The translations under genes were made by a program, and so were the position numbers. Of a stretch of DNA of 64,000 nt, positions 1-64,000 are shown in pieces. The DNA comes from Chitinophagales bacterium. Lineage in GTDB: Bacteria > Bacteroidota > Bacteroidia > Chitinophagales > UBA8649. The notes under the pieces are model-generated. The model saw only the letters and a program-made list of their open reading frames with translations. It ran no database searches and was not told the DNA's origin. The stretch lies in contig JASJJC010000008.1 of the NCBI GenBank assembly GCA_037624485.1, forward strand, positions 7,051 through 71,050, in the 5' to 3' direction. Numbering within the stretch: position 1 is the first letter of the stretch; every line of letters starts with the position of its first letter.

Positions 1-1
1 A

Positions 2-1540
2 GATCCTAATGATACAGAAAGATTCTTTTTAAACCTGTTTGCTTCTCGACATGGACAATTTGAGTTAAACACCAATTTCTCTCATAGATTTAGTGACAAA
101 CTTAGTACTATTGTCTTCGCTCATGGAATGATTCACGAGGTCAAGCATGATGATAATGATGACAGTTTTCAGGATGTCCCCCTTACCAAGCGCTCGGTTA
201 TAACCAATAAGTGGTTCTATGATTCAAAAAAGGTTTTTAAAATGAGATTTGGGTTTGCCTATACTTATGATGAACGAGAAGCAGGTCAGCTTGCTGACTT
301 AAAACTTAATGAAGAATCCTCTAATTTGTTTCAAACCACCAATATTAATAGAAGGTATGATGCATTTGCAAAAACAGGATTTCTGTTTCCTAGTAAAACC
401 AAAAGTATCGGTATTCAATACCGATACTACAACCACCAGCATCAAGCTTGGTATGGTGACAGATTCTATAGTGCCCAGGAAAATTTCGCCAAACTAAACT
501 TTATTTTTCAAACCAAATTAAAAAATCACAATAATGAGATTAAAGGTGGATTTAGCTACCTCTATAATGATTTTGTAGAGCGTTTTAATACATTAAATTT
601 AGATCGGAGAGAAAGTGTACCTGGAGTATTTGTCGAATACACTTACCAGGATTATGAGAAACTTTCCTTTATACTTGGATTACGAGGAGATCTACACAAT
701 ATGCATGGTTTTTGGCTTTCTCCAAAGGCTAACTTCAAGTATAATTTACCCAAAGATCTTACCATCAAATTGGCGGTTGGAAAAGGTTATCGGACTCCAA
801 ATTTAATCGCGGAAAATATAGGTGCATTAGCAAGCAATCGAACCATTGCCTTAGAGGGTCAACAAGGGTTTGAAAGTGCTTGGAATACTGGTGGGAGCGT
901 TATGAAAAAATTCTACTTAGGTTTTCAACAAGCGAGCATTGTAGTTGACTATTACAGAACAGATTTTCAGAATCGTATGCTTTTCGATTACGAGCAAACA
1001 GGTGAGTTGAGCCTTTACCAGTTAAATGGAAGAAATTATGCGAATAGTTTTCAAATAGAGGCAAACCTTGAGGCGGGAGAAGGACTAGATCTGCAAGTCG
1101 CCTATAAGTTTGATGATGTGCACATCGAATATAAAAGTGGCATGAAATTAGCACCCTATATTCCGAGACATAAAATGTTGATTACTGCAGATTATGAAAC
1201 AAGAAATGAAAAATGGAAAATCAATGTGACGGGTCAGTTTAATGGTAAATCTAGATTACCCTCGACACAATCCAACCCTTTACCGTACCAACGACTAGAT
1301 GAGTCTAAAGTGTTTTTCAATTTGAATAGTCAAATCACAGCAATCGTAAAACAATGGGAGTTTTATGTTGGTGGAGAAAACTTAATCAATTACTGGCAAG
1401 AGGAAGCCATTATTGCCGCTGATAATGTGGAAAGTGAATTCTTCGATGCTTCAATGATTTGGGGGCCCCTTGGAGGTGTGCGATTATATGCAGGATTGAG
1501 ATGGACCATTCCATATAAAAATAAAGAAAAAAAGAACTAA
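2..1540 (+). CDS. TonB-dependent receptor, 5'-truncated by the window edge (probable metal uptake)
   Basis: Frame is open from base 2 (DPNDTERFFLNLF...). Beta-barrel strands and TBDR motifs (GLRGDLHN, GKGYRTP, GGENL...Y.GLRW). Followed by two HMA genes. Confidence 0.85.
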   Translation, partial: DPNDTERFFLNLFASRHGQFELNTNFSHRFSDKLSTIVFAHGMIHEVKHDDNDDSFQDVPLTKRSVITNKWFYDSKKVFKMRFGFAYTYDEREAGQLADLKLNEESSNLFQTTNINRRYDAFAKTGFLFPSKTKSIGIQYRYYNHQHQAWYGDRFYSAQENFAKLNFIFQTKLKNHNNEIKGGFSYLYNDFVERFNTLNLDRRESVPGVFVEYTYQDYEKLSFILGLRGDLHNMHGFWLSPKANFKYNLPKDLTIKLAVGKGYRTPNLIAENIGALASNRTIALEGQQGFESAWNTGGSVMKKFYLGFQQASIVVDYYRTDFQNRMLFDYEQTGELSLYQLNGRNYANSFQIEANLEAGEGLDLQVAYKFDDVHIEYKSGMKLAPYIPRHKMLITADYETRNEKWKINVTGQFNGKSRLPSTQSNPLPYQRLDESKVFFNLNSQITAIVKQWEFYVGGENLINYWQEEAIIAADNVESEFFDASMIWGPLGGVRLYAGLRWTIPYKNKEKKN

Positions 1541-1558
1541 TTTTGTTAAAATAAAAAA

Positions 1559-1987
1559 ATGAAAAAAATGAAAAATTTAAAATCAATAGTGTTAATGTTT
1601 ACCTTGTTTGTTGGATTCAGTGCAATGGCTGGAAATGAAAAGGCTACAATTAAAACATCTACTCAATGTGAGATGTGTAAAGAAAATTTAGAAGGTAGCC
1701 TAAGCATAATGGAAGGCGTTTTAAAAGTAATGGTAAAAGTTGAAAGCAAAGAGTTGACTGTAAAGTTTGACGAAAGCGTTGTTAGCCTTGAAGAAATTAA
1801 AAAGCAAGTTACTAATACTGGATATTGGGCAGATGAAATGGCACCAAACAAGGATGCATATGCTGCTTTAGCATCGTGCTGTAAACCAAAAAAATCGTGC
1901 TGTTCTGCTAGTAAGACATCTTGTTCTAAAGACGCAGCTTCGAAGAAAGATGGTGCAAAACTAGAAGAAACTTCTACTGTCAAATAA
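1559..1987 (+). CDS. Exported heavy-metal-associated (HMA) domain protein with Cys-rich tail
   Basis: Signal peptide, TQCEMC metal motif, C-terminal SCCKPKKSCCSASKTSCSK. True start may be 1568. Confidence 0.85.
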   Translation: MKKMKNLKSIVLMFTLFVGFSAMAGNEKATIKTSTQCEMCKENLEGSLSIMEGVLKVMVKVESKELTVKFDESVVSLEEIKKQVTNTGYWADEMAPNKDAYAALASCCKPKKSCCSASKTSCSKDAASKKDGAKLEETSTVK

Positions 1988-1989
1988 AT

Positions 1990-2199
1990 ATGGCTGCTAA
2001 AATACTTCAAGTATCAGGGATGATGTGTGGCAATTGCCAGCAACATGTGCAAGATATTCTTGCCACCGTAAAAGGTGTTTCTAATGTAAATGTCTCCTTG
2101 GAAAATGGAGAAGCTCAACTGGAAATCGACCAATCTACCTTTGATAAAGTCGATTTGCAAGAGGCCTTTAAGGATACCAGTTATAGTGTAGTCTATTAA
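1990..2199 (+). CDS. CopZ-like copper chaperone (HMA domain)
   Basis: GMMCGNC (GMxCxxC) motif, 69 aa. Confidence 0.85.
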   Translation: MAAKILQVSGMMCGNCQQHVQDILATVKGVSNVNVSLENGEAQLEIDQSTFDKVDLQEAFKDTSYSVVY

Positions 2200-2239
2200 A
2201 ATAAAAAATCCATTCGTTTAGCGAATGGGTTTTTTATTT
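2199..2239. terminator. Bidirectional intrinsic terminator
   Basis: AAATAAAAAATCCATTCG-loop-CGAATGGGTTTTTTATTT hairpin between convergent genes. Confidence 0.75.
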
Positions 2240-2270
2240 AAGACTAAACCTGAGGCAAGTCTTGGGTTTT

Positions 2271-3287
2271 TTATAGAATACAAGATAGTTCATAAAGAAT
2301 TCGTGCACCTACATTTGCATCCCATTCTTGATTACCTACTTCATTCAAATCACAACCTATGATTTGCTTACCGCTTTCCTTCAGTCGGCGAAAAAGCTCT
2401 ACCACCTCTGCATACTGCAATCCGCCCGGCACCGGTGTTCCTGTATTTGGACAAAGCTTTGGATCCAAACCATCAATATCAAATGAAACATAGACCTGTT
2501 CTGGCAAATCTTTTATAATACTGTCCCACTGCTCGGACACTGATACCCCTCTAAATCGTTCTTGATGCAATTTAACATCGAAGTAAGTTCGAATTCGTTT
2601 ATCTGCTTGAATAAGGTCTATCTCCTCTTTACAAATATCCCGCACGCCTACTTGAACCAAAGATGTTAGTTGAGTCATTTTTAAAGCATTAAACATTATG
2701 GACGCATGGGAAAATTCAAAACCTTCATAGGCTTGACGAAGATCTGCGTGCGCATCAATCTGAAGAATTCCAAATGAGTCATATTTTTGGGCTAAGGCTT
2801 GCATATAACCTAGCGGCGTGCTGTGGTCTCCCCCTAAAAGAATGACCTTTTTTCCCCTGTTTAACAAGCGCATAGCTTGTTCAAAGACCCATTTCCTAAG
2901 CGTATCACAAACCTGATTAATTTCAGTAATTTGCTCATTTAACTCCTCAATCGACTTACCCTTCTCTTGCAACAAAATAAGCTCATTAGCCTTTTGCACG
3001 TACTTAGAGTTGAGCTTATAGATTTCGTCTGAAACATCCAACATAAAAACACCCTGCTTCCATGCTTCAGGATAATTTAAATGATAAAGATCTAATTGTG
3101 TAGAGGCTTTTAAAATCTGCTGTGGTGCTTTCGAAGTCCCTCCGCCATAAGAAGCTGTGAGTTCCCACGGAACAGGTAAAACAATGATATCTGATTCTTC
3201 AAACCCAAACGGTAAACCAAACAACTTACCATTGGCTAAGCCTACACCCGACGGGTTATAATTCTTGATTTTCTCTTCCTTCGTCAT
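2271..3287 (-). CDS. Agmatinase/ureohydrolase family protein
   Basis: GGDHS, DAHADL, SFDIDGLDP and GTPVPGG motifs. Confidence 0.9.
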   Translation of the reverse strand: MTKEEKIKNYNPSGVGLANGKLFGLPFGFEESDIIVLPVPWELTASYGGGTSKAPQQILKASTQLDLYHLNYPEAWKQGVFMLDVSDEIYKLNSKYVQKANELILLQEKGKSIEELNEQITEINQVCDTLRKWVFEQAMRLLNRGKKVILLGGDHSTPLGYMQALAQKYDSFGILQIDAHADLRQAYEGFEFSHASIMFNALKMTQLTSLVQVGVRDICKEEIDLIQADKRIRTYFDVKLHQERFRGVSVSEQWDSIIKDLPEQVYVSFDIDGLDPKLCPNTGTPVPGGLQYAEVVELFRRLKESGKQIIGCDLNEVGNQEWDANVGARILYELSCIL

Positions 3288-4665
3288 GATTCTCCGATTT
3301 ATCGATTAAGGTCGCTATTGTCGCATCTCCAGTAACATTAACCGTGGTACGAACCATATCCAATAAACGATCTACTGGCAAAATGATGGCAATCCATGCA
3401 GGATTAAGGCCAACACTTGTTAATACAATCATTAACATCACCAAGCCTGCGCTAGGAACCGCAGCAGAGCCAATGGATGCTAAAGTAGCGGTAACAATAA
3501 TAGTTAACTGCTGTCCTAAGCTTAAATCAATCATATGGAACTGCGCTAAAAATATAGCAGCAACCGCTTGATATAGACTCGTGCCATCCATATTCACAGT
3601 AGCACCAATAGGCAAAACAAAACTACTCACCTTCTTACTCACTTTTAAGTTTTCCTCTACGACCTCAAGGGTCACCGGTAATGTAGCGGCACTAGAACTC
3701 GTGGAAAATGCCAAGGACTGCGCTGGGGCAATGTTTTTAAAGAATTCAAAATATTTAAAATCCTTTGTAAACAGCTTAAGAAGAATAGGGTAAAATATAA
3801 AAATCATAATCAGCAAGCCTAGTAAAACAACCAAGAAATAATAAATCAATTTCTCAAACACCCCTAACATGGCACCAAGGTCATCTCCTGCTATTTTGGT
3901 CAAGACACCCGCCATTAATGCAAACACAAAATATGGAGCTAAGAGCATGATAAAATCAATCATCTTTAAAAACACTTCATTGATAGCATTTATAAAGTCT
4001 TTTACAATGCCTGCTTGTTTTTTAGGGATATATAAGGAAGCTAAGCCAAAAAAGATAGCAAAAAATATAATCTGCAACATGGAATTTTTGATGAATGCAT
4101 CGAAGAGATTGGATGGAACAATATCCACCAAAGCCCTTAATGGTCCACCAGAAACCGTTTTTTCTTGAGTAGCTAACCTTTTACTTACTTCTTCCGGAAT
4201 CTCCTCACTAGCCATGAATTGCTTCACCTCTGCTACTAGCTCAGCATGCTCATCTAAACAGGAATAGCATTGACCATCCTTAATTTCAATTTCACTGGCA
4301 TTTGCCCATAACTCGTATTGAATTCTATTCGTCAGGTCGGCATTATCTCCTGGCTTGATTACATTTACCAATAATAAGCCTAAACTCACGGCAAAAACGG
4401 TAGAAATCAAATAAAGTCCTAATGTTTTACCACCCATTTTTCCGAGATGCTCAGGATTTCCGATACCGATGATACCTCCAATAACAGAAAATAGCACCAA
4501 AGGAATAGCGATAAGTTTTAAAGCATTTAAGAATATATCGCCAAATGGCTTAATCCAATCTAGGGTAAACTTAGTCCAACCAAAATATGCAGCGCATAAC
4601 GCCCAAATGATACCTAAAACCATTCCAATGATGATTTTCCAGTGAAGGGCTAATGACTTCTTCAT
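3256..4665 (-). CDS. Dicarboxylate/amino acid:cation symporter (DAACS, GltP-like)
   Basis: [20 protein letters not shown] and [16 protein letters not shown] motifs. Confidence 0.92.
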
Positions 4666-5744
4666 ATTTTACTCAATTTGTTTTGTAGATATAAATCTGC
4701 TAAAACCAAATTAGTCATGGCCTCAACGATAGGAACCGCTCTAGGCAGAACACAAGGATCATGTCTTCCTTTAGCTTCCAAGGTAATCTGCTCCCCTTGC
4801 TGATTAACGCTCGATTGTTTTTGCATAATGGTGGCGGTTGGCTTAAACGCTACTCTAAAGTAGATATCCATTCCATTGCTGATTCCTCCTTGGATTCCGC
4901 CAGAATGATTCGTCTTGGTCGTAATTTGACCACCGGCTTTGATGAAAGCATCATTATGTTCAGATCCTTTTAATAGTGTCCCACCAAATCCACTCCCAAT
5001 TTCAAAACCTTTCACCGCTGGAATAGACAACATAGCTTTAGCTAATTGCGCTTCTAATTTATCAAAAACAGGTTCTCCAAGTCCAACTTTGCATCCAGTT
5101 ACTACACAAGTAATAATTCCACCTAAGGAATCCCCGTCCGCTTTTGCCTTTTCTATTAAGGTAATCATTTGCTCCGCAGTCCCTTGATCTGGACAGCGAA
5201 CTATATTATCATCTATCAAACTTAAATCCAAGTCCGTGTAAGATCGACCTAGGCTCAATCCTGCAATAGCAGACACATATGCATTAACCTGAATAGACAT
5301 GCCCGATAGTAGTAATTTGTGTGCGACAACACCCGCAGCTACCCTTCCTACAGTTTCTCTTGCAGAAGCTCTTCCTCCACCTCTATAATCCCTTATGCCA
5401 TATTTTTCTTGATAAGTGAAATCTGCATGACTAGGTCTGTATGTATCTTTGATATGGCTGTAGTCTTTACTATTTTGATCTTTATTGATAATACTCAGCG
5501 AAATAGGCGTTCCGAGTGTTTTTCCTTCAAATACCCCTGAAAGAATCTCTACTCGATCAGCTTCATTTCTTGGTGTGGTTATTTTAGACTGACCTGGTCT
5601 TCTTCTATCTAAGGCTTGCTGTATTTCTTTTGCCGAAATCTGCACACCCGCCGGACAGCCGTCAATAACCGTACCCATGGCTTTCCCATGACTTTCGCCA
5701 TAAGTCATGATTCTAAATAAATTACCAAAGCTGTTGCCTGCCAT
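4662..5744 (-). CDS. aroC: Chorismate synthase
   Basis: GESHG, RPSHAD, RASARET and RHDPCV signatures. Confidence 0.97.
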
Positions 5745-5888
5745 AACCCTCGCAAGATAGGGAGAAAATCGAATTTTAAGAAACCATAAAATCCTTTAAA
5801 ATATTAACTGCACGTTCAAGCAATTAAAATATTATGATACTTGCAGCTTGGAAAGAATAACCGAAACGAGCAAGATTGGAAGATCTAG

Positions 5889-7067
5889 CTATTGAAAGGC
5901 ATTCACTCCGGTAACATCCATTCCTGTAATAAGCAGATGAATGTCATGCGTCCCCTCATAAGTGATTACACTTTCTAGATTCATCGAATGACGCATAATG
6001 CTGTATTCTCCGCTAATACCCATACCACCAAGCATTTGTCTGGCTTCACGAGCTATATTTATAGCGACTTCACAAGAGTTACGTTTTGCCATAGAAATTT
6101 GGGCAGGGGTAGCTCGATCTTCATTCTTGAGATTCCCTAATCGCCAAACCAACAATTGCCCTTTGGTGATTTCGGTAATCATTTCAGCCAATTTCTTTTG
6201 TTGTAATTGAAATCCAGCTAAAGGTCTGCCAAATTGCTGGCGTTCTAGTGAATACTTCAATGCCGTATCATAACAGTCCATAGCTGCACCCATCGCTCCC
6301 CAAGCAATTCCATATCGAGCACTGCTTAGACAAGTTAATGGTCCACGAAGGCCTTCAATTTCTGGGAATATGTTTTCCTTCGGCACGCGCACATTATCAA
6401 AAACTAATTCTCCGGTTATAGATGCTCGAAGACTCCACTTATTCTTAATTTCTGGAGCAGTAAACCCTTCCATACCTTTTTCGACAATCAACCCTCTGAT
6501 TTTACCTTCCTCGTTCTTTGCCCAAACCACAGCTACGTCCGCTAGCGGTGAATTTGAGATCCACATTTTAGCTCCATTCAATAGATAATGGTCTCCTTTG
6601 TCAACGATATTCGTTTCCATACCTGCTGGATTACTACCGTGATTAGGTTCCGTTAATCCAAAACAACCAAAAAGATCTCCACTCGCCAAACCTGGAAGAT
6701 ATTTTCTCTTTTGCTCTTCACTTCCAAATTTATAAATCGGATACATTACCAAACTTCCTTGCACAGAGGCCGTACTTCGAATACCTGAATCGCACCGCTC
6801 CAATTCCTGCATGATAATACCATAAGCAATATCATCCATTCCTCCACCACCATATTCAGTAGGAATATTTGGACCAAAGGCACCAATATCACCCAACTCT
6901 TTAACTATCCATTTCGGAAACTCTGATTTTTGAGCGTAATCGTTAATAACCGGACTTAACTTTTGCTTTACCCATGTACGAACAGAGTCTCGAATGATTT
7001 TATGCTCTTCACTAAGCAATTCATCCATCAAATAGTAATCGGGGTGAGTATAATTATCTTGTTGCAT
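5889..7067 (-). CDS. Acyl-CoA dehydrogenase, glutaryl-CoA dehydrogenase-like
   Basis: FGLTEPNHGS, YEGTHDIH motifs. Start moved to MQQD (7067), downstream of a TATTTTTG box at 7094-7101. Confidence 0.88.
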   Translation of the reverse strand: MQQDNYTHPDYYLMDELLSEEHKIIRDSVRTWVKQKLSPVINDYAQKSEFPKWIVKELGDIGAFGPNIPTEYGGGGMDDIAYGIIMQELERCDSGIRSTASVQGSLVMYPIYKFGSEEQKRKYLPGLASGDLFGCFGLTEPNHGSNPAGMETNIVDKGDHYLLNGAKMWISNSPLADVAVVWAKNEEGKIRGLIVEKGMEGFTAPEIKNKWSLRASITGELVFDNVRVPKENIFPEIEGLRGPLTCLSSARYGIAWGAMGAAMDCYDTALKYSLERQQFGRPLAGFQLQQKKLAEMITEITKGQLLVWRLGNLKNEDRATPAQISMAKRNSCEVAINIAREARQMLGGMGISGEYSIMRHSMNLESVITYEGTHDIHLLITGMDVTGVNAFQ

Positions 7068-7192
7068 TTCGTTTGGTTTTACTAATAATCCGACAAAAAT
7101 AACATAATTTTGATTGGCTAAAAACAAATTGAGGCATCGAATGATCGAATACCCTCTCTTTATTCACAAATATTTGAAATTTAAGGCGTTTT

Positions 7193-7552
7193 ATGATTAA
7201 AATTGGTCTAAGTAATATAGAAACACGCGGACACCACGGAGTGTTTAAAGAAGAACAAGAAAAAGGGAATTTATTTTTCACCGATGTCGATGTTTGGTTT
7301 AAAAGTAGGAAGTCAGTTACGACAGATAATCTAGAAGATACCTTCGACTATCAATTTATTCATGACGCGGTGAAGGCTGAAATGGCAAAGCCATCTAAAC
7401 TACTGGAGCACGTAGCTGGACGCATTATAAAAACTTTGTCGGAAACTGATAAGCGCATCAAAAAGGTAAAGGTTAAAATTGCCAAGATGAACCCCCCTAT
7501 TGATGGTAAAGCGGAGAGGTCCATTATTGCGTTAAAGGAAAGAGTTAATTAA
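7193..7552 (+). CDS. folB: Dihydroneopterin aldolase
   Basis: HHGVFKEE, D.LEDT.DY, LLEHVA and K.NPPI motifs. Confidence 0.92.
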   Translation: MIKIGLSNIETRGHHGVFKEEQEKGNLFFTDVDVWFKSRKSVTTDNLEDTFDYQFIHDAVKAEMAKPSKLLEHVAGRIIKTLSETDKRIKKVKVKIAKMNPPIDGKAERSIIALKERVN

Positions 7553-7722
7553 GCTAAAAAGTCGGCTAAATAATAGCCTCGAGCATCACTTAGGTTCAAG
7601 ATTAATCCATATCTTATGTAAAACAAAAAAAATGGATAGAAAGGATGCTTAGAATTTCTAAAAAATAATTGAAAGCTCTTTGTAAAATTGCAAAAAACAC
7701 TACCTTTAGAGTCCTTTGAAAA

Positions 7723-7793
7723 GGTCGGATGGCCGAGCGGCTAGGCTCAGCTCTGCAAAAGCTGCTACACCGGTTCGAATCCGGTTCCGACCT
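7723..7793 (+). tRNA. tRNA-Cys(GCA)
   Basis: Acceptor GGTCGGA/TCCGACC, anticodon arm CAGCT-CTGCAAA-AGCTG, T arm GGTTCGAATCC, discriminator U. CCA not encoded. Confidence 0.96.
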
Positions 7794-7885
7794 CAAAAGC
7801 CCCTTACGGGGCTTTTTTAATTAGCATGACTTCAACTGCACTAGAACTATGGAGCTGCATTTACCTTGAGTTAACCATAAAATTG
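7752..7885 (+). repeat. Direct repeat copy A (tRNA-Cys 3' half + terminator + downstream flank); attL-like
   Basis: 134 bp, 2 mismatches versus 8510-8643 by manual alignment. Confidence 0.93.
7795..7818 (+). terminator. tRNA-Cys intrinsic terminator
   Basis: AAAAGCCCC-TTAC-GGGGCTTTTTT. Confidence 0.85.
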
Positions 7886-7935
7886 GCTTAAATTGTTTTG
7901 TAAAAATACTGCATCATTAAATGCTCAGCTATTAA
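7861..7935 (-). pseudogene. Internally deleted 3' remnant of a homologue of the 8619-9155 gene
   Basis: 7861-7885 matches 8619-8643; 7884-7935 matches 8761-8812 at 45/52. 119-bp deletion between the two blocks and an in-frame TGA. Confidence 0.8.
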
Positions 7936-7955
7936 TTTTAATAAGCCAACTTAAA

Positions 7956-8309
7956 TTACCAGGTCAACTCTATTGCTTCACAACCACCATCGGTTAAGTC
8001 AATTGTGCCAGTCCAATAAATAAAATCCGTTTGGTCTTTTACAGTAAAGCTGTAACTACCGGGTTCATTTGAATAAGTTATTGATCCATTTTCTCCGCAG
8101 TCTGGTGCAATAACATAATAAACATTAGAGGCCGACGAACCAGCTAATTGCCCACCTATAGTATACGATAATGACGTTGCCCCATCGTTTACTAGCTGAA
8201 GGGCGGTAAACTCACCATACCAAATAACAGTACTACCGTCTTGAGGGTCTTTTGCGCATGAGGAGATTAGCAATAACATTGGAATTAATAAAAGGATTAT
8301 TCTTTTCAT
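7956..8309 (-). CDS. Hypothetical lipoprotein (cassette cargo)
   Basis: Lipobox LLISSC followed by AKD; small beta-rich domain with two further Cys. Confidence 0.75.
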   Translation of the reverse strand: MKRIILLLIPMLLLISSCAKDPQDGSTVIWYGEFTALQLVNDGATSLSYTIGGQLAGSSASNVYYVIAPDCGENGSITYSNEPGSYSFTVKDQTDFIYWTGTIDLTDGGCEAIELTW

Positions 8310-8509
8310 GATATATATATTTTTTTGTAAATGTAAGACAAATCCTTACTAATACAAATTAAGCATCTATAAATGATTAATTTATATCTAACAATTAATT
8401 TAATATTTTGAGCGAACCTCAACTCTCAATAACATTTTATGTTTAAGGACATCTTGAAATGCTGTATCTGTAAATTGCAGATAATTCTAAAATGAAAATT
8501 TTATTAGGA

Positions 8510-8643
8510 TCTGCAAAAGCTGCTACACCGGTTCGAATCCGGTTCCGACCTCAAAAGCCCCTTACGGGGCTTTTTTTATTAGCATGACTTTAACTGCACT
8601 AGAACTATGGAGCTGCATTTACCTTGAGTTAACCATAAAATTG
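8510..8643 (+). repeat. Direct repeat copy B: displaced tRNA-Cys 3' half + terminator (attR-like)
   Basis: Begins TCTGCAAAAGCTG at the anticodon loop and lacks the tRNA 5' half. Confidence 0.93.
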
Positions 8644-9155
8644 AGTGCAGTCATCAACTCTGATTTGACAGAATTAACGATAATGGTTACATCATCGACT
8701 TCCCACTGATATACCCTAAACTCTTCCTTTTCTATTTTAAGGGACGGGCTGCCATACAGCTGGCTTAATTTGTCTTTCAAAAATACTGCATCATTAAAAG
8801 CTTGGCTATTAAAAGTAGAGAGATCTGTATAATCATAAAACCCCATAAACAAAAGAGGTGACAAAGTCTCCATTCCAGATTTATTTGCTTCAGCACCCTT
8901 AGGAAAGGCAATGAAATAATCGTTAAACCCAAAACCTTCAAGCTCAACATCAACTTTATCAAAATAAAAATCGCAATCGGTAACTACATAATCAATAGAT
9001 GCATCATTATCAGCAATTGCATAGGTTAGGCTCGAATAGTTTGTCAAACTATACCAATCAAGGTCCATATTTAGACCAAATAAGTTATGTGAATTATTTT
9101 GTCCATGCGTATGGGTGAAAAAAGCACAAATGATAACTAGTTTTAAAAATTTCAT
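8619..9155 (-). CDS. Hypothetical secreted protein
   Basis: Signal peptide from MKFLKL (9155); ATGA overlap with the upstream gene stop. Confidence 0.7.
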   Translation of the reverse strand: MKFLKLVIICAFFTHTHGQNNSHNLFGLNMDLDWYSLTNYSSLTYAIADNDASIDYVVTDCDFYFDKVDVELEGFGFNDYFIAFPKGAEANKSGMETLSPLLFMGFYDYTDLSTFNSQAFNDAVFLKDKLSQLYGSPSLKIEKEEFRVYQWEVDDVTIIVNSVKSELMTALNFMVNSR

Positions 9156-10183
9156 TTTATATAATTGATTAACATGTAATTTTTGTCTTCCCAAAATTCA
9201 TTCCAAGAATACCCTCTATCGATAAAATTAAACATCATTTTGCCTCCATTTCCATGATCTAAATTTAGAACATCATGTCCTAATTCATGATAAATAAGGT
9301 ACCATCTTTTGGGTTCAGATGAAAGACTCCAGGCCTTTGGGTCAACTTTTATTTTAATTAATTGATCGTTTTCTTTTGCATAACTTAAGCCAACAATATC
9401 TCCTTCAAGCGATTCAAACTTTGCATCAATTATATTTTCCGCTAATTCAATACCATGCTCAGCGCAATCTGCAAGGAAAACATCAATCATCTTGAATAAA
9501 TCATAGGTGTCAATTTCTTTTAATTGATATGGTCCAATTTCATAATCTTTTTGATTCAACGCAACTAGCTTACTTACATAAAACATATAAAACTGATCAT
9601 CTAACTCAACCTTGCAAGATCTCATCATTCTCCAATCAGCAGTAAGCTTAGATTTTTGTACATCGTAAAAATCTATATTTACTTCCCCGCTCATTCTGTT
9701 TAACTGATCTAAATCACACAGCGAGTAAAACTTATTTAGAACTAAATTTTTAGTTGCTCTATCCTTTTCAATGTTTTCTGCCAAGCTTTCCTCAACTATA
9801 CTTTTCATGATAGGATTACCAGCAGTTTTTAATCGAAGTTGTTCGCTTAAACAGGTCAAACAAGGAGCGATAAATTGTACGTGATCAACATAGGCGCTAA
9901 TGATATTTTTCTCAAAAATAAGTGTTCGCTTAAAAGAGTAGTTATCAGAGGAAAAATTAGCTGCCACGTAACTTTTGTCACCTAAAGCCTCTGAACTAAT
10001 ATTTTCAAATCCAGCATTAGTCAAAAAATTAAAAGCCTCATTTTGGTTGAGCGCTTTCCAATTGGATTGAATGGGTTTAAATATCTGCTTTATCTCCCCG
10101 TTGTTATCCAGGTGGAATTCTTGCGCATCGGATTTGACTGCCCAAATGAGAAAAATACAACAAACAAAAAATCTATAGATCAT
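9152..10183 (-). CDS. Secreted protein with C-terminal zinc metallopeptidase (metzincin-like) motif
   Basis: Signal peptide; HELGHDVLNLDH followed by a Met-turn-like KMM. Confidence 0.7.
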   Translation of the reverse strand: MIYRFFVCCIFLIWAVKSDAQEFHLDNNGEIKQIFKPIQSNWKALNQNEAFNFLTNAGFENISSEALGDKSYVAANFSSDNYSFKRTLIFEKNIISAYVDHVQFIAPCLTCLSEQLRLKTAGNPIMKSIVEESLAENIEKDRATKNLVLNKFYSLCDLDQLNRMSGEVNIDFYDVQKSKLTADWRMMRSCKVELDDQFYMFYVSKLVALNQKDYEIGPYQLKEIDTYDLFKMIDVFLADCAEHGIELAENIIDAKFESLEGDIVGLSYAKENDQLIKIKVDPKAWSLSSEPKRWYLIYHELGHDVLNLDHGNGGKMMFNFIDRGYSWNEFWEDKNYMLINYIK

Positions 10184-10213
10184 TTATAATTGAAAAGCAA
10201 TGATAATATAAAC

Positions 10214-11347
10214 CTACTTGTTACTCGCCTGCACATCGATTAGAATCCCATTACTTTCTAGAGCAGCTCTTATGGCTGTAAGTTGGTCTTCTAGTTCTGT
10301 TGTTTTTAGGGCTTGAGCATTTAACACTCCAACTTGATTTTTTAAGGCAGTATTTTCTTGCTGCAATTGCTCGATAAGCCGCTGCTGCTCTTGAGTAGCT
10401 GAAACATTTAGCATAGAGATAGCCTGATAATCGACAATTCGAAAATCATTAACTTCACGACCATAGACAAAAACCTGACCTGTTCTATCCTGATTGACAT
10501 AAAATCCATCCTCAACCACGCTTGTAACCGTGGCTAAGACAACTGCATTATCATCAAAAATGAGTTTTACATTATCTCCCGTTGTCACTTTTGTTCTCAA
10601 AGGAATAAACCCATCCTGCATACTTGCCAACTGGTAAATATCTGGTACAACTGAAATAGATTGACCAACCGCTTCTGGATAAACCTTTTCAACCTGCTGA
10701 GCGATCACTTTTTTTATAGTACTATGACCCTTTGATTTATCCTTAAAAGTATAATCTGTGATTTCTATATCCATTATTCTATCCAGGTCATTTTTGGCAT
10801 CTGAAATTCCCACAATATCTTTAATTCTCTCATCAGATTCAGTATAAAATTCTCGTGCTCTAATTCCCTCTGAAACCCACAAGCCCATATTTCTAAATCC
10901 AAATTGACCGCCTTCAGGACAACACTGTGTATAAGCAGAAAAGCCACACCCACCTGGGCAAACGTCACCACTTATAACACCATCAACTCTCAATCCCGAA
11001 TTAAAATGACCGTCTCCATCAACATCAAGTTTATAACTTGGATTGGTTCCACCAATACCGACATTTCCATTTCTTAAAACCATTTCAATCCCGGGAGTTT
11101 GTAAAGAAATCGTTGAATTTCCGAATAGTTTAGGGCCATCAAAGCTTCCGCCCTGATAAGCTAGGTAATGATTCCCATCCAAACCACCTCTCAATCGAAG
11201 TTGGTTGTCGTTTAAGGATATATTTCCTGCAACATCTAATTTTGCTTGTGGGCTATCTGTTCCTATTCCTACATTTTGAGCGTTTAGGGTAAAATTACAG
11301 GCAAAAAATAGGATAAGTAGGCAGGTTAAGTTCTTTAAATTTTTCAT
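10214..11347 (-). CDS. Secreted tail-fibre-like protein with peptidase S74 intramolecular chaperone domain
   Basis: NVGIGTDSPQAKLDVAG-type repeats, SDERIK, IAQQVEKVYPEAV, VDY motifs and C-terminal coiled coil. Confidence 0.82.
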   Translation of the reverse strand: MKNLKNLTCLLILFFACNFTLNAQNVGIGTDSPQAKLDVAGNISLNDNQLRLRGGLDGNHYLAYQGGSFDGPKLFGNSTISLQTPGIEMVLRNGNVGIGGTNPSYKLDVDGDGHFNSGLRVDGVISGDVCPGGCGFSAYTQCCPEGGQFGFRNMGLWVSEGIRAREFYTESDERIKDIVGISDAKNDLDRIMDIEITDYTFKDKSKGHSTIKKVIAQQVEKVYPEAVGQSISVVPDIYQLASMQDGFIPLRTKVTTGDNVKLIFDDNAVVLATVTSVVEDGFYVNQDRTGQVFVYGREVNDFRIVDYQAISMLNVSATQEQQRLIEQLQQENTALKNQVGVLNAQALKTTELEDQLTAIRAALESNGILIDVQASNK

Positions 11348-11375
11348 AGAGCAGTTTTTATTGAATGTTTATATT

Positions 11376-13106
11376 TTATTTAATGAATAGTTTTTGATTG
11401 GTGGTAGAAGCCTGCATTTCAAGAGAAAGAAAATAAACCCCTTCTTCCAAATGCTTGGTTTGAATTAAAAATTGATCAATATCAGCTTGAATCCATAGTT
11501 GACTATTGACAACTAGTTTACCCAAAGCATCAAAGATTTTCAGCGCTGCTGCACCTTTTTCACTCGAGCGAATGGTGAGTGTAGATTCATATAATGATGG
11601 GTTAGGTGCCAAGCTTATTGATAGATTAGAATCCTTAGCTTTTAAAATTGCACTAACGATGTCACTATATTCATATTCACCGTTAAAATCTATTTGTTTT
11701 AAGCGATAATAATATCGGATGTTTGGCAAAAAATTATAATCCTTGAAAGCGTATATATTTATATCACTGCTCGTTCCATTACCATCTAGCCAGGCAATAT
11801 TTTCGAAATTCTCGCCATCTGTGCTCCTTAGAATTTCAAAGCCTGAATTATTTAACTCTGTAGCCGTTGCCCATTCCACCATGATATGGTTATCATTGCC
11901 ATATGCTTCAAGTGACAATAATTCAACAGGAAGAGTTGAACTTAATGGGTCTGTGGAATGAAGTCTTAATGAGGATAAGCTTGTCTGGCCGCTGATTGAA
12001 TACCCTGTCGGGTCAAGTACGAATCCGGGCTGCTGGGGGAAATCAGTTGTCCCAATTATAGGATTTGAAGATAAATCTCCGCCTACAACACCTTCTTTTG
12101 CGAGATAACGCAATACCACATTCTGGCAGCCTAGCGGGCCGATATCCAGAGCATCTACATCAGCTGAAGGACTCGGCATTACGGTAACTGTATATTCAAC
12201 ACTTCCGCTTGGAGATGCTTGTATTGCCCACTGATGATTTTGATCTCGGTCCAAAACAATTTGATCTAAAACTCCATCTGGACCTCCTGTGCAATCCATC
12301 AAGGTACTTGACCCTGATGCATTTGGATTGGTTCCAACATCATCATAAACTTTATCAAAAACCAAAGGAACATCTCCATCCTCTAGATACACTAAAATAT
12401 CATAAGGACTTGAAGCATTATTTGAAAAGGTAAATTGAATCGGTTGGGTTCCAGCATCCAGCGAACTGGGTTGTATTCCTATAGGAAATAAATAGGTGTT
12501 ATTTCCATTTACCATCCACCTCAACTTACCCTCGATGTAATCATCTCCCAGGTTGGCTGAGGAAGAAGCGCCACTTATGGCTAATGGATCACTATTAAGC
12601 AAATACAACTCTTTTGAATATAAATCCCCATCATCAGAATGCGAGCTTATATCCGTACGAATGATTCCTCCGTCATTTTCAAAGCTAATACTGTTTTTTA
12701 CATTTAAATTACTAGCTAAATCAATTCGAGTAGTTGAAGCTTTATCTATCTTTACATTATATAAATTATTTAAGCTAGCTAAGCCATTTAAATCACCGCT
12801 TATGATCTGGTTTGACGCACCGGAAAACCGCTCAACACCCGTAGATTCATATTTGGCATTTGTTTCATCTGCAGTATTCGTAAAGTTTCCTGTCAACTCA
12901 ACAATACCGTCTATGTTTTGAAAAACGCCCTGATTGTTATTGATTTCTCCAGCTACAAATAAAGTGGGGTTTGTACCGTCATTGCCATCCACGTATACTT
13001 CAATGGTTGCAGAAAGATTATCTCCATCGACATAAAACTCATTTTGAGCTTTTAGATTTAGAGTAAAAACCAGAAAAACCAATGTAGTACAATAAAAGTT
13101 AGTCAT
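11376..13106 (-). CDS. T9SS type A sorting domain-containing protein
   Basis: Signal peptide, LPVEL...YYRLKQIDFNG domain, CTD (PNPS...IFDALGKLV...GVYFL...KLFIK). Confidence 0.87.
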   Translation of the reverse strand: MTNFYCTTLVFLVFTLNLKAQNEFYVDGDNLSATIEVYVDGNDGTNPTLFVAGEINNNQGVFQNIDGIVELTGNFTNTADETNAKYESTGVERFSGASNQIISGDLNGLASLNNLYNVKIDKASTTRIDLASNLNVKNSISFENDGGIIRTDISSHSDDGDLYSKELYLLNSDPLAISGASSSANLGDDYIEGKLRWMVNGNNTYLFPIGIQPSSLDAGTQPIQFTFSNNASSPYDILVYLEDGDVPLVFDKVYDDVGTNPNASGSSTLMDCTGGPDGVLDQIVLDRDQNHQWAIQASPSGSVEYTVTVMPSPSADVDALDIGPLGCQNVVLRYLAKEGVVGGDLSSNPIIGTTDFPQQPGFVLDPTGYSISGQTSLSSLRLHSTDPLSSTLPVELLSLEAYGNDNHIMVEWATATELNNSGFEILRSTDGENFENIAWLDGNGTSSDINIYAFKDYNFLPNIRYYYRLKQIDFNGEYEYSDIVSAILKAKDSNLSISLAPNPSLYESTLTIRSSEKGAAALKIFDALGKLVVNSQLWIQADIDQFLIQTKHLEEGVYFLSLEMQASTTNQKLFIK

Positions 13107-13264
13107 AGATAGTTAGTTTTCATCAAACTTATGATTATGCCTCAGCATTTTGTGGATATATATCAAGAAGTTTTGCGTCATCCTAAGACTAAAGACTAAA
13201 TTACTAGACAGTAATACCAAGAATAAACAAAACAAGTCTTATCATTGTTTCTTAAAGAAAGATT

Positions 13265-13822
13265 ATGAAAACAATATTTTTAGTATTATTAGCAGTTTGG
13301 AGTTGCGGATCGCCTACAGTCAACCAAGAAAACTTTTCAGAAGAAAAAACAATCTACCAATTTAAAGTAGAAGACATAAACGGTAACACATTCGACTTTG
13401 CCGATTTAAAAGGGAAAAAAGTTATGATAGTTAATACCGCTTCCAATTGCGGCTTAACTCCTCAATATGAATATTTAGAAGAAGTCTATCAAGAATTTAA
13501 AGACCAAAATTTTGTTATTATTGGATTTCCCGCAAATAATTTTTTACATCAAGAACCTGGCAGCAACGATGACATTGCAGCATTCTGTAAAAAGAACTAC
13601 GGCGTAAGCTTTCCCATGATGGCTAAGATTTCTGTGAAAGGAAAAGAAATGAATGAATTTTATCAGTTTCTAACAATCAAGGAGCTAAATGGAGAGCAGG
13701 ATAGCGATGTTGCTTGGAATTTTCAAAAATATCTTATTGGAGAAGAAGGTAAATTAGAAAAGGTAATCAAACCTAAGACTTTACCTAACGACGCTGAAGT
13801 TATTGATTGGATTAAGGAATAG
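13265..13822 (+). CDS. Glutathione peroxidase (Cys type, lipoprotein signal)
   Basis: VNTASNCGLT, GFPANNF..QEPG and WNFQKYLI motifs. Confidence 0.93.
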   Translation: MKTIFLVLLAVWSCGSPTVNQENFSEEKTIYQFKVEDINGNTFDFADLKGKKVMIVNTASNCGLTPQYEYLEEVYQEFKDQNFVIIGFPANNFLHQEPGSNDDIAAFCKKNYGVSFPMMAKISVKGKEMNEFYQFLTIKELNGEQDSDVAWNFQKYLIGEEGKLEKVIKPKTLPNDAEVIDWIKE

Positions 13823-13844
13823 GCTTTAAGCCATTGTTAAATTT

Positions 13845-13881
13845 AAAAGCAGGGCCCTCTTCGAGAAGAGACCCTGCTTTT
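13845..13881. terminator. Bidirectional intrinsic terminator
   Basis: AAAAGCAGGG...CTCTTC/GAAGAG...CCCTGCTTTT hairpin. Confidence 0.8.
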
Positions 13882-13932
13882 ATTTTGAATGCAGTTCTTT
13901 ACAGAGTTTCTTTAAACCCAGGAGCTAAGCCT

Positions 13933-14934
13933 TCAGCCTCCTACCCTTGTTTTTTTAAGCAAACTTGCTAAAGTCTTCTTGACATCAGCCAACTTCTCTT
14001 CTTTTTCGACAAGTCGATTCTTTATCATGTCAATTTTTGCATCCAATAGCTTTACTTGAAATGCCATGCTCGCATAATCCTTGTTTCTTTCCTCCTTGGC
14101 AATCGTTCTTTTCTCCCAATCAACGGATTTCTGCATTTTCTCTACTATTCCCTCTAAATCTCCAACTCGTTTGTCGATTTTAGAATCAACAAGTTGATCT
14201 CGGGCTTCGCTCATTTTTTTGAACAAAGCATTTATACCCCCATCAATGTCACTATAATCTTTTGAACGCAAGCCTGAAGTGTTTAAATCCTTCCGGATAT
14301 CTTTTAAGCGCTCTACAGTAAATTTATAATTCGGCTTATCATCCAATTTTTCATTTAATATCTCCAGTTTCAAAAGCAAATCCTTCTTCGCTTCAACCGC
14401 CTTCCCTTTCAACTCTTTGTTGTGATCTTTTCGCAATGCCTTTAGTGCTTCGAAGAGAATGTCCAAGTTTGACTTGTACCTGTCTAAGTTTTTTTGAGTA
14501 ACCATAGAATGATCCTGCTTAAAGGCAAGTATTCGATTCCAAAAAGCGGCACATTCATCAAATACCTCTTGACTGTAATCATCAAGGACTGCGAGCTTTT
14601 CTTGCAGTAAAGTCAACTCCCCATCAAACCCTTGAAACATTCTGGTCACCATCAAGGTATCTGCCCATTCTATTTCAATATCTCTTACTTTACCTACGTT
14701 TTCTACCTTAATACCATCCGTCAAAAGGTTGGCATCACTGATTGTACGCTTAAGTTTCTCTAAGGGTTCTGGTAAATAGCCCTTACCATTCGCCCAATTT
14801 TCAAGTTTTTCTCTTTCTACCTTGCTTTTTAAAAACAAATACAATAGCACAGTCACCTCTACTTCTTCAAACTCAACCGCAATCCAAATGGAATTATCTA
14901 AATAATCTCCCTCTAACAAAAATCTTTTTCTCAT
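13933..14934 (-). CDS. Hypothetical helical/coiled-coil protein (DUF349-like repeats possible)
   Basis: 333-aa charged helical ORF; family assignment tentative. Confidence 0.6.
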   Translation of the reverse strand: MRKRFLLEGDYLDNSIWIAVEFEEVEVTVLLYLFLKSKVEREKLENWANGKGYLPEPLEKLKRTISDANLLTDGIKVENVGKVRDIEIEWADTLMVTRMFQGFDGELTLLQEKLAVLDDYSQEVFDECAAFWNRILAFKQDHSMVTQKNLDRYKSNLDILFEALKALRKDHNKELKGKAVEAKKDLLLKLEILNEKLDDKPNYKFTVERLKDIRKDLNTSGLRSKDYSDIDGGINALFKKMSEARDQLVDSKIDKRVGDLEGIVEKMQKSVDWEKRTIAKEERNKDYASMAFQVKLLDAKIDMIKNRLVEKEEKLADVKKTLASLLKKTRVGG

Positions 14935-14945
14935 ACTACTTTGAC

Positions 14946-14953
14946 TATTTTTG
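14946..14953 (+). promoter_or_regulatory. Bacteroidota -7 promoter element
   Basis: TATTTTTG upstream of 14976. Confidence 0.55.
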
Positions 14954-14975
14954 CTTAACGAATAAGAACTAGCTC

Positions 14976-15608
14976 ATGCGCCTTCATCAAATATTGGACA
15001 AAATTAAACAAATTCAAGAAAATAATTTGCCTGGATTTGCAGCTCATGCTAAAATGAGCCCTCCTTTAAGAGGTAAATACAACGCCAATGATTTGAAAAA
15101 GTTCAACGCTAAAGAAAGTGCGGTTATGATTCTCTTGTATGAGAAGAATAATCAAACACATATAGTCTTCACACAACGCCATGATTATGATGGCGCTCAT
15201 AGTGGTCAAATCAGCTTCCCAGGTGGGAAAAAAGATGAATCGGACCATGACTTAAGTCATACTGCACTTCGGGAAACATATGAAGAAATTGGTGTTCCGT
15301 TATCCAATGCGCATATTATTTCAACGCTGAGTTGGTTATATGTGCCTCCTAGCAATTTCGTTATATATCCATTTGTTGCACTAATAGAAGAAAAGCCTTC
15401 TTTTGTGCCCGAAGAAAAAGAGGTAAAAGAAATATTGGAGATCCCTCTAGAAGCCTTAGCGAATAAAGCAAACCAGAAAAACTACCATTTTCAAAACAAA
15501 AAGCTAAATATCAGCTTTGATAGTCCAAGCTATCAGGTCAATGGAAAAATAATTTGGGGGGCAACGGCAATGATTTTAAGTGAACTCTTAACTATCTTAG
15601 AAGTATGA
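14976..15608 (+). CDS. CoA pyrophosphatase (Nudix, NudL/PCD1 family)
   Basis: HSGQISFPGG...ALRETYEEIG and IWGATA motifs. Confidence 0.9.
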   Translation: MRLHQILDKIKQIQENNLPGFAAHAKMSPPLRGKYNANDLKKFNAKESAVMILLYEKNNQTHIVFTQRHDYDGAHSGQISFPGGKKDESDHDLSHTALRETYEEIGVPLSNAHIISTLSWLYVPPSNFVIYPFVALIEEKPSFVPEEKEVKEILEIPLEALANKANQKNYHFQNKKLNISFDSPSYQVNGKIIWGATAMILSELLTILEV

Positions 15609-16225
15609 TTTTGCGAATCGATAAAGATAGCCCAGATGAACGTCGCATTCAACAGGTTGTAGAATGTTTGCGTATGGGTGGGGTTATTATTTATCCCACA
15701 GACACAGTATATACATTGGGATGTGATATTAGCAATAAAAAAGCCTATGAAAAGGTGTGCGCTTTAAAAGATGTCAGACCTAATAAAGCAAATTTTTCTT
15801 TTGTTTGTTATGATTTGCGACATATTAGTGAGTACACCATCAGCCTTCCCACACCTACATATAAGCTTATGCATCGCTTATTGCCCGGACCGTACACCTT
15901 TATTTTAAATGCAAACAAGACCATTCAACGACTTTTTGCTTATAAGAAAAAAGAAGTAGGTATTCGTGTGCCAAATCATGCTATACCCAGAGCAATAGTT
16001 CAGGAATTAGGTCATCCTATTCTTTCAGCCTCCATTAAAAATGAGGATGAGATTTTGGAATATATGACGGACCCTGAAGAGATCTATTACGAATACAAGG
16101 ATATCGTCGATATTGTTATCGATGGCGGAGCAGGAATGAATGAACCATCCACCATTATAAATTATACAGATAAGGAGCCTTTTTTAGTCAGACAAGGTCT
16201 TGGACCTATTGACATTATCAATTAA
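15605..16225 (+). CDS. Sua5/YrdC/YciO family L-threonylcarbamoyladenylate synthase-like protein
   Basis: YPTDTVY.LGC, PGPYTFIL and GIRVP motifs. Confidence 0.88.
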   Translation: MILRIDKDSPDERRIQQVVECLRMGGVIIYPTDTVYTLGCDISNKKAYEKVCALKDVRPNKANFSFVCYDLRHISEYTISLPTPTYKLMHRLLPGPYTFILNANKTIQRLFAYKKKEVGIRVPNHAIPRAIVQELGHPILSASIKNEDEILEYMTDPEEIYYEYKDIVDIVIDGGAGMNEPSTIINYTDKEPFLVRQGLGPIDIIN

Positions 16226-16498
16226 TTTTTAACTAGATGTACTAAAAATTTACTAAGCCTAGCTCCGCAAAAAGATAGCTTGCGCGAACGCATGACTTTA
16301 GAGGATCAATTTCATAAGCTCAGTAATAGAGATTAATGAAATTTAATCACTCCAATAGTAGTTGAAGCTTTGGAAAAAATCTCAAGCAGTTAACCGCCAT
16401 TATAAACCGATTTGAAGATGTAAACTTTATCCATAAAATTCTTGTTAGTATTTCGTTAATACCTTTACAAAAATCTAGATACTTAAGGGCTATTTTTT

Positions 16499-16506
16499 TA
16501 CCTTTG
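16499..16506 (+). promoter_or_regulatory. Bacteroidota -7 promoter element
   Basis: TACCTTTG(CA) 18 bp upstream of the ATG at 16525. Confidence 0.65.
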
Positions 16507-16524
16507 CACTAAAATTACACCTCC

Positions 16525-18912
16525 ATGAAGCGTTACTTCTCATTCTGTATTCTCTTAATGCAATTTGCTCATGCTCAAATGCCTGGCTTATCTATAAGCG
16601 GTAATGTCAAAGAACAACAGAGCAATAATCCAATGGAATATTGTACCATTTCAATTTTCGATGCAACTACCGAAGATTTAGTCACGGGCATTGTCAGTGA
16701 TTTACAGGGAAACTTTATCGTAGACAAATTAAAGCCAGGCTTATATAACATAGAAGTTTCTTTTATTGGCTTTGAAGCAAAGAGATTGGAAGATGTCATC
16801 TTGAGTATGGCTGAACCAAAGGTTAACATAGGAACGATATTTCTAGGAACCGATGCCACTTTGGTCAACGAAGTTGAGGTCACTGCTTTGAAATCATCAG
16901 TTCGCTACGAACTGGATAAGAAAATTGTGGATGTAGATAAGAATATTGCAGCCGCTAATGGAACTGCTGTTGATATTCTTGCCACAGTCCCCTCTATTCA
17001 AACCAATATTGATGGTGATGTGAGCTTAAGAGGAAGTACGGGTTTTTTAGTACTTATTAATGGCCGCCCCTCGGTGCTGGATGCAAACGATGCCCTCAGG
17101 CAAATTCCTGCCAACACTATTGATAACATTGAAATAATAACCAACCCATCGGCAAGGTACGATGCAGAGGGTACTGCTGGGATTATTAACATTATCACCA
17201 AAAAGAAATCAAATGATGGAACCAGTGGAATATTAAATGTCCGCGGTGGCACATTTAATAGTTTTGGTGGCGATGCAACGCTATCCATCAAAAAGAAAAA
17301 ATTTACCTACACAATAGCGGGAAATTACAGGCATAATGAAAGACCAGGCACATATAATTCTACCCTAAATACTATTTTTAATGATACCACAGTAAGTACG
17401 ATAAATGATGGAGAAAAGGAAAGAATATTTAACAACTATAACGTTAAAGGCAGTATTGAATTTCGACCTACAGACGATCAGTATATTGTTGCTTCGTATA
17501 CCTATGGTGGATGGAAAATGATTTTCAGGGATGAGCTTGATTTTAGTTTTATTAATCGGACAACTGGTGATGAAGAAAATTTTGTGAATCGGAATGAAAG
17601 CAAGCGAAGTGGACCGTTCCATGAAGTTATTTTGGACTATGGGTATGACTTTAAAAATAAGAGTCAGTTCACGGCACATGCTTCTTTTAATAAGCGAGGT
17701 TTTGAAGAACTAGTTTTTAGTGAACGATTTGATGAGGCGGACAATTTAATTTATGGAACCCAGAGCTCTGAGATAGGCCCTTCTCAGCGTATTCGTATAA
17801 ATCTAGATTATCTGATCCCTGTGCAAGACCACAGCAAGTTTGAACTAGGCCTCATGCAACAATACGGTAAAAGTGATGAAGAAAATATTGCCTTTCAAAG
17901 GGATGTAGCCAGTAATGACTTAATAGAGCAAACTCAATTTTATAGTAATGTGGTGTACAAGAAAAATATCAGAGCATTCTACGGTATGTTTTCAAGCAAA
18001 TGGGAAAAGCTGAGCTATCAATTTGGATTAAGAACAGAAAATACGATTAGGAATATCTATGTGAGGAATACCCAAACTACCTTTTTAGTTGATCGTCTGG
18101 ATCTCTTCCCATCAGCCTCTTTGTCTGTCAACGTAAATGAGCAACATCAATATTTCATAAACTACAGCAAGCGAATAAATAGACCCCGCGGCTGGTACCT
18201 TGAGCCTAACGCAATTTTCACAGATGCCAATACCTTGTGGCAAGGGAATCCGGAAATTCTGCCTGAATATATTCATGCTATTGAAACGGGCTGGTTATTT
18301 AATTTTAAGAAAAAAGGTTCTTGGAATAATGAAGTATACTTCAGAAGAGAGTTAAATGTGATGCAAATTGTTCGTGTTCCTCTCGATTTTGAGTTAACGC
18401 GTCAATTTCCTGAAAATATTGGGACCTCTAACACTTTAGGACTGGAGTCAAGTTTAAGTTTGTTGCCCTTTAAATGGTGGAATACTGATTTGATGGCCAA
18501 TGTATTTTACTACAATCTTGAAGGCGCTTATGAGGATGAGGTATTCGATCGTTCTAGCTTCTCTTATATCCTGCGATGGAATAACTATTTCAAGTTATCT
18601 AAATCTACCAAGTTACAATTTAATGGTTCGTATAGCAGTCCTATCGTCAATGCTCAAGGAAGAGAGAAATTTACTTACAGATTTGATGCTGGACTTAAGC
18701 AAGAATTTTGCGATGGTAAAATGAATTTAGGTATTCAAGTACGTGATTTGTTTAACACTTATGTAAGTCGAAGTAATCTGGATGGCACTAATTTTGATTT
18801 TCAAAGAGAGAATGATCCGAGAGGACCAAGTCTTGTATTCTCTGCGAGCTATAGAATAAATAATTATAGAGCTAAAAAGCCTAACTACTCCAGCGGTGGT
18901 GGCGAATTTTAA
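16525..18912 (+). CDS. TonB-dependent receptor / outer-membrane beta-barrel family protein
   Basis: N-terminal carboxypeptidase-regulatory-like domain, plug motif IEIITNPSARYDAEG, GNPEILPE, C-terminal barrel. Confidence 0.88.
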   Translation: MKRYFSFCILLMQFAHAQMPGLSISGNVKEQQSNNPMEYCTISIFDATTEDLVTGIVSDLQGNFIVDKLKPGLYNIEVSFIGFEAKRLEDVILSMAEPKVNIGTIFLGTDATLVNEVEVTALKSSVRYELDKKIVDVDKNIAAANGTAVDILATVPSIQTNIDGDVSLRGSTGFLVLINGRPSVLDANDALRQIPANTIDNIEIITNPSARYDAEGTAGIINIITKKKSNDGTSGILNVRGGTFNSFGGDATLSIKKKKFTYTIAGNYRHNERPGTYNSTLNTIFNDTTVSTINDGEKERIFNNYNVKGSIEFRPTDDQYIVASYTYGGWKMIFRDELDFSFINRTTGDEENFVNRNESKRSGPFHEVILDYGYDFKNKSQFTAHASFNKRGFEELVFSERFDEADNLIYGTQSSEIGPSQRIRINLDYLIPVQDHSKFELGLMQQYGKSDEENIAFQRDVASNDLIEQTQFYSNVVYKKNIRAFYGMFSSKWEKLSYQFGLRTENTIRNIYVRNTQTTFLVDRLDLFPSASLSVNVNEQHQYFINYSKRINRPRGWYLEPNAIFTDANTLWQGNPEILPEYIHAIETGWLFNFKKKGSWNNEVYFRRELNVMQIVRVPLDFELTRQFPENIGTSNTLGLESSLSLLPFKWWNTDLMANVFYYNLEGAYEDEVFDRSSFSYILRWNNYFKLSKSTKLQFNGSYSSPIVNAQGREKFTYRFDAGLKQEFCDGKMNLGIQVRDLFNTYVSRSNLDGTNFDFQRENDPRGPSLVFSASYRINNYRAKKPNYSSGGGEF

Positions 18913-18980
18913 AGTGATATTAGTAAGCAGTTTATTTAAGCGACTGCCTACTAATGTTAACTTTTAAATGATTGAAAAGT

Positions 18981-19904
18981 CTATTTCAACTCAAAATTCG
19001 TCATGCCCAATAAATAACCTTCTTGGTACATTTCAGCTGTGTATGTTCCTGCTTGGGCAATGTTATGTGACCAATAAATACAAACTTTCTTATTTCCGCC
19101 ATCAAAATTGAATGATGCAGCCTTTGAAAATCGGATTTCTTGACCATTTTCTTTGCTTGTAAAGCTTCCACTTCCTTCTTGCTCTAAGAACAACGATTCG
19201 CCATTTGGAGAAACTAGTCGCAACTGCATAACTACCTCACCTTCTTCACGCACTATGTTTTCACCCGTTTGGTAACAAACCATTATTTTCTCTACATTCT
19301 TCACCTTAGCAATTTCTTTCTCAACACCGCTATCCTTCACCTTGATTCCTACAGCTGTTAACTCATCTGCCTGTAACAAAGATCCCAATTCAAATTTTTC
19401 AGAAAGATATTCTTTGTCTTGTGTCAGGTTTAAAGTCACATTTTTCTCAGTCATTAAATCCGTTTCTAAACGCATCTTAATGGCCAACAGCTCCTGATTC
19501 TCCTCACTTAACTTATCAATTTGCCCAATAAAAGCGGCGCGTTCTGTTTCAAACTCAATAATTTTTCCTTTAAGTTTATTCAACTCATTTTTATTGAACC
19601 CACTTTGATTTTTCCATTTTTGGATTTCTTCTAAGTGCAACTTTATATCCGCTTCTCTCTCTGCTAATACCGCATCTAAGTCAGTATTTATTCCTTTCAT
19701 TTCATCCAATTCGGCAAGTTGTGCATTGAAGTTCGCCTGCAAACCAGATAAGTCATCTTGTAAACCAACAAGCTCTGTTTGGGTAACTTCTAAATCTTGC
19801 TGTCCTTTAAAAAGATAATATGCACCTACTAGATTAATTAATAATAGTAGAAAAATAATTACTAAATAGACCGTTTTTTTGGAACTCTTATTAGTTTTAC
19901 TCAT
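18981..19904 (-). CDS. Membrane-anchored coiled-coil hypothetical protein
   Basis: N-terminal TM helix, long coiled coil, C-terminal beta domain. Confidence 0.7.
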   Translation of the reverse strand: MSKTNKSSKKTVYLVIIFLLLLINLVGAYYLFKGQQDLEVTQTELVGLQDDLSGLQANFNAQLAELDEMKGINTDLDAVLAEREADIKLHLEEIQKWKNQSGFNKNELNKLKGKIIEFETERAAFIGQIDKLSEENQELLAIKMRLETDLMTEKNVTLNLTQDKEYLSEKFELGSLLQADELTAVGIKVKDSGVEKEIAKVKNVEKIMVCYQTGENIVREEGEVVMQLRLVSPNGESLFLEQEGSGSFTSKENGQEIRFSKAASFNFDGGNKKVCIYWSHNIAQAGTYTAEMYQEGYLLGMTNFELK

Positions 19905-19963
19905 AATTAAAAGGTATTTGTTTAAATATCAAAGTTAAAACGAAAAAGCACAAGTTTTCATTT

Positions 19964-20548
19964 ATGGATATAAATAATATGCAATACTGGCAAGATCACT
20001 ATCTACAAAATAGCACAGGCTGGGATTTAGGAGCCGTTTCTCCGCCATTGAAAGCCTACTTTGATCAGTTGTCAAACAAGGATTGTAAAATTCTAATTCC
20101 GGGTGCAGGCAATGCTTATGAAGCCGAATACCTCCATAAAATGGGTTTTACAAAAGTCTTTGTGGCTGATTGGGCGCAACAAGCAATTGATAATATTAAA
20201 AAAAGAATGCCTTCTTTTCCAGATAGTCAATTACTCGTTCAAGATTTTTTTAAACTTGAAGGTCCATTTGATTTAATCGTTGAACAAACGTTTTTTTGTG
20301 CCCTACCTCCGCAACAAAGGAAAGATTATGTTAATAAAATGCACGATCTTTTGGCGCCAAACGGAAAATTAGTGGGCCTACTCTTTCAAGTACCATTAAA
20401 CCAAGATCATCCACCTTTTGGGGGCGACAAGTATGAGTATTTAAGCTTGTTTGAATCTAAATTTGAAATTGTAACCTTAGAGACTGCTCACAATTCGATC
20501 GAACCTAGACAAAAGAATGAGTTGTTTTTTATTTTTAAAGCGAAGTAA
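19964..20548 (+). CDS. TPMT-family SAM-dependent methyltransferase
   Basis: GWDLG..SPPL, ILIPGAGNAYE, EQTFFCAL and PPFG motifs. Confidence 0.88.
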   Translation: MDINNMQYWQDHYLQNSTGWDLGAVSPPLKAYFDQLSNKDCKILIPGAGNAYEAEYLHKMGFTKVFVADWAQQAIDNIKKRMPSFPDSQLLVQDFFKLEGPFDLIVEQTFFCALPPQQRKDYVNKMHDLLAPNGKLVGLLFQVPLNQDHPPFGGDKYEYLSLFESKFEIVTLETAHNSIEPRQKNELFFIFKAK

Positions 20549-20933
20549 CCGCGCAATCCGCGCATATCCCCCTTACGGTAAAATTTAACTCATGCATGCT
20601 ATAACCTTCAGGCAATTGAAATGAAGGGATTACATGATGTAAACAAGAAACTTGCTCGCATTGCTCACATGAAAAATGAAGGTGATGGTGCAGGTGATCA
20701 TCATTACATGCCACACATGCCATATATTTATTTACTCCATCCATATCCACCAGCTTATGAATTTTATCATCCTCCAACAGTCGATCTAAAACCCTATAAA
20801 TAGTAACCCGATTGCACTTGCCATTTAACGCCTCCTCTATATCAGCATGTGACAAGGCGACATTTGCTCCTTCAATCAAGGCTAAAACTGATTGTTTGGC
20901 TTGTGTCGATCGTGAATTTTTAATAACAGCCAT
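20535..20933 (-). CDS. Fur-family transcriptional regulator (probably Zur-like)
   Basis: RVTIYRVL HTH, HHHLHFSCEQC and GICADC motifs. Confidence 0.88.
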   Translation of the reverse strand: MAVIKNSRSTQAKQSVLALIEGANVALSHADIEEALNGKCNRVTIYRVLDRLLEDDKIHKLVDMDGVNKYMACVACNDDHLHHHLHFSCEQCEQVSCLHHVIPSFQLPEGYSMHELNFTVRGICADCAVTSL

Positions 20934-20942
20934 ATCAAATTT

Positions 20943-21362
20943 TTAATGAGCGGTGGTGCAAGAATGCGTGTTTGTTAAGCGATAATTGATAACTTGAGAG
21001 ATGGCAATGAGCAATGCAAAAAAAATCTCACTTGCAATGAGCCAAGCATTTAATTCATGGTGAAACAAGAAATGAATACCAAACGCACCGAATATCCCAA
21101 TAGTAAATAAGATCACCGGATACTTAAAATGATGGTGTAATGAAAATCCATGACGCATAGAGTAATATCCAAGAAAAGCAGTTGAGCCCAGCAATAGGTA
21201 TTCAATCCACTCAGGTGGATTAAAGGTCATATTAAAAATAGGCATTAGCACAATTAACAGGGGGAAGGTAATACAATGTATAAGGCATAAAGTAGACAGA
21301 AAGAGAGTTACTTTCATGCCTCTGTGCTGATGTTGGTGAGGGGCAACGGTTTTAGATTTCAT
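20943..21362 (-). CDS. MerC-domain membrane protein, His-rich
   Basis: STLCLIHC...P motif and 4 TM helices. Start moved to MKSKTVAPHQHQH (21362). Confidence 0.8.
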   Translation of the reverse strand: MKSKTVAPHQHQHRGMKVTLFLSTLCLIHCITFPLLIVLMPIFNMTFNPPEWIEYLLLGSTAFLGYYSMRHGFSLHHHFKYPVILFTIGIFGAFGIHFLFHHELNAWLIASEIFFALLIAISQVINYRLTNTHSCTTAH

Positions 21363-21381
21363 AGGCAAACAACAATGCTTA

Positions 21382-21398
21382 TTGCAATTGAGTTGCAA
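21382..21398. promoter_or_regulatory. Palindromic operator, Zur-box-like
   Basis: TTGCAA-TTGAG-TTGCAA (TGCAAC-N3-ATTGCA on the minus strand), about 20 bp upstream of the merC-like/fur operon. Confidence 0.65.
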
Positions 21399-21421
21399 AT
21401 ATCCATATTTTTTTTCACTTT

Positions 21422-22786
21422 CTAAAAGACTAGCAGAGAAAGGGTGAAAATTATGGCTCCAACGCCAAAGACCAACAAACAATAAGGAAGTATATCTTTT
21501 GCGGATAGCTGCGTGATCCCTAACAATGGAAGCGCCCAAAATGGTTGCAGCATATTGGTAAGCTGATCGCCGTAGCTCATCGCCATAATTAGTTTTTGAA
21601 TTTCCACCCCGCTTTTTGCTGCAGATTCAATAATGATTGGCGCTTGCAGCTGCCATTGTCCGCCACCACTTGGAACAAAAATATTTAAAATACCTGCACT
21701 TAAAAAAGTAAAAATGGGTAAGGTCCATTCATTAGATATGCTGACGAACATATTGGCGATCATCCCCGCTATACCGCTTCCTTGAATAATGCCCATTATT
21801 CCAAAATACAATGGGAACTGAATAAGAATTCCACTTACATCACCAATGGCTTCATTAACGGAGGCTAGAAAGTTCTTAATACTACCTTGAAGTAAAAAAG
21901 CCATGCCTAAGAGCATTAAATTAGTAGTTTGTAGATTTAGAATACTGAGAAAACCTTCGCCTGCTGAGACCTTATTCCAAGCGATAACTAAAAAATAGCT
22001 CAAGAGTATTCCTCCAACCGCGACTCCTGGCCAGAAAGAAGCCTCTAGGCTTTCTGCCGGCATACTACTAGTATTAGGAGATTGACTAGCTTTCTTAGCC
22101 ATTCGTATTCTTGGAATTGATTGACCCGAACTTTTAATCCCCAAGAAATAAAAGAAAAGAGGAATGATAACAATGATAAGGATGGTATTAAATATATTCA
22201 TGGAGCTAAAAATAGTCTCTTCAATACTTATCACGCCAATTTGATTCACGAACGTATGGCCATCTCCAGCTACAGTAATTGGGGCGGAGCCGGACAATCC
22301 ACCATGCCAAACCATCATACCCACATAAGCAGCCACCGCTACTAAAGGATAATTTAACTCCTGTTTATTTTGCTGAAATTGTTCACCTACCTTTCGCGCG
22401 AATATGGCACCAAAGATCAGGGCAAATCCCCAGTTAAAAAACGAAACAAGAATGGTCAGCAGGCTCACCAAAAAAGCAGCTCTGGCGGTCGTTGTGCAAA
22501 AGGATAATACAAAATCAATTAAACGCTTGGCTGGCCCCGATAAGGCAATTACATGCCCTAAAACTAAGATCAGCATCATATGAAATGTGAAAACTAACTG
22601 AGACGGTCTAAAAACTCCCTCAAACCATCCATTGGCTAACTCACCTGCATAAGGTATTGATTCGGAGTTACCTTTCGTTAGTGTAAATGCTAAAACAAAA
22701 CTAAGAATTGTCAACAGAAGCGCTATACTAAGCGGGCTTGGAAAATATCGTTGAAAGAAATTATTATAGACCTTAATCAATTTCAT
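21422..22786 (-). CDS. Short-chain fatty acid transporter (AtoE/TIGR00366 family)
   Basis: WHGGLSGSAP, QFPLYFGIMG, FVPSGGGQW and NMLQPFWALPLL motifs. Confidence 0.9.
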   Translation of the reverse strand: MKLIKVYNNFFQRYFPSPLSIALLLTILSFVLAFTLTKGNSESIPYAGELANGWFEGVFRPSQLVFTFHMMLILVLGHVIALSGPAKRLIDFVLSFCTTTARAAFLVSLLTILVSFFNWGFALIFGAIFARKVGEQFQQNKQELNYPLVAVAAYVGMMVWHGGLSGSAPITVAGDGHTFVNQIGVISIEETIFSSMNIFNTILIIVIIPLFFYFLGIKSSGQSIPRIRMAKKASQSPNTSSMPAESLEASFWPGVAVGGILLSYFLVIAWNKVSAGEGFLSILNLQTTNLMLLGMAFLLQGSIKNFLASVNEAIGDVSGILIQFPLYFGIMGIIQGSGIAGMIANMFVSISNEWTLPIFTFLSAGILNIFVPSGGGQWQLQAPIIIESAAKSGVEIQKLIMAMSYGDQLTNMLQPFWALPLLGITQLSAKDILPYCLLVFGVGAIIFTLSLLVF

Positions 22787-22843
22787 CTTACGAATATAAC
22801 ATACTAGTCGTGTTTAAGATAAAATTTATTAAAAAACCCCTTT

Positions 22844-23680
22844 ATGACGAGCGATGAAACCATTATTCAGTTAAACCAAACCATTGCTAATTTTCACCGT
22901 GCCGAAGCATTGCAAGATGAAGGAAAGATAGAACACGCCAAGTCCATCCTCCTAGCAGTTTTAGACACTTTTACAAAACTTAATGAAGCCGATTGGCAAC
23001 ATGCTACTAAGCTTAAACTAGGTGCACTTTATATTGAAATAGGAGAAATCGAAATTGGGTTAACCCACTACCTAAATTGTAATGATCTAGCTAACATTTC
23101 CTTATCTCAACAAGCTGAACGAAAACTGTCTAATCTTATCCTCCTGCAAAAATTTGGACGTCCTAGTGCCAATCTCAAAAAACTATTAGCCATCCTTAAA
23201 TCGCTCCATTTAAACCATTCAACTTATCTAGAAAGCTTGATAAGGGTTGTATATCTTCTTGATAAATTAAACTTGACAAAGCAACAATTTCGATTGATTA
23301 CGATGATACAAGCACATCCAATGACTGATAAATACCCGAAAATCAGAATTATGAATACTGTATGTTTAGGGAATTATTTTCAAGCCAGAGGAAGCCTAAA
23401 TATGGCCTTTATATTTTACACAAAAGCGATAGAAGCTGCTAAAAAAAATCGTTTATTTATTTTAGCTACCGAGGCTATGTTTGAACTTGCCCAGCTTTAT
23501 GTTAAAAACAATAAATTCAAAAAAGCAGAAAGTATTTTGTTGGAAGCTAGCAAATATAAGATACCTGATCAGCACAGTATAATGCTTCAAGTAAATTTTC
23601 TATTACTAGAAGTCTACCAGCACCTAGGAAAATTGATGCAAAAGTGCCAATTGGCAAAGCGGATGACTATTTCCAACTAA
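22844..23680 (+). CDS. TPR-like helical repeat hypothetical protein
   Basis: TPR-like segments (LGNYFQARG...AFIFYTKAIE; LAQLYVKNNKFKKAE). Confidence 0.6.
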   Translation: MTSDETIIQLNQTIANFHRAEALQDEGKIEHAKSILLAVLDTFTKLNEADWQHATKLKLGALYIEIGEIEIGLTHYLNCNDLANISLSQQAERKLSNLILLQKFGRPSANLKKLLAILKSLHLNHSTYLESLIRVVYLLDKLNLTKQQFRLITMIQAHPMTDKYPKIRIMNTVCLGNYFQARGSLNMAFIFYTKAIEAAKKNRLFILATEAMFELAQLYVKNNKFKKAESILLEASKYKIPDQHSIMLQVNFLLLEVYQHLGKLMQKCQLAKRMTISN

Positions 23681-24645
23681 AAAGTCAAGAGGGCACACCC
23701 CCTTATTTGTGCATGATCTATTCTTCCTATGACTTCAAAACTTCCATCATCACTCACTATTCCTAAATCTGCAGTTTCAATAAATGAGCAAGAATATATA
23801 TTGGCTAAATCGATAACTTTAAGGATCCCACTTTTATTGACTTGCATGTCACTAAAAGGCTCCCCTATGGGTCTTGTATAAACGCGCATCCATGGCGGGC
23901 AACTAAATACACCATTCTTCTTTGCATATGCTTGACTTAGCAATTCACACATCCCGTATTCCGAATAAATATCTTGTTGGTTCAGCTTACTTTTTAAGCT
24001 GTCATGAAGCTCAAATCGAGTGATTTCGACTCTTCTGCCTTTCATCCCCCCAGTTTCCATAACAATCAAATTGCTCAAGTCAAGTGGGTATTGCTCTGCA
24101 AAATCCAAAAGAGCAAAACTTGTCCCCACCAAAATTGTCTTTAACTTGGATCCATTGGCTTTTTTAAGCTTTTCAGCAAGCTTTGCATCATTGACATCTA
24201 GAAATTCACTGCCATTGGTCTTCGTGCGTTCAACAATTTCATTGATCATATATAAAAGTGAAGAGTTGGGATTCTTCTGATAGTTAGGCAATAAAGCCAG
24301 CACGCAGACTTCCTCTAAAGCGCCAAATTCAGCTTCAAAATTCAACAAAAAACTTGTTTCATAAATAGCAGGATCCACTATATAGTGATGGCTTCTATCT
24401 CCTCCAGTACCACTGCTTTTAAAGACTTTCGAAATTGATAAATTTTGGCAAAATACACGTTGTGTTTTGAATAACTCAATAGGTAAGAATGGGATTTCTT
24501 CAATGCGAGTAAGTTGATCGAATTGAAGACCAAGATGCTTAATATAATCACCATAGACTTCGTTCTCGGTCGCTTGAAAACGAAATATCTCTAATGCTTT
24601 AGCCTCAAAATCATCATCCGCTTTAAAAATATCAATAGAAGCCAT
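23677..24645 (-). CDS. LuxE/PaaK-like acyl transferase (acyl-protein synthetase family)
   Basis: IPFLPIELFK, SSGTGG, ETGGMKG, EYGMCEL and RGCALL motifs. Confidence 0.85.
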   Translation of the reverse strand: MASIDIFKADDDFEAKALEIFRFQATENEVYGDYIKHLGLQFDQLTRIEEIPFLPIELFKTQRVFCQNLSISKVFKSSGTGGDRSHHYIVDPAIYETSFLLNFEAEFGALEEVCVLALLPNYQKNPNSSLLYMINEIVERTKTNGSEFLDVNDAKLAEKLKKANGSKLKTILVGTSFALLDFAEQYPLDLSNLIVMETGGMKGRRVEITRFELHDSLKSKLNQQDIYSEYGMCELLSQAYAKKNGVFSCPPWMRVYTRPIGEPFSDMQVNKSGILKVIDLANIYSCSFIETADLGIVSDDGSFEVIGRIDHAQIRGCALLTF

Positions 24646-24688
24646 TATACTTTTTTACTCAAAAAATGGTTATTATTGCAAAGTTAGT

Positions 24689-25204
24689 ATGCAAAATATA
24701 ATTAAGCTATTTGTTGTCGGGCTGTTATTAACATTCCTCGCCTCATGTGTCTCAGAACCAGAATATCCTATTGAACCAGTGATTGGTTATGTAGGTGCCT
24801 CGAAAACTGTGGTCAATGAATTCGATAGTCTTACCCTAACTTTTAGTTTCACAGATGGTGATGGAGATTTAGGGAAAGTGCGTTCGCAGAATTCAAACTG
24901 TTCAGATTTTTGCAGCTATGAGGGAGATACTTCATGTTTCCAAGATCCCTTCTTTGCATGTTTTTTCATTGATCAAAGAGACAGTTGCTATGGCGCTTTG
25001 ACGCTTCCCAACCTTGAACCCAATGGAAATATTAAAGCAATTTCAGGTGAAATTGATATCGTGATTCCTCCAGTTTTTTGTAAATGTGGCAGCAATGCTT
25101 GTCCACCATCACAGGATGTGATCTATCAAATTATTATTTCGGATTTCGCCGGCAACTTTTCTAATCTTATTTTATCAGAGCCTATTACTATAATTTGTAA
25201 TTAG
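24689..25204 (+). CDS. Cys-rich hypothetical lipoprotein
   Basis: Lipobox FLASC, FSFTDGDGDLG motif, nine further Cys. Confidence 0.75.
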   Translation: MQNIIKLFVVGLLLTFLASCVSEPEYPIEPVIGYVGASKTVVNEFDSLTLTFSFTDGDGDLGKVRSQNSNCSDFCSYEGDTSCFQDPFFACFFIDQRDSCYGALTLPNLEPNGNIKAISGEIDIVIPPVFCKCGSNACPPSQDVIYQIIISDFAGNFSNLILSEPITIICN

Positions 25205-25207
25205 TCC

Positions 25208-25963
25208 TTACCAGATAAATGGCAGTATTGCTTTTCTTTCTTTGGGGTAATTCGGGAAATTCTCTAGATACCATTTGTGATGCGATATAGCTCTAGGGAC
25301 CAAGTTGGCGAAGGTCCATATAAAGAAAGATAAAGAAGGTAAACACCAAGTCATTATTGCAAATCCGAACCACTCAACTAATTCTCCAAACAAATTGGGA
25401 CAAGAGAGATACTTAAACAAAAACCCATTCGGAATCTTATAATTCGTTTCTCCGGGTGCTCTTAAGTTAATCAAGAGATAATCGCTGTACTGATTGATTC
25501 CAAAACCAATAACAAATAACGAGAATCCAAGAATAAACTGCCAGGATACAAACCAATCCATAGAATAAATAGCAGGATTTTTAGCCAAATAACTAGCTAT
25601 CAAATATGTATTTACCGAATTGAACAAAATAGCTGAAAGTACAATAATTACCGGCATCTTTTTCCCGGATGTATTAATCCGAAAAGGATAAATAAAAGCC
25701 CTATTGAAATAATGAACCACCCAAGCTACCACAAACACAATTACTCCTTGACTAAAATAAGCGCTGCCTTCTAGAAAAAAATAAAGGAAAAGTACTAATG
25801 CTGGCATTTCCATTAAGATCCAGCCTACTTTATTACTTACCATAGGGCCCCAATTGCTTGAGGAATGCCTGCCATACGGAGCTGTTTTAAAAAATAAAAG
25901 ATAGAAAAAAGTAAGAATTGCGATGCTTATCCAAATCCAAGTAAATGTAAAAAGTGATGGCAT
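25208..25963 (-). CDS. 3-oxo-5-alpha-steroid 4-dehydrogenase (steroid 5-alpha-reductase) family membrane protein
   Basis: APYGRH, GWILME, HYFNR, YKIP.G.LF..SCPN.FGE.VEW and NLVPRA..HH.WY motifs. Start moved to 25963. Confidence 0.88.
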
Positions 25964-26005
25964 AATTTTTTTTTGTCTAAAAACAAAGCTACGAATTACA
26001 CTTCG

Positions 26006-26013
26006 TATCTTTG
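26006..26013 (+). promoter_or_regulatory. Bacteroidota -7 promoter element of mnmA
   Basis: TATCTTTG 5 nt before the ATG at 26019. Confidence 0.65.
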
Positions 26014-26018
26014 TAGCA

Positions 26019-27197
26019 ATGTCGAAAAGAGTAGTAGTTGGATTGTCGGGTGGAGTAGATAGCAGTGTAGCTGCCTTCATGCTGAAAGAACAGGGTTATG
26101 AAGTTATTGCCATTTTTATGCGAAATTGGGTAGATGACGAAGTTATTATCTCTGAAGAATGCCCATGGGTAGAGGATAGTAACGATGCATTATTGGTAGC
26201 CGATAAACTGGACATACCTTTTCACGTCATCGATTTTAGCAAAGAATACAAGGAGCGAATAGTCGACTATATGTTTAGTGAGTATAAGGCAGGCAGAACA
26301 CCAAATCCCGATATCCTTTGTAATCGTGAAGTAAAATTTGATTTGTTTCTCGAAAAAGCCTTAAACCTTAAAGCCGACTTTGTAGCTACCGGTCATTATT
26401 GCCAAAAAACAATAACAACTGTTGACGGAGATGAGCTTCACCACTTATTGGCTGGAGAAGACAGCAATAAAGACCAAAGCTATTTCTTGTGTCAGTTGAG
26501 GCAAAATCAGCTAGCAAAGGCACTGTTCCCCATTGGGCATTTAGAAAAAAGCGAAGTCAGAAAAATAGCGACCGAACAGGACCTTGTTACTGCAGATAAA
26601 AAAGACTCTCAAGGTTTATGCTTTATTGGCAAAGTTCGCTTGCCTGAATTTCTGCAACAACAATTAAAACCGAAAAAGGGAAATATTATTCAGGTGTCGG
26701 CAGACCACCCTATGTATGGAAAAGATTGGGACAACGAAGATTGGCCGGAACTGGCAAAACCTTTCGCCTACGCGCTTGAGGATGGAGAAATTGTTGGTCA
26801 ACATCAAGGAGCACATTACTTCACTATAGGACAGCGTAAAGGACTTGGAGTAGGTGGAACTAAACTCCCCTTATTCGTTATTGCCACAAATACAGAAACA
26901 AATACTATTTATGTTGGACTTGGAGAACACCACCCGGGCTTAAAACGTAAAGTGCTAAAAGTTGAGGCAAAGGATATTCACTGGCTGCAAGAAAACATGC
27001 GATTAAAAGCAAATCAAACCCTCTCTTGTAAAGCACGAATCCGCTACAGACAACCCTTAAATCCGTGTATACTCATTCAAAAAAATGATGATTTGTATGT
27101 AATTTTTGATAAGTTCCAAAAAGGAATCGCAGCAGGTCAATTTGTAGCATGGTATCAAAAAAATGAACTCTTAGGAAGCGGTGTTATTTCTGCATAG
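26019..27197 (+). CDS. mnmA: tRNA 2-thiouridine(34) synthase MnmA
   Basis: [22 protein letters not shown] and DSQGLCF motifs. Start moved to MSKRVVVG. Confidence 0.96.
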
Positions 27198-27202
27198 ATT
27201 GT

Positions 27203-27210
27203 TATCTTTG
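27203..27210 (+). promoter_or_regulatory. Bacteroidota -7 promoter element
   Basis: TATCTTTG upstream of 27230. Confidence 0.6.
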
Positions 27211-27229
27211 AACATTAAAACAAAATACC

Positions 27230-28462
27230 ATGAATAAGATTTTAACCTCACTTATTATATCGCTAACACTAAATTTTGCTGCTGCGAATAATTTCTTAGT
27301 GAGTTATGAAAAAAAAGCCACCTTCACGAAAGAAGAGTTAAAAGATAAATGGAAAGAAAATAAAATTAAAGAATTTATTTCTCCTGTCAAATATTCAGTG
27401 GATGTCTATGAAATAATTTACAAATCTCGCTGGCATGATGGGACCGAGGTTTTAGCTTCAGGTTTTTATTATGTCCCTTTAGCGGGTGATGAAGCACTTC
27501 CAACCATGATAATGAATCATGGAACACAACTAAACAAAGATTTTAAAGTTCGTTTAAAAGGATTGCAAGTGGGTTGCATTGCCTTTGCTACGGATGGCTA
27601 CCTTGCGGCTTTCCCTCATTACATTGGTTTAGGAAAAGGAGAAAAAAGCCATTTGTATCAAATCGCTGAAAGTGAGGCTTACTCAAATATTGATATGCTT
27701 AGAGCAATTCGAGAATTTAATAAAGAAATGGTCATAAATTCAAATCTTCAACTTTTTTTAACGGGTTATTCGCAAGGTGGCCATGCGACTATGGCGGCGC
27801 ATAAAATGATCCAAGAAGAATATAATACAGAATTCAGAGTAACTGCATCTGCTCCAATGAGCGGAGCTTACGATATGACAGGTGTTCAAGCGGGAGTCAT
27901 GTTTGAAAAATATGATCATCCAGCTTATCTCCCCTACCTCCTACTTTCTTTGGAGGAACAATACGGGATGTGGGATGGCGATATTTATGAAGTGTTCAAG
28001 GAGCCTTATCGATCTATAATAAAAGAAAAATTAAATCATAAGCATAATCTAAATGAAGTATCGAAGCTGTTACCAGAAATTCCAGCGGATATGATTATCG
28101 ATTCTATCGTCGATGAATTTAAAGACAACCCGGATTTTATTTTCACTAAAATGCTCGAAAAAAACAACAACTTCGATTGGAAACCAGAAAGTCCTATGAT
28201 GCTTTGTTACTGTAAAAATGATGAGCAGGTGACGTATAAAAATGCATTTGTGGCTCATGATGCTATGGTGGAAAATGGAGCAAAGCGAATTATTCTAAGA
28301 AGTGGCGGTGACAAATACGGTCATAATAAGTGTGCCCTATTCTCCATGATGAATACCAAATTCTTTTTTGACAGCATTAAAAATGGAAAAGAAAAAGGAA
28401 AGAAAGGAAAAGTAATGAAACGCTTTCTACTATCACTAGCCAAAATTGCAGTTAAACCATAG
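27230..28462 (+). CDS. Secreted alpha/beta hydrolase (secretory lipase-like)
   Basis: Signal peptide, HGT, GYSQGGH nucleophile elbow, DEQV, late His. Confidence 0.82.
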   Translation: MNKILTSLIISLTLNFAAANNFLVSYEKKATFTKEELKDKWKENKIKEFISPVKYSVDVYEIIYKSRWHDGTEVLASGFYYVPLAGDEALPTMIMNHGTQLNKDFKVRLKGLQVGCIAFATDGYLAAFPHYIGLGKGEKSHLYQIAESEAYSNIDMLRAIREFNKEMVINSNLQLFLTGYSQGGHATMAAHKMIQEEYNTEFRVTASAPMSGAYDMTGVQAGVMFEKYDHPAYLPYLLLSLEEQYGMWDGDIYEVFKEPYRSIIKEKLNHKHNLNEVSKLLPEIPADMIIDSIVDEFKDNPDFIFTKMLEKNNNFDWKPESPMMLCYCKNDEQVTYKNAFVAHDAMVENGAKRIILRSGGDKYGHNKCALFSMMNTKFFFDSIKNGKEKGKKGKVMKRFLLSLAKIAVKP

Positions 28463-28511
28463 GTTCTGAATAGAAAGATTAGCTGAAGTATAATTCTTCC
28501 CAATTTCTTAT

Positions 28512-28530
28512 TGAACAAATCAATTGTTCA
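28512..28530. promoter_or_regulatory. Palindromic candidate operator upstream of the photolyase operon
   Basis: TGAACAA-N5-TTGTTCA, 14 bp before the ATG at 28545. Confidence 0.55.
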
Positions 28531-28544
28531 GCGGTTTGTTATGC

Positions 28545-29234
28545 ATGAAGAATTATCTTATAATAGGAGCGTCATCAGGAATTGGTAAAGCCCTAGCCGA
28601 ACAACTGGCGCAAGAAGAAAACCAAGTGATTGGGACTTACAATCAAACAGAAATAACAAGCGATACGATAAAGTACCACCATCTTGATGTCACTCAAGAT
28701 TTTGACATAGATTTCATTCCCGAACAACTAGATGGCTTGGTGTATTGTCCAGGATCGATAAATCTCTTGCCGTTTAGAAGAATTAAACCCGAAGCATTTG
28801 TAGCAGATTATAAGCTTCAGGTTTTAGGAGCGATAAAGATTATTCAAGCAGCTTTCCCTGCACTTAGAAAGTCAGGTAACGCTTCTATCGTACTTTTTTC
28901 AACCGTAGCCGTCCAAGCAGGATTCAATTTTCATTCTCAGGTTGCTGTTTCGAAAGGCGCTATTGAAGGCTTAACCAAAGCCTTAGCAGCAGAGTTTGCC
29001 CCAACAGTGCGCGTAAACGCAATTGCTCCTTCCCTGACCGATACGCCACTAGCAGGCAAGATGCTGGATAAACCAGAAAAAAAGGAAGCTAATGCTCAAA
29101 GGCATCCGTTAAAACGAATAGGCGAAGCAACTGACATTGCCCAAACCGCCGCATTCTTACTATCCGATAAATCCTCTTGGATAACTGGACAAATCATTCA
29201 TGTTGACGGAGGAATGTCTACACTTAAAGTATAA
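28545..29234 (+). CDS. SDR family oxidoreductase
   Basis: GASSGIG, SKGAIEG, RVNAIAP and WITGQ..HVDGG motifs. Start moved to MKNYLII. Confidence 0.9.
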   Translation: MKNYLIIGASSGIGKALAEQLAQEENQVIGTYNQTEITSDTIKYHHLDVTQDFDIDFIPEQLDGLVYCPGSINLLPFRRIKPEAFVADYKLQVLGAIKIIQAAFPALRKSGNASIVLFSTVAVQAGFNFHSQVAVSKGAIEGLTKALAAEFAPTVRVNAIAPSLTDTPLAGKMLDKPEKKEANAQRHPLKRIGEATDIAQTAAFLLSDKSSWITGQIIHVDGGMSTLKV

Positions 29235-29239
29235 AGGAA

Positions 29240-29515
29240 GTGGCACATAGCGAACGAGACATAGACAGAATCATAGAAATGGCTTGGGAGGATAGAACAC
29301 CTTTCGAAGCAATCGAAATACAATTTAATATGACCGAAAAGCAGGTCATTAAATTGATGAGAAGCAACCTGCGAGAAAGGAGCTTTAAAAATTGGAGACA
29401 ACGAGTAAATAGTGGGGTAAGCCAAAAACATCTCAAAAAGAGATCCAAGGAAATTGATCGATTTAAATGCACCAGACAAAGAAGTATAAGTTTCAATAAA
29501 ATATCAAAGCGTTGA
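29240..29515 (+). CDS. TIGR03643/DUF2805 family protein
   Basis: DRIIEMAWEDRTPFEAI...SFKNWR.RV signature; GTG start. Confidence 0.85.
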   Translation: MAHSERDIDRIIEMAWEDRTPFEAIEIQFNMTEKQVIKLMRSNLRERSFKNWRQRVNSGVSQKHLKKRSKEIDRFKCTRQRSISFNKISKR

Positions 29516-30603
29516 TTTTCCCTACCTCTTATGTTGAAATTATCCAATCACTTGATGAGTTTGATCCAAAGTCTTATGCGAAAACTAGAAACTTTGGCGA
29601 TGGACAGGTAAGCCGATTGTCTCCATATATATCTCGTGGGGTTATTTCTACTCGGCAAGTATTTGAAGCGCTAAAAGCGAGAAATTATCCTTTTAAGCTA
29701 ATCGAAAAATTTATCCAAGAGTTAGCATGGCGTGACTATTGGCAGCTTATTTGGGTGGCTAAAGGTGCTGAAATAAATGAAGATTTGAAACAGCCTCAAA
29801 CTTCAGTTATTCATCGTGAAATGCCCACAAATATCGAAAATGCACAAACTAATATTAAAGTGATTGATAGTGCTATTAAAAACCTGAAAGCAACGGGATA
29901 CATGCACAATCATATGAGAATGTATGTGGCAGCAATTGTTTGCAATAATGGAAAAAGCCATTGGAAAATCCCTGCCAAATGGATGTATTACCATTTATTA
30001 GATGCTGATTGGGCTAGCAATGCCTTAAGCTGGCAATGGGTTGCTGGCGCCAACTCAAACAAGAAATACATCGCCAATCAAGATAATATTAATAAGTATT
30101 TCCATAGTAATCAACAACACACGTTTCTGGATAAAAGCTATGACGAAATAGCTGAAATGAAATGTCCTGATGTTTTAAAATCGAGCAGTTATCCTAAACT
30201 TATAACCAATCTGCCCCCAGTACAAGATTTGAAAATTGACTCTTCCCTGCCAACGTTCATCTATAATGAATATAATTTGGATCCGAAATGGCGAAAAGAG
30301 ACTGAAGGCAATCGAATCTTACTTTTAGATCCAAAGAAGTTTAGTGAATTACCTATGTCCCCACTCACTATAGAATTTTTAATAAACCTAAGTAAGAACA
30401 TTCCATCGCTTCAAATATATACAGGCAGCTATTCCCAGATGCGAAAAACGTATCAAATGGATGTCATCTATTATAAAGAACATCCCTTAAATACAGACTA
30501 TCAGGGAAATATGGATTCACGTGATTGGCTTTCATCAATCAAGGGATACTATCCATCATTTTTTGCATTTTGGAAAAAGTGTAAAAAAGAAATTAAATAT
30601 TAA
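29512..30603 (+). CDS. Photolyase-family FAD-binding protein with N-terminal catalytic domain (inverted, NewPHL-like architecture)
   Basis: Y...RN...VSRLSPYI, F.QELAWRDYW, GYMHNHMRM, LLDADWASN.LSWQW start near residue 20; short alpha/beta domain at the C-terminus. Confidence 0.85.
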   Translation: MIFPTSYVEIIQSLDEFDPKSYAKTRNFGDGQVSRLSPYISRGVISTRQVFEALKARNYPFKLIEKFIQELAWRDYWQLIWVAKGAEINEDLKQPQTSVIHREMPTNIENAQTNIKVIDSAIKNLKATGYMHNHMRMYVAAIVCNNGKSHWKIPAKWMYYHLLDADWASNALSWQWVAGANSNKKYIANQDNINKYFHSNQQHTFLDKSYDEIAEMKCPDVLKSSSYPKLITNLPPVQDLKIDSSLPTFIYNEYNLDPKWRKETEGNRILLLDPKKFSELPMSPLTIEFLINLSKNIPSLQIYTGSYSQMRKTYQMDVIYYKEHPLNTDYQGNMDSRDWLSSIKGYYPSFFAFWKKCKKEIKY

Positions 30604-30606
30604 GAC

Positions 30607-31242
30607 ATGCATTATACAGAATCAACTATTAAAAACCTGCCTAGAGTTCAACGTTTAAATTTAATCAACTCAATAACGGGTATAAAACCAGGCAATCTAA
30701 TCGGGACAAAATCTAATGCAGGAGTTAGCAATCTAGCTATCATCAGCTCGGTGGTTCACTTGGGAAGTAACCCACCTTATATCGGATTTATTTTGAGACC
30801 CAGTATGGTTGACCGAAGAGATACCTATGAAAACATTTTAGAAAACTGTTTTTATACGATCAATCACATTCCAAGCAATTTTGTAGAACAAGCCCATTAT
30901 ACCTCTGCAAAATTTGATAAGGAAACCTCAGAATTTGAACAATGTAAGTTCACGGAGGAATATCTCTCCGATTTCCCTGCTCCATTCGTAAAAGAATCTG
31001 GGTTGAAAATTGGGCTCAAGCATGTAGAGAGCATCCCGATATCTATTAACAATACCATGATGATTGTTGGCAAGGTTCTGTATATTGACGTAGATTCTAA
31101 AGCGTTATCGCCCGAAGGATACTTAGACCTAGACCTACTAGACAGTGCTGGAATAGGTGGTTTGAATACCTATTATAAGCTTAAAAAGATCAAGCAATTT
31201 CCCTATGCCAGAGTGGCGGAGTTACCCAAATTTTCAAAATGA
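30607..31242 (+). CDS. Flavin reductase-like (DIM6/NTAB) family protein
   Basis: NLAIISSVVHLGSNPP, DTYENI and APFVKES motifs. Confidence 0.85.
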   Translation: MHYTESTIKNLPRVQRLNLINSITGIKPGNLIGTKSNAGVSNLAIISSVVHLGSNPPYIGFILRPSMVDRRDTYENILENCFYTINHIPSNFVEQAHYTSAKFDKETSEFEQCKFTEEYLSDFPAPFVKESGLKIGLKHVESIPISINNTMMIVGKVLYIDVDSKALSPEGYLDLDLLDSAGIGGLNTYYKLKKIKQFPYARVAELPKFSK

Positions 31243-31373
31243 AAAAAAGTAATCTTCCATCCAAAATTTGCTTGATTTGCAAGCGACCTTTTTCTTGGAG
31301 AAAGAAATGGAAACAATGTTGGGAAGATGTTAAATACTGTAGTGAACGATGCAAAAGAAATAAGAACAATTGA
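31239..31373 (+). CDS. DUF2256 family small Cys protein (44 aa; absent from the ORF track)
   Basis: Manual translation MKKSNLPSKICLICKRPFSWRKKWKQCWEDVKYCSERCKRNKNN; overlaps both neighbours by 4 nt. Confidence 0.9.
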   Translation: MKKSNLPSKICLICKRPFSWRKKWKQCWEDVKYCSERCKRNKNN

Positions 31374-32854
31374 AAAGTGTAAATATCATATTCCCCCATC
31401 AATTATTTGAACAACATGAAATTCATGATAATGGATTTCCAATCTATTTAGTTGAAGAATACTTATATTTCAAAAAGCTTAAATTTCATAAACGTAAAAT
31501 AGCTTATCATCGGGCTACTATGAAGTGCCATCAGGCTTATCTTGAAGCCAAAGGAATAACCGTGCACTATATAGCTAGTATTTCAGCAAATAGTGACATA
31601 TGCATTCTTATCAAGCAGTTAGCTGACTCCTATAAAAAGATAGTTTTTATAGATCCAACAGACGATTGGTTAGAACAAAGATTGAAGGCAAGTATAGAAG
31701 AATCAAAATTAGCCTCCCTTAGCTATGAAAATCCGCTTTTCATAAATTCAAGAGATGATTTACAGACTTTTTTTAAGGCAAGTAAAAAGTCTTTTTTTCA
31801 CACTACTTTTTACAAACAAGAAAGAAAGAAGCATGGAATTCTATTGGATAGCTTAGAACAACCCTTAGGAGGAAAATGGAGTTATGATGATGAAAATCGA
31901 AAGAAATATCCTCGAGGAAAAACTCCGCCTGCAATTAACTTTCTTGAAGGGAATGACTACTGGAAGGAAGCTGTAGCTTATACAGAGAAATATTTTCCTG
32001 ATAATTATGGTAGCATCAGCGAAAAATCCCTGTACCCCATTTCGCATGAAGAAACCCGCCGCTGGCTGATTGAATTTTTAAAAAATAGATTTGAGGAGTT
32101 TGGCCATTATGAAGACGCCATATTAAAGGAACAATCACACCTGCATCATAGTTTGTTAACTCCTATGCTTAACATCGGCTTAATCAGCCCAAAGTATATT
32201 GTGAATGCAAGTATTAGTTTTGCAAGAAAGCATGATATACCCCTTAACTCTTTAGAGGGCTTTATTCGGCAAATAATAGGTTGGCGAGAGTTTATTCGTG
32301 GAATGTACCAAGTTAAAGGAAGATATTCGCGAACAAGAAACTTTTGGGGTTTCAACCGTAAAATTCCCTCATCCTTTTATACAGGAAGCACAGGTATAGA
32401 ACCGATCGATGAAACCATAAAGAAAATTTTAAAGGATGGTTATTGTCATCATATCGAACGCTTGATGCTATTGGGTAATTTTATGCTGCTCTGTGAATTC
32501 CATCCCAATGAAGTCTATGAATGGTTTATGGAGATGTTTATTGATGCATATGATTGGGTAATGGTCCCTAATGTATATGGTATGAGCCAATTTGCCGATG
32601 GTGGATTATTTGCCACCAAACCCTACATTAGCGGCTCTAACTATGTATTAAAAATGAGTAATTACAAGCGTGGAGATTGGCAAAAAACTTGGGATGGACT
32701 TTTTTGGAGGTTTATGCATGTGCATCGTGACTTCTTTTCGAGCAACCATCGATTAGGCATGCTGGTCAGAAACTTAGACAAAATGGGTGTGGAAAAAAGA
32801 AGTACGCATATTTCAAATGCGGAATTCTTTTTAAAAAATTTGGAGAAAAAGTGA
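31370..32854 (+). CDS. Cryptochrome/photolyase family protein, PhrB/CryB (COG3046, prokaryotic 6-4 photolyase) type
   Basis: P.GGKWSYDDENRK, EGFIRQIIGWREF, HHIERLM, DAYDWV..PNV.GM and TKPYISGSNY motifs; TTG start. Confidence 0.9.
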   Translation: MKSVNIIFPHQLFEQHEIHDNGFPIYLVEEYLYFKKLKFHKRKIAYHRATMKCHQAYLEAKGITVHYIASISANSDICILIKQLADSYKKIVFIDPTDDWLEQRLKASIEESKLASLSYENPLFINSRDDLQTFFKASKKSFFHTTFYKQERKKHGILLDSLEQPLGGKWSYDDENRKKYPRGKTPPAINFLEGNDYWKEAVAYTEKYFPDNYGSISEKSLYPISHEETRRWLIEFLKNRFEEFGHYEDAILKEQSHLHHSLLTPMLNIGLISPKYIVNASISFARKHDIPLNSLEGFIRQIIGWREFIRGMYQVKGRYSRTRNFWGFNRKIPSSFYTGSTGIEPIDETIKKILKDGYCHHIERLMLLGNFMLLCEFHPNEVYEWFMEMFIDAYDWVMVPNVYGMSQFADGGLFATKPYISGSNYVLKMSNYKRGDWQKTWDGLFWRFMHVHRDFFSSNHRLGMLVRNLDKMGVEKRSTHISNAEFFLKNLEKK

Positions 32855-32872
32855 AAATGAATCATTAAGTTT

Positions 32873-33646
32873 ATGCCAATGAAAATCCAACGTTTAAATA
32901 TGGACAACACCTGGTTCATTGAGTTTGCGGGCTTGCGCATGCTGATTGACCCTTGGCTGTTTGGGCAAGAAGTAGACTTCTTCTCCTGGTTCAATACCCA
33001 ATGGCATAGAACTGCACCCGTTTCGCTTGCTGAAGTACCTGATTTTGACCTTGTGCTAATCACACAAAAATATCCGGATCATTTTCACCAGGAAACATTG
33101 AAAAAGTTGCAACCCAAATTGGTGGTTGGTCCACAATCAATTGAAAATCAGTTGAACAAAATCTTGCCAGATTCGAATATTCTCTCTTTCAATGAAGGAA
33201 TTCATGATATCCATCAAAAAGGAATACGTATTCATCACCTGCCAAGCGCTAGGAAAATAGATCCCATTTATGATGCGCTTGTTATAGAAAATGGTGAGCA
33301 AAGTATTTTTTTAGCAAGCCATGGCTTCACTTCCATTGATCAATGGCAAAGCGCAATTAAGGAACACCCTCCAGTTCATGTCATGCTAAGTCCCTTCGAC
33401 CATTACCAACTTCCATTCTTTTTGGGTGGCACGGTTGCACCAGGAATTGAAGGACTTAGAAAGTTAGCAAAAAGTCTTAACCCTACCCATATTATTGCGA
33501 CGCATGACGAGGACAAGCATGCTAAAGGTTTGGTCAGTAAATTTGCTAAAATTACGAAAGCACCAAACTACGATAAATTGCAATCCTTTCCCGAATTGAA
33601 AAATAAAATTTTACCTTTCACCAATTACAAAGCTTTAGAAATATGA
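32873..33646 (+). CDS. MBL-fold metallo-hydrolase with degenerate metal motif
   Basis: LIDPWL motif; TQKYPDHFH in place of HxHxDH. Confidence 0.75.
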   Translation: MPMKIQRLNMDNTWFIEFAGLRMLIDPWLFGQEVDFFSWFNTQWHRTAPVSLAEVPDFDLVLITQKYPDHFHQETLKKLQPKLVVGPQSIENQLNKILPDSNILSFNEGIHDIHQKGIRIHHLPSARKIDPIYDALVIENGEQSIFLASHGFTSIDQWQSAIKEHPPVHVMLSPFDHYQLPFFLGGTVAPGIEGLRKLAKSLNPTHIIATHDEDKHAKGLVSKFAKITKAPNYDKLQSFPELKNKILPFTNYKALEI

Positions 33647-34509
33647 AGACTCGTTCAAATCATTTAATGCAAATTGTATTCATGTATATCATCATGGGTT
33701 TAAGCGGCTTCTTCTCATGGAAGTATATACCTATTGAAGAAGAAGTATTTCGATTTTTCGCCGCGCATATAGTGATGACTATTAACTGTTTTTTATTTTC
33801 ACTCTTAAAAAACAACTCTTCTGTATATGACGCTTTCTGGAGTGTGATCCCATTTTTCTTTTGTGTTATGTGGGCCATTATTCATTCAGAAACCCTCAAC
33901 GTTTTCCATATTTTGACTTTAGGAACAGTGAGTCTGTGGTCATGGAGACTAACACTGAACTGGGCTAGGTCATGGGATGGTTTTGAACATGAAGATTGGC
34001 GATATATTGATTTAGCCAATAAGAGTGGGAAAATGTATCCTTTTGTAAATTTTTTAGGGATTCATCTCTTTCCTACAATCATGGTGTTTGCTAGTATGCT
34101 GCCCTTGTTTTATATATTTTCAGACGCTAATCCAGACAAGATTATTTTTGCTTTGGGTATTTTCATCGCTTTGAGTGGTATCGGATTTGAACATTTCGCT
34201 GACAACGAATTGTTCCGCTTTAGAAAGCGACCAAATCCAAAGCAAGAAGAAATTCTTCAAACTGGATTATGGGGCATGTGTCGATACCCCAATTATTTAG
34301 GAGAATCACTATTTTGGATAGGTTTAGCTTTTATTGGACAGGCCTATCAAGCACCCTGGTATACAATTATTGGAAGTGTGGCTATGTTCCTAATGATCCG
34401 ATTCATTTCAATCCCTATGAAGGAAGAACGAATGTTGGCAAGACGACCTTCTTTTGAAGCATATCAAGCGAAAACTCCTTTACTATTGCCAAAACTATTT
34501 AAGAAGTAG
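33643..34509 (+). CDS. DUF1295 family membrane protein (steroid reductase-like)
   Basis: YDAFWS, WSWRLT, EDWRY and GLW..CRYPNYLGE motifs. Confidence 0.88.
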   Translation: MKTRSNHLMQIVFMYIIMGLSGFFSWKYIPIEEEVFRFFAAHIVMTINCFLFSLLKNNSSVYDAFWSVIPFFFCVMWAIIHSETLNVFHILTLGTVSLWSWRLTLNWARSWDGFEHEDWRYIDLANKSGKMYPFVNFLGIHLFPTIMVFASMLPLFYIFSDANPDKIIFALGIFIALSGIGFEHFADNELFRFRKRPNPKQEEILQTGLWGMCRYPNYLGESLFWIGLAFIGQAYQAPWYTIIGSVAMFLMIRFISIPMKEERMLARRPSFEAYQAKTPLLLPKLFKK

Positions 34510-34539
34510 ATTGTATTGTTGTTAATATGGAGTTTTATT

Positions 34540-34577
34540 TTTAGATTTGTCTAAATATTAATTTAGATTATACTAAA
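34540..34577. promoter_or_regulatory. Tandem DtxR/MntR-type operator pair
   Basis: TTTAG-N6-CTAAA at 34540-34555 and 34562-34577, 22 bp apart, directly upstream of the ZIP gene. Confidence 0.72.
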
Positions 34578-34583
34578 AATAAA

Positions 34584-35450
34584 ATGATGTTGGAGCAAAT
34601 AACAGAATACTTCGCACAATTGCATCCTATAAAAGCGGCTTTTCTTGCAGGCTTATTTACTTGGACATTAACCGCAATTGGGGCAAGCTTGGTATTTTTC
34701 TTTAAAACTTCTAACCGAAAATTTTTAGATGCCTCCTTGGGGTTTACAGGGGGAGTTATGATTGCTGCAAGTTTTTGGTCATTACTAGCGCCCGCTATAC
34801 ATTACGTGGAACTTCAAAATGAATTAGGCTTAAGCACAACACCCTCATGGTTTGCACCAGCGATTGGTTTTTTAGCTGGCGCACTTACCCTATTTGCTTT
34901 AGATAAGATCATCCCACACCTGCATATATTTTCTAAACGGGAAGAAGCGGAAGGCGTAAAAACAAATTGGCAAAAAACAATTCTTTTAGTGTTGGCCATT
35001 GCACTGCATAATATTCCAGAAGGATTGGCTGTCGGGGTAGCCTTTGGCGCTTTAGCTAACCCTGAGTTACTAGGAATGGAAGGCCAAAATGTATTTACTA
35101 TTGGTTCAGCAGTAGCATTAGCTATTGGCATTGGTATTCAAAATTTCCCTGAGGGATTTGCTGTTTCTATGCCTTTAAGAAGACAAGGAGTAAGCGCATT
35201 TAAATCCTGGCAATGGGGGCAACTTTCTGCCATCGTTGAACCTATATTCGCGGTTATCGGAGCCGCTATTGTACTTACCGTTCTTCCGATACTACCTTAT
35301 GCCCTTGCTTTTGCCGCAGGTGCAATGATTTTTATAGTTGTAGAAGAAGTAATTCCGGAAAGCCAACGCGGCGGGAATACAGACTTAGCCACTATGGGAC
35401 TAATATGTGGTTTCATAGTAATGATGATATTGGATGTAGCCTTGGGATAA
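34584..35450 (+). CDS. ZIP family divalent metal transporter (GufA/ZupT)
   Basis: HNIPEGLAVG, QNFPEG and EEVIPES motifs. Confidence 0.92.
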   Translation: MMLEQITEYFAQLHPIKAAFLAGLFTWTLTAIGASLVFFFKTSNRKFLDASLGFTGGVMIAASFWSLLAPAIHYVELQNELGLSTTPSWFAPAIGFLAGALTLFALDKIIPHLHIFSKREEAEGVKTNWQKTILLVLAIALHNIPEGLAVGVAFGALANPELLGMEGQNVFTIGSAVALAIGIGIQNFPEGFAVSMPLRRQGVSAFKSWQWGQLSAIVEPIFAVIGAAIVLTVLPILPYALAFAAGAMIFIVVEEVIPESQRGGNTDLATMGLICGFIVMMILDVALG

Positions 35451-35465
35451 AATAAATTTATTATT

Positions 35466-36260
35466 ATGTTAAAAAGAATCTATTTAATTGTATTTATAGT
35501 TTTATCAGTTCAACTAGCCTGCGCTCAGGAATCCATTGTAACCGATAGACCAGATCAAACAGAATCATCCTTAACAATACCTCATAAAAGTTTTCAAATC
35601 GAAAGTGGTTTTGGCTTTTATTTCACTAATAATTCAACAAGTATTTCAACACCTAATACGCTGTTTCGACTTGGGGTTTCGCGATTTTTTGAATTGAGAT
35701 TTTTTAATGAAGTACTGATAAACAAACCCATTTTAACCGAAAAGGAGAAGGGAATTAGTGATTTACAGTTTGGCTTTAAATGGCAACTTTTCAAAAAAGA
35801 TGACAATAAAACAAGCATTGGGTTTCTTAGTCACTTAATCGTCCCAAGCGGTTCAAAAAGTTTGAGTAATAATAGTTGGGGAAATACAAGTAGGATATTA
35901 TTTGCCCATCAATTAACGGATCAAACCTCATTAGGCTACAATCTGGGATACACCTATTTGAATAGCTTAAAAGGAAACTTAATTTATACACTATCCTGTG
36001 CACATTCAATTACCGATAAGTTTGCTGTTTTTGCAGAGATATATGGCAATTTAATTGAGTTTGAAAAAATTATGGCCAATGGAGATGCTGGATTCACCTT
36101 CTTGATAAAACCTAATATTCAATTAGATGCTTCTTATGGCTTAGGGTTTAATGAAAAGATGAATTTCTTTAGTTTGGGCGTAAGTTGGAATATTGCACCT
36201 AAGAATTCACCTTCTTTACTAACAGGGAATTTGCTACATGCAAGGAAATCACAACCTTAA
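35466..36260 (+). CDS. Outer-membrane beta-barrel 'transporter' (MetA-pathway/phenol-degradation-like family)
   Basis: Signal peptide then TDRPDQTES motif; amphipathic strands. Confidence 0.78.
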   Translation: MLKRIYLIVFIVLSVQLACAQESIVTDRPDQTESSLTIPHKSFQIESGFGFYFTNNSTSISTPNTLFRLGVSRFFELRFFNEVLINKPILTEKEKGISDLQFGFKWQLFKKDDNKTSIGFLSHLIVPSGSKSLSNNSWGNTSRILFAHQLTDQTSLGYNLGYTYLNSLKGNLIYTLSCAHSITDKFAVFAEIYGNLIEFEKIMANGDAGFTFLIKPNIQLDASYGLGFNEKMNFFSLGVSWNIAPKNSPSLLTGNLLHARKSQP

Positions 36261-36867
36261 GCTTATTTTCTAAATGTAACTCCTGGGATTGATCAAAAGG
36301 AAACTTGCTGCCCAATTTAACCTTTGCTCCTAAGTTTAATCCTTGTTGATTGAGATATTGGAGGAATTCTACTGAACTATCAGACACTCCCATAAGTATG
36401 AGTTCATCGTTCTCACTGAAACTAGATAGTTTTTTTAAGGCTAATCTTTGAATATTTCCCGCAGCATCAGGAATCGGATCACCATGAGGATCTGACTTAG
36501 GAAAGCCCAAAAACTGGTCTAATTTAAGAATCAATTCGGGTGACTTAACATGCTCCAATTGTTCAGCAACCTCATGTACTTGATCCCATCTAAAGCCAAG
36601 CTTGTCGACTAAAAAAAATTCCCAAAGTCGATGTTTTCTTACCAGTCCAACAGCAATAATTTCGCCTTTTTTACTCAAAAAGGCACCCTTATACTTTTCA
36701 TAAATCACTAAATCCTTATCAGCCAATCGCTTAATCATATCAGAAACCGAAGCTGCACTTGTTTCCATTCTTGCAGAAATTGCATTAGTTGAAGCTGCTG
36801 CTTCACCATCATTGCAGATATAGTACAATGCCTTTAAATAATTCTCTTCCGTTTCAGACAGATTCAT
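36199..36867 (-). CDS. DtxR/MntR family metal-dependent transcriptional regulator
   Basis: EENYLKALY, RKHRLWE.FL, AEQLEH, DPHGDPIP motifs and FeoA-like C-terminus. Confidence 0.93.
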   Translation of the reverse strand: MNLSETEENYLKALYYICNDGEAAASTNAISARMETSAASVSDMIKRLADKDLVIYEKYKGAFLSKKGEIIAVGLVRKHRLWEFFLVDKLGFRWDQVHEVAEQLEHVKSPELILKLDQFLGFPKSDPHGDPIPDAAGNIQRLALKKLSSFSENDELILMGVSDSSVEFLQYLNQQGLNLGAKVKLGSKFPFDQSQELHLENKLKVVISLHVANSLLVKKVNS

Positions 36868-36988
36868 AAGGTAAAGATAAGAAAGCCCATAATACTATTA
36901 CATTCCTATTAACAATTTAACTTATGTTGTTAATACTTAAGTGAGCTTCGCTTTGGTATATTAAGTTCAAAGGAGCATATTTAGATAT

Positions 36989-37864
36989 ATGAAAATGAAG
37001 AAAATTGCAGCTATTGACATTGGCTCAAATGCAATGCGCTTATTGATCAACAATGTCATTGAGTATCAAGGAAGAAAATTATTTAAAAAAGTAGATATCG
37101 TTCGAGTCCCAATTCGTTTGGGTACTGAAGCATTTAAAGAACAAATGATAAGTGACTACACTAGAAATCGTTTACTAAATGCCCTATATGCCTTCAAGCA
37201 TCTAATGGAAGCTCAGGAAGTTGCCTTGTATAGGGGATGCGCCACAAGTGCGATGAGAGAAGCTAAAAATGGTGTGGAGATTATCCAACAAATCAAACAA
37301 GAAACCGGTCTGAAGATTGAAATAATCAACGGTAAAGAAGAGGCTGAAATCATTTATGCAAATCACATTGAAAAATTAATTGATGATAAGCAGGCATATC
37401 TCTATGTCGATGTGGGCGGCGGTAGTACTGAAATTACTTACTTCAAAAATGGTAATGTAGCGGATTCTCGTTCCTTCAATATAGGTACAATCCGTATTCT
37501 TAATGATATGGTTAAAACATCCAAATGGGAGGATTTGCACGCATGGCTAGATGACATTTTAAAGGGGCAACATGTTCAATTAATTGGCTCCGGGGGCAAT
37601 ATTAATAAGGTGGCTAAAATTTCTAAAAAAGACCCTAAGGAGCCATTAAGCTACGATTACATCAAAGGATATTATGACACCCTTAGATCGCATACCTATG
37701 AAGAGCGTATTTTAAAATTAGACCTCAATCCAGATAGAGCAGATGTTATTATTCCCGCTATGAAGATTTTTGTTAATATCATGAAGTGGACAAAATCCAA
37801 GCAAATTTATGTCCCGAAAGTTGGATTGGCAGATGGGATTATCAAGCAGTTAGCTGGAGTTTAA
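36989..37864 (+). CDS. ppx: Exopolyphosphatase (Ppx/GppA family)
   Basis: IDIGSNAMRL, ATSAMREA, DVGGGSTE and RADVI motifs. Confidence 0.9.
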   Translation: MKMKKIAAIDIGSNAMRLLINNVIEYQGRKLFKKVDIVRVPIRLGTEAFKEQMISDYTRNRLLNALYAFKHLMEAQEVALYRGCATSAMREAKNGVEIIQQIKQETGLKIEIINGKEEAEIIYANHIEKLIDDKQAYLYVDVGGGSTEITYFKNGNVADSRSFNIGTIRILNDMVKTSKWEDLHAWLDDILKGQHVQLIGSGGNINKVAKISKKDPKEPLSYDYIKGYYDTLRSHTYEERILKLDLNPDRADVIIPAMKIFVNIMKWTKSKQIYVPKVGLADGIIKQLAGV

Positions 37865-37929
37865 GCACTACTTAGACTTTTTAATAAAAGAATATGCTAT
37901 GATTAGATATGTCTCTTCATCAATTTCAT

Positions 37930-37937
37930 TAAATTTG
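37930..37937 (+). promoter_or_regulatory. Bacteroidota -7 promoter element
   Basis: TAAATTTG upstream of glyQS. Confidence 0.55.
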
Positions 37938-37958
37938 ATGCTTTAACCCACAACAATT

Positions 37959-39494
37959 ATGGCTCAACAAGATGATTTGTTCAAAAATATAGTATCACAT
38001 GCCAAGGAATATGGCTTTGTTTTTCAATCTTCAGAAATATACGATGGCCTAGGTGCTGTATATGATTATGGACCAAATGGAAGTGAGTTAAAAAATAATA
38101 TTAAAACCTATTGGTGGAAAGCGATGGTGCAAATGCACGAAAACATTGTTGGTATTGACTCCGCCATTTTTATGGACCCTCAAGTTTGGAAAGCTAGCGG
38201 ACATGTCGATGCATTTAACGACCCACTAATAGACAATAAGGATAGTAAGAAAAGGTATCGTGCAGATGTTCTGGTAGAAGATCACATCGAAAAAATTAAT
38301 CAAAAGATTTTGAAGGATGTAATCAAAGCGGCTAAACGTTTTGGAGAAGATTTTAATGAAAAGGAGTTTCGATCTACTAACCCTAATGTAACGAGAAGAC
38401 AAGAAGAAATTGATGGCATTGAAGCGAGGATGAAAGCTGCTTTAGAGAATGAAGATTTAGTAGATTTCAAAGCTTTAATCGAAGACCTAGGCATCGCTTG
38501 TCCTGTTTCAGGAAGTAAGAATTGGACCGATGTGCGTCAATTTAATTTGATGTTCAACACCCAACTGGGCAACATTGCAGGAGAAGAAGGTAAGTTATAC
38601 CTCCGACCAGAGACCGCTCAAGGAATTTTTGTCAACTTCCTAAATGTCCTGAATACCTCTCGTCAGCGAATCCCTTTTGGTATTGCCCAAATTGGTAAAG
38701 CATTCAGAAATGAAATCGTTGCACGACAATTCATATTTAGAATGCGTGAATTTGAACAAATGGAAATGCAATTTTTTGTAAGACCAGGCGAACAAGAAAA
38801 ATGGTATACCTACTGGAAAGAAGCTCGATTGAAATGGCATAAAGCTTTGGGTTTGGGTAATGAAAACTATCGTTTTCACGACCATCTAAAACCTGCTCAC
38901 TATGCAGATAATGCCTTGGATATTGAATTTAACTTCCCATTTGGTTTCAAAGAATTAGAAGGAGTGCACTCACGTACAGATTTTGATTTGACACAGCATC
39001 AAGAATTAAGTGGCAAAAAGCTGCAATACTTTGATCCTGAACTACAAGAAAGTTATGTCCCCTATGTTGTCGAGACCTCAATAGGTCTTGATAGAATGTT
39101 CTTAGCTACCTTGAGTTCTTGCTATAAAAATGAAGATTTAGGTGAAGGTAACTCGCGAGTTGTTTTGGCCTTACCTCCTGTTTTGGCTCCAGTTAAAGTA
39201 GCTATTTTCCCATTGACTAAAAAAGACGGCTTACCGGATAAGGCGCGAGAAATATTCAATCAACTTCGTTTGGACTTGAACTGTCAATATGAAGAAAAGG
39301 ATAATATCGGAAAACGCTACCGTCGACAAGATGCTATCGGAACGCCATATTGCATTACTGTAGATCATCAAACGCTTGAAGATAACACAGTCACTATTCG
39401 CGAAAGAGACTCCATGGAACAAGAGCGTATATCTATCGATCAAGTAAGGCAAGTTGCCTTAGAAAGATGCAGCTGGGGGAAAATACTACAGTAA
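37959..39494 (+). CDS. glyQS: Glycine--tRNA ligase (homodimeric type)
   Basis: LRPETAQGIF, FRNEI, REFEQME, ELEG.HSRTDFDL motifs and anticodon-binding domain. Confidence 0.96.
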   Translation: MAQQDDLFKNIVSHAKEYGFVFQSSEIYDGLGAVYDYGPNGSELKNNIKTYWWKAMVQMHENIVGIDSAIFMDPQVWKASGHVDAFNDPLIDNKDSKKRYRADVLVEDHIEKINQKILKDVIKAAKRFGEDFNEKEFRSTNPNVTRRQEEIDGIEARMKAALENEDLVDFKALIEDLGIACPVSGSKNWTDVRQFNLMFNTQLGNIAGEEGKLYLRPETAQGIFVNFLNVLNTSRQRIPFGIAQIGKAFRNEIVARQFIFRMREFEQMEMQFFVRPGEQEKWYTYWKEARLKWHKALGLGNENYRFHDHLKPAHYADNALDIEFNFPFGFKELEGVHSRTDFDLTQHQELSGKKLQYFDPELQESYVPYVVETSIGLDRMFLATLSSCYKNEDLGEGNSRVVLALPPVLAPVKVAIFPLTKKDGLPDKAREIFNQLRLDLNCQYEEKDNIGKRYRRQDAIGTPYCITVDHQTLEDNTVTIRERDSMEQERISIDQVRQVALERCSWGKILQ

Positions 39495-39633
39495 TATAAC
39501 CATCTCCACATTAGGAAGCAGCTAGGATTCAAATCAAAAATATTTCACCCGTATTTTTAATGCCAGCAAAAACTGACTGATATCAACCTGTCACAAAGCT
39601 GCGGCTGCGACTGATATTCCATGCCACAATTAT

Positions 39634-39981
39634 TTATGTCATTAAATTTATTGATGCCCAAAATATGTACATATTTAAAGCCATATAAAAAAAAGCTGGC
39701 AAAGAAACCCGAATGCTATCTTTTAACTTTAATCTTACCATGAGGCCAGCGAACATTAGTAATGCAAGACCGAGCGATGAAATCATTAGAATAAAATAAA
39801 ATTTAAGTCCTACTAATAAACCTAAAGCTCCCATAATCTCTAATACAACAGTGGTTAATCCCATTTTTTCCAGACCAAACCGTTTAAATTCACTTTTCAT
39901 ATGCGGTGAATTAAAATAGGAAAATGCATAAGCAAAAAAGGAAAAACTTGATATTAAAACACACGTTATAATTATGTACAT
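39634..39981 (-). CDS. DoxX-like family membrane protein
   Basis: EFKRFGL...LEIMGALGLLVG; 4 TM helices. Confidence 0.78.
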   Translation of the reverse strand: MYIIITCVLISSFSFFAYAFSYFNSPHMKSEFKRFGLEKMGLTTVVLEIMGALGLLVGLKFYFILMISSLGLALLMFAGLMVRLKLKDSIRVSLPAFFYMALNMYIFWASINLMT

Positions 39982-39990
39982 CCTTATCTA

Positions 39991-40326
39991 TTAGATTGAT
40001 GAATAGGCTATGAAAATGCTTAGGAACAGAAGAATTAGCGATGGTAAATGTTTAATAAATAAGTTACTTATTTTGAAATGAAAATATTGAGCACCTACCA
40101 TTAACAATCCCATAAGAATTGATGGAATAAGAACCAGTGAGGGATACCAAATACCAGCAACAAGCAATGTAGCTAAGGATATTTTTGTAGCTCCTACTAT
40201 ATTTCGGGTTAAATCACTCAATCCAAATTGTTCGAATTCTTTTAAGACATTATTAAACCTAAAAGTCCATACATATGCAACAGATACTGCCACAATAATT
40301 TGTGATAACATTAATAAATTTTCCAT
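39991..40326 (-). CDS. DoxX-like family membrane protein
   Basis: EFEQFGL...VGATKI...HFKI; 4 TM helices. Confidence 0.75.
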   Translation of the reverse strand: MENLLMLSQIIVAVSVAYVWTFRFNNVLKEFEQFGLSDLTRNIVGATKISLATLLVAGIWYPSLVLIPSILMGLLMVGAQYFHFKISNLFIKHLPSLILLFLSIFIAYSSI

Positions 40327-40521
40327 TTTTTTTTATTTAGTTTTCCTACTCATATGGCTTTTCGGAATTCGCCTGATTTTTATTAGTATTACAATTTACT
40401 TTTTTTAATAACTTGGATTTTATTGCCACCATTATCTTTTTAACGGATTTATGGAGGGCTATAGCGCTTGAAACATGATTTGCGATAACTTTAGTCACAA
40501 TATACTTGTTTTTTATTTCAT

Positions 40522-41448
40522 TTACCTACCCCTGTCATTCGGTTTTTCATTAAAGTACCTATCCATTAAGGGGTGCAGGAAAACAGTAGCTAAAATAATT
40601 AGCGCGCCAGTATAAAACCAGCTATTTAAGAACTGGTTTTCTGCAAAAAAGACAATAGCTAAAGCTATTCCATAAATTGGCTCCATATTCAGAATCAAAT
40701 TAGACGTAAACGCACTCATATTTTTAAGGGCTTCCATTTCTAATGAAAAAGCAATATTTGTGCATACTACTGCTAATAGCAGTAAGTAAATGACATCATT
40801 CCAATCTGGAACCAATTGAAACTCCATGCCAGAGAACACCAAATAAGGCACCAACAAACTTAAAAATATAAAGCCTCCTATCATTTGAAAGAAAGTAACC
40901 ACTGAAGGGCTATTATCCTTAACATATTTTTTATTTAAAACTGAAAAAAGTGCTGCAAAGAATGCAGCAACGATACCCAAAACCATAGCTTGTATATAAC
41001 TGGACTGCCATGAAAATACTTGATCAGGATTGGATTTCGCAATAAACCCCAAACCAACAAGAACTAAAAGACCGATGAAAAGTTCACGTTTTTTAAATTT
41101 CTCTTTAAACACCAGCGGCTCTATAAATGCAGCAAACAAGGTAATTGTTCCAAAGGTAGCCAAAGCAAGGGATGCACTATTTCCAACCTTAATACAACCA
41201 TAAAATGCTAGCCAATGTATAGCCACCAAAGATCCAATCAATAAAAACTGTTTCCACACAGGCTTCGCCGTTTGTTTTAACTTTTTAATGAAATTAGGAA
41301 AGAATAAAAAAACAAACGCAGCAATCCACATACGATGCCAAACCAAGTTCAAACTCCCAAGATTAATGAGCTTCCCAAGAATAGCAGTAAAACCAAACAA
41401 GAAAGTAGCTATGTGCATGTACCCTATCGCCTTATTTTCTACTTTCAT
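40522..41448 (-). CDS. DMT/EamA family transporter
   Basis: Two EamA repeats, 10 TM helices, IEPLVFKEK and NMEPIYGI. Confidence 0.88.
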   Translation of the reverse strand: MKVENKAIGYMHIATFLFGFTAILGKLINLGSLNLVWHRMWIAAFVFLFFPNFIKKLKQTAKPVWKQFLLIGSLVAIHWLAFYGCIKVGNSASLALATFGTITLFAAFIEPLVFKEKFKKRELFIGLLVLVGLGFIAKSNPDQVFSWQSSYIQAMVLGIVAAFFAALFSVLNKKYVKDNSPSVVTFFQMIGGFIFLSLLVPYLVFSGMEFQLVPDWNDVIYLLLLAVVCTNIAFSLEMEALKNMSAFTSNLILNMEPIYGIALAIVFFAENQFLNSWFYTGALIILATVFLHPLMDRYFNEKPNDRGR

Positions 41449-41541
41449 TGATCACTATTTTTGTTGTAAGATATTAGATTTAAGCTGTTTCTTAAGAATT
41501 CTTCAAGGCTTATTTCATTAAAGTATTTCTGTAAAAACAAA

Positions 41542-41568
41542 AATTCCTCCGCCAATGGCGAAGGAATT
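41542..41568 (-). terminator. Probable terminator downstream of the fsa/transaldolase gene
   Basis: AATTCCT.CGCCA-A-TGGCG.AGGAATT hairpin with an A-tract on the + strand 5' side. Confidence 0.6.
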
Positions 41569-41601
41569 ATACATTATATACTTTTGATAACGGTTCTTAT
41601 A

Positions 41602-42255
41602 TTATCCCATTTTCTTTGCGTCTTCTAAGAACTTAGCTAACCCGATGTCTGTTAATGGGTGTTTAAACAAGCCTTCGATACTCGTTAATGGGCAAGTGGC
41701 AATATCCGCGCCTGCTTCGGCACATTGAACGATATGTAAAGGCGATCGAATAGATGCCGCTAATATCTCCGTAACAAAACCATAATTCTCATATACTTGT
41801 ACGATTTGTTCAATCAATTGAACACCATCCCAGTTACTATCATCAATCCGGCCAATAAACGGGGATACCATAGTTGCTCCTGCTTTTGCTGCTAGCAAAG
41901 CTTGCCCAGCTGAAAACACCAAAGTACAATTCGTTTTAATTCCTTTATCCGAAAAATACTTAATCGCTTTGATCCCCTCTTTTATCATCGGCACTTTAAC
42001 TACAATATTCTTGTGCAATTTAGCTAAGGCCTCTCCTTCTCTAACTATTCCATCAAAATCAGTGCTTAACACTTCGGCACTTACCGGGCCATCTACTATA
42101 TTGCAAATATCCACATAGTGCTTCAACACAGCAGCTTCACCTTTAATTCCTTCTTTAGCCATTAATGAAGGGTTGGTAGTTACTCCATCCAAAACACCTA
42201 ATGCTTCAGCTTCTTTAATCTGTTCTAAATTTGCGGTATCAATAAAAAATTTCAT
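41602..42255 (-). CDS. fsa: Fructose-6-phosphate aldolase / transaldolase family (type 3)
   Basis: [26 protein letters not shown] and LAASIR motifs. Confidence 0.88.
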
Positions 42256-42367
42256 TTAGTATTATTTTTTATGTAAAACTAAACCAAGCGCAAGTAAGGA
42301 AAGAAAAAAGTAATTAACAAGAGTTGAAAAGCTTCCATTGAATGAAAAGGAAGCGTAAAAAAACGAG

Positions 42368-42375
42368 TAACTTTG
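42368..42375 (+). promoter_or_regulatory. Bacteroidota -7 promoter element
   Basis: TAACTTTG upstream of the pyrC start at 42393. Confidence 0.65.
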
Positions 42376-42392
42376 TAGAACAAGTAAATATT

Positions 42393-43733
42393 ATGAATAA
42401 CTTCTTAATAAAGCAGGCAAAAATCGTCAATGAAGGCAAAACTTTTACCGCTGATGTGTGGATAAAAGACCAACGTATTCAAAAAATAGCTGCACAAATA
42501 GACAATACATTTCAAGCAGAAGAAATAAATGCTGAAGGAAAGTACTTGCTGCCTGGTGTTATTGATGACCAAGTGCATTTCAGGGAACCTGGACTTACCC
42601 ATAAAGCGGAGATTTATACAGAAGCGAAAGCTGCAGTAGCGGGGGGCACCACTTCATTTATGGAAATGCCGAACACCAAACCAAGCTCGACCACGCAGCA
42701 ACGATTAGAAGATAAATATCATGTAGCTTCTCAAACTTCTTTAGCCAATTACTCCTTTTTTATGGGTGGTGCCAATGATAACTATGATGAAGTCATGCGA
42801 ACAGATTTATCCAAAGTATGTGGCTTGAAAATCTTTATGGGAAGCAGTACTGGCAATATGTTGGTGGATAATGAAAAAGCACTAAAAAACTACTTCTGCA
42901 ACTTTGAAGGCCTTATCGCTACGCATTGCGAAGATGAACATACCGTAAGAGCCAATGAAGCAAAAGCTAGAGAAAAATACGGTGAGTTGGTTCCTTTCTT
43001 CATGCACCCAATTATCCGTGATGAAGAGGCCTGCTACCTGTCTTCATCTAAGGCAATAGAATTAGCAAAAAAATGTAATACTCGTCTGCACATTTTACAT
43101 ATTTCTACTGCAAAAGAGCTGTCGCTTTTTACCAATAAAATACCTTTGGAAGAAAAAAGAATCACTGCTGAAGTTTGTGTACACCACTTATGGTTTGATA
43201 GTGAAGACTACTATATTTTTGGAAGCCGAATTAAATGCAATCCTGCTATAAAAATAAAGTCCAACCGTTACGCTTTAATGGAGGCCCTATTAGATGACCG
43301 CCTAGATATAATTGCTACCGATCATGCCCCTCACACCCTAAACGAAAAAAGAAACAGCTACTTTCAAGCTCCATCTGGCCTGCCCCTAGTTCAACACAGT
43401 TTAAACATGATGCTCGATTTCCATCAACGAGGAAAAATCAGCCTAGAGAAAGTTGTTGAAAAAATGAGTCATGCGCCTGCTAAATGTTTTCAAATTGAAG
43501 ACCGAGGATATATTCGTGAAGGATATTATGCAGATATAGTCTTGGTCGATATGCATGAAAAAAATTATGTTTCAAAAGGAACGATTCACTATAAATGCAA
43601 TTGGAGCCCATTGGAAGGACACATTTTCAGAAATACGGTGACGCACACATTTGTGAGTGGTCATTTAGCCTATGAAAATGGGAAGTTCAATGAAAATAGC
43701 AAGGGAGAAAGATTAACATTCGCGAGAAACTAA
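42393..43733 (+). CDS. pyrC: Dihydroorotase
   Basis: DDQVHFREPG, EMPNT, HCEDE and ATDHAPH motifs. Start moved to MNNFL. Confidence 0.9.
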   Translation: MNNFLIKQAKIVNEGKTFTADVWIKDQRIQKIAAQIDNTFQAEEINAEGKYLLPGVIDDQVHFREPGLTHKAEIYTEAKAAVAGGTTSFMEMPNTKPSSTTQQRLEDKYHVASQTSLANYSFFMGGANDNYDEVMRTDLSKVCGLKIFMGSSTGNMLVDNEKALKNYFCNFEGLIATHCEDEHTVRANEAKAREKYGELVPFFMHPIIRDEEACYLSSSKAIELAKKCNTRLHILHISTAKELSLFTNKIPLEEKRITAEVCVHHLWFDSEDYYIFGSRIKCNPAIKIKSNRYALMEALLDDRLDIIATDHAPHTLNEKRNSYFQAPSGLPLVQHSLNMMLDFHQRGKISLEKVVEKMSHAPAKCFQIEDRGYIREGYYADIVLVDMHEKNYVSKGTIHYKCNWSPLEGHIFRNTVTHTFVSGHLAYENGKFNENSKGERLTFARN

Positions 43734-43749
43734 ATTAACAAAGCCTGAT

Positions 43750-44697
43750 ATGCCTGAAATAGAACGAATAGTATTTATGGGGACACCAGAATTTGCTGTT
43801 GCAAGTTTAAGAGCTATCGTAGAAGCGGGATACAATGTAGTTGGTGTAATTACCGCTCCAGACAAACCTGCCGGTCGCGGAAGAAAACTTAAAGAAAGTG
43901 ATGTCAAAGTCTATGCTAAAAGTCAAAACCTTCAAATCCTTCAGCCGACCAATTTAAAAAATGAAGATTTCTTAGAAAAGTTACGCGCTTTGCGTGCCGA
44001 CTTACAAGTTATTGTAGCGTTTCGCATGTTGCCTGTTGTTGTTTGGAACATGCCCCCATTAGGCTCTATAAATGTGCATGGTTCGCTGCTGCCACACTAC
44101 CGGGGTGCAGCACCTATTCATTGGGCAGTAATTAATGGAGAAAAAGAAACAGGTGTAAGTACCTTTTTTCTGAAACAAGAAATTGATACGGGAAATATCA
44201 TTGGGCAAGCCAAAACCGATATTGAACCTGATAATACCACCGGTGAGATTTACTACAAACTCATGCATTTAGGAGCTAAATTATTGCTAGAGACACTCGA
44301 AAATATTAAGAAGGAAGATTACAAAGAAATCCCACAAGACTTAAGTTTAACAGCTCAACATGCACCCAAAATTTTTAAAAAACATTGTTTAATTGATTGG
44401 TCAAAACAAGCAAAAGACATTCATAATTTGATCAGAGGATTAAATCCCTTCCCCACAGCTTTCACTGCACTCCATGGGAAAGTCATAAAAATTCATACCA
44501 GCAAATTAATTGACTCTGAGCAAACGCTCAAGCCTGGAGAAATTTCTATTGCGAACAAACAACTCTTGGTTGGAACAGGCAGCCAGCCCATCCAACTGAT
44601 AGGTCTGCAAATGGAGGGAAAGAAACGTTCAAGTGCCAATGACTTTATCAATGCTTACCTCCAAGAGGAAGGTAGCTACAACTTTACCAATCAATAA
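43750..44697 (+). CDS. fmt: Methionyl-tRNA formyltransferase
   Basis: FMGTPEFA, PDKPAGRG and NVHGSLLP.YRGAAPI motifs. Confidence 0.96.
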   Translation: MPEIERIVFMGTPEFAVASLRAIVEAGYNVVGVITAPDKPAGRGRKLKESDVKVYAKSQNLQILQPTNLKNEDFLEKLRALRADLQVIVAFRMLPVVVWNMPPLGSINVHGSLLPHYRGAAPIHWAVINGEKETGVSTFFLKQEIDTGNIIGQAKTDIEPDNTTGEIYYKLMHLGAKLLLETLENIKKEDYKEIPQDLSLTAQHAPKIFKKHCLIDWSKQAKDIHNLIRGLNPFPTAFTALHGKVIKIHTSKLIDSEQTLKPGEISIANKQLLVGTGSQPIQLIGLQMEGKKRSSANDFINAYLQEEGSYNFTNQ

Positions 44698-44751
44698 TTC
44701 TTTCAAAAGAAGCAGGATCATAATACTAAGTCGTAAGTTTTTTGTTTCTGC

Positions 44752-45690
44752 CTATCCAGCAGTTTCGCCCTGCGCAAAACTCAACCAATCCTCAACGAAC
44801 TTATTGCTATACTCAACTTGCGGATAATGCCCACAATTAGAATAAATTTTTGTTTGGGAGTTTGGAATATCTTCAGCAAATTTTGCTGCGTGATGCACAG
44901 GGATAACTCTATCTTGCTGACCCCAAGCTATCAGGGTTGGAGTTTTTAAATGATGTAGCTCCTTAATGTTAGGATTAGAATCAAAACTTAACATTTGTAT
45001 GAAATAAGCCAATGTGCCTGTTGTATTAATCATATCATAATGAATATCAATCAAGGATTTCGTTCGATAAACCCTTTGCTTAATAACCATAGCCACATTT
45101 TTTTTTGCCATACTATATGGCATTCCTCTTTGCAGCAAAAATTTAGGAATCAAATGAAGCACTCCTTTAGATATATTATGTTTGACAACTTCCATTTCAT
45201 ATCCTGCACTCGAAATCAAGCACAAGCTTTTTAGCTTTTGTTGGTTTTGTAGAGCAAATTCCCAAGAAACTAATCCACCGAGTGAATTCCCCATAAGATG
45301 AAACTCGCCCACATCGAGACGCTCAGTAAAATGATGCATGAATGCCCTGTAGTATTCAACCGGTTCGCCTTGTGGCTCAAAACTTTTTGGAACATCACTT
45401 AAACCAAATCCAGGCAAATCAACTCGAACTAACCGATAAGTTTGACTAAGTCTTTGGACGATAGGATCAAACATCTTGAATGAATCCCCCAAGCCATGCA
45501 CCATTATTAAGACATCCCCTTTACCCTGATCCGTATAGTGACAGGATAATCCATGAAAATCAAAATACTTAGACTCGCTTAGCTGGTGCTTTTCTCTGGC
45601 ATGATTTAAGGAAATCGCATGATTTTTACGAAACAAAACGAGTGCAAAAAAGGCAAGAATGAGTAAAATAAATATAAGTCCTACAAGCAT
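44752..45690 (-). CDS. Membrane-anchored alpha/beta hydrolase
   Basis: HGLG, DLPGFG, GNSLGG, D..IP and GHYP motifs. Confidence 0.87.
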   Translation of the reverse strand: MLVGLIFILLILAFFALVLFRKNHAISLNHAREKHQLSESKYFDFHGLSCHYTDQGKGDVLIMVHGLGDSFKMFDPIVQRLSQTYRLVRVDLPGFGLSDVPKSFEPQGEPVEYYRAFMHHFTERLDVGEFHLMGNSLGGLVSWEFALQNQQKLKSLCLISSAGYEMEVVKHNISKGVLHLIPKFLLQRGMPYSMAKKNVAMVIKQRVYRTKSLIDIHYDMINTTGTLAYFIQMLSFDSNPNIKELHHLKTPTLIAWGQQDRVIPVHHAAKFAEDIPNSQTKIYSNCGHYPQVEYSNKFVEDWLSFAQGETAG

Positions 45691-45695
45691 TTTAT

Positions 45696-46634
45696 CTATA
45701 TTTCACGTACAAAATTTCTCCAATCACTAGCTACTTGCTGTGGGTATTCCATTTGTGGTGTATGCCCACATTTTTCGTAAATAATCTTCTTGCTATTAGG
45801 TAAAAGAGCATCAAATTTATCCGCATGATCTACTGGCACAATTTGATCATCATTTCCCCATAAAACTAAACTAGGGCAATTTATCTGAGCGATTAATGCG
45901 GTGTCGGGAAGTACAGTACTACCAGCCATTCGCAACATCCAAGAGAAAGTACCTTCCTTGTTTAGCATAAAATAGTTTTTCTCAACTCGATCTAGATTAA
46001 TTTTAGAGTCATCACTAAAACATCTTTCCGCATTAGATTTAGACATACGAAATGGGACCCCTTTTTTAAAAATAAATCCGCCAAATGGACCAGTCATCCA
46101 TCCCGTAGCCGCGCCCTTCACTTTCTCCATGCCGAAACCAGCACTATTTAACAAAGTAAGTGACAACAAACTACTATCACTTTCCGCTGCCAAATCCCAG
46201 GCTATCCATCCACCCATAGAATTACCCATCATATGGTAATACTTTAGGTCAAGAAGATCAATACTGGATCGAATAAAGTGCTGATAATATGCAAAAAGCT
46301 CATCATTTTTCAGATTAATTTCGGGAACTTCTGAAAGTCCGAAAGCAGGTAAATCAATGCAGATAATCCTATAGTCTTCTCTCAATTCCTCGGCGATAAC
46401 GCTAAAGTTTTTATGAGAGCCACCAAAACCATGAATCATAAAAATCACTGTATCTCCAGCACCTTGATCCGTGTAATGAATTTCGATGTCATCCCAGATG
46501 TAGTATTTTGAATGAGCAGATTCGCAGCGTTCTATAGCCTCCTGTCTGGAAACAACATTATCTTTTCTAAATATTAGCAGTAAAACGGGCACGAATACCA
46601 GAAGTAACACAAAACCAAGAATCCACTTCTTCAT
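45696..46634 (-). CDS. Membrane-anchored alpha/beta hydrolase (tandem paralogue)
   Basis: HGFG, DLPAFG, GNSMGG and GHTP motifs. Confidence 0.87.
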   Translation of the reverse strand: MKKWILGFVLLLVFVPVLLLIFRKDNVVSRQEAIERCESAHSKYYIWDDIEIHYTDQGAGDTVIFMIHGFGGSHKNFSVIAEELREDYRIICIDLPAFGLSEVPEINLKNDELFAYYQHFIRSSIDLLDLKYYHMMGNSMGGWIAWDLAAESDSSLLSLTLLNSAGFGMEKVKGAATGWMTGPFGGFIFKKGVPFRMSKSNAERCFSDDSKINLDRVEKNYFMLNKEGTFSWMLRMAGSTVLPDTALIAQINCPSLVLWGNDDQIVPVDHADKFDALLPNSKKIIYEKCGHTPQMEYPQQVASDWRNFVREI

Positions 46635-46644
46635 TAAATCTTAT

Positions 46645-47604
46645 TTAAAACCATCTTTTCTTCATAAAAAACCAGCCCAAGACAAATGAAAACACCAAGG
46701 ATAGCGCAATAATGACGATAAACGGAATAAAACTATGCTCGTATCCTTCTTGCAGCGGTAACCGGATATTCATTCCATAAAAACTTGCCAATAAAGTGGG
46801 GACCATTAGCACAATAGTCACTGCCGTCAAACGCTGAACAACAATTCCTAAATTATTGGAAATGATTGAAGCAAAAGAATCCATTGTCCCATTTAAAATA
46901 TTGGTATAAATATCTGCCATTTCAATAGCCTGACCACTATCTACAACAACATCTTCTAAAAAATCCTCCTTATGCTCGTCTTCTCTGATTTTTAAAAAAT
47001 TGGTTCGTCGAAGCTTGTTCATCATTAAATCGTTACTCCTAAGATTGGTCACAAAATAGATTAAGCTTTTTTGCAAATTCAATAAGCGTTTTAAATCCTT
47101 ACTCCTTGATGAGCGGTAAATTTCACTTTCAAAAGAGTAACGCTTATTATTAATTTCGCGCAGATAGTACTGAAAGTAATACACATTGCGATTGAATAAT
47201 TGAAGTGTAAACAAGCTTTGATCTGCCGGGTCAAACCCTTTGATTTTATTCAAAAGAAAATCATCGATCACTCTGTTTTCATAGCTGCAAATCGTGATAA
47301 TATATTCGGGCTTGCTGACTATACCGATTGGAATAGTTAGGTAGAGCGCTTCATTGTCAATAAGATCATTATTTAAAATAGGTGTGTTGACCACAACTAA
47401 ATCCGTCTCCTCTTCCGACTCAAATCTACTTTGCTCGTCCCTATCTAAAGAATCCGTCAAGAAATCTAAAGGTAAATTATGCATTTGAGCGATTTCTTCT
47501 AGATTCTCTTTGGAAAATGGTGGATAAATATTTACCCAACAACCTTTTTCGAAATTCTGGATTTCAATTAGGTCATTTCCTGATTTCTTAAGTATTTTGA
47601 TCAT
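46645..47604 (-). CDS. CorA family Mg2+ transporter
   Basis: YGMN signature and two C-terminal TM helices. Confidence 0.9.
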   Translation of the reverse strand: MIKILKKSGNDLIEIQNFEKGCWVNIYPPFSKENLEEIAQMHNLPLDFLTDSLDRDEQSRFESEEETDLVVVNTPILNNDLIDNEALYLTIPIGIVSKPEYIITICSYENRVIDDFLLNKIKGFDPADQSLFTLQLFNRNVYYFQYYLREINNKRYSFESEIYRSSRSKDLKRLLNLQKSLIYFVTNLRSNDLMMNKLRRTNFLKIREDEHKEDFLEDVVVDSGQAIEMADIYTNILNGTMDSFASIISNNLGIVVQRLTAVTIVLMVPTLLASFYGMNIRLPLQEGYEHSFIPFIVIIALSLVFSFVLGWFFMKKRWF

Positions 47605-47614
47605 CAGTGAGCTT

Positions 47615-48130
47615 TTACTCTTGATTAAACAGTGCTTTGAAACTTTCCGCCTCCGTTGCTTGTATTCTTCCTGCCAAAATAAGTCTTATTTCTCTTCTTT
47701 TCAAGGCCCCTTCGAATTGATTTTTCTCCTCGGCAGTTTCAGGGGCGATAGGTATCGCTTTTTTCGGTCTTCCATTACTATCCAAAGCTACAAATGTATA
47801 GTAAGCTGTATTGCATTTGTATCGGTTTTGTGATGGTAGATTTTCTGCCCAAACCTCAATATAGGTTTCAATAGATGTATTAAAGACTCTTGTAACCTTG
47901 GCTTCAATGGTAACAACATCGCCTATTTTGATTGGGTTGTCAAAAGATACCTGATCTACAGAAACAGTAACCACTACCGCTTTTGCATGCTTCCCTGCTG
48001 CAATTGCAGAAGCAATATCCATCCAATGTAAGATCTTACCTCCTCTTAGATTATTTAAAGCGTTTGCGTCATTGGGCAAGACGATTTCTGTCATGATTGT
48101 TCTTGAGTAAGCTGGTGTACTTTGATCCAT
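47615..48130 (-). CDS. Acyl-CoA thioesterase (HotDog, YciA-like)
   Basis: VLPNDAN..NNL.GG..L.WMD and VVTVSVD motifs. Confidence 0.9.
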   Translation of the reverse strand: MDQSTPAYSRTIMTEIVLPNDANALNNLRGGKILHWMDIASAIAAGKHAKAVVVTVSVDQVSFDNPIKIGDVVTIEAKVTRVFNTSIETYIEVWAENLPSQNRYKCNTAYYTFVALDSNGRPKKAIPIAPETAEEKNQFEGALKRREIRLILAGRIQATEAESFKALFNQE

Positions 48131-48297
48131 ATCAACTTGAGTTATATAAATGAGTTGTAAAAATAGTATAATTTGCTTTACTATAAGATTCCTGCGCCAA
48201 GCTTTGGAGAACTAGCTAAAAAATTGATAGCGCTCTAATTTTTGTCCTTGGAATAAGATGCTTCTTACAAAGAATATCTACCTTTACACTTCTTATT

Positions 48298-48371
48298 GGC
48301 TCCGTAGTTCAATTGGATAGAATGTCAGATTTCGGCTCTGATGGTTGGGGGTTCGAATCCCTCCGGGGTCA
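48298..48371 (+). tRNA. tRNA-Arg(UCG)
   Basis: Acceptor GGCTCCG/CGGGGTC, D arm with TGGATAGA, anticodon arm TCAGA-TTTCGGC-TCTGA, T arm GGTTCGAATCC. Confidence 0.94.
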
Positions 48372-48375
48372 CTCT

Positions 48376-48415
48376 AGCGGAGAATTAGTTAAAATTAACT
48401 GGTTCTCCGCTTTTT
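48376..48415 (+). terminator. Intrinsic terminator after tRNA-Arg
   Basis: AGCGGAGAATTAGTT-AAAATT-AACTGGTTCTCCGCTTTTT. Confidence 0.82.
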
Positions 48416-48441
48416 ATTTTTCATATTACTTCTATTTTTCC

Positions 48442-48466
48442 CAAACACAAAAAACAAACACAAAAA
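48442..48466 (+). repeat. Tandem 12-bp direct repeat CAAACACAAAAA (possible integrase arm-type sites)
   Basis: Copies at 48442-48453 and 48455-48466, about 70 bp inside the left att. Confidence 0.55.
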
Positions 48467-48523
48467 CGACGTGGAATACCGTTAAACGCCTCTGCACTGC
48501 GAGGACTGGATTCATTAGCAAGT

Positions 48524-49774
48524 TTATTTAAAATAGTCGAGTAAAAATTCTTCTGAAAAATACGGATAGTTCAGTTGTTTAGTCAGTTTGGTGTATTGCT
48601 TTATGATTTGATCTTTTTTATTGGCGGTTATGGCCGTTCCAAATAAATAAACTTGATGAATAATGGTGATAAATTCCTCATAGCTATATGCACAGTGACT
48701 ATAATTAAAAAGACGAGCGTATTTTTTCTGTTCAGGATCTTTTTTACTGTGTTTAAAATAAAACATACACATTAAGTAAAAAGAGTTTAGATGGTGTTTT
48801 TGATAGTAGAGTTCAATGCTAGTATCCAGATGAATTTTCTCTATTAGATAATTCATGAGCATAAAATCTTTAGTTAATATAGCTGTGTAAAACAATTCGT
48901 AAGAATAATCGAGTATGAGAGATTTTTTTGAATGTACTGCGAAATAATTGTCTAAAATTTCAGTAGAATTATCTCTGTCATCAGCTATTAGTTCTAATGC
49001 CAATAATCGACTGCACAAAATTGGATTTAATTGCTTGGAGTAAATTGAATCACCACTGATTTTTTTTTTTGGCTTTTGATTTAAAAAATTCCTAAACGCA
49101 AGTATTGCAGAGTTGAATAGAGTAATTTCTTTATCAAGTTCATTACGTTTAATTATTTCTGTTTGTTCTCCATAGTACCCATTCAAACTAGAATAGTCCA
49201 CAAAGGTTAAATACACACACTCAATATAATTAACATTACGAAGCAGTAGGGAATTGGTTGTAGGTTTTTTTCGAAGCAAAAAACCGATGGAGTTGCCCAA
49301 TTTTAATGCTTCAGAATACGTAAAGCTGTTGAATTTGAGCGCGTCTAATTTAAAGATACTATCCATTAATGGATAGTTTTTATCATGCAATAATTCTCTT
49401 ACTAGGAAGATAATAAAATCGATAAAATGTTCAGATGTTTTTTTGGCTTTAATAACCAAATTTATGATTGCATAATCATCATCTTTAGCAACCGCTTTAT
49501 AGATCGTTTGATACAAATCAATATTGTCTTTATTTGGATAGTTTAAGATGAAATGTTGGTAGTTTTTGTAGCCAACAAATTGAGATAATATATTTAGTGT
49601 GTTTTTGTTTGGTTTTGTACTTGGAGATAAACCATAAAATCGTTTGATTGTGCTGTAGCTGATATCTTTATCCAATATTTCTGTAATAGCATTAGAAATT
49701 AGCTCACAATCTCCTCTAGTTCTTACTGGTCTTGTAATTTTATCTTCAATTAAATTCTTCAGAGCGTCAATCAT
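48524..49774 (-). CDS. Putative transcriptional regulator: N-terminal HTH-like domain + helical C-terminal domain
   Basis: ISYSTIKRFYG...P...TLNILSQFVGY..Y..F resembles a Bacteroidota XRE-like HTH; divergent from the islet operon. Confidence 0.62.
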   Translation of the reverse strand: MIDALKNLIEDKITRPVRTRGDCELISNAITEILDKDISYSTIKRFYGLSPSTKPNKNTLNILSQFVGYKNYQHFILNYPNKDNIDLYQTIYKAVAKDDDYAIINLVIKAKKTSEHFIDFIIFLVRELLHDKNYPLMDSIFKLDALKFNSFTYSEALKLGNSIGFLLRKKPTTNSLLLRNVNYIECVYLTFVDYSSLNGYYGEQTEIIKRNELDKEITLFNSAILAFRNFLNQKPKKKISGDSIYSKQLNPILCSRLLALELIADDRDNSTEILDNYFAVHSKKSLILDYSYELFYTAILTKDFMLMNYLIEKIHLDTSIELYYQKHHLNSFYLMCMFYFKHSKKDPEQKKYARLFNYSHCAYSYEEFITIIHQVYLFGTAITANKKDQIIKQYTKLTKQLNYPYFSEEFLLDYFK

Positions 49775-49784
49775 ACGTTGTCAA

Positions 49785-49833
49785 TTATGAATCATTTATG
49801 AATCAAAAATACGTAAACTAAAGTGTATATTTG
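49785..49833. promoter_or_regulatory. Divergent promoter pair with tandem-repeat operator
   Basis: TTATGAATCA twice (49785-49794, 49796-49805); -7 box TATTTTTG on the minus strand (49804-49811) and TATATTTG on the plus strand (49826-49833). Confidence 0.65.
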
Positions 49834-49840
49834 ATTTTTT

Positions 49841-50350
49841 ATGCTCAATTATTATAAGAACATGTCAAAATATATTAAACCTAGATTACGAGAGAAGTTA
49901 TCTAGTGCATCTGAACAATTAGTTTCGGATTTATTCTTATCAATACTAGGGCAGATTAGAGTTTTTGAAGGCAAGAGTAATGGACCTGGAGCTATTTATG
50001 GAATTTCCCAATGTTTAAGAATGCTACACGAACACTTTGAGGCAGGATATACCCAAGAAGCAAAAAAATATATTACTGATTTGGGCTTTCATTCAGAACC
50101 AAGAACAATAAGAGAAATCTATAATCTAAGTAGTAAGATAGACAAGAGCGAGCGAAAACTCTATGTTGAGCATACTGATGGTGGCATTAAAAAACTAGCG
50201 ACTGATTTATTGAGCCTAGATGAAGAATTAAAAGGCAATGAGCAAGATGTCGAAATGGTAAGCACTTTCATTAAAAACAATACCTACTTCATCACAAAAC
50301 ACAAAGACAAGAATAAAGATATAGATGAGAATTTCTCAATAAAAAATTAA
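49841..50350 (+). CDS. Hypothetical protein (possible degenerate His-Me/HNH-like motif)
   Basis: First gene of the operon; LYVEH...FITKHKD.N. Start may be 49862. Confidence 0.6.
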   Translation: MLNYYKNMSKYIKPRLREKLSSASEQLVSDLFLSILGQIRVFEGKSNGPGAIYGISQCLRMLHEHFEAGYTQEAKKYITDLGFHSEPRTIREIYNLSSKIDKSERKLYVEHTDGGIKKLATDLLSLDEELKGNEQDVEMVSTFIKNNTYFITKHKDKNKDIDENFSIKN

Positions 50351-50368
50351 TAAAAAATAAAAAATAAA

Positions 50369-51460
50369 ATGGCAAGAGATTATACAAAATACACAGCAGA
50401 AGGTTTAGGAGAAAACCTTAACAAGAGAAAATTAGTTTTTACAATCGTAAAAGACTGGGCAGAGAAAAATAATCCGTCCTTAGAAGAAATACAAACCGCA
50501 TTTCCAGATGAAGTGCAAGGTGGTAAAGGCTTTATTGTAAAAGAAAGTGAAGTAAAAGACGCTAAACGTTTTAATATGAAAGAACCATTGAGTATTAAAA
50601 ATGGCGTGCAAATAGTAATGTCTAATCAATGGGGAGAGAATATTGCAGATTTTATTACTGGAGCTGAAAAGTTGGGCTACACTATCCTTAAAAACACTTC
50701 AAACAATCCTCAAGATCAACAAAATTCAGTGGATGTTAACACCGACACATCATTAGAAGAAATAGATCAAATTATTGAAGAAATTATTCACGGTGATTTA
50801 ACAACACAAGAAAACTTTAGAAAAAACACAATCAACTTTATTAATGAAAATAATCAATACTACTGGTTTTTATTAGCCATAAATAACGCTTTACAAGCTT
50901 GGGAAAATAAAATAGATGATGAAGGATTAGATTTAAGTGTTGATGGATTGCATCTTAAAGGTGGAGAATTGAACTTTAACCCTTATGAAGAGTATAGACT
51001 ATTTTATAATTGGAGAGAAGAAAAATTTGGTATTGAAGAAGATGATGATGAACCAACTTCTTTCTTTAAGGCATTAATAGATTCATTCTATGACTTTGAT
51101 TCGCACAGCGATTTGATATCGCTAGGTGAAAATGATTTAAACAAGTTTATAAATATGTCTAAAACCGTTCTGTTATGCACAGTTTGTAAAGAATGTGAAA
51201 ATGATACAGATACGGACGATCTCACTAATCTTTTATTGGGAATAAATTTTGAAGACTTACCAGAAATTAATGATAAACTAAACGGAGGTGATATTTCGAA
51301 TGAAATATTAGAGGATGTTCTGGAAACCCTCGATATTTCTGTTGAAGACTATAAGAATGAAGAAGAATTATGGAAAGATTTATACCTTCTTAATTATGAA
51401 GATGTAGCTCGAGAGATTTTAGATAATGATGTGTTTGATAAAGACTATATACGTTCGTAA
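50369..51460 (+). CDS. Two-domain hypothetical protein: N-terminal RDYTKY...SNQWG domain + very acidic C-terminal domain
   Basis: Compact ~105-aa N-domain, N/Q-rich linker, D/E-rich remainder. Confidence 0.7.
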   Translation: MARDYTKYTAEGLGENLNKRKLVFTIVKDWAEKNNPSLEEIQTAFPDEVQGGKGFIVKESEVKDAKRFNMKEPLSIKNGVQIVMSNQWGENIADFITGAEKLGYTILKNTSNNPQDQQNSVDVNTDTSLEEIDQIIEEIIHGDLTTQENFRKNTINFINENNQYYWFLLAINNALQAWENKIDDEGLDLSVDGLHLKGGELNFNPYEEYRLFYNWREEKFGIEEDDDEPTSFFKALIDSFYDFDSHSDLISLGENDLNKFINMSKTVLLCTVCKECENDTDTDDLTNLLLGINFEDLPEINDKLNGGDISNEILEDVLETLDISVEDYKNEEELWKDLYLLNYEDVAREILDNDVFDKDYIRS

Positions 51461-51475
51461 CAACTACAATAATTT

Positions 51476-51919
51476 ATGAAGATTCTTAACATTGATTTAG
51501 ATGGTGTTGTTGCAGATTTTGTTTCTGCAATGAATGCTCATCCCTTAAGAAACGAACCACCTTTTGATAAAGATCCGGATACTATTCCGGGTCTTTTCAG
51601 GAATTTGAAGCCCATAGAATCTGCGATTAATTCAGTAGAAAAATTACTTCATTCAGAGAAATATGAAGTGTATTTCCTTAGCACAGCACCCTGGAATAAC
51701 CCTTCTGCATGGACAGATAAGCGTTTGTGGTTAGCAGAACAATTTGGTGATAAAATAAACAGAAGGCTTATCTTGACCCACCGTAAAGATCTGGTTAAAG
51801 GTGATATTTTAATTGACGACAGACCAAATAATGGAGCAAAGGATTTTGATGGGGAGTGGATTCATTTTGCTTCTGAAAAGTTCCCTAACTGGGATTCGGT
51901 ATTAAATTATTTATTATGA
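51476..51919 (+). CDS. 5'(3')-deoxyribonucleotidase, NT5C-type HAD phosphatase
   Basis: DLDGVVADF (motif I), LSTAPW (II), DKRLWL (III), ILIDDR (IV). Confidence 0.88.
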   Translation: MKILNIDLDGVVADFVSAMNAHPLRNEPPFDKDPDTIPGLFRNLKPIESAINSVEKLLHSEKYEVYFLSTAPWNNPSAWTDKRLWLAEQFGDKINRRLILTHRKDLVKGDILIDDRPNNGAKDFDGEWIHFASEKFPNWDSVLNYLL

Positions 51920-51988
51920 AATGACTAACAATAATTTAGAAACCAACTGAAGCTCTATATCTCGAAAATTTCTCCTCATATTTTATAA

Positions 51989-53956
51989 ATGAAAGCACTA
52001 TCAAAATCACGATTTAAACAAGGACTAGAATGTCCTAATAAACTCTACTTTTCAAATAGTCCAAATGTTTACCATAATGTTAAAAACGAAGATCCGTTTT
52101 TGCAAGCACTCGCTAGTGGTGGTTTTCAAATAGAAGAGTATGCACGCTTACAATATCCGGATGGGATTTTAGTAGACGCACCGTATGAGGGTAATTATTA
52201 TCAAGATTTAGCAGATCAAACTACTGAACTCTTAAAGCAAGAAAAGATAATTATTTATGAAGCTGCTTTTTATGTGAATGATCTATTTATCAGAACGGAT
52301 ATTCTGGTAAAAAAAGGTAAAAACATTGAACTTATTGAAGTAAAAGCCAAATCCATTGACCCAAATAATGATCATAATTTTATGGGGAAAAAAGGTGGTT
52401 TGGTAGGTGCCTGGAAGCCTTATTTATTTGATTTGGCTTTTCAAAGTTATGTAGCCCAACTTTGCTTACCCACTTATAAAATCAATCCTTACTTATGTCT
52501 AGTTAATAAAACGAAAGCAGCTACTGTAGAAGGCTTAAATCAACAATTTAGAGTTAAACAAAATTCTGATAAACGAACTGGTGTAGATGTTTTGGTAGAT
52601 AATGTAAGACAGCTAGGAGATAATCTGCTGCATGTGGAAGATTTGACGGAGGTGGTTGATAAAATACATAACAACGACTTTAAATATTACGATAATCTAA
52701 ATTTTAATGAAGCCATAAAGTTATTGCGCAAAATTAGAATTAAGGATTATTATCCCAATTGGCCAACGCAGTTTGGAGCTTGTAAGAAGTGTGAATTTAA
52801 GAAAGACGAAAGTGAAAAAGGTCAATTAAAGCAATCTGGTTTTGAATATTGTTTGAAAACACAACATCAATGGACTGATTTAGATTTTGCTAAACCTAAT
52901 ATTTTTAATGTTTGGGATTTAAAAGATCCAAAAATAATGGAGCAGGGGCTACTTTTTAAATCTCAACTGACCCCAGAGCATATCAAATACAAAGAGACTG
53001 CCGGAAAACTGCATCGTACCGAACGACAGTGGCTGCAAATTGAAAAAGAACGAGATGGTGATTTTACAGAGTTTATTGATAAAGCAGGTTTAAGGGCTGA
53101 AATGGACACTTGGTTATTCCCGCTTCACTTCATAGATTTTGAAACATCAACAGTGCCGCTACCCTTCCATTTAGGACGTAAGCCTTATGAGCAAATAGCC
53201 TTTCAGTTTTCACATCATATTTATTATGAAGATGGCCGCATTGAACATGCTAATGAATATATCAATACCAATCCTGGAGAATTCCCGAATTTCAAATTTA
53301 TTGAGCATTTAAAAAAGGCCTTATCGAACGATGACGGCACAATTTTTAGATATTCAACGCATGAAAATACGATCCTTAATTCGATTAGAGACCAATTGAA
53401 ATCTAGTCAATACCAAAAAAAAGAGTCTCTTATTGCATTCATAGAATCGATTTGTCATTCAAAAAGTGAACATCCTGACCCTTGGTTACAACCTAAAAGA
53501 GATATGGTTGACCTATGTGATATGGTAAAAAAGTACTATTACAATCCACATACCAAAGGGTCTAATTCTATTAAAAAAGTACTCCCTGCGGTATTAAAAT
53601 CTAGCACGATCGTAAAAGAAAAGTATGGTCAACCTATTGGTGAAATTGCCGTTTCAAGTCAAAATTTTGATACAACTCATATTTGGTTAAAAAAAGAAGA
53701 TGGTGAAATTATCAGTCCTTACAAAATGTTGCCAGAGGTATTTAAAGGTATAAGTTCTGCTGAAATTGAAGCAAATGTATCTGATATTGAGAATGTTGAA
53801 GATGGTGGTGCAGCTTTAACAGCTTATGGCAAGATTCAATATACAGATATGTCTGATAAGGAGCGAAAAGAAATTGCAGATGCACTTAAGCGTTATTGTG
53901 AGTTAGATACTTTAGCTATGGTAATGATTTATGAGCATTTAAAATCAATTATTTAA
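51989..53956 (+). CDS. DUF2779-type protein: Cas4/RecB-like PD-(D/E)XK domain + RNase H-like DEDD domain
   Basis: LSKS...ECPNKLY; TDILV...IEVK; DLAFQ.Y; CKKCEF...YC; FIDFET; PYEQIAFQFS.H; YCELD. Confidence 0.82.
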   Translation: MKALSKSRFKQGLECPNKLYFSNSPNVYHNVKNEDPFLQALASGGFQIEEYARLQYPDGILVDAPYEGNYYQDLADQTTELLKQEKIIIYEAAFYVNDLFIRTDILVKKGKNIELIEVKAKSIDPNNDHNFMGKKGGLVGAWKPYLFDLAFQSYVAQLCLPTYKINPYLCLVNKTKAATVEGLNQQFRVKQNSDKRTGVDVLVDNVRQLGDNLLHVEDLTEVVDKIHNNDFKYYDNLNFNEAIKLLRKIRIKDYYPNWPTQFGACKKCEFKKDESEKGQLKQSGFEYCLKTQHQWTDLDFAKPNIFNVWDLKDPKIMEQGLLFKSQLTPEHIKYKETAGKLHRTERQWLQIEKERDGDFTEFIDKAGLRAEMDTWLFPLHFIDFETSTVPLPFHLGRKPYEQIAFQFSHHIYYEDGRIEHANEYINTNPGEFPNFKFIEHLKKALSNDDGTIFRYSTHENTILNSIRDQLKSSQYQKKESLIAFIESICHSKSEHPDPWLQPKRDMVDLCDMVKKYYYNPHTKGSNSIKKVLPAVLKSSTIVKEKYGQPIGEIAVSSQNFDTTHIWLKKEDGEIISPYKMLPEVFKGISSAEIEANVSDIENVEDGGAALTAYGKIQYTDMSDKERKEIADALKRYCELDTLAMVMIYEHLKSII

Positions 53957-53966
53957 TTGACTTTCT

Positions 53967-54311
53967 ATGCAAAACCCTAACTTTTTAACGGAACTGATGC
54001 AAATCTGGCTCGCACAATATACTAGAAATCAGGAAAACTCACTTACAACTATGGGTTTGTTTCATTGGGAATTCCGCCCCAACAAACATAAACCTGAAAA
54101 GCTCAGAAGAATTCCAAGAATAGACATGTCTATGGAAATAAAAAATTCGAGTTTTAAGCATGCGGTTTATTTTTTAGAAATAGATGCTGAAACGCTGCAC
54201 GTATTCGAATCTTCAGGTATTGCCTTAGGAGGATTAAATATTGCACATGAATATGCTTTAAAAGAAGAGGTGTTTATTAAAGGAAAAGTTTTAATGAAAT
54301 CAATTCGTTAA
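53967..54311 (+). CDS. Hypothetical protein (last gene of the islet operon)
   Basis: 114-aa ORF 10 bp after the nuclease gene, same strand. Confidence 0.55.
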   Translation: MQNPNFLTELMQIWLAQYTRNQENSLTTMGLFHWEFRPNKHKPEKLRRIPRIDMSMEIKNSSFKHAVYFLEIDAETLHVFESSGIALGGLNIAHEYALKEEVFIKGKVLMKSIR

Positions 54312-54430
54312 CTATTAAAATTGATGTAAACAAAAGGACTAAAGCTTGCATTGTATCGTGATCATTTCAACCCTACATATTTCACTTACCAGAGAAGATC
54401 CTTCAAATCCTCTAAAAAGCTTGAACTCTT

Positions 54431-54445
54431 TCCTATCGGGGTCAC
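54431..54445 (+). repeat. Displaced tRNA-Arg 3' fragment (attR-like)
   Basis: TCCTATCGGGGTCAC versus tRNA TCCCTCCGGGGTCAC (48358-48372): 12/15, last 9 identical. Confidence 0.62.
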
Positions 54446-54450
54446 AAGGA

Positions 54451-54480
54451 AAGCTCAGTGCGAAAGCACTGGGCTTTTTT
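54451..54480 (+). terminator. Intrinsic terminator following the tRNA fragment
   Basis: AAGCTCAGTGC-GAAA-GCACTGGGCTTTTTT. Confidence 0.85.
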
Positions 54481-54580
54481 AGTGCAAAAAACCGTTAAGC
54501 ATATTTAAGCTGTAATTAATCATTTTAAAAGGTATACTATGAAGATACATTTAGTTAAATTTTAGGTATATCTTTAATTT

Positions 54581-54976
54581 ATGAAAAAAGTATTTCTATC
54601 AATCTCTATAATAACCCTATTTTTTACCTCATGCGAGAAGGCCGTCAATCTCCCAGCGCCATATTATGATATGGAAGGAAAATGGACTTACGGTGCTAAC
54701 AATTCAAACACCATGTACCTCTATGAAGATGGATTACGCTATACTTACTACTGTGGTATTGATAATTGTGATTCTCTTTACAATACCTATACAGCAGGGG
54801 ATTCAAATCATATACCCGAAGTTCTTAATTATACATTTGAAAATGATACACTCCATGTAGATTTGAATTTTGGAAATGAATTGGTAACTCTAGTCACATT
54901 TGTATGCGAAGGTGGTCAAGCAAACTTTGAAATGAATGGACAAACATTTTACAGATTAAATTCTGATTGCGAATAA
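54581..54976 (+). CDS. Hypothetical lipoprotein (lipocalin-like beta fold possible)
   Basis: Lipobox FFTSC followed by EK; EGKW motif; four further Cys. Confidence 0.75.
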   Translation: MKKVFLSISIITLFFTSCEKAVNLPAPYYDMEGKWTYGANNSNTMYLYEDGLRYTYYCGIDNCDSLYNTYTAGDSNHIPEVLNYTFENDTLHVDLNFGNELVTLVTFVCEGGQANFEMNGQTFYRLNSDCE

Positions 54977-55025
54977 AATGAAAATTATATTCGGGATAAG
55001 TGAAACTAACTATCAGATTTTATCA

Positions 55026-55060
55026 ATAAAAAACGCCCAGCATAACTGGGCGTTTTTTAT
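55026..55060. terminator. Bidirectional intrinsic terminator
   Basis: ATAAAAAACGCCCAG-CATAA-CTGGGCGTTTTTTAT. Confidence 0.88.
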
Positions 55061-55076
55061 TGCCGAATAAGTAAAT

Positions 55077-57272
55077 CTATCTTAAGAATAACAATTCTCG
55101 ATACTTCGGTATAGGCCATAATTTGTCATCCACTATCAACTCCAACTTATCACAATTGTATCGTATCGTATCAAAATAAGGCTTTACGTCATCACAATAG
55201 GCTTTGGCCATCTCGGAAGCTCCTACCAACTTGTTCGCTTTCTTTCTTGCTTCTATCATTTCAGCCACATCATTTTCGATTACCTGAATATGGCTAGAGA
55301 TGCGCTCTATCAAATTTAGTTGAGATTGGTAGCTCCCCTTTTTAAGTCCTAGATCTTTCAATCCACGTGCATTAGCAATCAAGTTGTTTTGATAGGTAAT
55401 TGCAACTGGTAAAATTTCATTTAATGCCATCTCACCAAGAGTTCTGGCTTCAATTTGAAGTTTCATGGTGTAAGCTTCGTAAAATATTTCACTTCTTGCT
55501 TCTAGCTCAACATCACTGAAAATATTGTTTTTGATAAATACATCTTTAGCTTTTTTCGTATTCAAAAAGTCTAAAGCATACGCAGTTGTTTTTACATTAC
55601 TTAATCCTCTTTTTTCTGCTTCTTGTGCCCACTCATCACTATAATTATCGCCTTCAAACAAGATATTTTTTGAAGCGTTGATATATCGTCGAATTACGCG
55701 TAAAATTGCACCTTCTTTCTTCTCTCCACCTTTTATCAATTTATCTACTTCCGTTTTAAAGTCAGTCAACTGATTAGCCATGATGGTATTCAATACTGTC
55801 ATCGGCCATGCACAATTTGCAGTACTGCCTACTGCTCGAACCTCAAACTTATTTCCAGTAAAAGCAAATGGAGAAGTCCTGTTTCTATCCGTATTATCCA
55901 ACAAAACATCTGGAATCTTATTGTGAATATCTAACTTAAGGCTTCCGTTTTTATCCTCATCATAACGACCATGGTCTACTCGTTTTGCCACTTCCTCTAA
56001 TACCGAAGTTAAGTGAGAGCCAATAAATACTGAAATAATAGCAGGAGGGGCCTCATTTGCACCCAGTCGGTGATCGTTGCTTGCTGTAGCGATTGCTGCG
56101 CGTAATAAATCAGAATACTCATTGACCGCTTTAATCACATTGACAAAGAAGGTTAAGAACATTAAATTGTTCTTCGGGGTCTTGCCTGGCGATAACAAAT
56201 TTTTACCGGTATCTGTACTTAAACTCCAATTGTTATGCTTGCCTGATCCATTGATGCCTTGGAATGGTTTTTCATGCATCAAAACAGCTAACTTATGTCG
56301 CTTACCCACTCTCTCCAGCACATCCATAATCAGTTGATTATGATCAACTGCTACATTCATTTCCTCATACATTGGTGCAAGCTCAAACTGACTTGGAGCC
56401 ACCTCATTATGGCGAGTTCTTACAGGAATACCCAACTTATGCGCTTCTCTTTCAAAATCCAACATAAAGTCATACACTCGCTCAGGAATAGCTCCAAAAT
56501 AATGATCATCCAATTGTTGCCCTCTAGCAGGAGCATGACCAATTAATGTTCTTCCGCTTAACACCAAATCGGGCCTTGCATAAAATAAAGCTTCATCAAC
56601 CACAAAATATTCTTGTTCCCATCCCAAGGTTGAATGCACCTTGGTGACATGCCTGTCAAATAAATTAACTACCGGCAATGCGGCTTTTTCTAGAAAGTGG
56701 CAAGACTTTAACAATGGAGCTTTATGGTCTAGACTTTCCCCAGTATATGAAATAAAAATTGTTGGGATACATAATGTAATCCCATCACCAATCTCCATGA
56801 TAAACGCAGGAGAGGTAGGATCCCATGCTGTATATCCTCTTGCTTCAAAAGTTTGACGAATTCCACCATTTGGAAAAGAAGAGGCATCAGGCTCTTGTTG
56901 AATCAATTCAGACCCCGTAAATGTTTCCATTCCTTCCCCATCCATTGAGGGGACAAAAAACGTATCGTGCTTCTCTGCTGTGCTTCCTGTTAAAGGTTGA
57001 AACCAATGCGTATATGATTTAGCTCCTTTCTCCATTGCCCAAGACTTCATAGCTGCAGCAACTTGATCAGCTGTATTTCTATCAATCTTTTTTCCCGCGC
57101 TAATTGCATGCTGAATTCCATAAAATGCATCTTCAGAAAGATATTTCTTCATTGTCGATTCCGTAAAAACATTCTCCGCATAATATTCGGATATCCTCTT
57201 ATTCGGTAGCTTAACATTTATCTTCTTACGCTGAGTAGCAGTTTTTACACTTGATTTTCTAGAATTATCCAT
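55077..57272 (-). CDS. glnA: Glutamine synthetase type III
   Basis: HWFQPLTG.TAEKHD, EPDASSFP, HNEVAP.QFE, NGSGKHNNWS and DRNRTSPFAFTGNKFE motifs; 731 aa. Confidence 0.95.
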   Translation of the reverse strand: MDNSRKSSVKTATQRKKINVKLPNKRISEYYAENVFTESTMKKYLSEDAFYGIQHAISAGKKIDRNTADQVAAAMKSWAMEKGAKSYTHWFQPLTGSTAEKHDTFFVPSMDGEGMETFTGSELIQQEPDASSFPNGGIRQTFEARGYTAWDPTSPAFIMEIGDGITLCIPTIFISYTGESLDHKAPLLKSCHFLEKAALPVVNLFDRHVTKVHSTLGWEQEYFVVDEALFYARPDLVLSGRTLIGHAPARGQQLDDHYFGAIPERVYDFMLDFEREAHKLGIPVRTRHNEVAPSQFELAPMYEEMNVAVDHNQLIMDVLERVGKRHKLAVLMHEKPFQGINGSGKHNNWSLSTDTGKNLLSPGKTPKNNLMFLTFFVNVIKAVNEYSDLLRAAIATASNDHRLGANEAPPAIISVFIGSHLTSVLEEVAKRVDHGRYDEDKNGSLKLDIHNKIPDVLLDNTDRNRTSPFAFTGNKFEVRAVGSTANCAWPMTVLNTIMANQLTDFKTEVDKLIKGGEKKEGAILRVIRRYINASKNILFEGDNYSDEWAQEAEKRGLSNVKTTAYALDFLNTKKAKDVFIKNNIFSDVELEARSEIFYEAYTMKLQIEARTLGEMALNEILPVAITYQNNLIANARGLKDLGLKKGSYQSQLNLIERISSHIQVIENDVAEMIEARKKANKLVGASEMAKAYCDDVKPYFDTIRYNCDKLELIVDDKLWPIPKYRELLFLR

Positions 57273-57290
57273 TTAAAAATAAATTTTTCA

Positions 57291-57298
57291 CAAATTTA
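57291..57298 (-). promoter_or_regulatory. Bacteroidota -7 promoter element of glnA
   Basis: TAAATTTG on the minus strand, 18 bp upstream of the start. Confidence 0.6.
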
Positions 57299-57399
57299 AA
57301 CGGAAAAGCTATTTTTTGTATCTTTTTAGTTGAAATTTATGCCTTTTTTATCCACAAAAGTGTTAATTGAAGGAAAATTCTTGGCTTTTTTATATTTAA

Positions 57400-58689
57400 T
57401 TAGGCAATCAGGTCATCCTTTTTTGTCCACAGATAAACTAAACAAGGCACAAGAAAAAACAATGCAACACTCCGATACCTGAGTATTGCACCCAAATTTG
57501 GAACTATCAAACCCGTAAGCAGCAAATAAGTCATACCGAAAGTAAGCAATAGAAAAACTATAGCCTGTTGATCCCAACTACAATTTTTTACATAAAAAAG
57601 TCCTGTAACTAATAATACAGTAATCCATAGACTCTCCAAACTAGCAAGACCAAGAAAAAGTGAATGGATATCCAAGAAATGAGGTCGAACAATAGCATTG
57701 AAAAGGGCTTGAGGAGCGTTTACTAAAATCCCCAAGTAACTCTCCTCATAAATTCCCAATTCAATTGCGGTATTTCCATTATCTAATGCTTCATATAACT
57801 GCTTCTTTGCAATAACTGCATCAACCAAGTTAGGTATGCCAAGGATCTTTGGTGTCAAGTAAGATAGCCCACCAAGTACAATAAAGACAGACATAAAGAC
57901 TAACAGGGGGTGCCATGTTCTCTTCTTATGATAAATATAATATGCCATTAGCGAGGGAACCAGCATTACCGCTATAAAAAATCGAGTATAAAACAACAAA
58001 ACGAAGGAAGCTAATGCCAGTATAATCGCAATAACTTTCTTAACATGGACAAGATACAATAGACTATATAGTATACAAGCAACTAAGGCCACACAAAGAG
58101 ATTCCTTATGAGAACCTGCTGTCCAATACCAGATACTTGGTGTTAAAAAGACCGCTAGCAATACACTGGTCTTTGCTTGCAGCTTTTTCACCAAAACCTT
58201 CGCGAAAAGGAATGATCCAAAAAAAGATATAAGTGCAAAAAAAACTGCATTTGCATATATTCCAGATCCCAAGGTTAACACATTTGCCAATGCATTGAAC
58301 CTGACCACCATGTAGGCGGAAGTATCGCGCCAATAACCCATTGCCTCAACAGTGGAAGCAATGTTTTCCGTAATAGGGACATTATTTAGACCTATGCTTA
58401 ATTGTAAAAATGCAAGTATGTCTCCATGCCTTAAGTGAGCGTATATAAGTTGACTATCCGAATAATACAACAATATATCTCCTGCCTTAATAATATGAGT
58501 AGAAAAATAAACATAGATTAAGCCAGCACCAATTTTAAGAAGAAAGAGAGACAGTATGCACTTTTTACTTAATCCATTGATTGCAAAAAGCGGCAATCTA
58601 TGAATACAATAAGCTATCAAACCAACATAAAATAAAATGATTATTGTTTGTATCATAACACCGAACAAAAATAGGATTAATCGAAACAT
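57400..58689 (-). CDS. Polytopic membrane protein (GT-C glycosyltransferase / polysaccharide polymerase-like)
   Basis: About 11 TM helices; GD...Y, PS..YW....KE and N.GAI.RYR motifs. Start could be 58656. Confidence 0.6.
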   Translation of the reverse strand: MFRLILFLFGVMIQTIIILFYVGLIAYCIHRLPLFAINGLSKKCILSLFLLKIGAGLIYVYFSTHIIKAGDILLYYSDSQLIYAHLRHGDILAFLQLSIGLNNVPITENIASTVEAMGYWRDTSAYMVVRFNALANVLTLGSGIYANAVFFALISFFGSFLFAKVLVKKLQAKTSVLLAVFLTPSIWYWTAGSHKESLCVALVACILYSLLYLVHVKKVIAIILALASFVLLFYTRFFIAVMLVPSLMAYYIYHKKRTWHPLLVFMSVFIVLGGLSYLTPKILGIPNLVDAVIAKKQLYEALDNGNTAIELGIYEESYLGILVNAPQALFNAIVRPHFLDIHSLFLGLASLESLWITVLLVTGLFYVKNCSWDQQAIVFLLLTFGMTYLLLTGLIVPNLGAILRYRSVALFFLVPCLVYLWTKKDDLIA

Positions 58690-58819
58690 ATCTTCACCTA
58701 TACAGTGAAAAAATATACTTTAAAGATAGATTTGGACTAACAGATGCCTATTATTCGCCTTGGCATCTTTTCGATTTACTTTTCCAAGGTTCAGCTGGCT
58801 GAAACCCTAAACATAATTA

Positions 58820-60067
58820 TTAAGCTGTAAACTTTCGGCCCTTGATCCACACCTCTTGAATACAGTTCTCTCCAAAACTATAGGCCAAATAATGGACCGA
58901 AGGAACAGCAGATGTTATAAAAAAATTAGCTAGTTTACCTCTTGAAATACTACCCAAAATGTCTTGAACACCCATAGCATGAGCAGCATTAATTGTGGCC
59001 GCATTGATTGCCTCTTCAGGAAGCATCTTCATTTTGATGCAAGCCAAGCTTACCAGAAAATTCATATTACCACTTGGCGTGCTCCCTGGATTATAGTCGG
59101 AAGCAATCGCTACAGGTAAATTTGCGTTGATCAAGGCACGCACTGGAGCATAAGGTATCCCTAAATAAAATGAACAAGATGGCAAAACAACAGGAATGGT
59201 ATTAGATGTTTTTAAGCTTTCAATTTCAGCGTTAGCAATTTGTTCCAAATGATCTACCGATATGGCATTGTTCTTTACACCTACTTGCACTCCTCCACTG
59301 ATGGCTAATTGATTCGCGTGAATCTTAGGACGCAATCCATATTGCAAACCTGCTTTTAAAATTTGATCTGTTTCTTCCACACTAAAAAATCCTTGCTCGC
59401 AAAACACATCAATAAACTCAGCTAAATTTTGCGCTGCAACCTCCGGAATGATTTCTTGTATAATAAGATCAATATAGCCTTGTCGATCTCCATTATACTC
59501 CTCAGGTATAGCATGCGCCGCGAGCAAATTAGCTTTTATAGGTATATCGAAATTCTCTTTAAGTCTTCGAATCACCCGCAACATTTTCAACTCACTTCCT
59601 TTGCTTAAGCCATAACCACTCTTAATCTCAATACCCCCAGTACCCAATTTAATCAACTTAATCAAGCGATCAGCAGCACACTGATATAACTCATCTTCAC
59701 TATGTTGGCGTAATTTTCTGGCGGAATTTAAGATTCCCCCACCTGCTGAGGCAATTTCCTCATAAGTTTGTCCCTTGATTTTCATGACAAACTCCTCTTC
59801 ACGGCTAGCTGCAAAAACAATATGCGTATGACAATCCACCCAAGTAGGTAAGATCATTTTTCCCTTGACGTCCACAATTTTGAAGTCTCCTGATGGACAA
59901 GTAAGCATTTCACCAAAATCTTGAATGAAATCACCCTTCAGCAGCAACCAGGCATTTTTGATAGTAGGCAAGTTTGACATCGCTGAGCCAGAAACAACTT
60001 CCTCCCCGTCCCCCCTTACCTGAACAAGTTCCTTAATATTTGTCAATAAAATTTGTTGCATATCCAT
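58820..60067 (-). CDS. hutI: Imidazolonepropionase
   Basis: DCHTHIVF, GGGIL, EIKSGYGL, KIHANQL and SDYNPGS motifs. Confidence 0.95.
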   Translation of the reverse strand: MDMQQILLTNIKELVQVRGDGEEVVSGSAMSNLPTIKNAWLLLKGDFIQDFGEMLTCPSGDFKIVDVKGKMILPTWVDCHTHIVFAASREEEFVMKIKGQTYEEIASAGGGILNSARKLRQHSEDELYQCAADRLIKLIKLGTGGIEIKSGYGLSKGSELKMLRVIRRLKENFDIPIKANLLAAHAIPEEYNGDRQGYIDLIIQEIIPEVAAQNLAEFIDVFCEQGFFSVEETDQILKAGLQYGLRPKIHANQLAISGGVQVGVKNNAISVDHLEQIANAEIESLKTSNTIPVVLPSCSFYLGIPYAPVRALINANLPVAIASDYNPGSTPSGNMNFLVSLACIKMKMLPEEAINAATINAAHAMGVQDILGSISRGKLANFFITSAVPSVHYLAYSFGENCIQEVWIKGRKFTA

Positions 60068-60904
60068 TTATTTAGATAATTCATGAAGCCTAGTCTTCTC
60101 AGCAGCGCTCAAACTTTCAACACCAAACTCATTTACCCTATCGAGCAAAGCGTTCAATTCTTTCTCTCGTTCAAACTCCTTGTTGTAGTATAAATCGTCA
60201 ATACTTCTTTTCGTTCTTTTAGGCTCATTATCATTAAAAACTGTAAACCGATTTCCCGATTGAGCACCTTTCGGTTTTATGAAAAACATGATTAATGGAA
60301 TAATTAGTAAAGCTGCTGTCAACCACCAATTTTTCATTGCCAAACTTGGTTCGAAAGCCAAAGCAAGAAGCACCCCTGCAACGGCGCCTCCAAGATGCGC
60401 CTCATGCCCAATATTATCACTTTGCTTATTCATTCCATACACGGAATACAAGAGGTATAGAATACCAAAAACCCATGTTTTTAATGGCAGGATAAAGAAC
60501 AGCAATACGTTTCCATCAGGATAAAAAAGCACGCTGGCGAAAACTACTCCACTCACTGCGCCACTGGCTCCTACTGCACTATAGTTATAGTTATGCTTAT
60601 TAAAAAATAAAGACAAGAAATTTCCAGCGAGCAAACTAACGCCATATAATATGGCAAACTGCATGGTACTAATACTATATCCCATTGCTAATCCAAAAGA
60701 ATATAGCGCGATCATATTGACCAACAAATGAGTCATATCACCATGTAAGAAGGCACTGCTAAGCATTCGAATATATTCTTTCTCTGAAAGTATATTGCCG
60801 ATGCGAAACTTGTACTTGTCAAACAGCGCACTATTGCCAAAACCTTGCCATGAAAAGAGGACATTGGCACCGATAAGTAAATAGACTAATATTTCAACAC
60901 TCAT
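60068..60904 (-). CDS. Rhomboid family intramembrane serine protease
   Basis: FLHG...HL..NM, GASGAV and AHLGGA motifs; C-terminal L..LLD.V...G..SLS..EK tail. Confidence 0.92.
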   Translation of the reverse strand: MSVEILVYLLIGANVLFSWQGFGNSALFDKYKFRIGNILSEKEYIRMLSSAFLHGDMTHLLVNMIALYSFGLAMGYSISTMQFAILYGVSLLAGNFLSLFFNKHNYNYSAVGASGAVSGVVFASVLFYPDGNVLLFFILPLKTWVFGILYLLYSVYGMNKQSDNIGHEAHLGGAVAGVLLALAFEPSLAMKNWWLTAALLIIPLIMFFIKPKGAQSGNRFTVFNDNEPKRTKRSIDDLYYNKEFEREKELNALLDRVNEFGVESLSAAEKTRLHELSK

Positions 60905-60920
60905 TAATTATAATTTATAC

Positions 60921-62165
60921 TTATTCAAAATCTGGATAAATCAAATACTTACTTCTAATTGATTTGAAAGCATTTAAATCATCTTGCCATGAAGATTTAA
61001 TCGCTTCGGCGGTTTTACCCCCTATTATGTCTTCCCGAAGTTGGGTACCTCCCGCTAGTTTATCAAAGAAACCATTTTCAAGAAAAAACTTTTCCTTTTC
61101 AGGATATAACGTATACATTCTAATAAGGTAATTCAAATTAAGTCCTTTTTGTTCCACAAAATCATTTGAAACTTGACTAATATCAAAACCTAAGCATTCT
61201 TGACCTTCAAATTTAGGGTATTTTGCTCCAGGCATACTTTTGGGAACAAAGACATAAGAAGTTGATTCAACATCCAAATTTGGTGCACCAAAAACTTGAA
61301 ACGGCTTAACTGTGCCGCGACCTTCACTGATCACTGTGCCTTCGAAAAAACACGTTGAGGGATAGGATCTAATTGCTCTGTCATTGGGTAGATTTGGAGA
61401 AGGTTTTATAGGGAGGCTATAGCTGTCTTTATGCGTGTATTGTTCACAGGAGATAACCTCCAATTCACATAAGATACTATCGCTTAACCAATGCTCGCCA
61501 TTTATCATTTGCGCATATTCGCCCACCGTCATTCCGTGTAAAATAGGAATAGGATGTTTTCCGACGAAAGAGGAGTAATTCATATCTAAGACATTGCCGT
61601 CCACAAGATCTCCATTAGGGTTTGGCCTATCCAATACGAGCACTTTCACCTCGTTTTCAGCGCATGCCTCCATCAAATAATGTAAACTCGAAATATAGGT
61701 GTAAAACCTTGCACCTACATCTTGGATGTCGAAAATAACCACATCGAGTCCGTTCAAATCTTCCGTACTTGGTTTTTTATGGCTACCATATAAGGATACA
61801 ATGGGAAGTCTTGTTTTGGCATCCACTCCATCCTTGACATGTTCTCCGGCATCCGCATCACCTCTAAATCCATGTTCAGGAGCAAATATTTTACCTATGC
61901 TAACTCCTTTTTCTAATAAGAGGTCCACCAAATGTTGGTCCCCCACCATAGATGTCTGATTGACCAGCAAGCCGACATGAACATCTTGGATCGCACTCCA
62001 ATCATCCAATAAGACTTCCGCACCCGTTCGAATAGCCCTATCTTCCATGGTGGCTATGGCAGAACTTCCATTTTTTTCAGTCGATTCTTGTGCAGAACAA
62101 GCTTGAAAGCCGAGCCCCCAGATAGATAAAATGCTGTATAAATAAATAAATTGTTTCATTCCCAT
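60921..62165 (-). CDS. Exo-beta-N-acetylmuramidase NamZ (DUF1343) family
   Basis: APEHGFRG, FDIQDVGARFYTY, DRPNP, HGMTVGE and SEGRGT motifs. Confidence 0.9.
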   Translation of the reverse strand: MGMKQFIYLYSILSIWGLGFQACSAQESTEKNGSSAIATMEDRAIRTGAEVLLDDWSAIQDVHVGLLVNQTSMVGDQHLVDLLLEKGVSIGKIFAPEHGFRGDADAGEHVKDGVDAKTRLPIVSLYGSHKKPSTEDLNGLDVVIFDIQDVGARFYTYISSLHYLMEACAENEVKVLVLDRPNPNGDLVDGNVLDMNYSSFVGKHPIPILHGMTVGEYAQMINGEHWLSDSILCELEVISCEQYTHKDSYSLPIKPSPNLPNDRAIRSYPSTCFFEGTVISEGRGTVKPFQVFGAPNLDVESTSYVFVPKSMPGAKYPKFEGQECLGFDISQVSNDFVEQKGLNLNYLIRMYTLYPEKEKFFLENGFFDKLAGGTQLREDIIGGKTAEAIKSSWQDDLNAFKSIRSKYLIYPDFE

Positions 62166-62232
62166 CTCAAAAATACTTGCTTTATGTTTCTTTTTATTAA
62201 TAAAAGCTATTAATTATGCACTTACTTAGATT

Positions 62233-63543
62233 ATGAATTTTCCACTTTTTGTTGTCAAAAAAATAGCGTTTAATCAGCATCAAGCATTTTCAAGGTTTAT
62301 TTTAAAAATCTCGATCGCGGCTGTTGCCCTGAGCATGACCGTTATGATTGTTGCTACTGCCCTTATTAGTGGGTTCCAGCAAACCATAAGCCAAAAAGTA
62401 TTTGGATTTTGGGCGCATGTAATCATTACCCCATTTAAGTCTGCAGAATCTCTAGATAAGGAAGCTGTGAGTAGGCAAAGTGAGGTCTATACGCACCCGG
62501 AGTATTTTGAAGGGGTAAGTCATGTGCAATCTGTCGCTTTAAAAGCTGGAATCATTCATACCAAAGATGATTTTGAGGGAATTATTTTAAAAGGAATCGG
62601 GGCAGATTTTAAAACGAGTCCCTTTTCAGAGTACCTGGTTGAGGGGCAGTTATTTCCGCTCAAAGAAGATCCGAGCAATAAGGGTATATTAATTTCGTCA
62701 ATCACGGCCAAACGACTTCAAGTGACAGTTGGAGATAAGTTACTTATCAGTTTTTTTGAAGATGATGCCAAGATTAGAAAACGAAGCTTCGAGGTAAGTG
62801 GAATTTACAATTCCGGCCTGGAAGAGTTTGACAAACAATATGCTTGGATAGATATTGCGGTGATTCAAGACTTGAACGGATGGACTAAGAATGAAGTGGG
62901 TGGATTTGAATTATTTGTAGAGGATAAGCATTTGTATGAAGCCAAATTGAATGTTTACGGGAAAAAGATTGCGGCGATGTTTCTTCCTACTGAAAAGGCA
63001 AGGGAAATACAAAAAGAACCATTAGACAAAATAGGAGACGATATTTTCTACAGCATAAGCAATGACCTGTATGCGCAAACCATTAAGGAATTTAAGCCCG
63101 ATATTTTCAATTGGTTAGCCTTACAAAACACCAATGAAATTGTCATTTTAGCCGTTATGCTTTTGGTAGCTGCAGTTAATATGATTACTTCCTTATTGAT
63201 TCTAATCTTAGAGCGAACAAGGATGATAGGCACCCTAAAAGCACTTGGAAGCAATAATAAGCAGCTTAGAAATATATTTGTTTGGAACGGCGTCTTTATT
63301 ATTGGACTAGGCTTAATTTTTGGTAATATTGCAGGTATAGGTTTATGTCTCCTTCAAGATGCTACCCACCTGATAAAGTTGCCGGAGGATTCCTATTACA
63401 TCAATTATGCACCGGTTAAACTCGAGTGGACCTGGTTACTTTTTCTAAACGTTTTCACCTTGACTACGGCTGCTATATTCCTCTTGCTGCCCGCTATGTT
63501 AGTCAACAAAATTGAAGCGATCAAAGCCATTCGGTTTAGCTAA
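62233..63543 (+). CDS. ABC transporter permease, LolC/E (FtsX-like) family
   Basis: N-terminal TM, periplasmic MacB-like domain, ILERTRMIGTLKALG motif. Confidence 0.88.
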   Translation: MNFPLFVVKKIAFNQHQAFSRFILKISIAAVALSMTVMIVATALISGFQQTISQKVFGFWAHVIITPFKSAESLDKEAVSRQSEVYTHPEYFEGVSHVQSVALKAGIIHTKDDFEGIILKGIGADFKTSPFSEYLVEGQLFPLKEDPSNKGILISSITAKRLQVTVGDKLLISFFEDDAKIRKRSFEVSGIYNSGLEEFDKQYAWIDIAVIQDLNGWTKNEVGGFELFVEDKHLYEAKLNVYGKKIAAMFLPTEKAREIQKEPLDKIGDDIFYSISNDLYAQTIKEFKPDIFNWLALQNTNEIVILAVMLLVAAVNMITSLLILILERTRMIGTLKALGSNNKQLRNIFVWNGVFIIGLGLIFGNIAGIGLCLLQDATHLIKLPEDSYYINYAPVKLEWTWLLFLNVFTLTTAAIFLLLPAMLVNKIEAIKAIRFS

Positions 63544-63807
63544 ACACTAAGCCATGTGGGATCAAGATTATTGACTCTTATATTATCAAAAGAGAAGCAA
63601 TAATCCTGCAAGGAAATCCAAACTCTCTTTATGAGCAACTTGACGGGCTTATTAGAGCCTAAACGAATAAAAAACTCGATCTTGGATTTAAAGCAAATGC
63701 CCAGTTTAAGCGCAAGGGAGTGCCCTTTAATGTTCCTATTAATTTTGCAGAAGAAATTTTACTGAAAGAAGAATAATTCTTCTCAAATTCATACTATCTT
63801 TGGTTAA

Positions 63808-64000
63808 ATGAGAAGCTTATTTACACTTATTTTTTTCTTTTGTCTCCTGGCTTCTTGCAAGACCGGGTCTGTAGCAGTTAATACTGGGGCAAAAGCATTT
63901 GAACAAAAAAAGTATGCACTGGCTGCCGACCTGCTTAGTAAGGAAATAGCTAATGAAGACGATTTATACAAAAAGATTGAAAAGCTTCAATTATTAGCCG
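63808..64000 (+). CDS. Lipoprotein with TPR-like N-terminus, truncated by the window edge
   Basis: Manual translation MRSLFTLIFFFCLLASCKTG...AFEQKKYALAADLL...; TATCTTTG at 63795-63802. Confidence 0.7.
   Translation, partial: MRSLFTLIFFFCLLASCKTGSVAVNTGAKAFEQKKYALAADLLSKEIANEDDLYKKIEKLQLLA

Follow-up and report, generated by a model that had tools for sequence, protein, structure and literature searches.

The 64,000-nucleotide stretch of DNA analysed here (the window) carries, at the 3′ end of a tRNA-Arg(TCG) gene, an integrase-less islet that is horizontally mobile among marine flavobacteria, and within it stand genes for a predicted NT5C-type phosphatase, a predicted DUF2779 nuclease and a small protein, which form a conserved trio in marine Flavobacteriia. 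We propose, with a probability of roughly 0.45, that the trio is an accessory module that destroys foreign or linear DNA and acts against phages or other mobile elements. In such a mechanism, DNA ends of either polarity would be open to attack by the dual nuclease, which would break the DNA down to mononucleotides, the phosphatase would convert the freed dNMPs to nucleosides, blocking their re-use, or would clean blocked ends, and the small protein and proteins with a domain that we call SNQWG may target or restrain the nuclease. The anatomy, the enzyme families with their intact catalytic residues, the movement of the islet and the conserved gene linkage are shown by the data; for the module's substrate, polarity, nucleotide sink, protein contacts and defence role we offer inference. 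The features of the locus are:

48298–48372, plus strand: tRNA-Arg, anticodon TCG (ARAGORN)
48356–48372, plus strand: left attachment repeat, the last 17 nt of tRNA-Arg, AATCCCTCCGGGGTCAC
48373–54436, no strand: inserted islet, 6.06 kb, AT-rich, without integrase gene (comparison of relatives)
48376–48421, plus strand: strong hairpin (16-pair stem) and T-run at the left end of the islet, directly 3′ of the tRNA
48524–49774, minus strand: U416, divergent 416-aa protein of no known family (open reading frame)
49826–49833, plus strand: −7 promoter element of Bacteroidota type, TATATTTG
49841–50350, plus strand: A169, small protein of no matched family, 169 aa (open reading frame)
50369–51460, plus strand: B363, 363 aa, N-terminal SNQWG domain (residues 1–115) and variable acidic C-terminal region
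51476–51919, plus strand: predicted NT5C-type HAD phosphatase (5′(3′)-deoxyribonucleotidase family), 147 aa (PF06941 at 3.7e-17)
51989–53956, plus strand: predicted DUF2779 dual nuclease, 655 aa (PF11074 at 7e-26)
53967–54311, plus strand: E114, small basic alpha+beta protein of no known family, 114 aa (open reading frame; AF2 pLDDT 89.7)
54429–54445, plus strand: right-hand repeat of the tRNA 3′ end, degenerate (12 of 17 positions), TTTCCTATCGGGGTCAC
54456–54480, plus strand: hairpin CAGTGC-GAAA-GCACTG, then GGC and TTTTTT (read from the sequence)

A preliminary description of this DNA had read five co-oriented genes at 49841–54311 as one operon, and the list of open reading frames confirms the five plus-strand genes and their intergenic gaps of 18, 15, 69 and 10 bp exactly; the islet, however, comprises six genes, as it includes the divergent open reading frame at 48524–49774. 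GC content is 0.28–0.34 over 48500–55000, against 0.36–0.41 in the flanking DNA, and homology to the relatives G003, G007 and G008 stops exactly at 48372, where the tRNA-Arg ends. Repeats of the tRNA 3′ end had been said to bound the AT-rich segment on both sides: the tRNA and the composition hold, and the right-hand copy is real but degenerate, with a number of mismatches for which about 110 chance occurrences are found in the genome. Because a 12/17 match is so commonplace, the status of this repeat rests on genome comparison. In the same-genus genome G003 homology restarts at 54437, where the 17 nt of the tRNA end recur without a mismatch, and 54429–54445 aligns both to that copy and to the third repeat of an unrelated genome, L001, which has repeats at both ends of the islet. 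Transcription of the tRNA probably ends at the hairpin directly 3′ of it, a sequence that in L001 likewise comes after the second repeat. TAnnTTTG, the Bacteroidota −7 consensus, occurs on the plus strand only once in 48373–54600, against about four occurrences expected from base composition, and does so at 49826–49833, 8 nt before the ATG at 49841. The promoter element first described is present, as is the downstream terminator, but the latter lies outside the islet, in the host flank, and is kept in the same-genus G003; this hairpin, which a hairpin scan reported in the minus-strand reading only, probably ends the operon transcript.

Comparison with relatives bears out the notion of a tRNA-anchored islet. 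There is no islet between tRNA-Arg and the lipoprotein and GS genes of G003, and in G007 GS lies about 500 bp beyond tRNA-Arg and the islet is missing, while L001 carries the islet (6087 bp aligned, 96.6% nucleotide identity) after a tRNA-Arg of its own that is only 84% identical, with flanks that do not align. At another locus, L109, the host GS gene has a dS of 1.42, as opposed to dS ≤0.035 for the islet genes except the nuclease. Within an otherwise identical islet the nuclease has undergone a gene-sized swap, which favours the proposed role; the purifying selection on its alleles (dN/dS 0.10–0.14) speaks against a defence role. DUF2779 is patchily distributed, another point in favour: 5 of the 16 genomes in the taxonomic family have it, as do 3 of the 10 of high quality. 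Since the islet is mobile and yet no integrase was found in a Pfam search of its six proteins, it would depend on other elements.

The linkage proposed at the outset extends across genomes for three of the genes. Of 80 genome loci centred on the nuclease, 13 have NT5C no more than 1.3 kb upstream and 12 have the small gene at +1. Twelve of the former and all of the latter belong to the clade in which nuclease identity is ≥63%; the exception, with NT5C, is L070 at 51% identity. In 80 metagenome loci centred on the small gene, DUF2779 adjoins it in 55 of 72 and NT5C stands upstream in 37 of 42. The trio is kept across 45–100% protein identity with short or overlapping junctions, the NT5C stop overlapping the nuclease start in several loci. 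The gene for E114 is thus a fixed downstream partner of the nuclease gene. Its product is modelled as a six-stranded sheet with one helix packed on it, with weak fold matches to NTF2/cystatin-like proteins (Z ≤5.7), no match in BFVD and no relation to WYL (hhalign probability 0.5%). The small gene is also found without the nuclease, adjoining a 1565-aa protein, an observation that counts against a defence role.

By its sequence and model, the 655-aa protein is a member of the DUF2779 family that combines a Cas4-like Fe–S nuclease with a DEDD exonuclease, catalytic residues intact, in agreement with the double nuclease first described. The N-terminal Cas4/RecB-like PD-(D/E)XK domain has four invariant cysteines, the C-terminal DEDD-type 3′–5′ exonuclease domain spans residues 374–655, and the invariant residues are C15, D104, E117, K119, Q152, C265, C268, C288, D383, E385, Y636 and D640. 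For the AF2 model (pLDDT 84.7), Foldseek ranks Cas4 first (8d3l_I; E 1.5e-3, prob 1.00), then RecE, MGME1 and Exo5, and VIA aligns family-B polymerase exonuclease domains with Z 13.9 and an rmsd of 3.2 over 185 residues. With Cas4, AddB/RecB, RecE, MGME1 and EXO5 the protein shares the N-terminal fold and the catalytic D…ExK, so action on DNA ends is expected, and its cysteine pattern is that of Cas4 and AddB. In contrast to Cas4 and to RecBCD and AddAB, which destroy linear foreign DNA, it has no helicase, Cas1/Cas2 or CRISPR context, and a proofreading-type exonuclease domain is fused to it instead. The nuclease family has been published before: Majorek et al. 2014 have DUF2779 (PF11074) as family F.17 of the RNase H-like proteins (PMC3985635), and MMSYN1_0389 of JCVI-syn3.0 belongs to it (PMC13621843); in NCBIfam it is the UU173 family. 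The islet protein shares the family's two-domain architecture, a Cas4/DUF83-like PD-(D/E)XK nuclease plus a DEDD exonuclease, and matches the Pfam model above its cut-off, with a C-terminus that matches UU173 weakly. Whereas the four Cas4-type cysteines are invariant in the islet clade, the Mycoplasma protein is described as keeping only two (PMC13621843); the islet clade, moreover, sits on a mobile islet, locked to NT5C and the small partner, a pairing that the passages of PMC3985635 and PMC13621843 considered here do not mention. The gene combination had been put forward as a candidate undescribed system; it is plausibly a new module of the defence type, with a nuclease from a family already known.

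For the family as a whole, we matched the recurrent neighbours of 80 DUF2779 genome loci to known systems and found type IIG R-M (5 loci), DRT3a/b (3), Septu (4), IetA-like AAA proteins (6), HsdR (4), the E1-type protein of ubiquitin-like systems (7) and STAND (2). Seven of nine large singleton neighbours match Menshen, TmtA, Hhe/PDC-S37, GajB-like, HEC-06 or Mokosh models at E ≤1e-8, as against none of ten large control proteins, nine from the window and one from a relative, that match any defence model. At least 30 of the 80 loci lie among known defence systems, and the relatives concerned are distant (≤57% identity). Closeness to defence genes, which had been proposed as a check, holds for distant DUF2779 relatives; in the trio clade it was not seen, a BLAST search with 20 reference defence proteins against 99 loci (797 kb) giving no homologue. 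As anticipated, no PADLOC model matched the six islet proteins apart from one weak HamC row (E 0.0068), and both of these negative results count against a defence role. Our literature search found no report linking NT5C or deoxyribonucleotidase to an anti-phage defence system. DUF2779–WYL pairs that end R-M, DRT3 and other defence operons in other Bacteroidota draw on the same nuclease family, likewise last or next to last in a co-oriented variable cluster, but the +1 gene here encodes the 114-aa protein and NT5C occupies −1.

It is possible, though on balance somewhat unlikely, that the trio is an accessory of DNA damage and repair, with the nuclease resecting broken or damaged ends as an AddAB/RecBCD-like helper, the phosphatase sanitising the dNMP pool or healing ends, and the genes residing on islets only because they are dispensable. 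WYL-WCX regulators, some of which are damage-responsive, neighbour DUF2779 in 22 of 80 loci and take the +1 position in 10 of these; the 22 loci fit a DNA-damage circuit as well as they fit defence. No WYL gene was found in the trio clade, which tells against this explanation. The purifying selection on the nuclease also favours repair, as do the Mycoplasma homologue, reported to be quasi-essential (PMC13621843), which fits a housekeeping DNA-repair role and counts against defence, and a transposon mutant of M. bovis that is reported to be one of a set of clones with defective growth (PMC7373297). Against it stand an AddAB-type PDDEXK_1 protein already encoded by G000, the patchy distribution, the recent horizontal transfer and the known defence systems next to the family.

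The 147-aa protein appears from its sequence to be an NT5C-type HAD phosphatase of a short form with a reduced cap, which agrees with the first assignment: all HAD motifs are intact, D7, D9, K104, D114 and D115 being invariant, with conservation of ≥90% at S69 and T70. It matches phrog_420 at 6e-18 and PDB 2jao at 3e-11, the latter alignment beginning only at residue 37, and about 30 cap residues are missing relative to solved NT5C enzymes of 180–208 aa. HAD motifs and family are shared with the mitochondrial and cytosolic 5′(3′)-deoxyribonucleotidases mdN and cdN and with the NT5C-like proteins of phages (phrog_420, phrog_2643), but unlike mdN and cdN it has a shorter cap, and its gene stands directly in front of a nuclease gene. 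Defences by nucleotide depletion, such as dCTP deaminase and dGTPase, are single enzymes with dNTPs as substrates. The module would have in common with them that a phage is deprived of DNA precursors, but it would couple a dNMP phosphatase to a nuclease. An unlikely variant of the defence reading has the HAD protein as a DNA-end phosphatase, like the HAD 3′-phosphatase domain of T4 polynucleotide kinase, that unblocks 3′-phosphate ends for the DEDD exonuclease rather than serving as a dNMP sink. Translational coupling to the nuclease in several loci, a match to phrog_415 ‘polynucleotide kinase’ (1e-4, residues 1–106) and the missing cap residues, which may open the active site to polymers, are consistent with this, but the matches to PF06941 and to PDB deoxyribonucleotidases are far stronger. 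The short form is common on phage contigs, full-length relatives at 40–51% identity being confirmed on 102 viral contigs, so the enzyme may serve nucleotide metabolism rather than defence.

The trio is preceded by exchangeable genes, namely a divergent one for a putative regulator, an orphan of small size and at least one for an SNQWG protein, whose tail varies. The five genes are not the single fixed system first supposed, B being present in 24, U416 in 12 and A169 in 4 of 34 metagenome loci; among 80 genome loci, U416 is linked to the operon in 9 and A169, the least conserved member, occurs in 2. Neither A169 nor U416 has a match in Pfam, PADLOC, NCBIfam or PHROG, and a profile of U416 found no PDB match. 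The true start of A169 is probably 49862, since L001 lacks the upstream ATG, and U416 is a putative regulator, judging by its position and an N-terminal stretch that looks HTH-like by eye. The SNQWG domain is conserved in alignments and carried by 1687 representative clusters. Among 124 of the best 150 matches, those available that are at least 150 aa long, it is fused to PDDEXK_4 (5), PDDEXK_3 (1), AAA_5 (3) and TerB (2), which fits the DNA reader first suggested and leaves it a candidate DNA-binding or reader domain. As in McrBC-type (type IV) restriction and reader–nuclease fusions, it stands where AAA_5 (McrB-class) proteins have their DNA reader, and in PDDEXK_4 nucleases it is C-terminal, but B363 has neither ATPase nor nuclease domain, only an acidic tail, and DNA binding by SNQWG here is likewise a candidate function.

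That tail (63 D/E against 17 K/R, pI 4.05) could suit a module that serves the islet or another mobile element, by excluding competitors, processing its own DNA in transfer or countering host nucleases, for instance with the tail as a DNA mimic. The reliance of a mobile, integrase-less islet on other elements, its mosaic, modular composition and the NT5C form common to phages point the same way. We nevertheless consider this quite improbable, given that the trio is retained in many different contexts and that searches of the islet proteins with Pfam, PADLOC, NCBIfam and PHROG gave no transfer, replication or packaging genes. Viral contigs seldom carry the nuclease (3 loci) and gave no SNQWG domain, which also speaks against this explanation, and we do not regard these two as phage genes. 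A mere juxtaposition of unrelated cargo genes in a variable islet is scarcely credible and, for the trio, largely refuted by its linkage and short or overlapping junctions across 45–100% protein identity. What would fit it is that U416, A169 and the SNQWG genes vary in presence, and that L132, L143, L160, L179, L180 and L182 have other genes lying between those for the nuclease and the small protein. Elsewhere, SNQWG domains form tandem arrays of up to five copies (L009), and a U416 paralogue, 26% identical, lies on contig C25.

By comparing the islet at 48373-54436 with related genomic, metagenomic and viral loci, we find a small cassette, mobile at a tRNA-Arg gene, that carries a conserved trio of an NT5C-type HAD phosphatase, a DUF2779 dual nuclease and the small protein E114. 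The preliminary description had the anatomy and the gene calls right: its five co-oriented genes, with gaps of 18, 15, 69 and 10 bp, were all found as ORFs, and a sixth ORF lies upstream of them in divergent orientation. The features of the islet and its borders are:

48298-48372, tRNA-Arg(TCG)
48376-48421, strong terminator brought in by the islet, immediately after the reconstituted tRNA 3′ end
48524-49774, divergent to the five genes, U416 (416 aa)
49826-49833, plus strand, TAnnTTTG promoter element
49841-50350, plus strand, A169
50369-51460, plus strand, B363, with the SNQWG domain
51476-51919, plus strand, NT5C-type phosphatase (147 aa)
51989-53956, plus strand, DUF2779 nuclease (655 aa)
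53967-54311, plus strand, E114 (114 aa)
54456-54480, hairpin with T-run

The TAnnTTTG consensus, which we take to be the Bacteroidota-type -7 promoter element, occurs once on the plus strand of the islet, just 5′ of the first gene, as the proposed single upstream promoter. The segment is AT-rich as described, with a GC content of 0.28-0.34 at about 48500-55000 against 0.36-0.41 in the flanks. The single downstream terminator was likewise recovered; this hairpin lies in the host flank and probably served the tRNA as its terminator before the insertion moved it away. In two metatranscriptome runs from one study (X15 and X16), the words sampled from 47600-55200 as a whole were represented at fractions of 0.44 and 0.37.

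A neighbouring thioesterase gene, located in 15 of the 16 genomes of the taxonomic family, served as the anchor for comparing this region. In a genome of the same genus (G003) the order is thioesterase, tRNA-Arg, lipoprotein gene and glutamine synthetase; homology with the window ends at 48372 and restarts at 54437, and only about 190 bp separate the tRNA from the restart in G003. A copy of the tRNA 3′ end stands at this restart, perfect over 17 nt in G003 and matching at 12 of 17 bases in the window (54429-54445). The islet thus has the marks of a tRNA-integrated genomic island, namely insertion at the tRNA 3′ end, flanking repeats of that end and close relatives without the islet. The complete islet recurs at 96.6% identity over 6087 bp in a different genome (locus L001), where the tRNA-Arg is only 84% identical to that of the window, the flanks do not align and further copies of the tRNA end lie at the islet borders. 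At another locus, L109, the host glutamine synthetase differs from that of the window at a dS of 1.42, whereas the islet genes, except for the nuclease gene, differ at a dS of at most 0.035. No Pfam integrase match was found among the six islet proteins, and the three matches to tyrosine recombinases that pass the Pfam cut-off in the source genome all lie on contigs other than the one holding the window. Taken together, the absence from G003, the copy in L001, the dS contrast with L109 and the lack of an integrase indicate from sequence comparison that the islet is a tRNA-targeted cassette, moved in trans and recently exchanged between lineages.

Between the tRNA and the next repeat, G003 (locus L098, about 11470-11640) and L001 (4212-4386, preceding the islet) share a 175-bp non-coding piece with copies of the tRNA-Arg 3′ end at its borders. 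Since it is present in two different genomes and absent from the window, the tRNA-Arg site carries cassettes in tandem, each gained and lost independently of the others. A general enrichment of tRNA genes around DUF2779 was considered and dropped, as a tRNA or tmRNA gene in the flanks of 20 of 80 loci is not clearly above expectation.

The exception in L109 reflects a second layer of exchange. In 200-bp steps, the islets of the window and L109 are 97.5-100% identical except across the nuclease ORF, where identity falls to 78-92% and the change is abrupt at both ends of the gene; the two nuclease proteins are 85.5% identical, with a dN/dS of 0.135, and locus L112 shows a mosaic that differs from that of L109. 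Positive selection was rejected for the gene overall (dN/dS 0.10-0.14), and the nuclease swap is an allele exchange by recombination under purifying selection. Such exchange is typical of flexible, contested loci and is no proof of defence. In this islet, nature provides a clear-cut case of a cassette without an integrase that passes between lineages at a single tRNA site while its alleles are exchanged gene by gene.

Which genes travel together was read from two sets of loci. Among 80 nuclease-centred genome loci, 13 have NT5C no more than 1.3 kb upstream and 12 have E114 at the +1 position, almost all of these linkages falling within a clade of at least 63% nuclease identity. In E114-centred metagenome loci, some of which may be repeat samplings of one population, the nuclease adjoins E114 in 55 of the 72 with room, and in 37 of 42 NT5C precedes the nuclease. 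The preliminary description had taken the five-gene operon as the unit; the NT5C-nuclease-E114 linkage holds across loci, but the other genes come and go in the metagenome loci (SNQWG 24/34, U416 12/34, A169 4/34). SNQWG genes form arrays of up to five. Inserted genes of 513-865 aa separate the nuclease gene from E114 in L132, L143, L160, L179, L180 and L182. Without any DUF2779 gene, E114 stands directly 5′ of a gene whose product, about 1565 aa long, is unannotated in L140, L142 and L167 (for example, L167 4593-11101), with U416 divergently upstream in L140 and L167, which suggests that the small protein may serve more than one large partner. From the linkage counts, the inserts and the occurrence of E114 without the nuclease, we conclude that the fixed unit is the trio and that the remaining genes are exchangeable. 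Compared with the PDB, the inserts and the 1565-aa partner gave no significant match, the only row being an RNA helicase (E 0.0031, 19 bits) for a 541-aa insert. A 365-aa gene (cluster c15) takes varying operon positions, separating NT5C from the nuclease in L013 and following the nuclease in L010.

The nuclease matches PF11074 (DUF2779) at aa 380-527 (7e-26; 91.4 bits against a gathering cut-off of 23.3) and joins two catalytic modules. Its N-terminal part carries the D...ExK signature of Cas4/RecB-like PD-(D/E)XK nucleases (D104, E117 and K119, with Q152). The AF2 model (pLDDT 84.7) has Cas4, RecE, MGME1 and Exo5 as its best Foldseek rows (E 1.5e-3 to 8e-3), with a probability of 0.85-1.00 for the Cas4 entries, while its sequence profile found no match in the PDB. 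The C-terminal part, aa 374-655, resembles the DEDD 3′-5′ exonuclease domains of family-B polymerases (Z 12-13.9 over about 185 residues), with D383, E385 and D640 (with Y636) as acidic residues and D508 and E459 as candidates for the Exo II acidic residue. One cysteine near the N terminus (C15) and three after the nuclease core (C265, C268 and C288) follow the Cas4 pattern and could hold a predicted Fe-S cluster; all of these residues apart from the two Exo II candidates are invariant in 22 homologues down to 50% identity. The two-domain architecture is already in print (PMC3985635, PMC13621843); the parts of these papers that treat DUF2779 give it no function, and PMC13621843 reports a Mycoplasma member as quasi-essential. 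A search of article texts found no published description of the NT5C-nuclease-E114 trio or of DUF2779 in defence. The family is very large, with more than 7000 matches returned for this one protein, and patchy, being present in 5 of the 16 genomes of the taxonomic family.

The phosphatase matches PF06941 (3.7e-17) and retains the HAD motifs of an NT5C-type enzyme, with D7 and D9 (motif I), K104 (III) and D114 and D115 (IV) invariant and S69/T70 (II) conserved in 90% or more of the 10 sequences compared. Its cap is shortened, and we assign it a putative 5′(3′)-dNMP activity in which the reduced cap would leave the substrate open; the enzyme might take DNA ends, and not free dNMPs, as its substrate. 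This short form is frequent on viral contigs (for example, L189-L268): 102 full-length relatives at 40-51% identity were confirmed, many of them on contigs 100-370 kb in length. The nuclease is all but missing from viral contigs, with 3 loci, and no SNQWG domain turned up there.

For E114, the AF2 model (pLDDT 89.7) places a helix on a six-stranded sheet; its PDB fold matches are weak NTF2/cystatin-like rows only (Z at most 5.7), with no PilZ entry among them, and a fold search of BFVD gave no match. Kinship with WYL was rejected (hhalign probability 0.5%), as was a PilZ assignment from an Atlas lead that scored only 0.78: although R47 is invariant and R48 almost invariant, RxxxR lacks a constant second Arg and the D/NxSxxG motif is not conserved. 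A predicted complex of the nuclease with E114 scored 0.00, which says nothing for or against contact.

B363 combines a conserved N-terminal SNQWG domain of 115 aa with a variable acidic tail (aa 116-363, window 50714-51460; 63 acidic and 17 basic residues, pI 4.05), and the tails of SNQWG paralogues within one array differ completely. The domain is carried by 1687 representative clusters. Across 124 of the best 150, its fusion partners are PDDEXK_4 (five), PDDEXK_3 (one), AAA_5 (three) and TerB (two), with nothing known attached otherwise; it sits C-terminally on PDDEXK_4 nucleases and N-terminally to McrB-class AAA_5 ATPases (P0352, P0357, P0366, P0323, P0368 and P0376). These fusions fit a DNA-reader role and do not show one. 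McrB-type or type IV restriction needs an AAA_5 GTPase or nuclease domain within the reader's own protein or operon, whereas B363 has no Pfam domain at all, and such features occur only in distant SNQWG carriers (AAA_5 3/124, PDDEXK 6/124). Atlas leads to ScoMcrA_N (0.80) and SeqA (0.76) fell below the level that counts, and the best PDB rows for the domain profile were insignificant, including a Ku70 SAP-region row at E 0.78. In L002, L003 and L005 a free-standing SNQWG gene is immediately preceded by a PDDEXK_4-like gene, an arrangement resembling a fusion that has been split.

The neighbours of the wider DUF2779 family bear on what the trio might do. WYL-WCX regulators recur in 22 of the 80 genome loci, together with type IIG R-M, DRT3a/b, Septu, IetA-like ATPases, HsdR, ubiquitin-like E1/E2 sets and STAND proteins. 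Seven of nine large singleton neighbours match Menshen, TmtA, Hhe/PDC-S37, GajB-like, HEC-06 or Mokosh models, compared with none of ten large control proteins, so that a recognised defence component accompanies DUF2779 in at least 30 of the 80 loci. Proximity to defence genes, as earlier proposed, therefore holds for the wider family; in the trio clade, a limited check with 20 reference defence proteins found no homologue in 99 loci. As had been expected, PADLOC-DB 2.0.0 returned no complete system: none of the islet proteins matches one of its models, and the scan of seven proteins gave a single weak HamC row (E 0.0068, 15 bits).

Mobility, patchiness, the conserved pairing of a nucleotide phosphatase with an enzyme that destroys DNA, the reader-type accessory genes and the company that the family keeps elsewhere together make a defence module the best single explanation of the trio and its islet, at a probability of roughly 0.45. 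A role of the trio in DNA damage or repair comes next and seems to us unlikely, and that the module serves the element itself we consider improbable. Equally doubtful is a more specific version of the defence explanation, in which the islet would encode a modification-sensing restriction module of readers, nuclease, phosphatase and gate with a built-in clean-up step. Here the exchangeable SNQWG proteins would read unusual, modified phage DNA and pass it to the dual nuclease, gated by the small alpha+beta protein; the phage-type phosphatase would destroy the non-canonical dNMPs so freed, which could then be neither recycled by the phage nor built into host DNA, where self-restriction would follow. 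Gene-sized nuclease allele swaps and tandem reader arrays would then mark an arms race in which the opponents are inhibitors made by phages and modified DNA. Should the trio, as a defence module, restrict phages or plasmids, DUF2779 would receive its first assigned role. The trio would then represent a type of defence that links a nuclease to the removal of its own products. It would also be an extra defence candidate for marine Flavobacteriia, which are abundant and streamlined and whose trio loci yielded no known system in the limited check.

U416 and A169 found no match in family searches, nor did the U416 profile in the PDB. A full-length U416 paralogue, 26% identical, lies in the source genome at 2483-3763 of contig C25, a 4-kb contig without operon genes.
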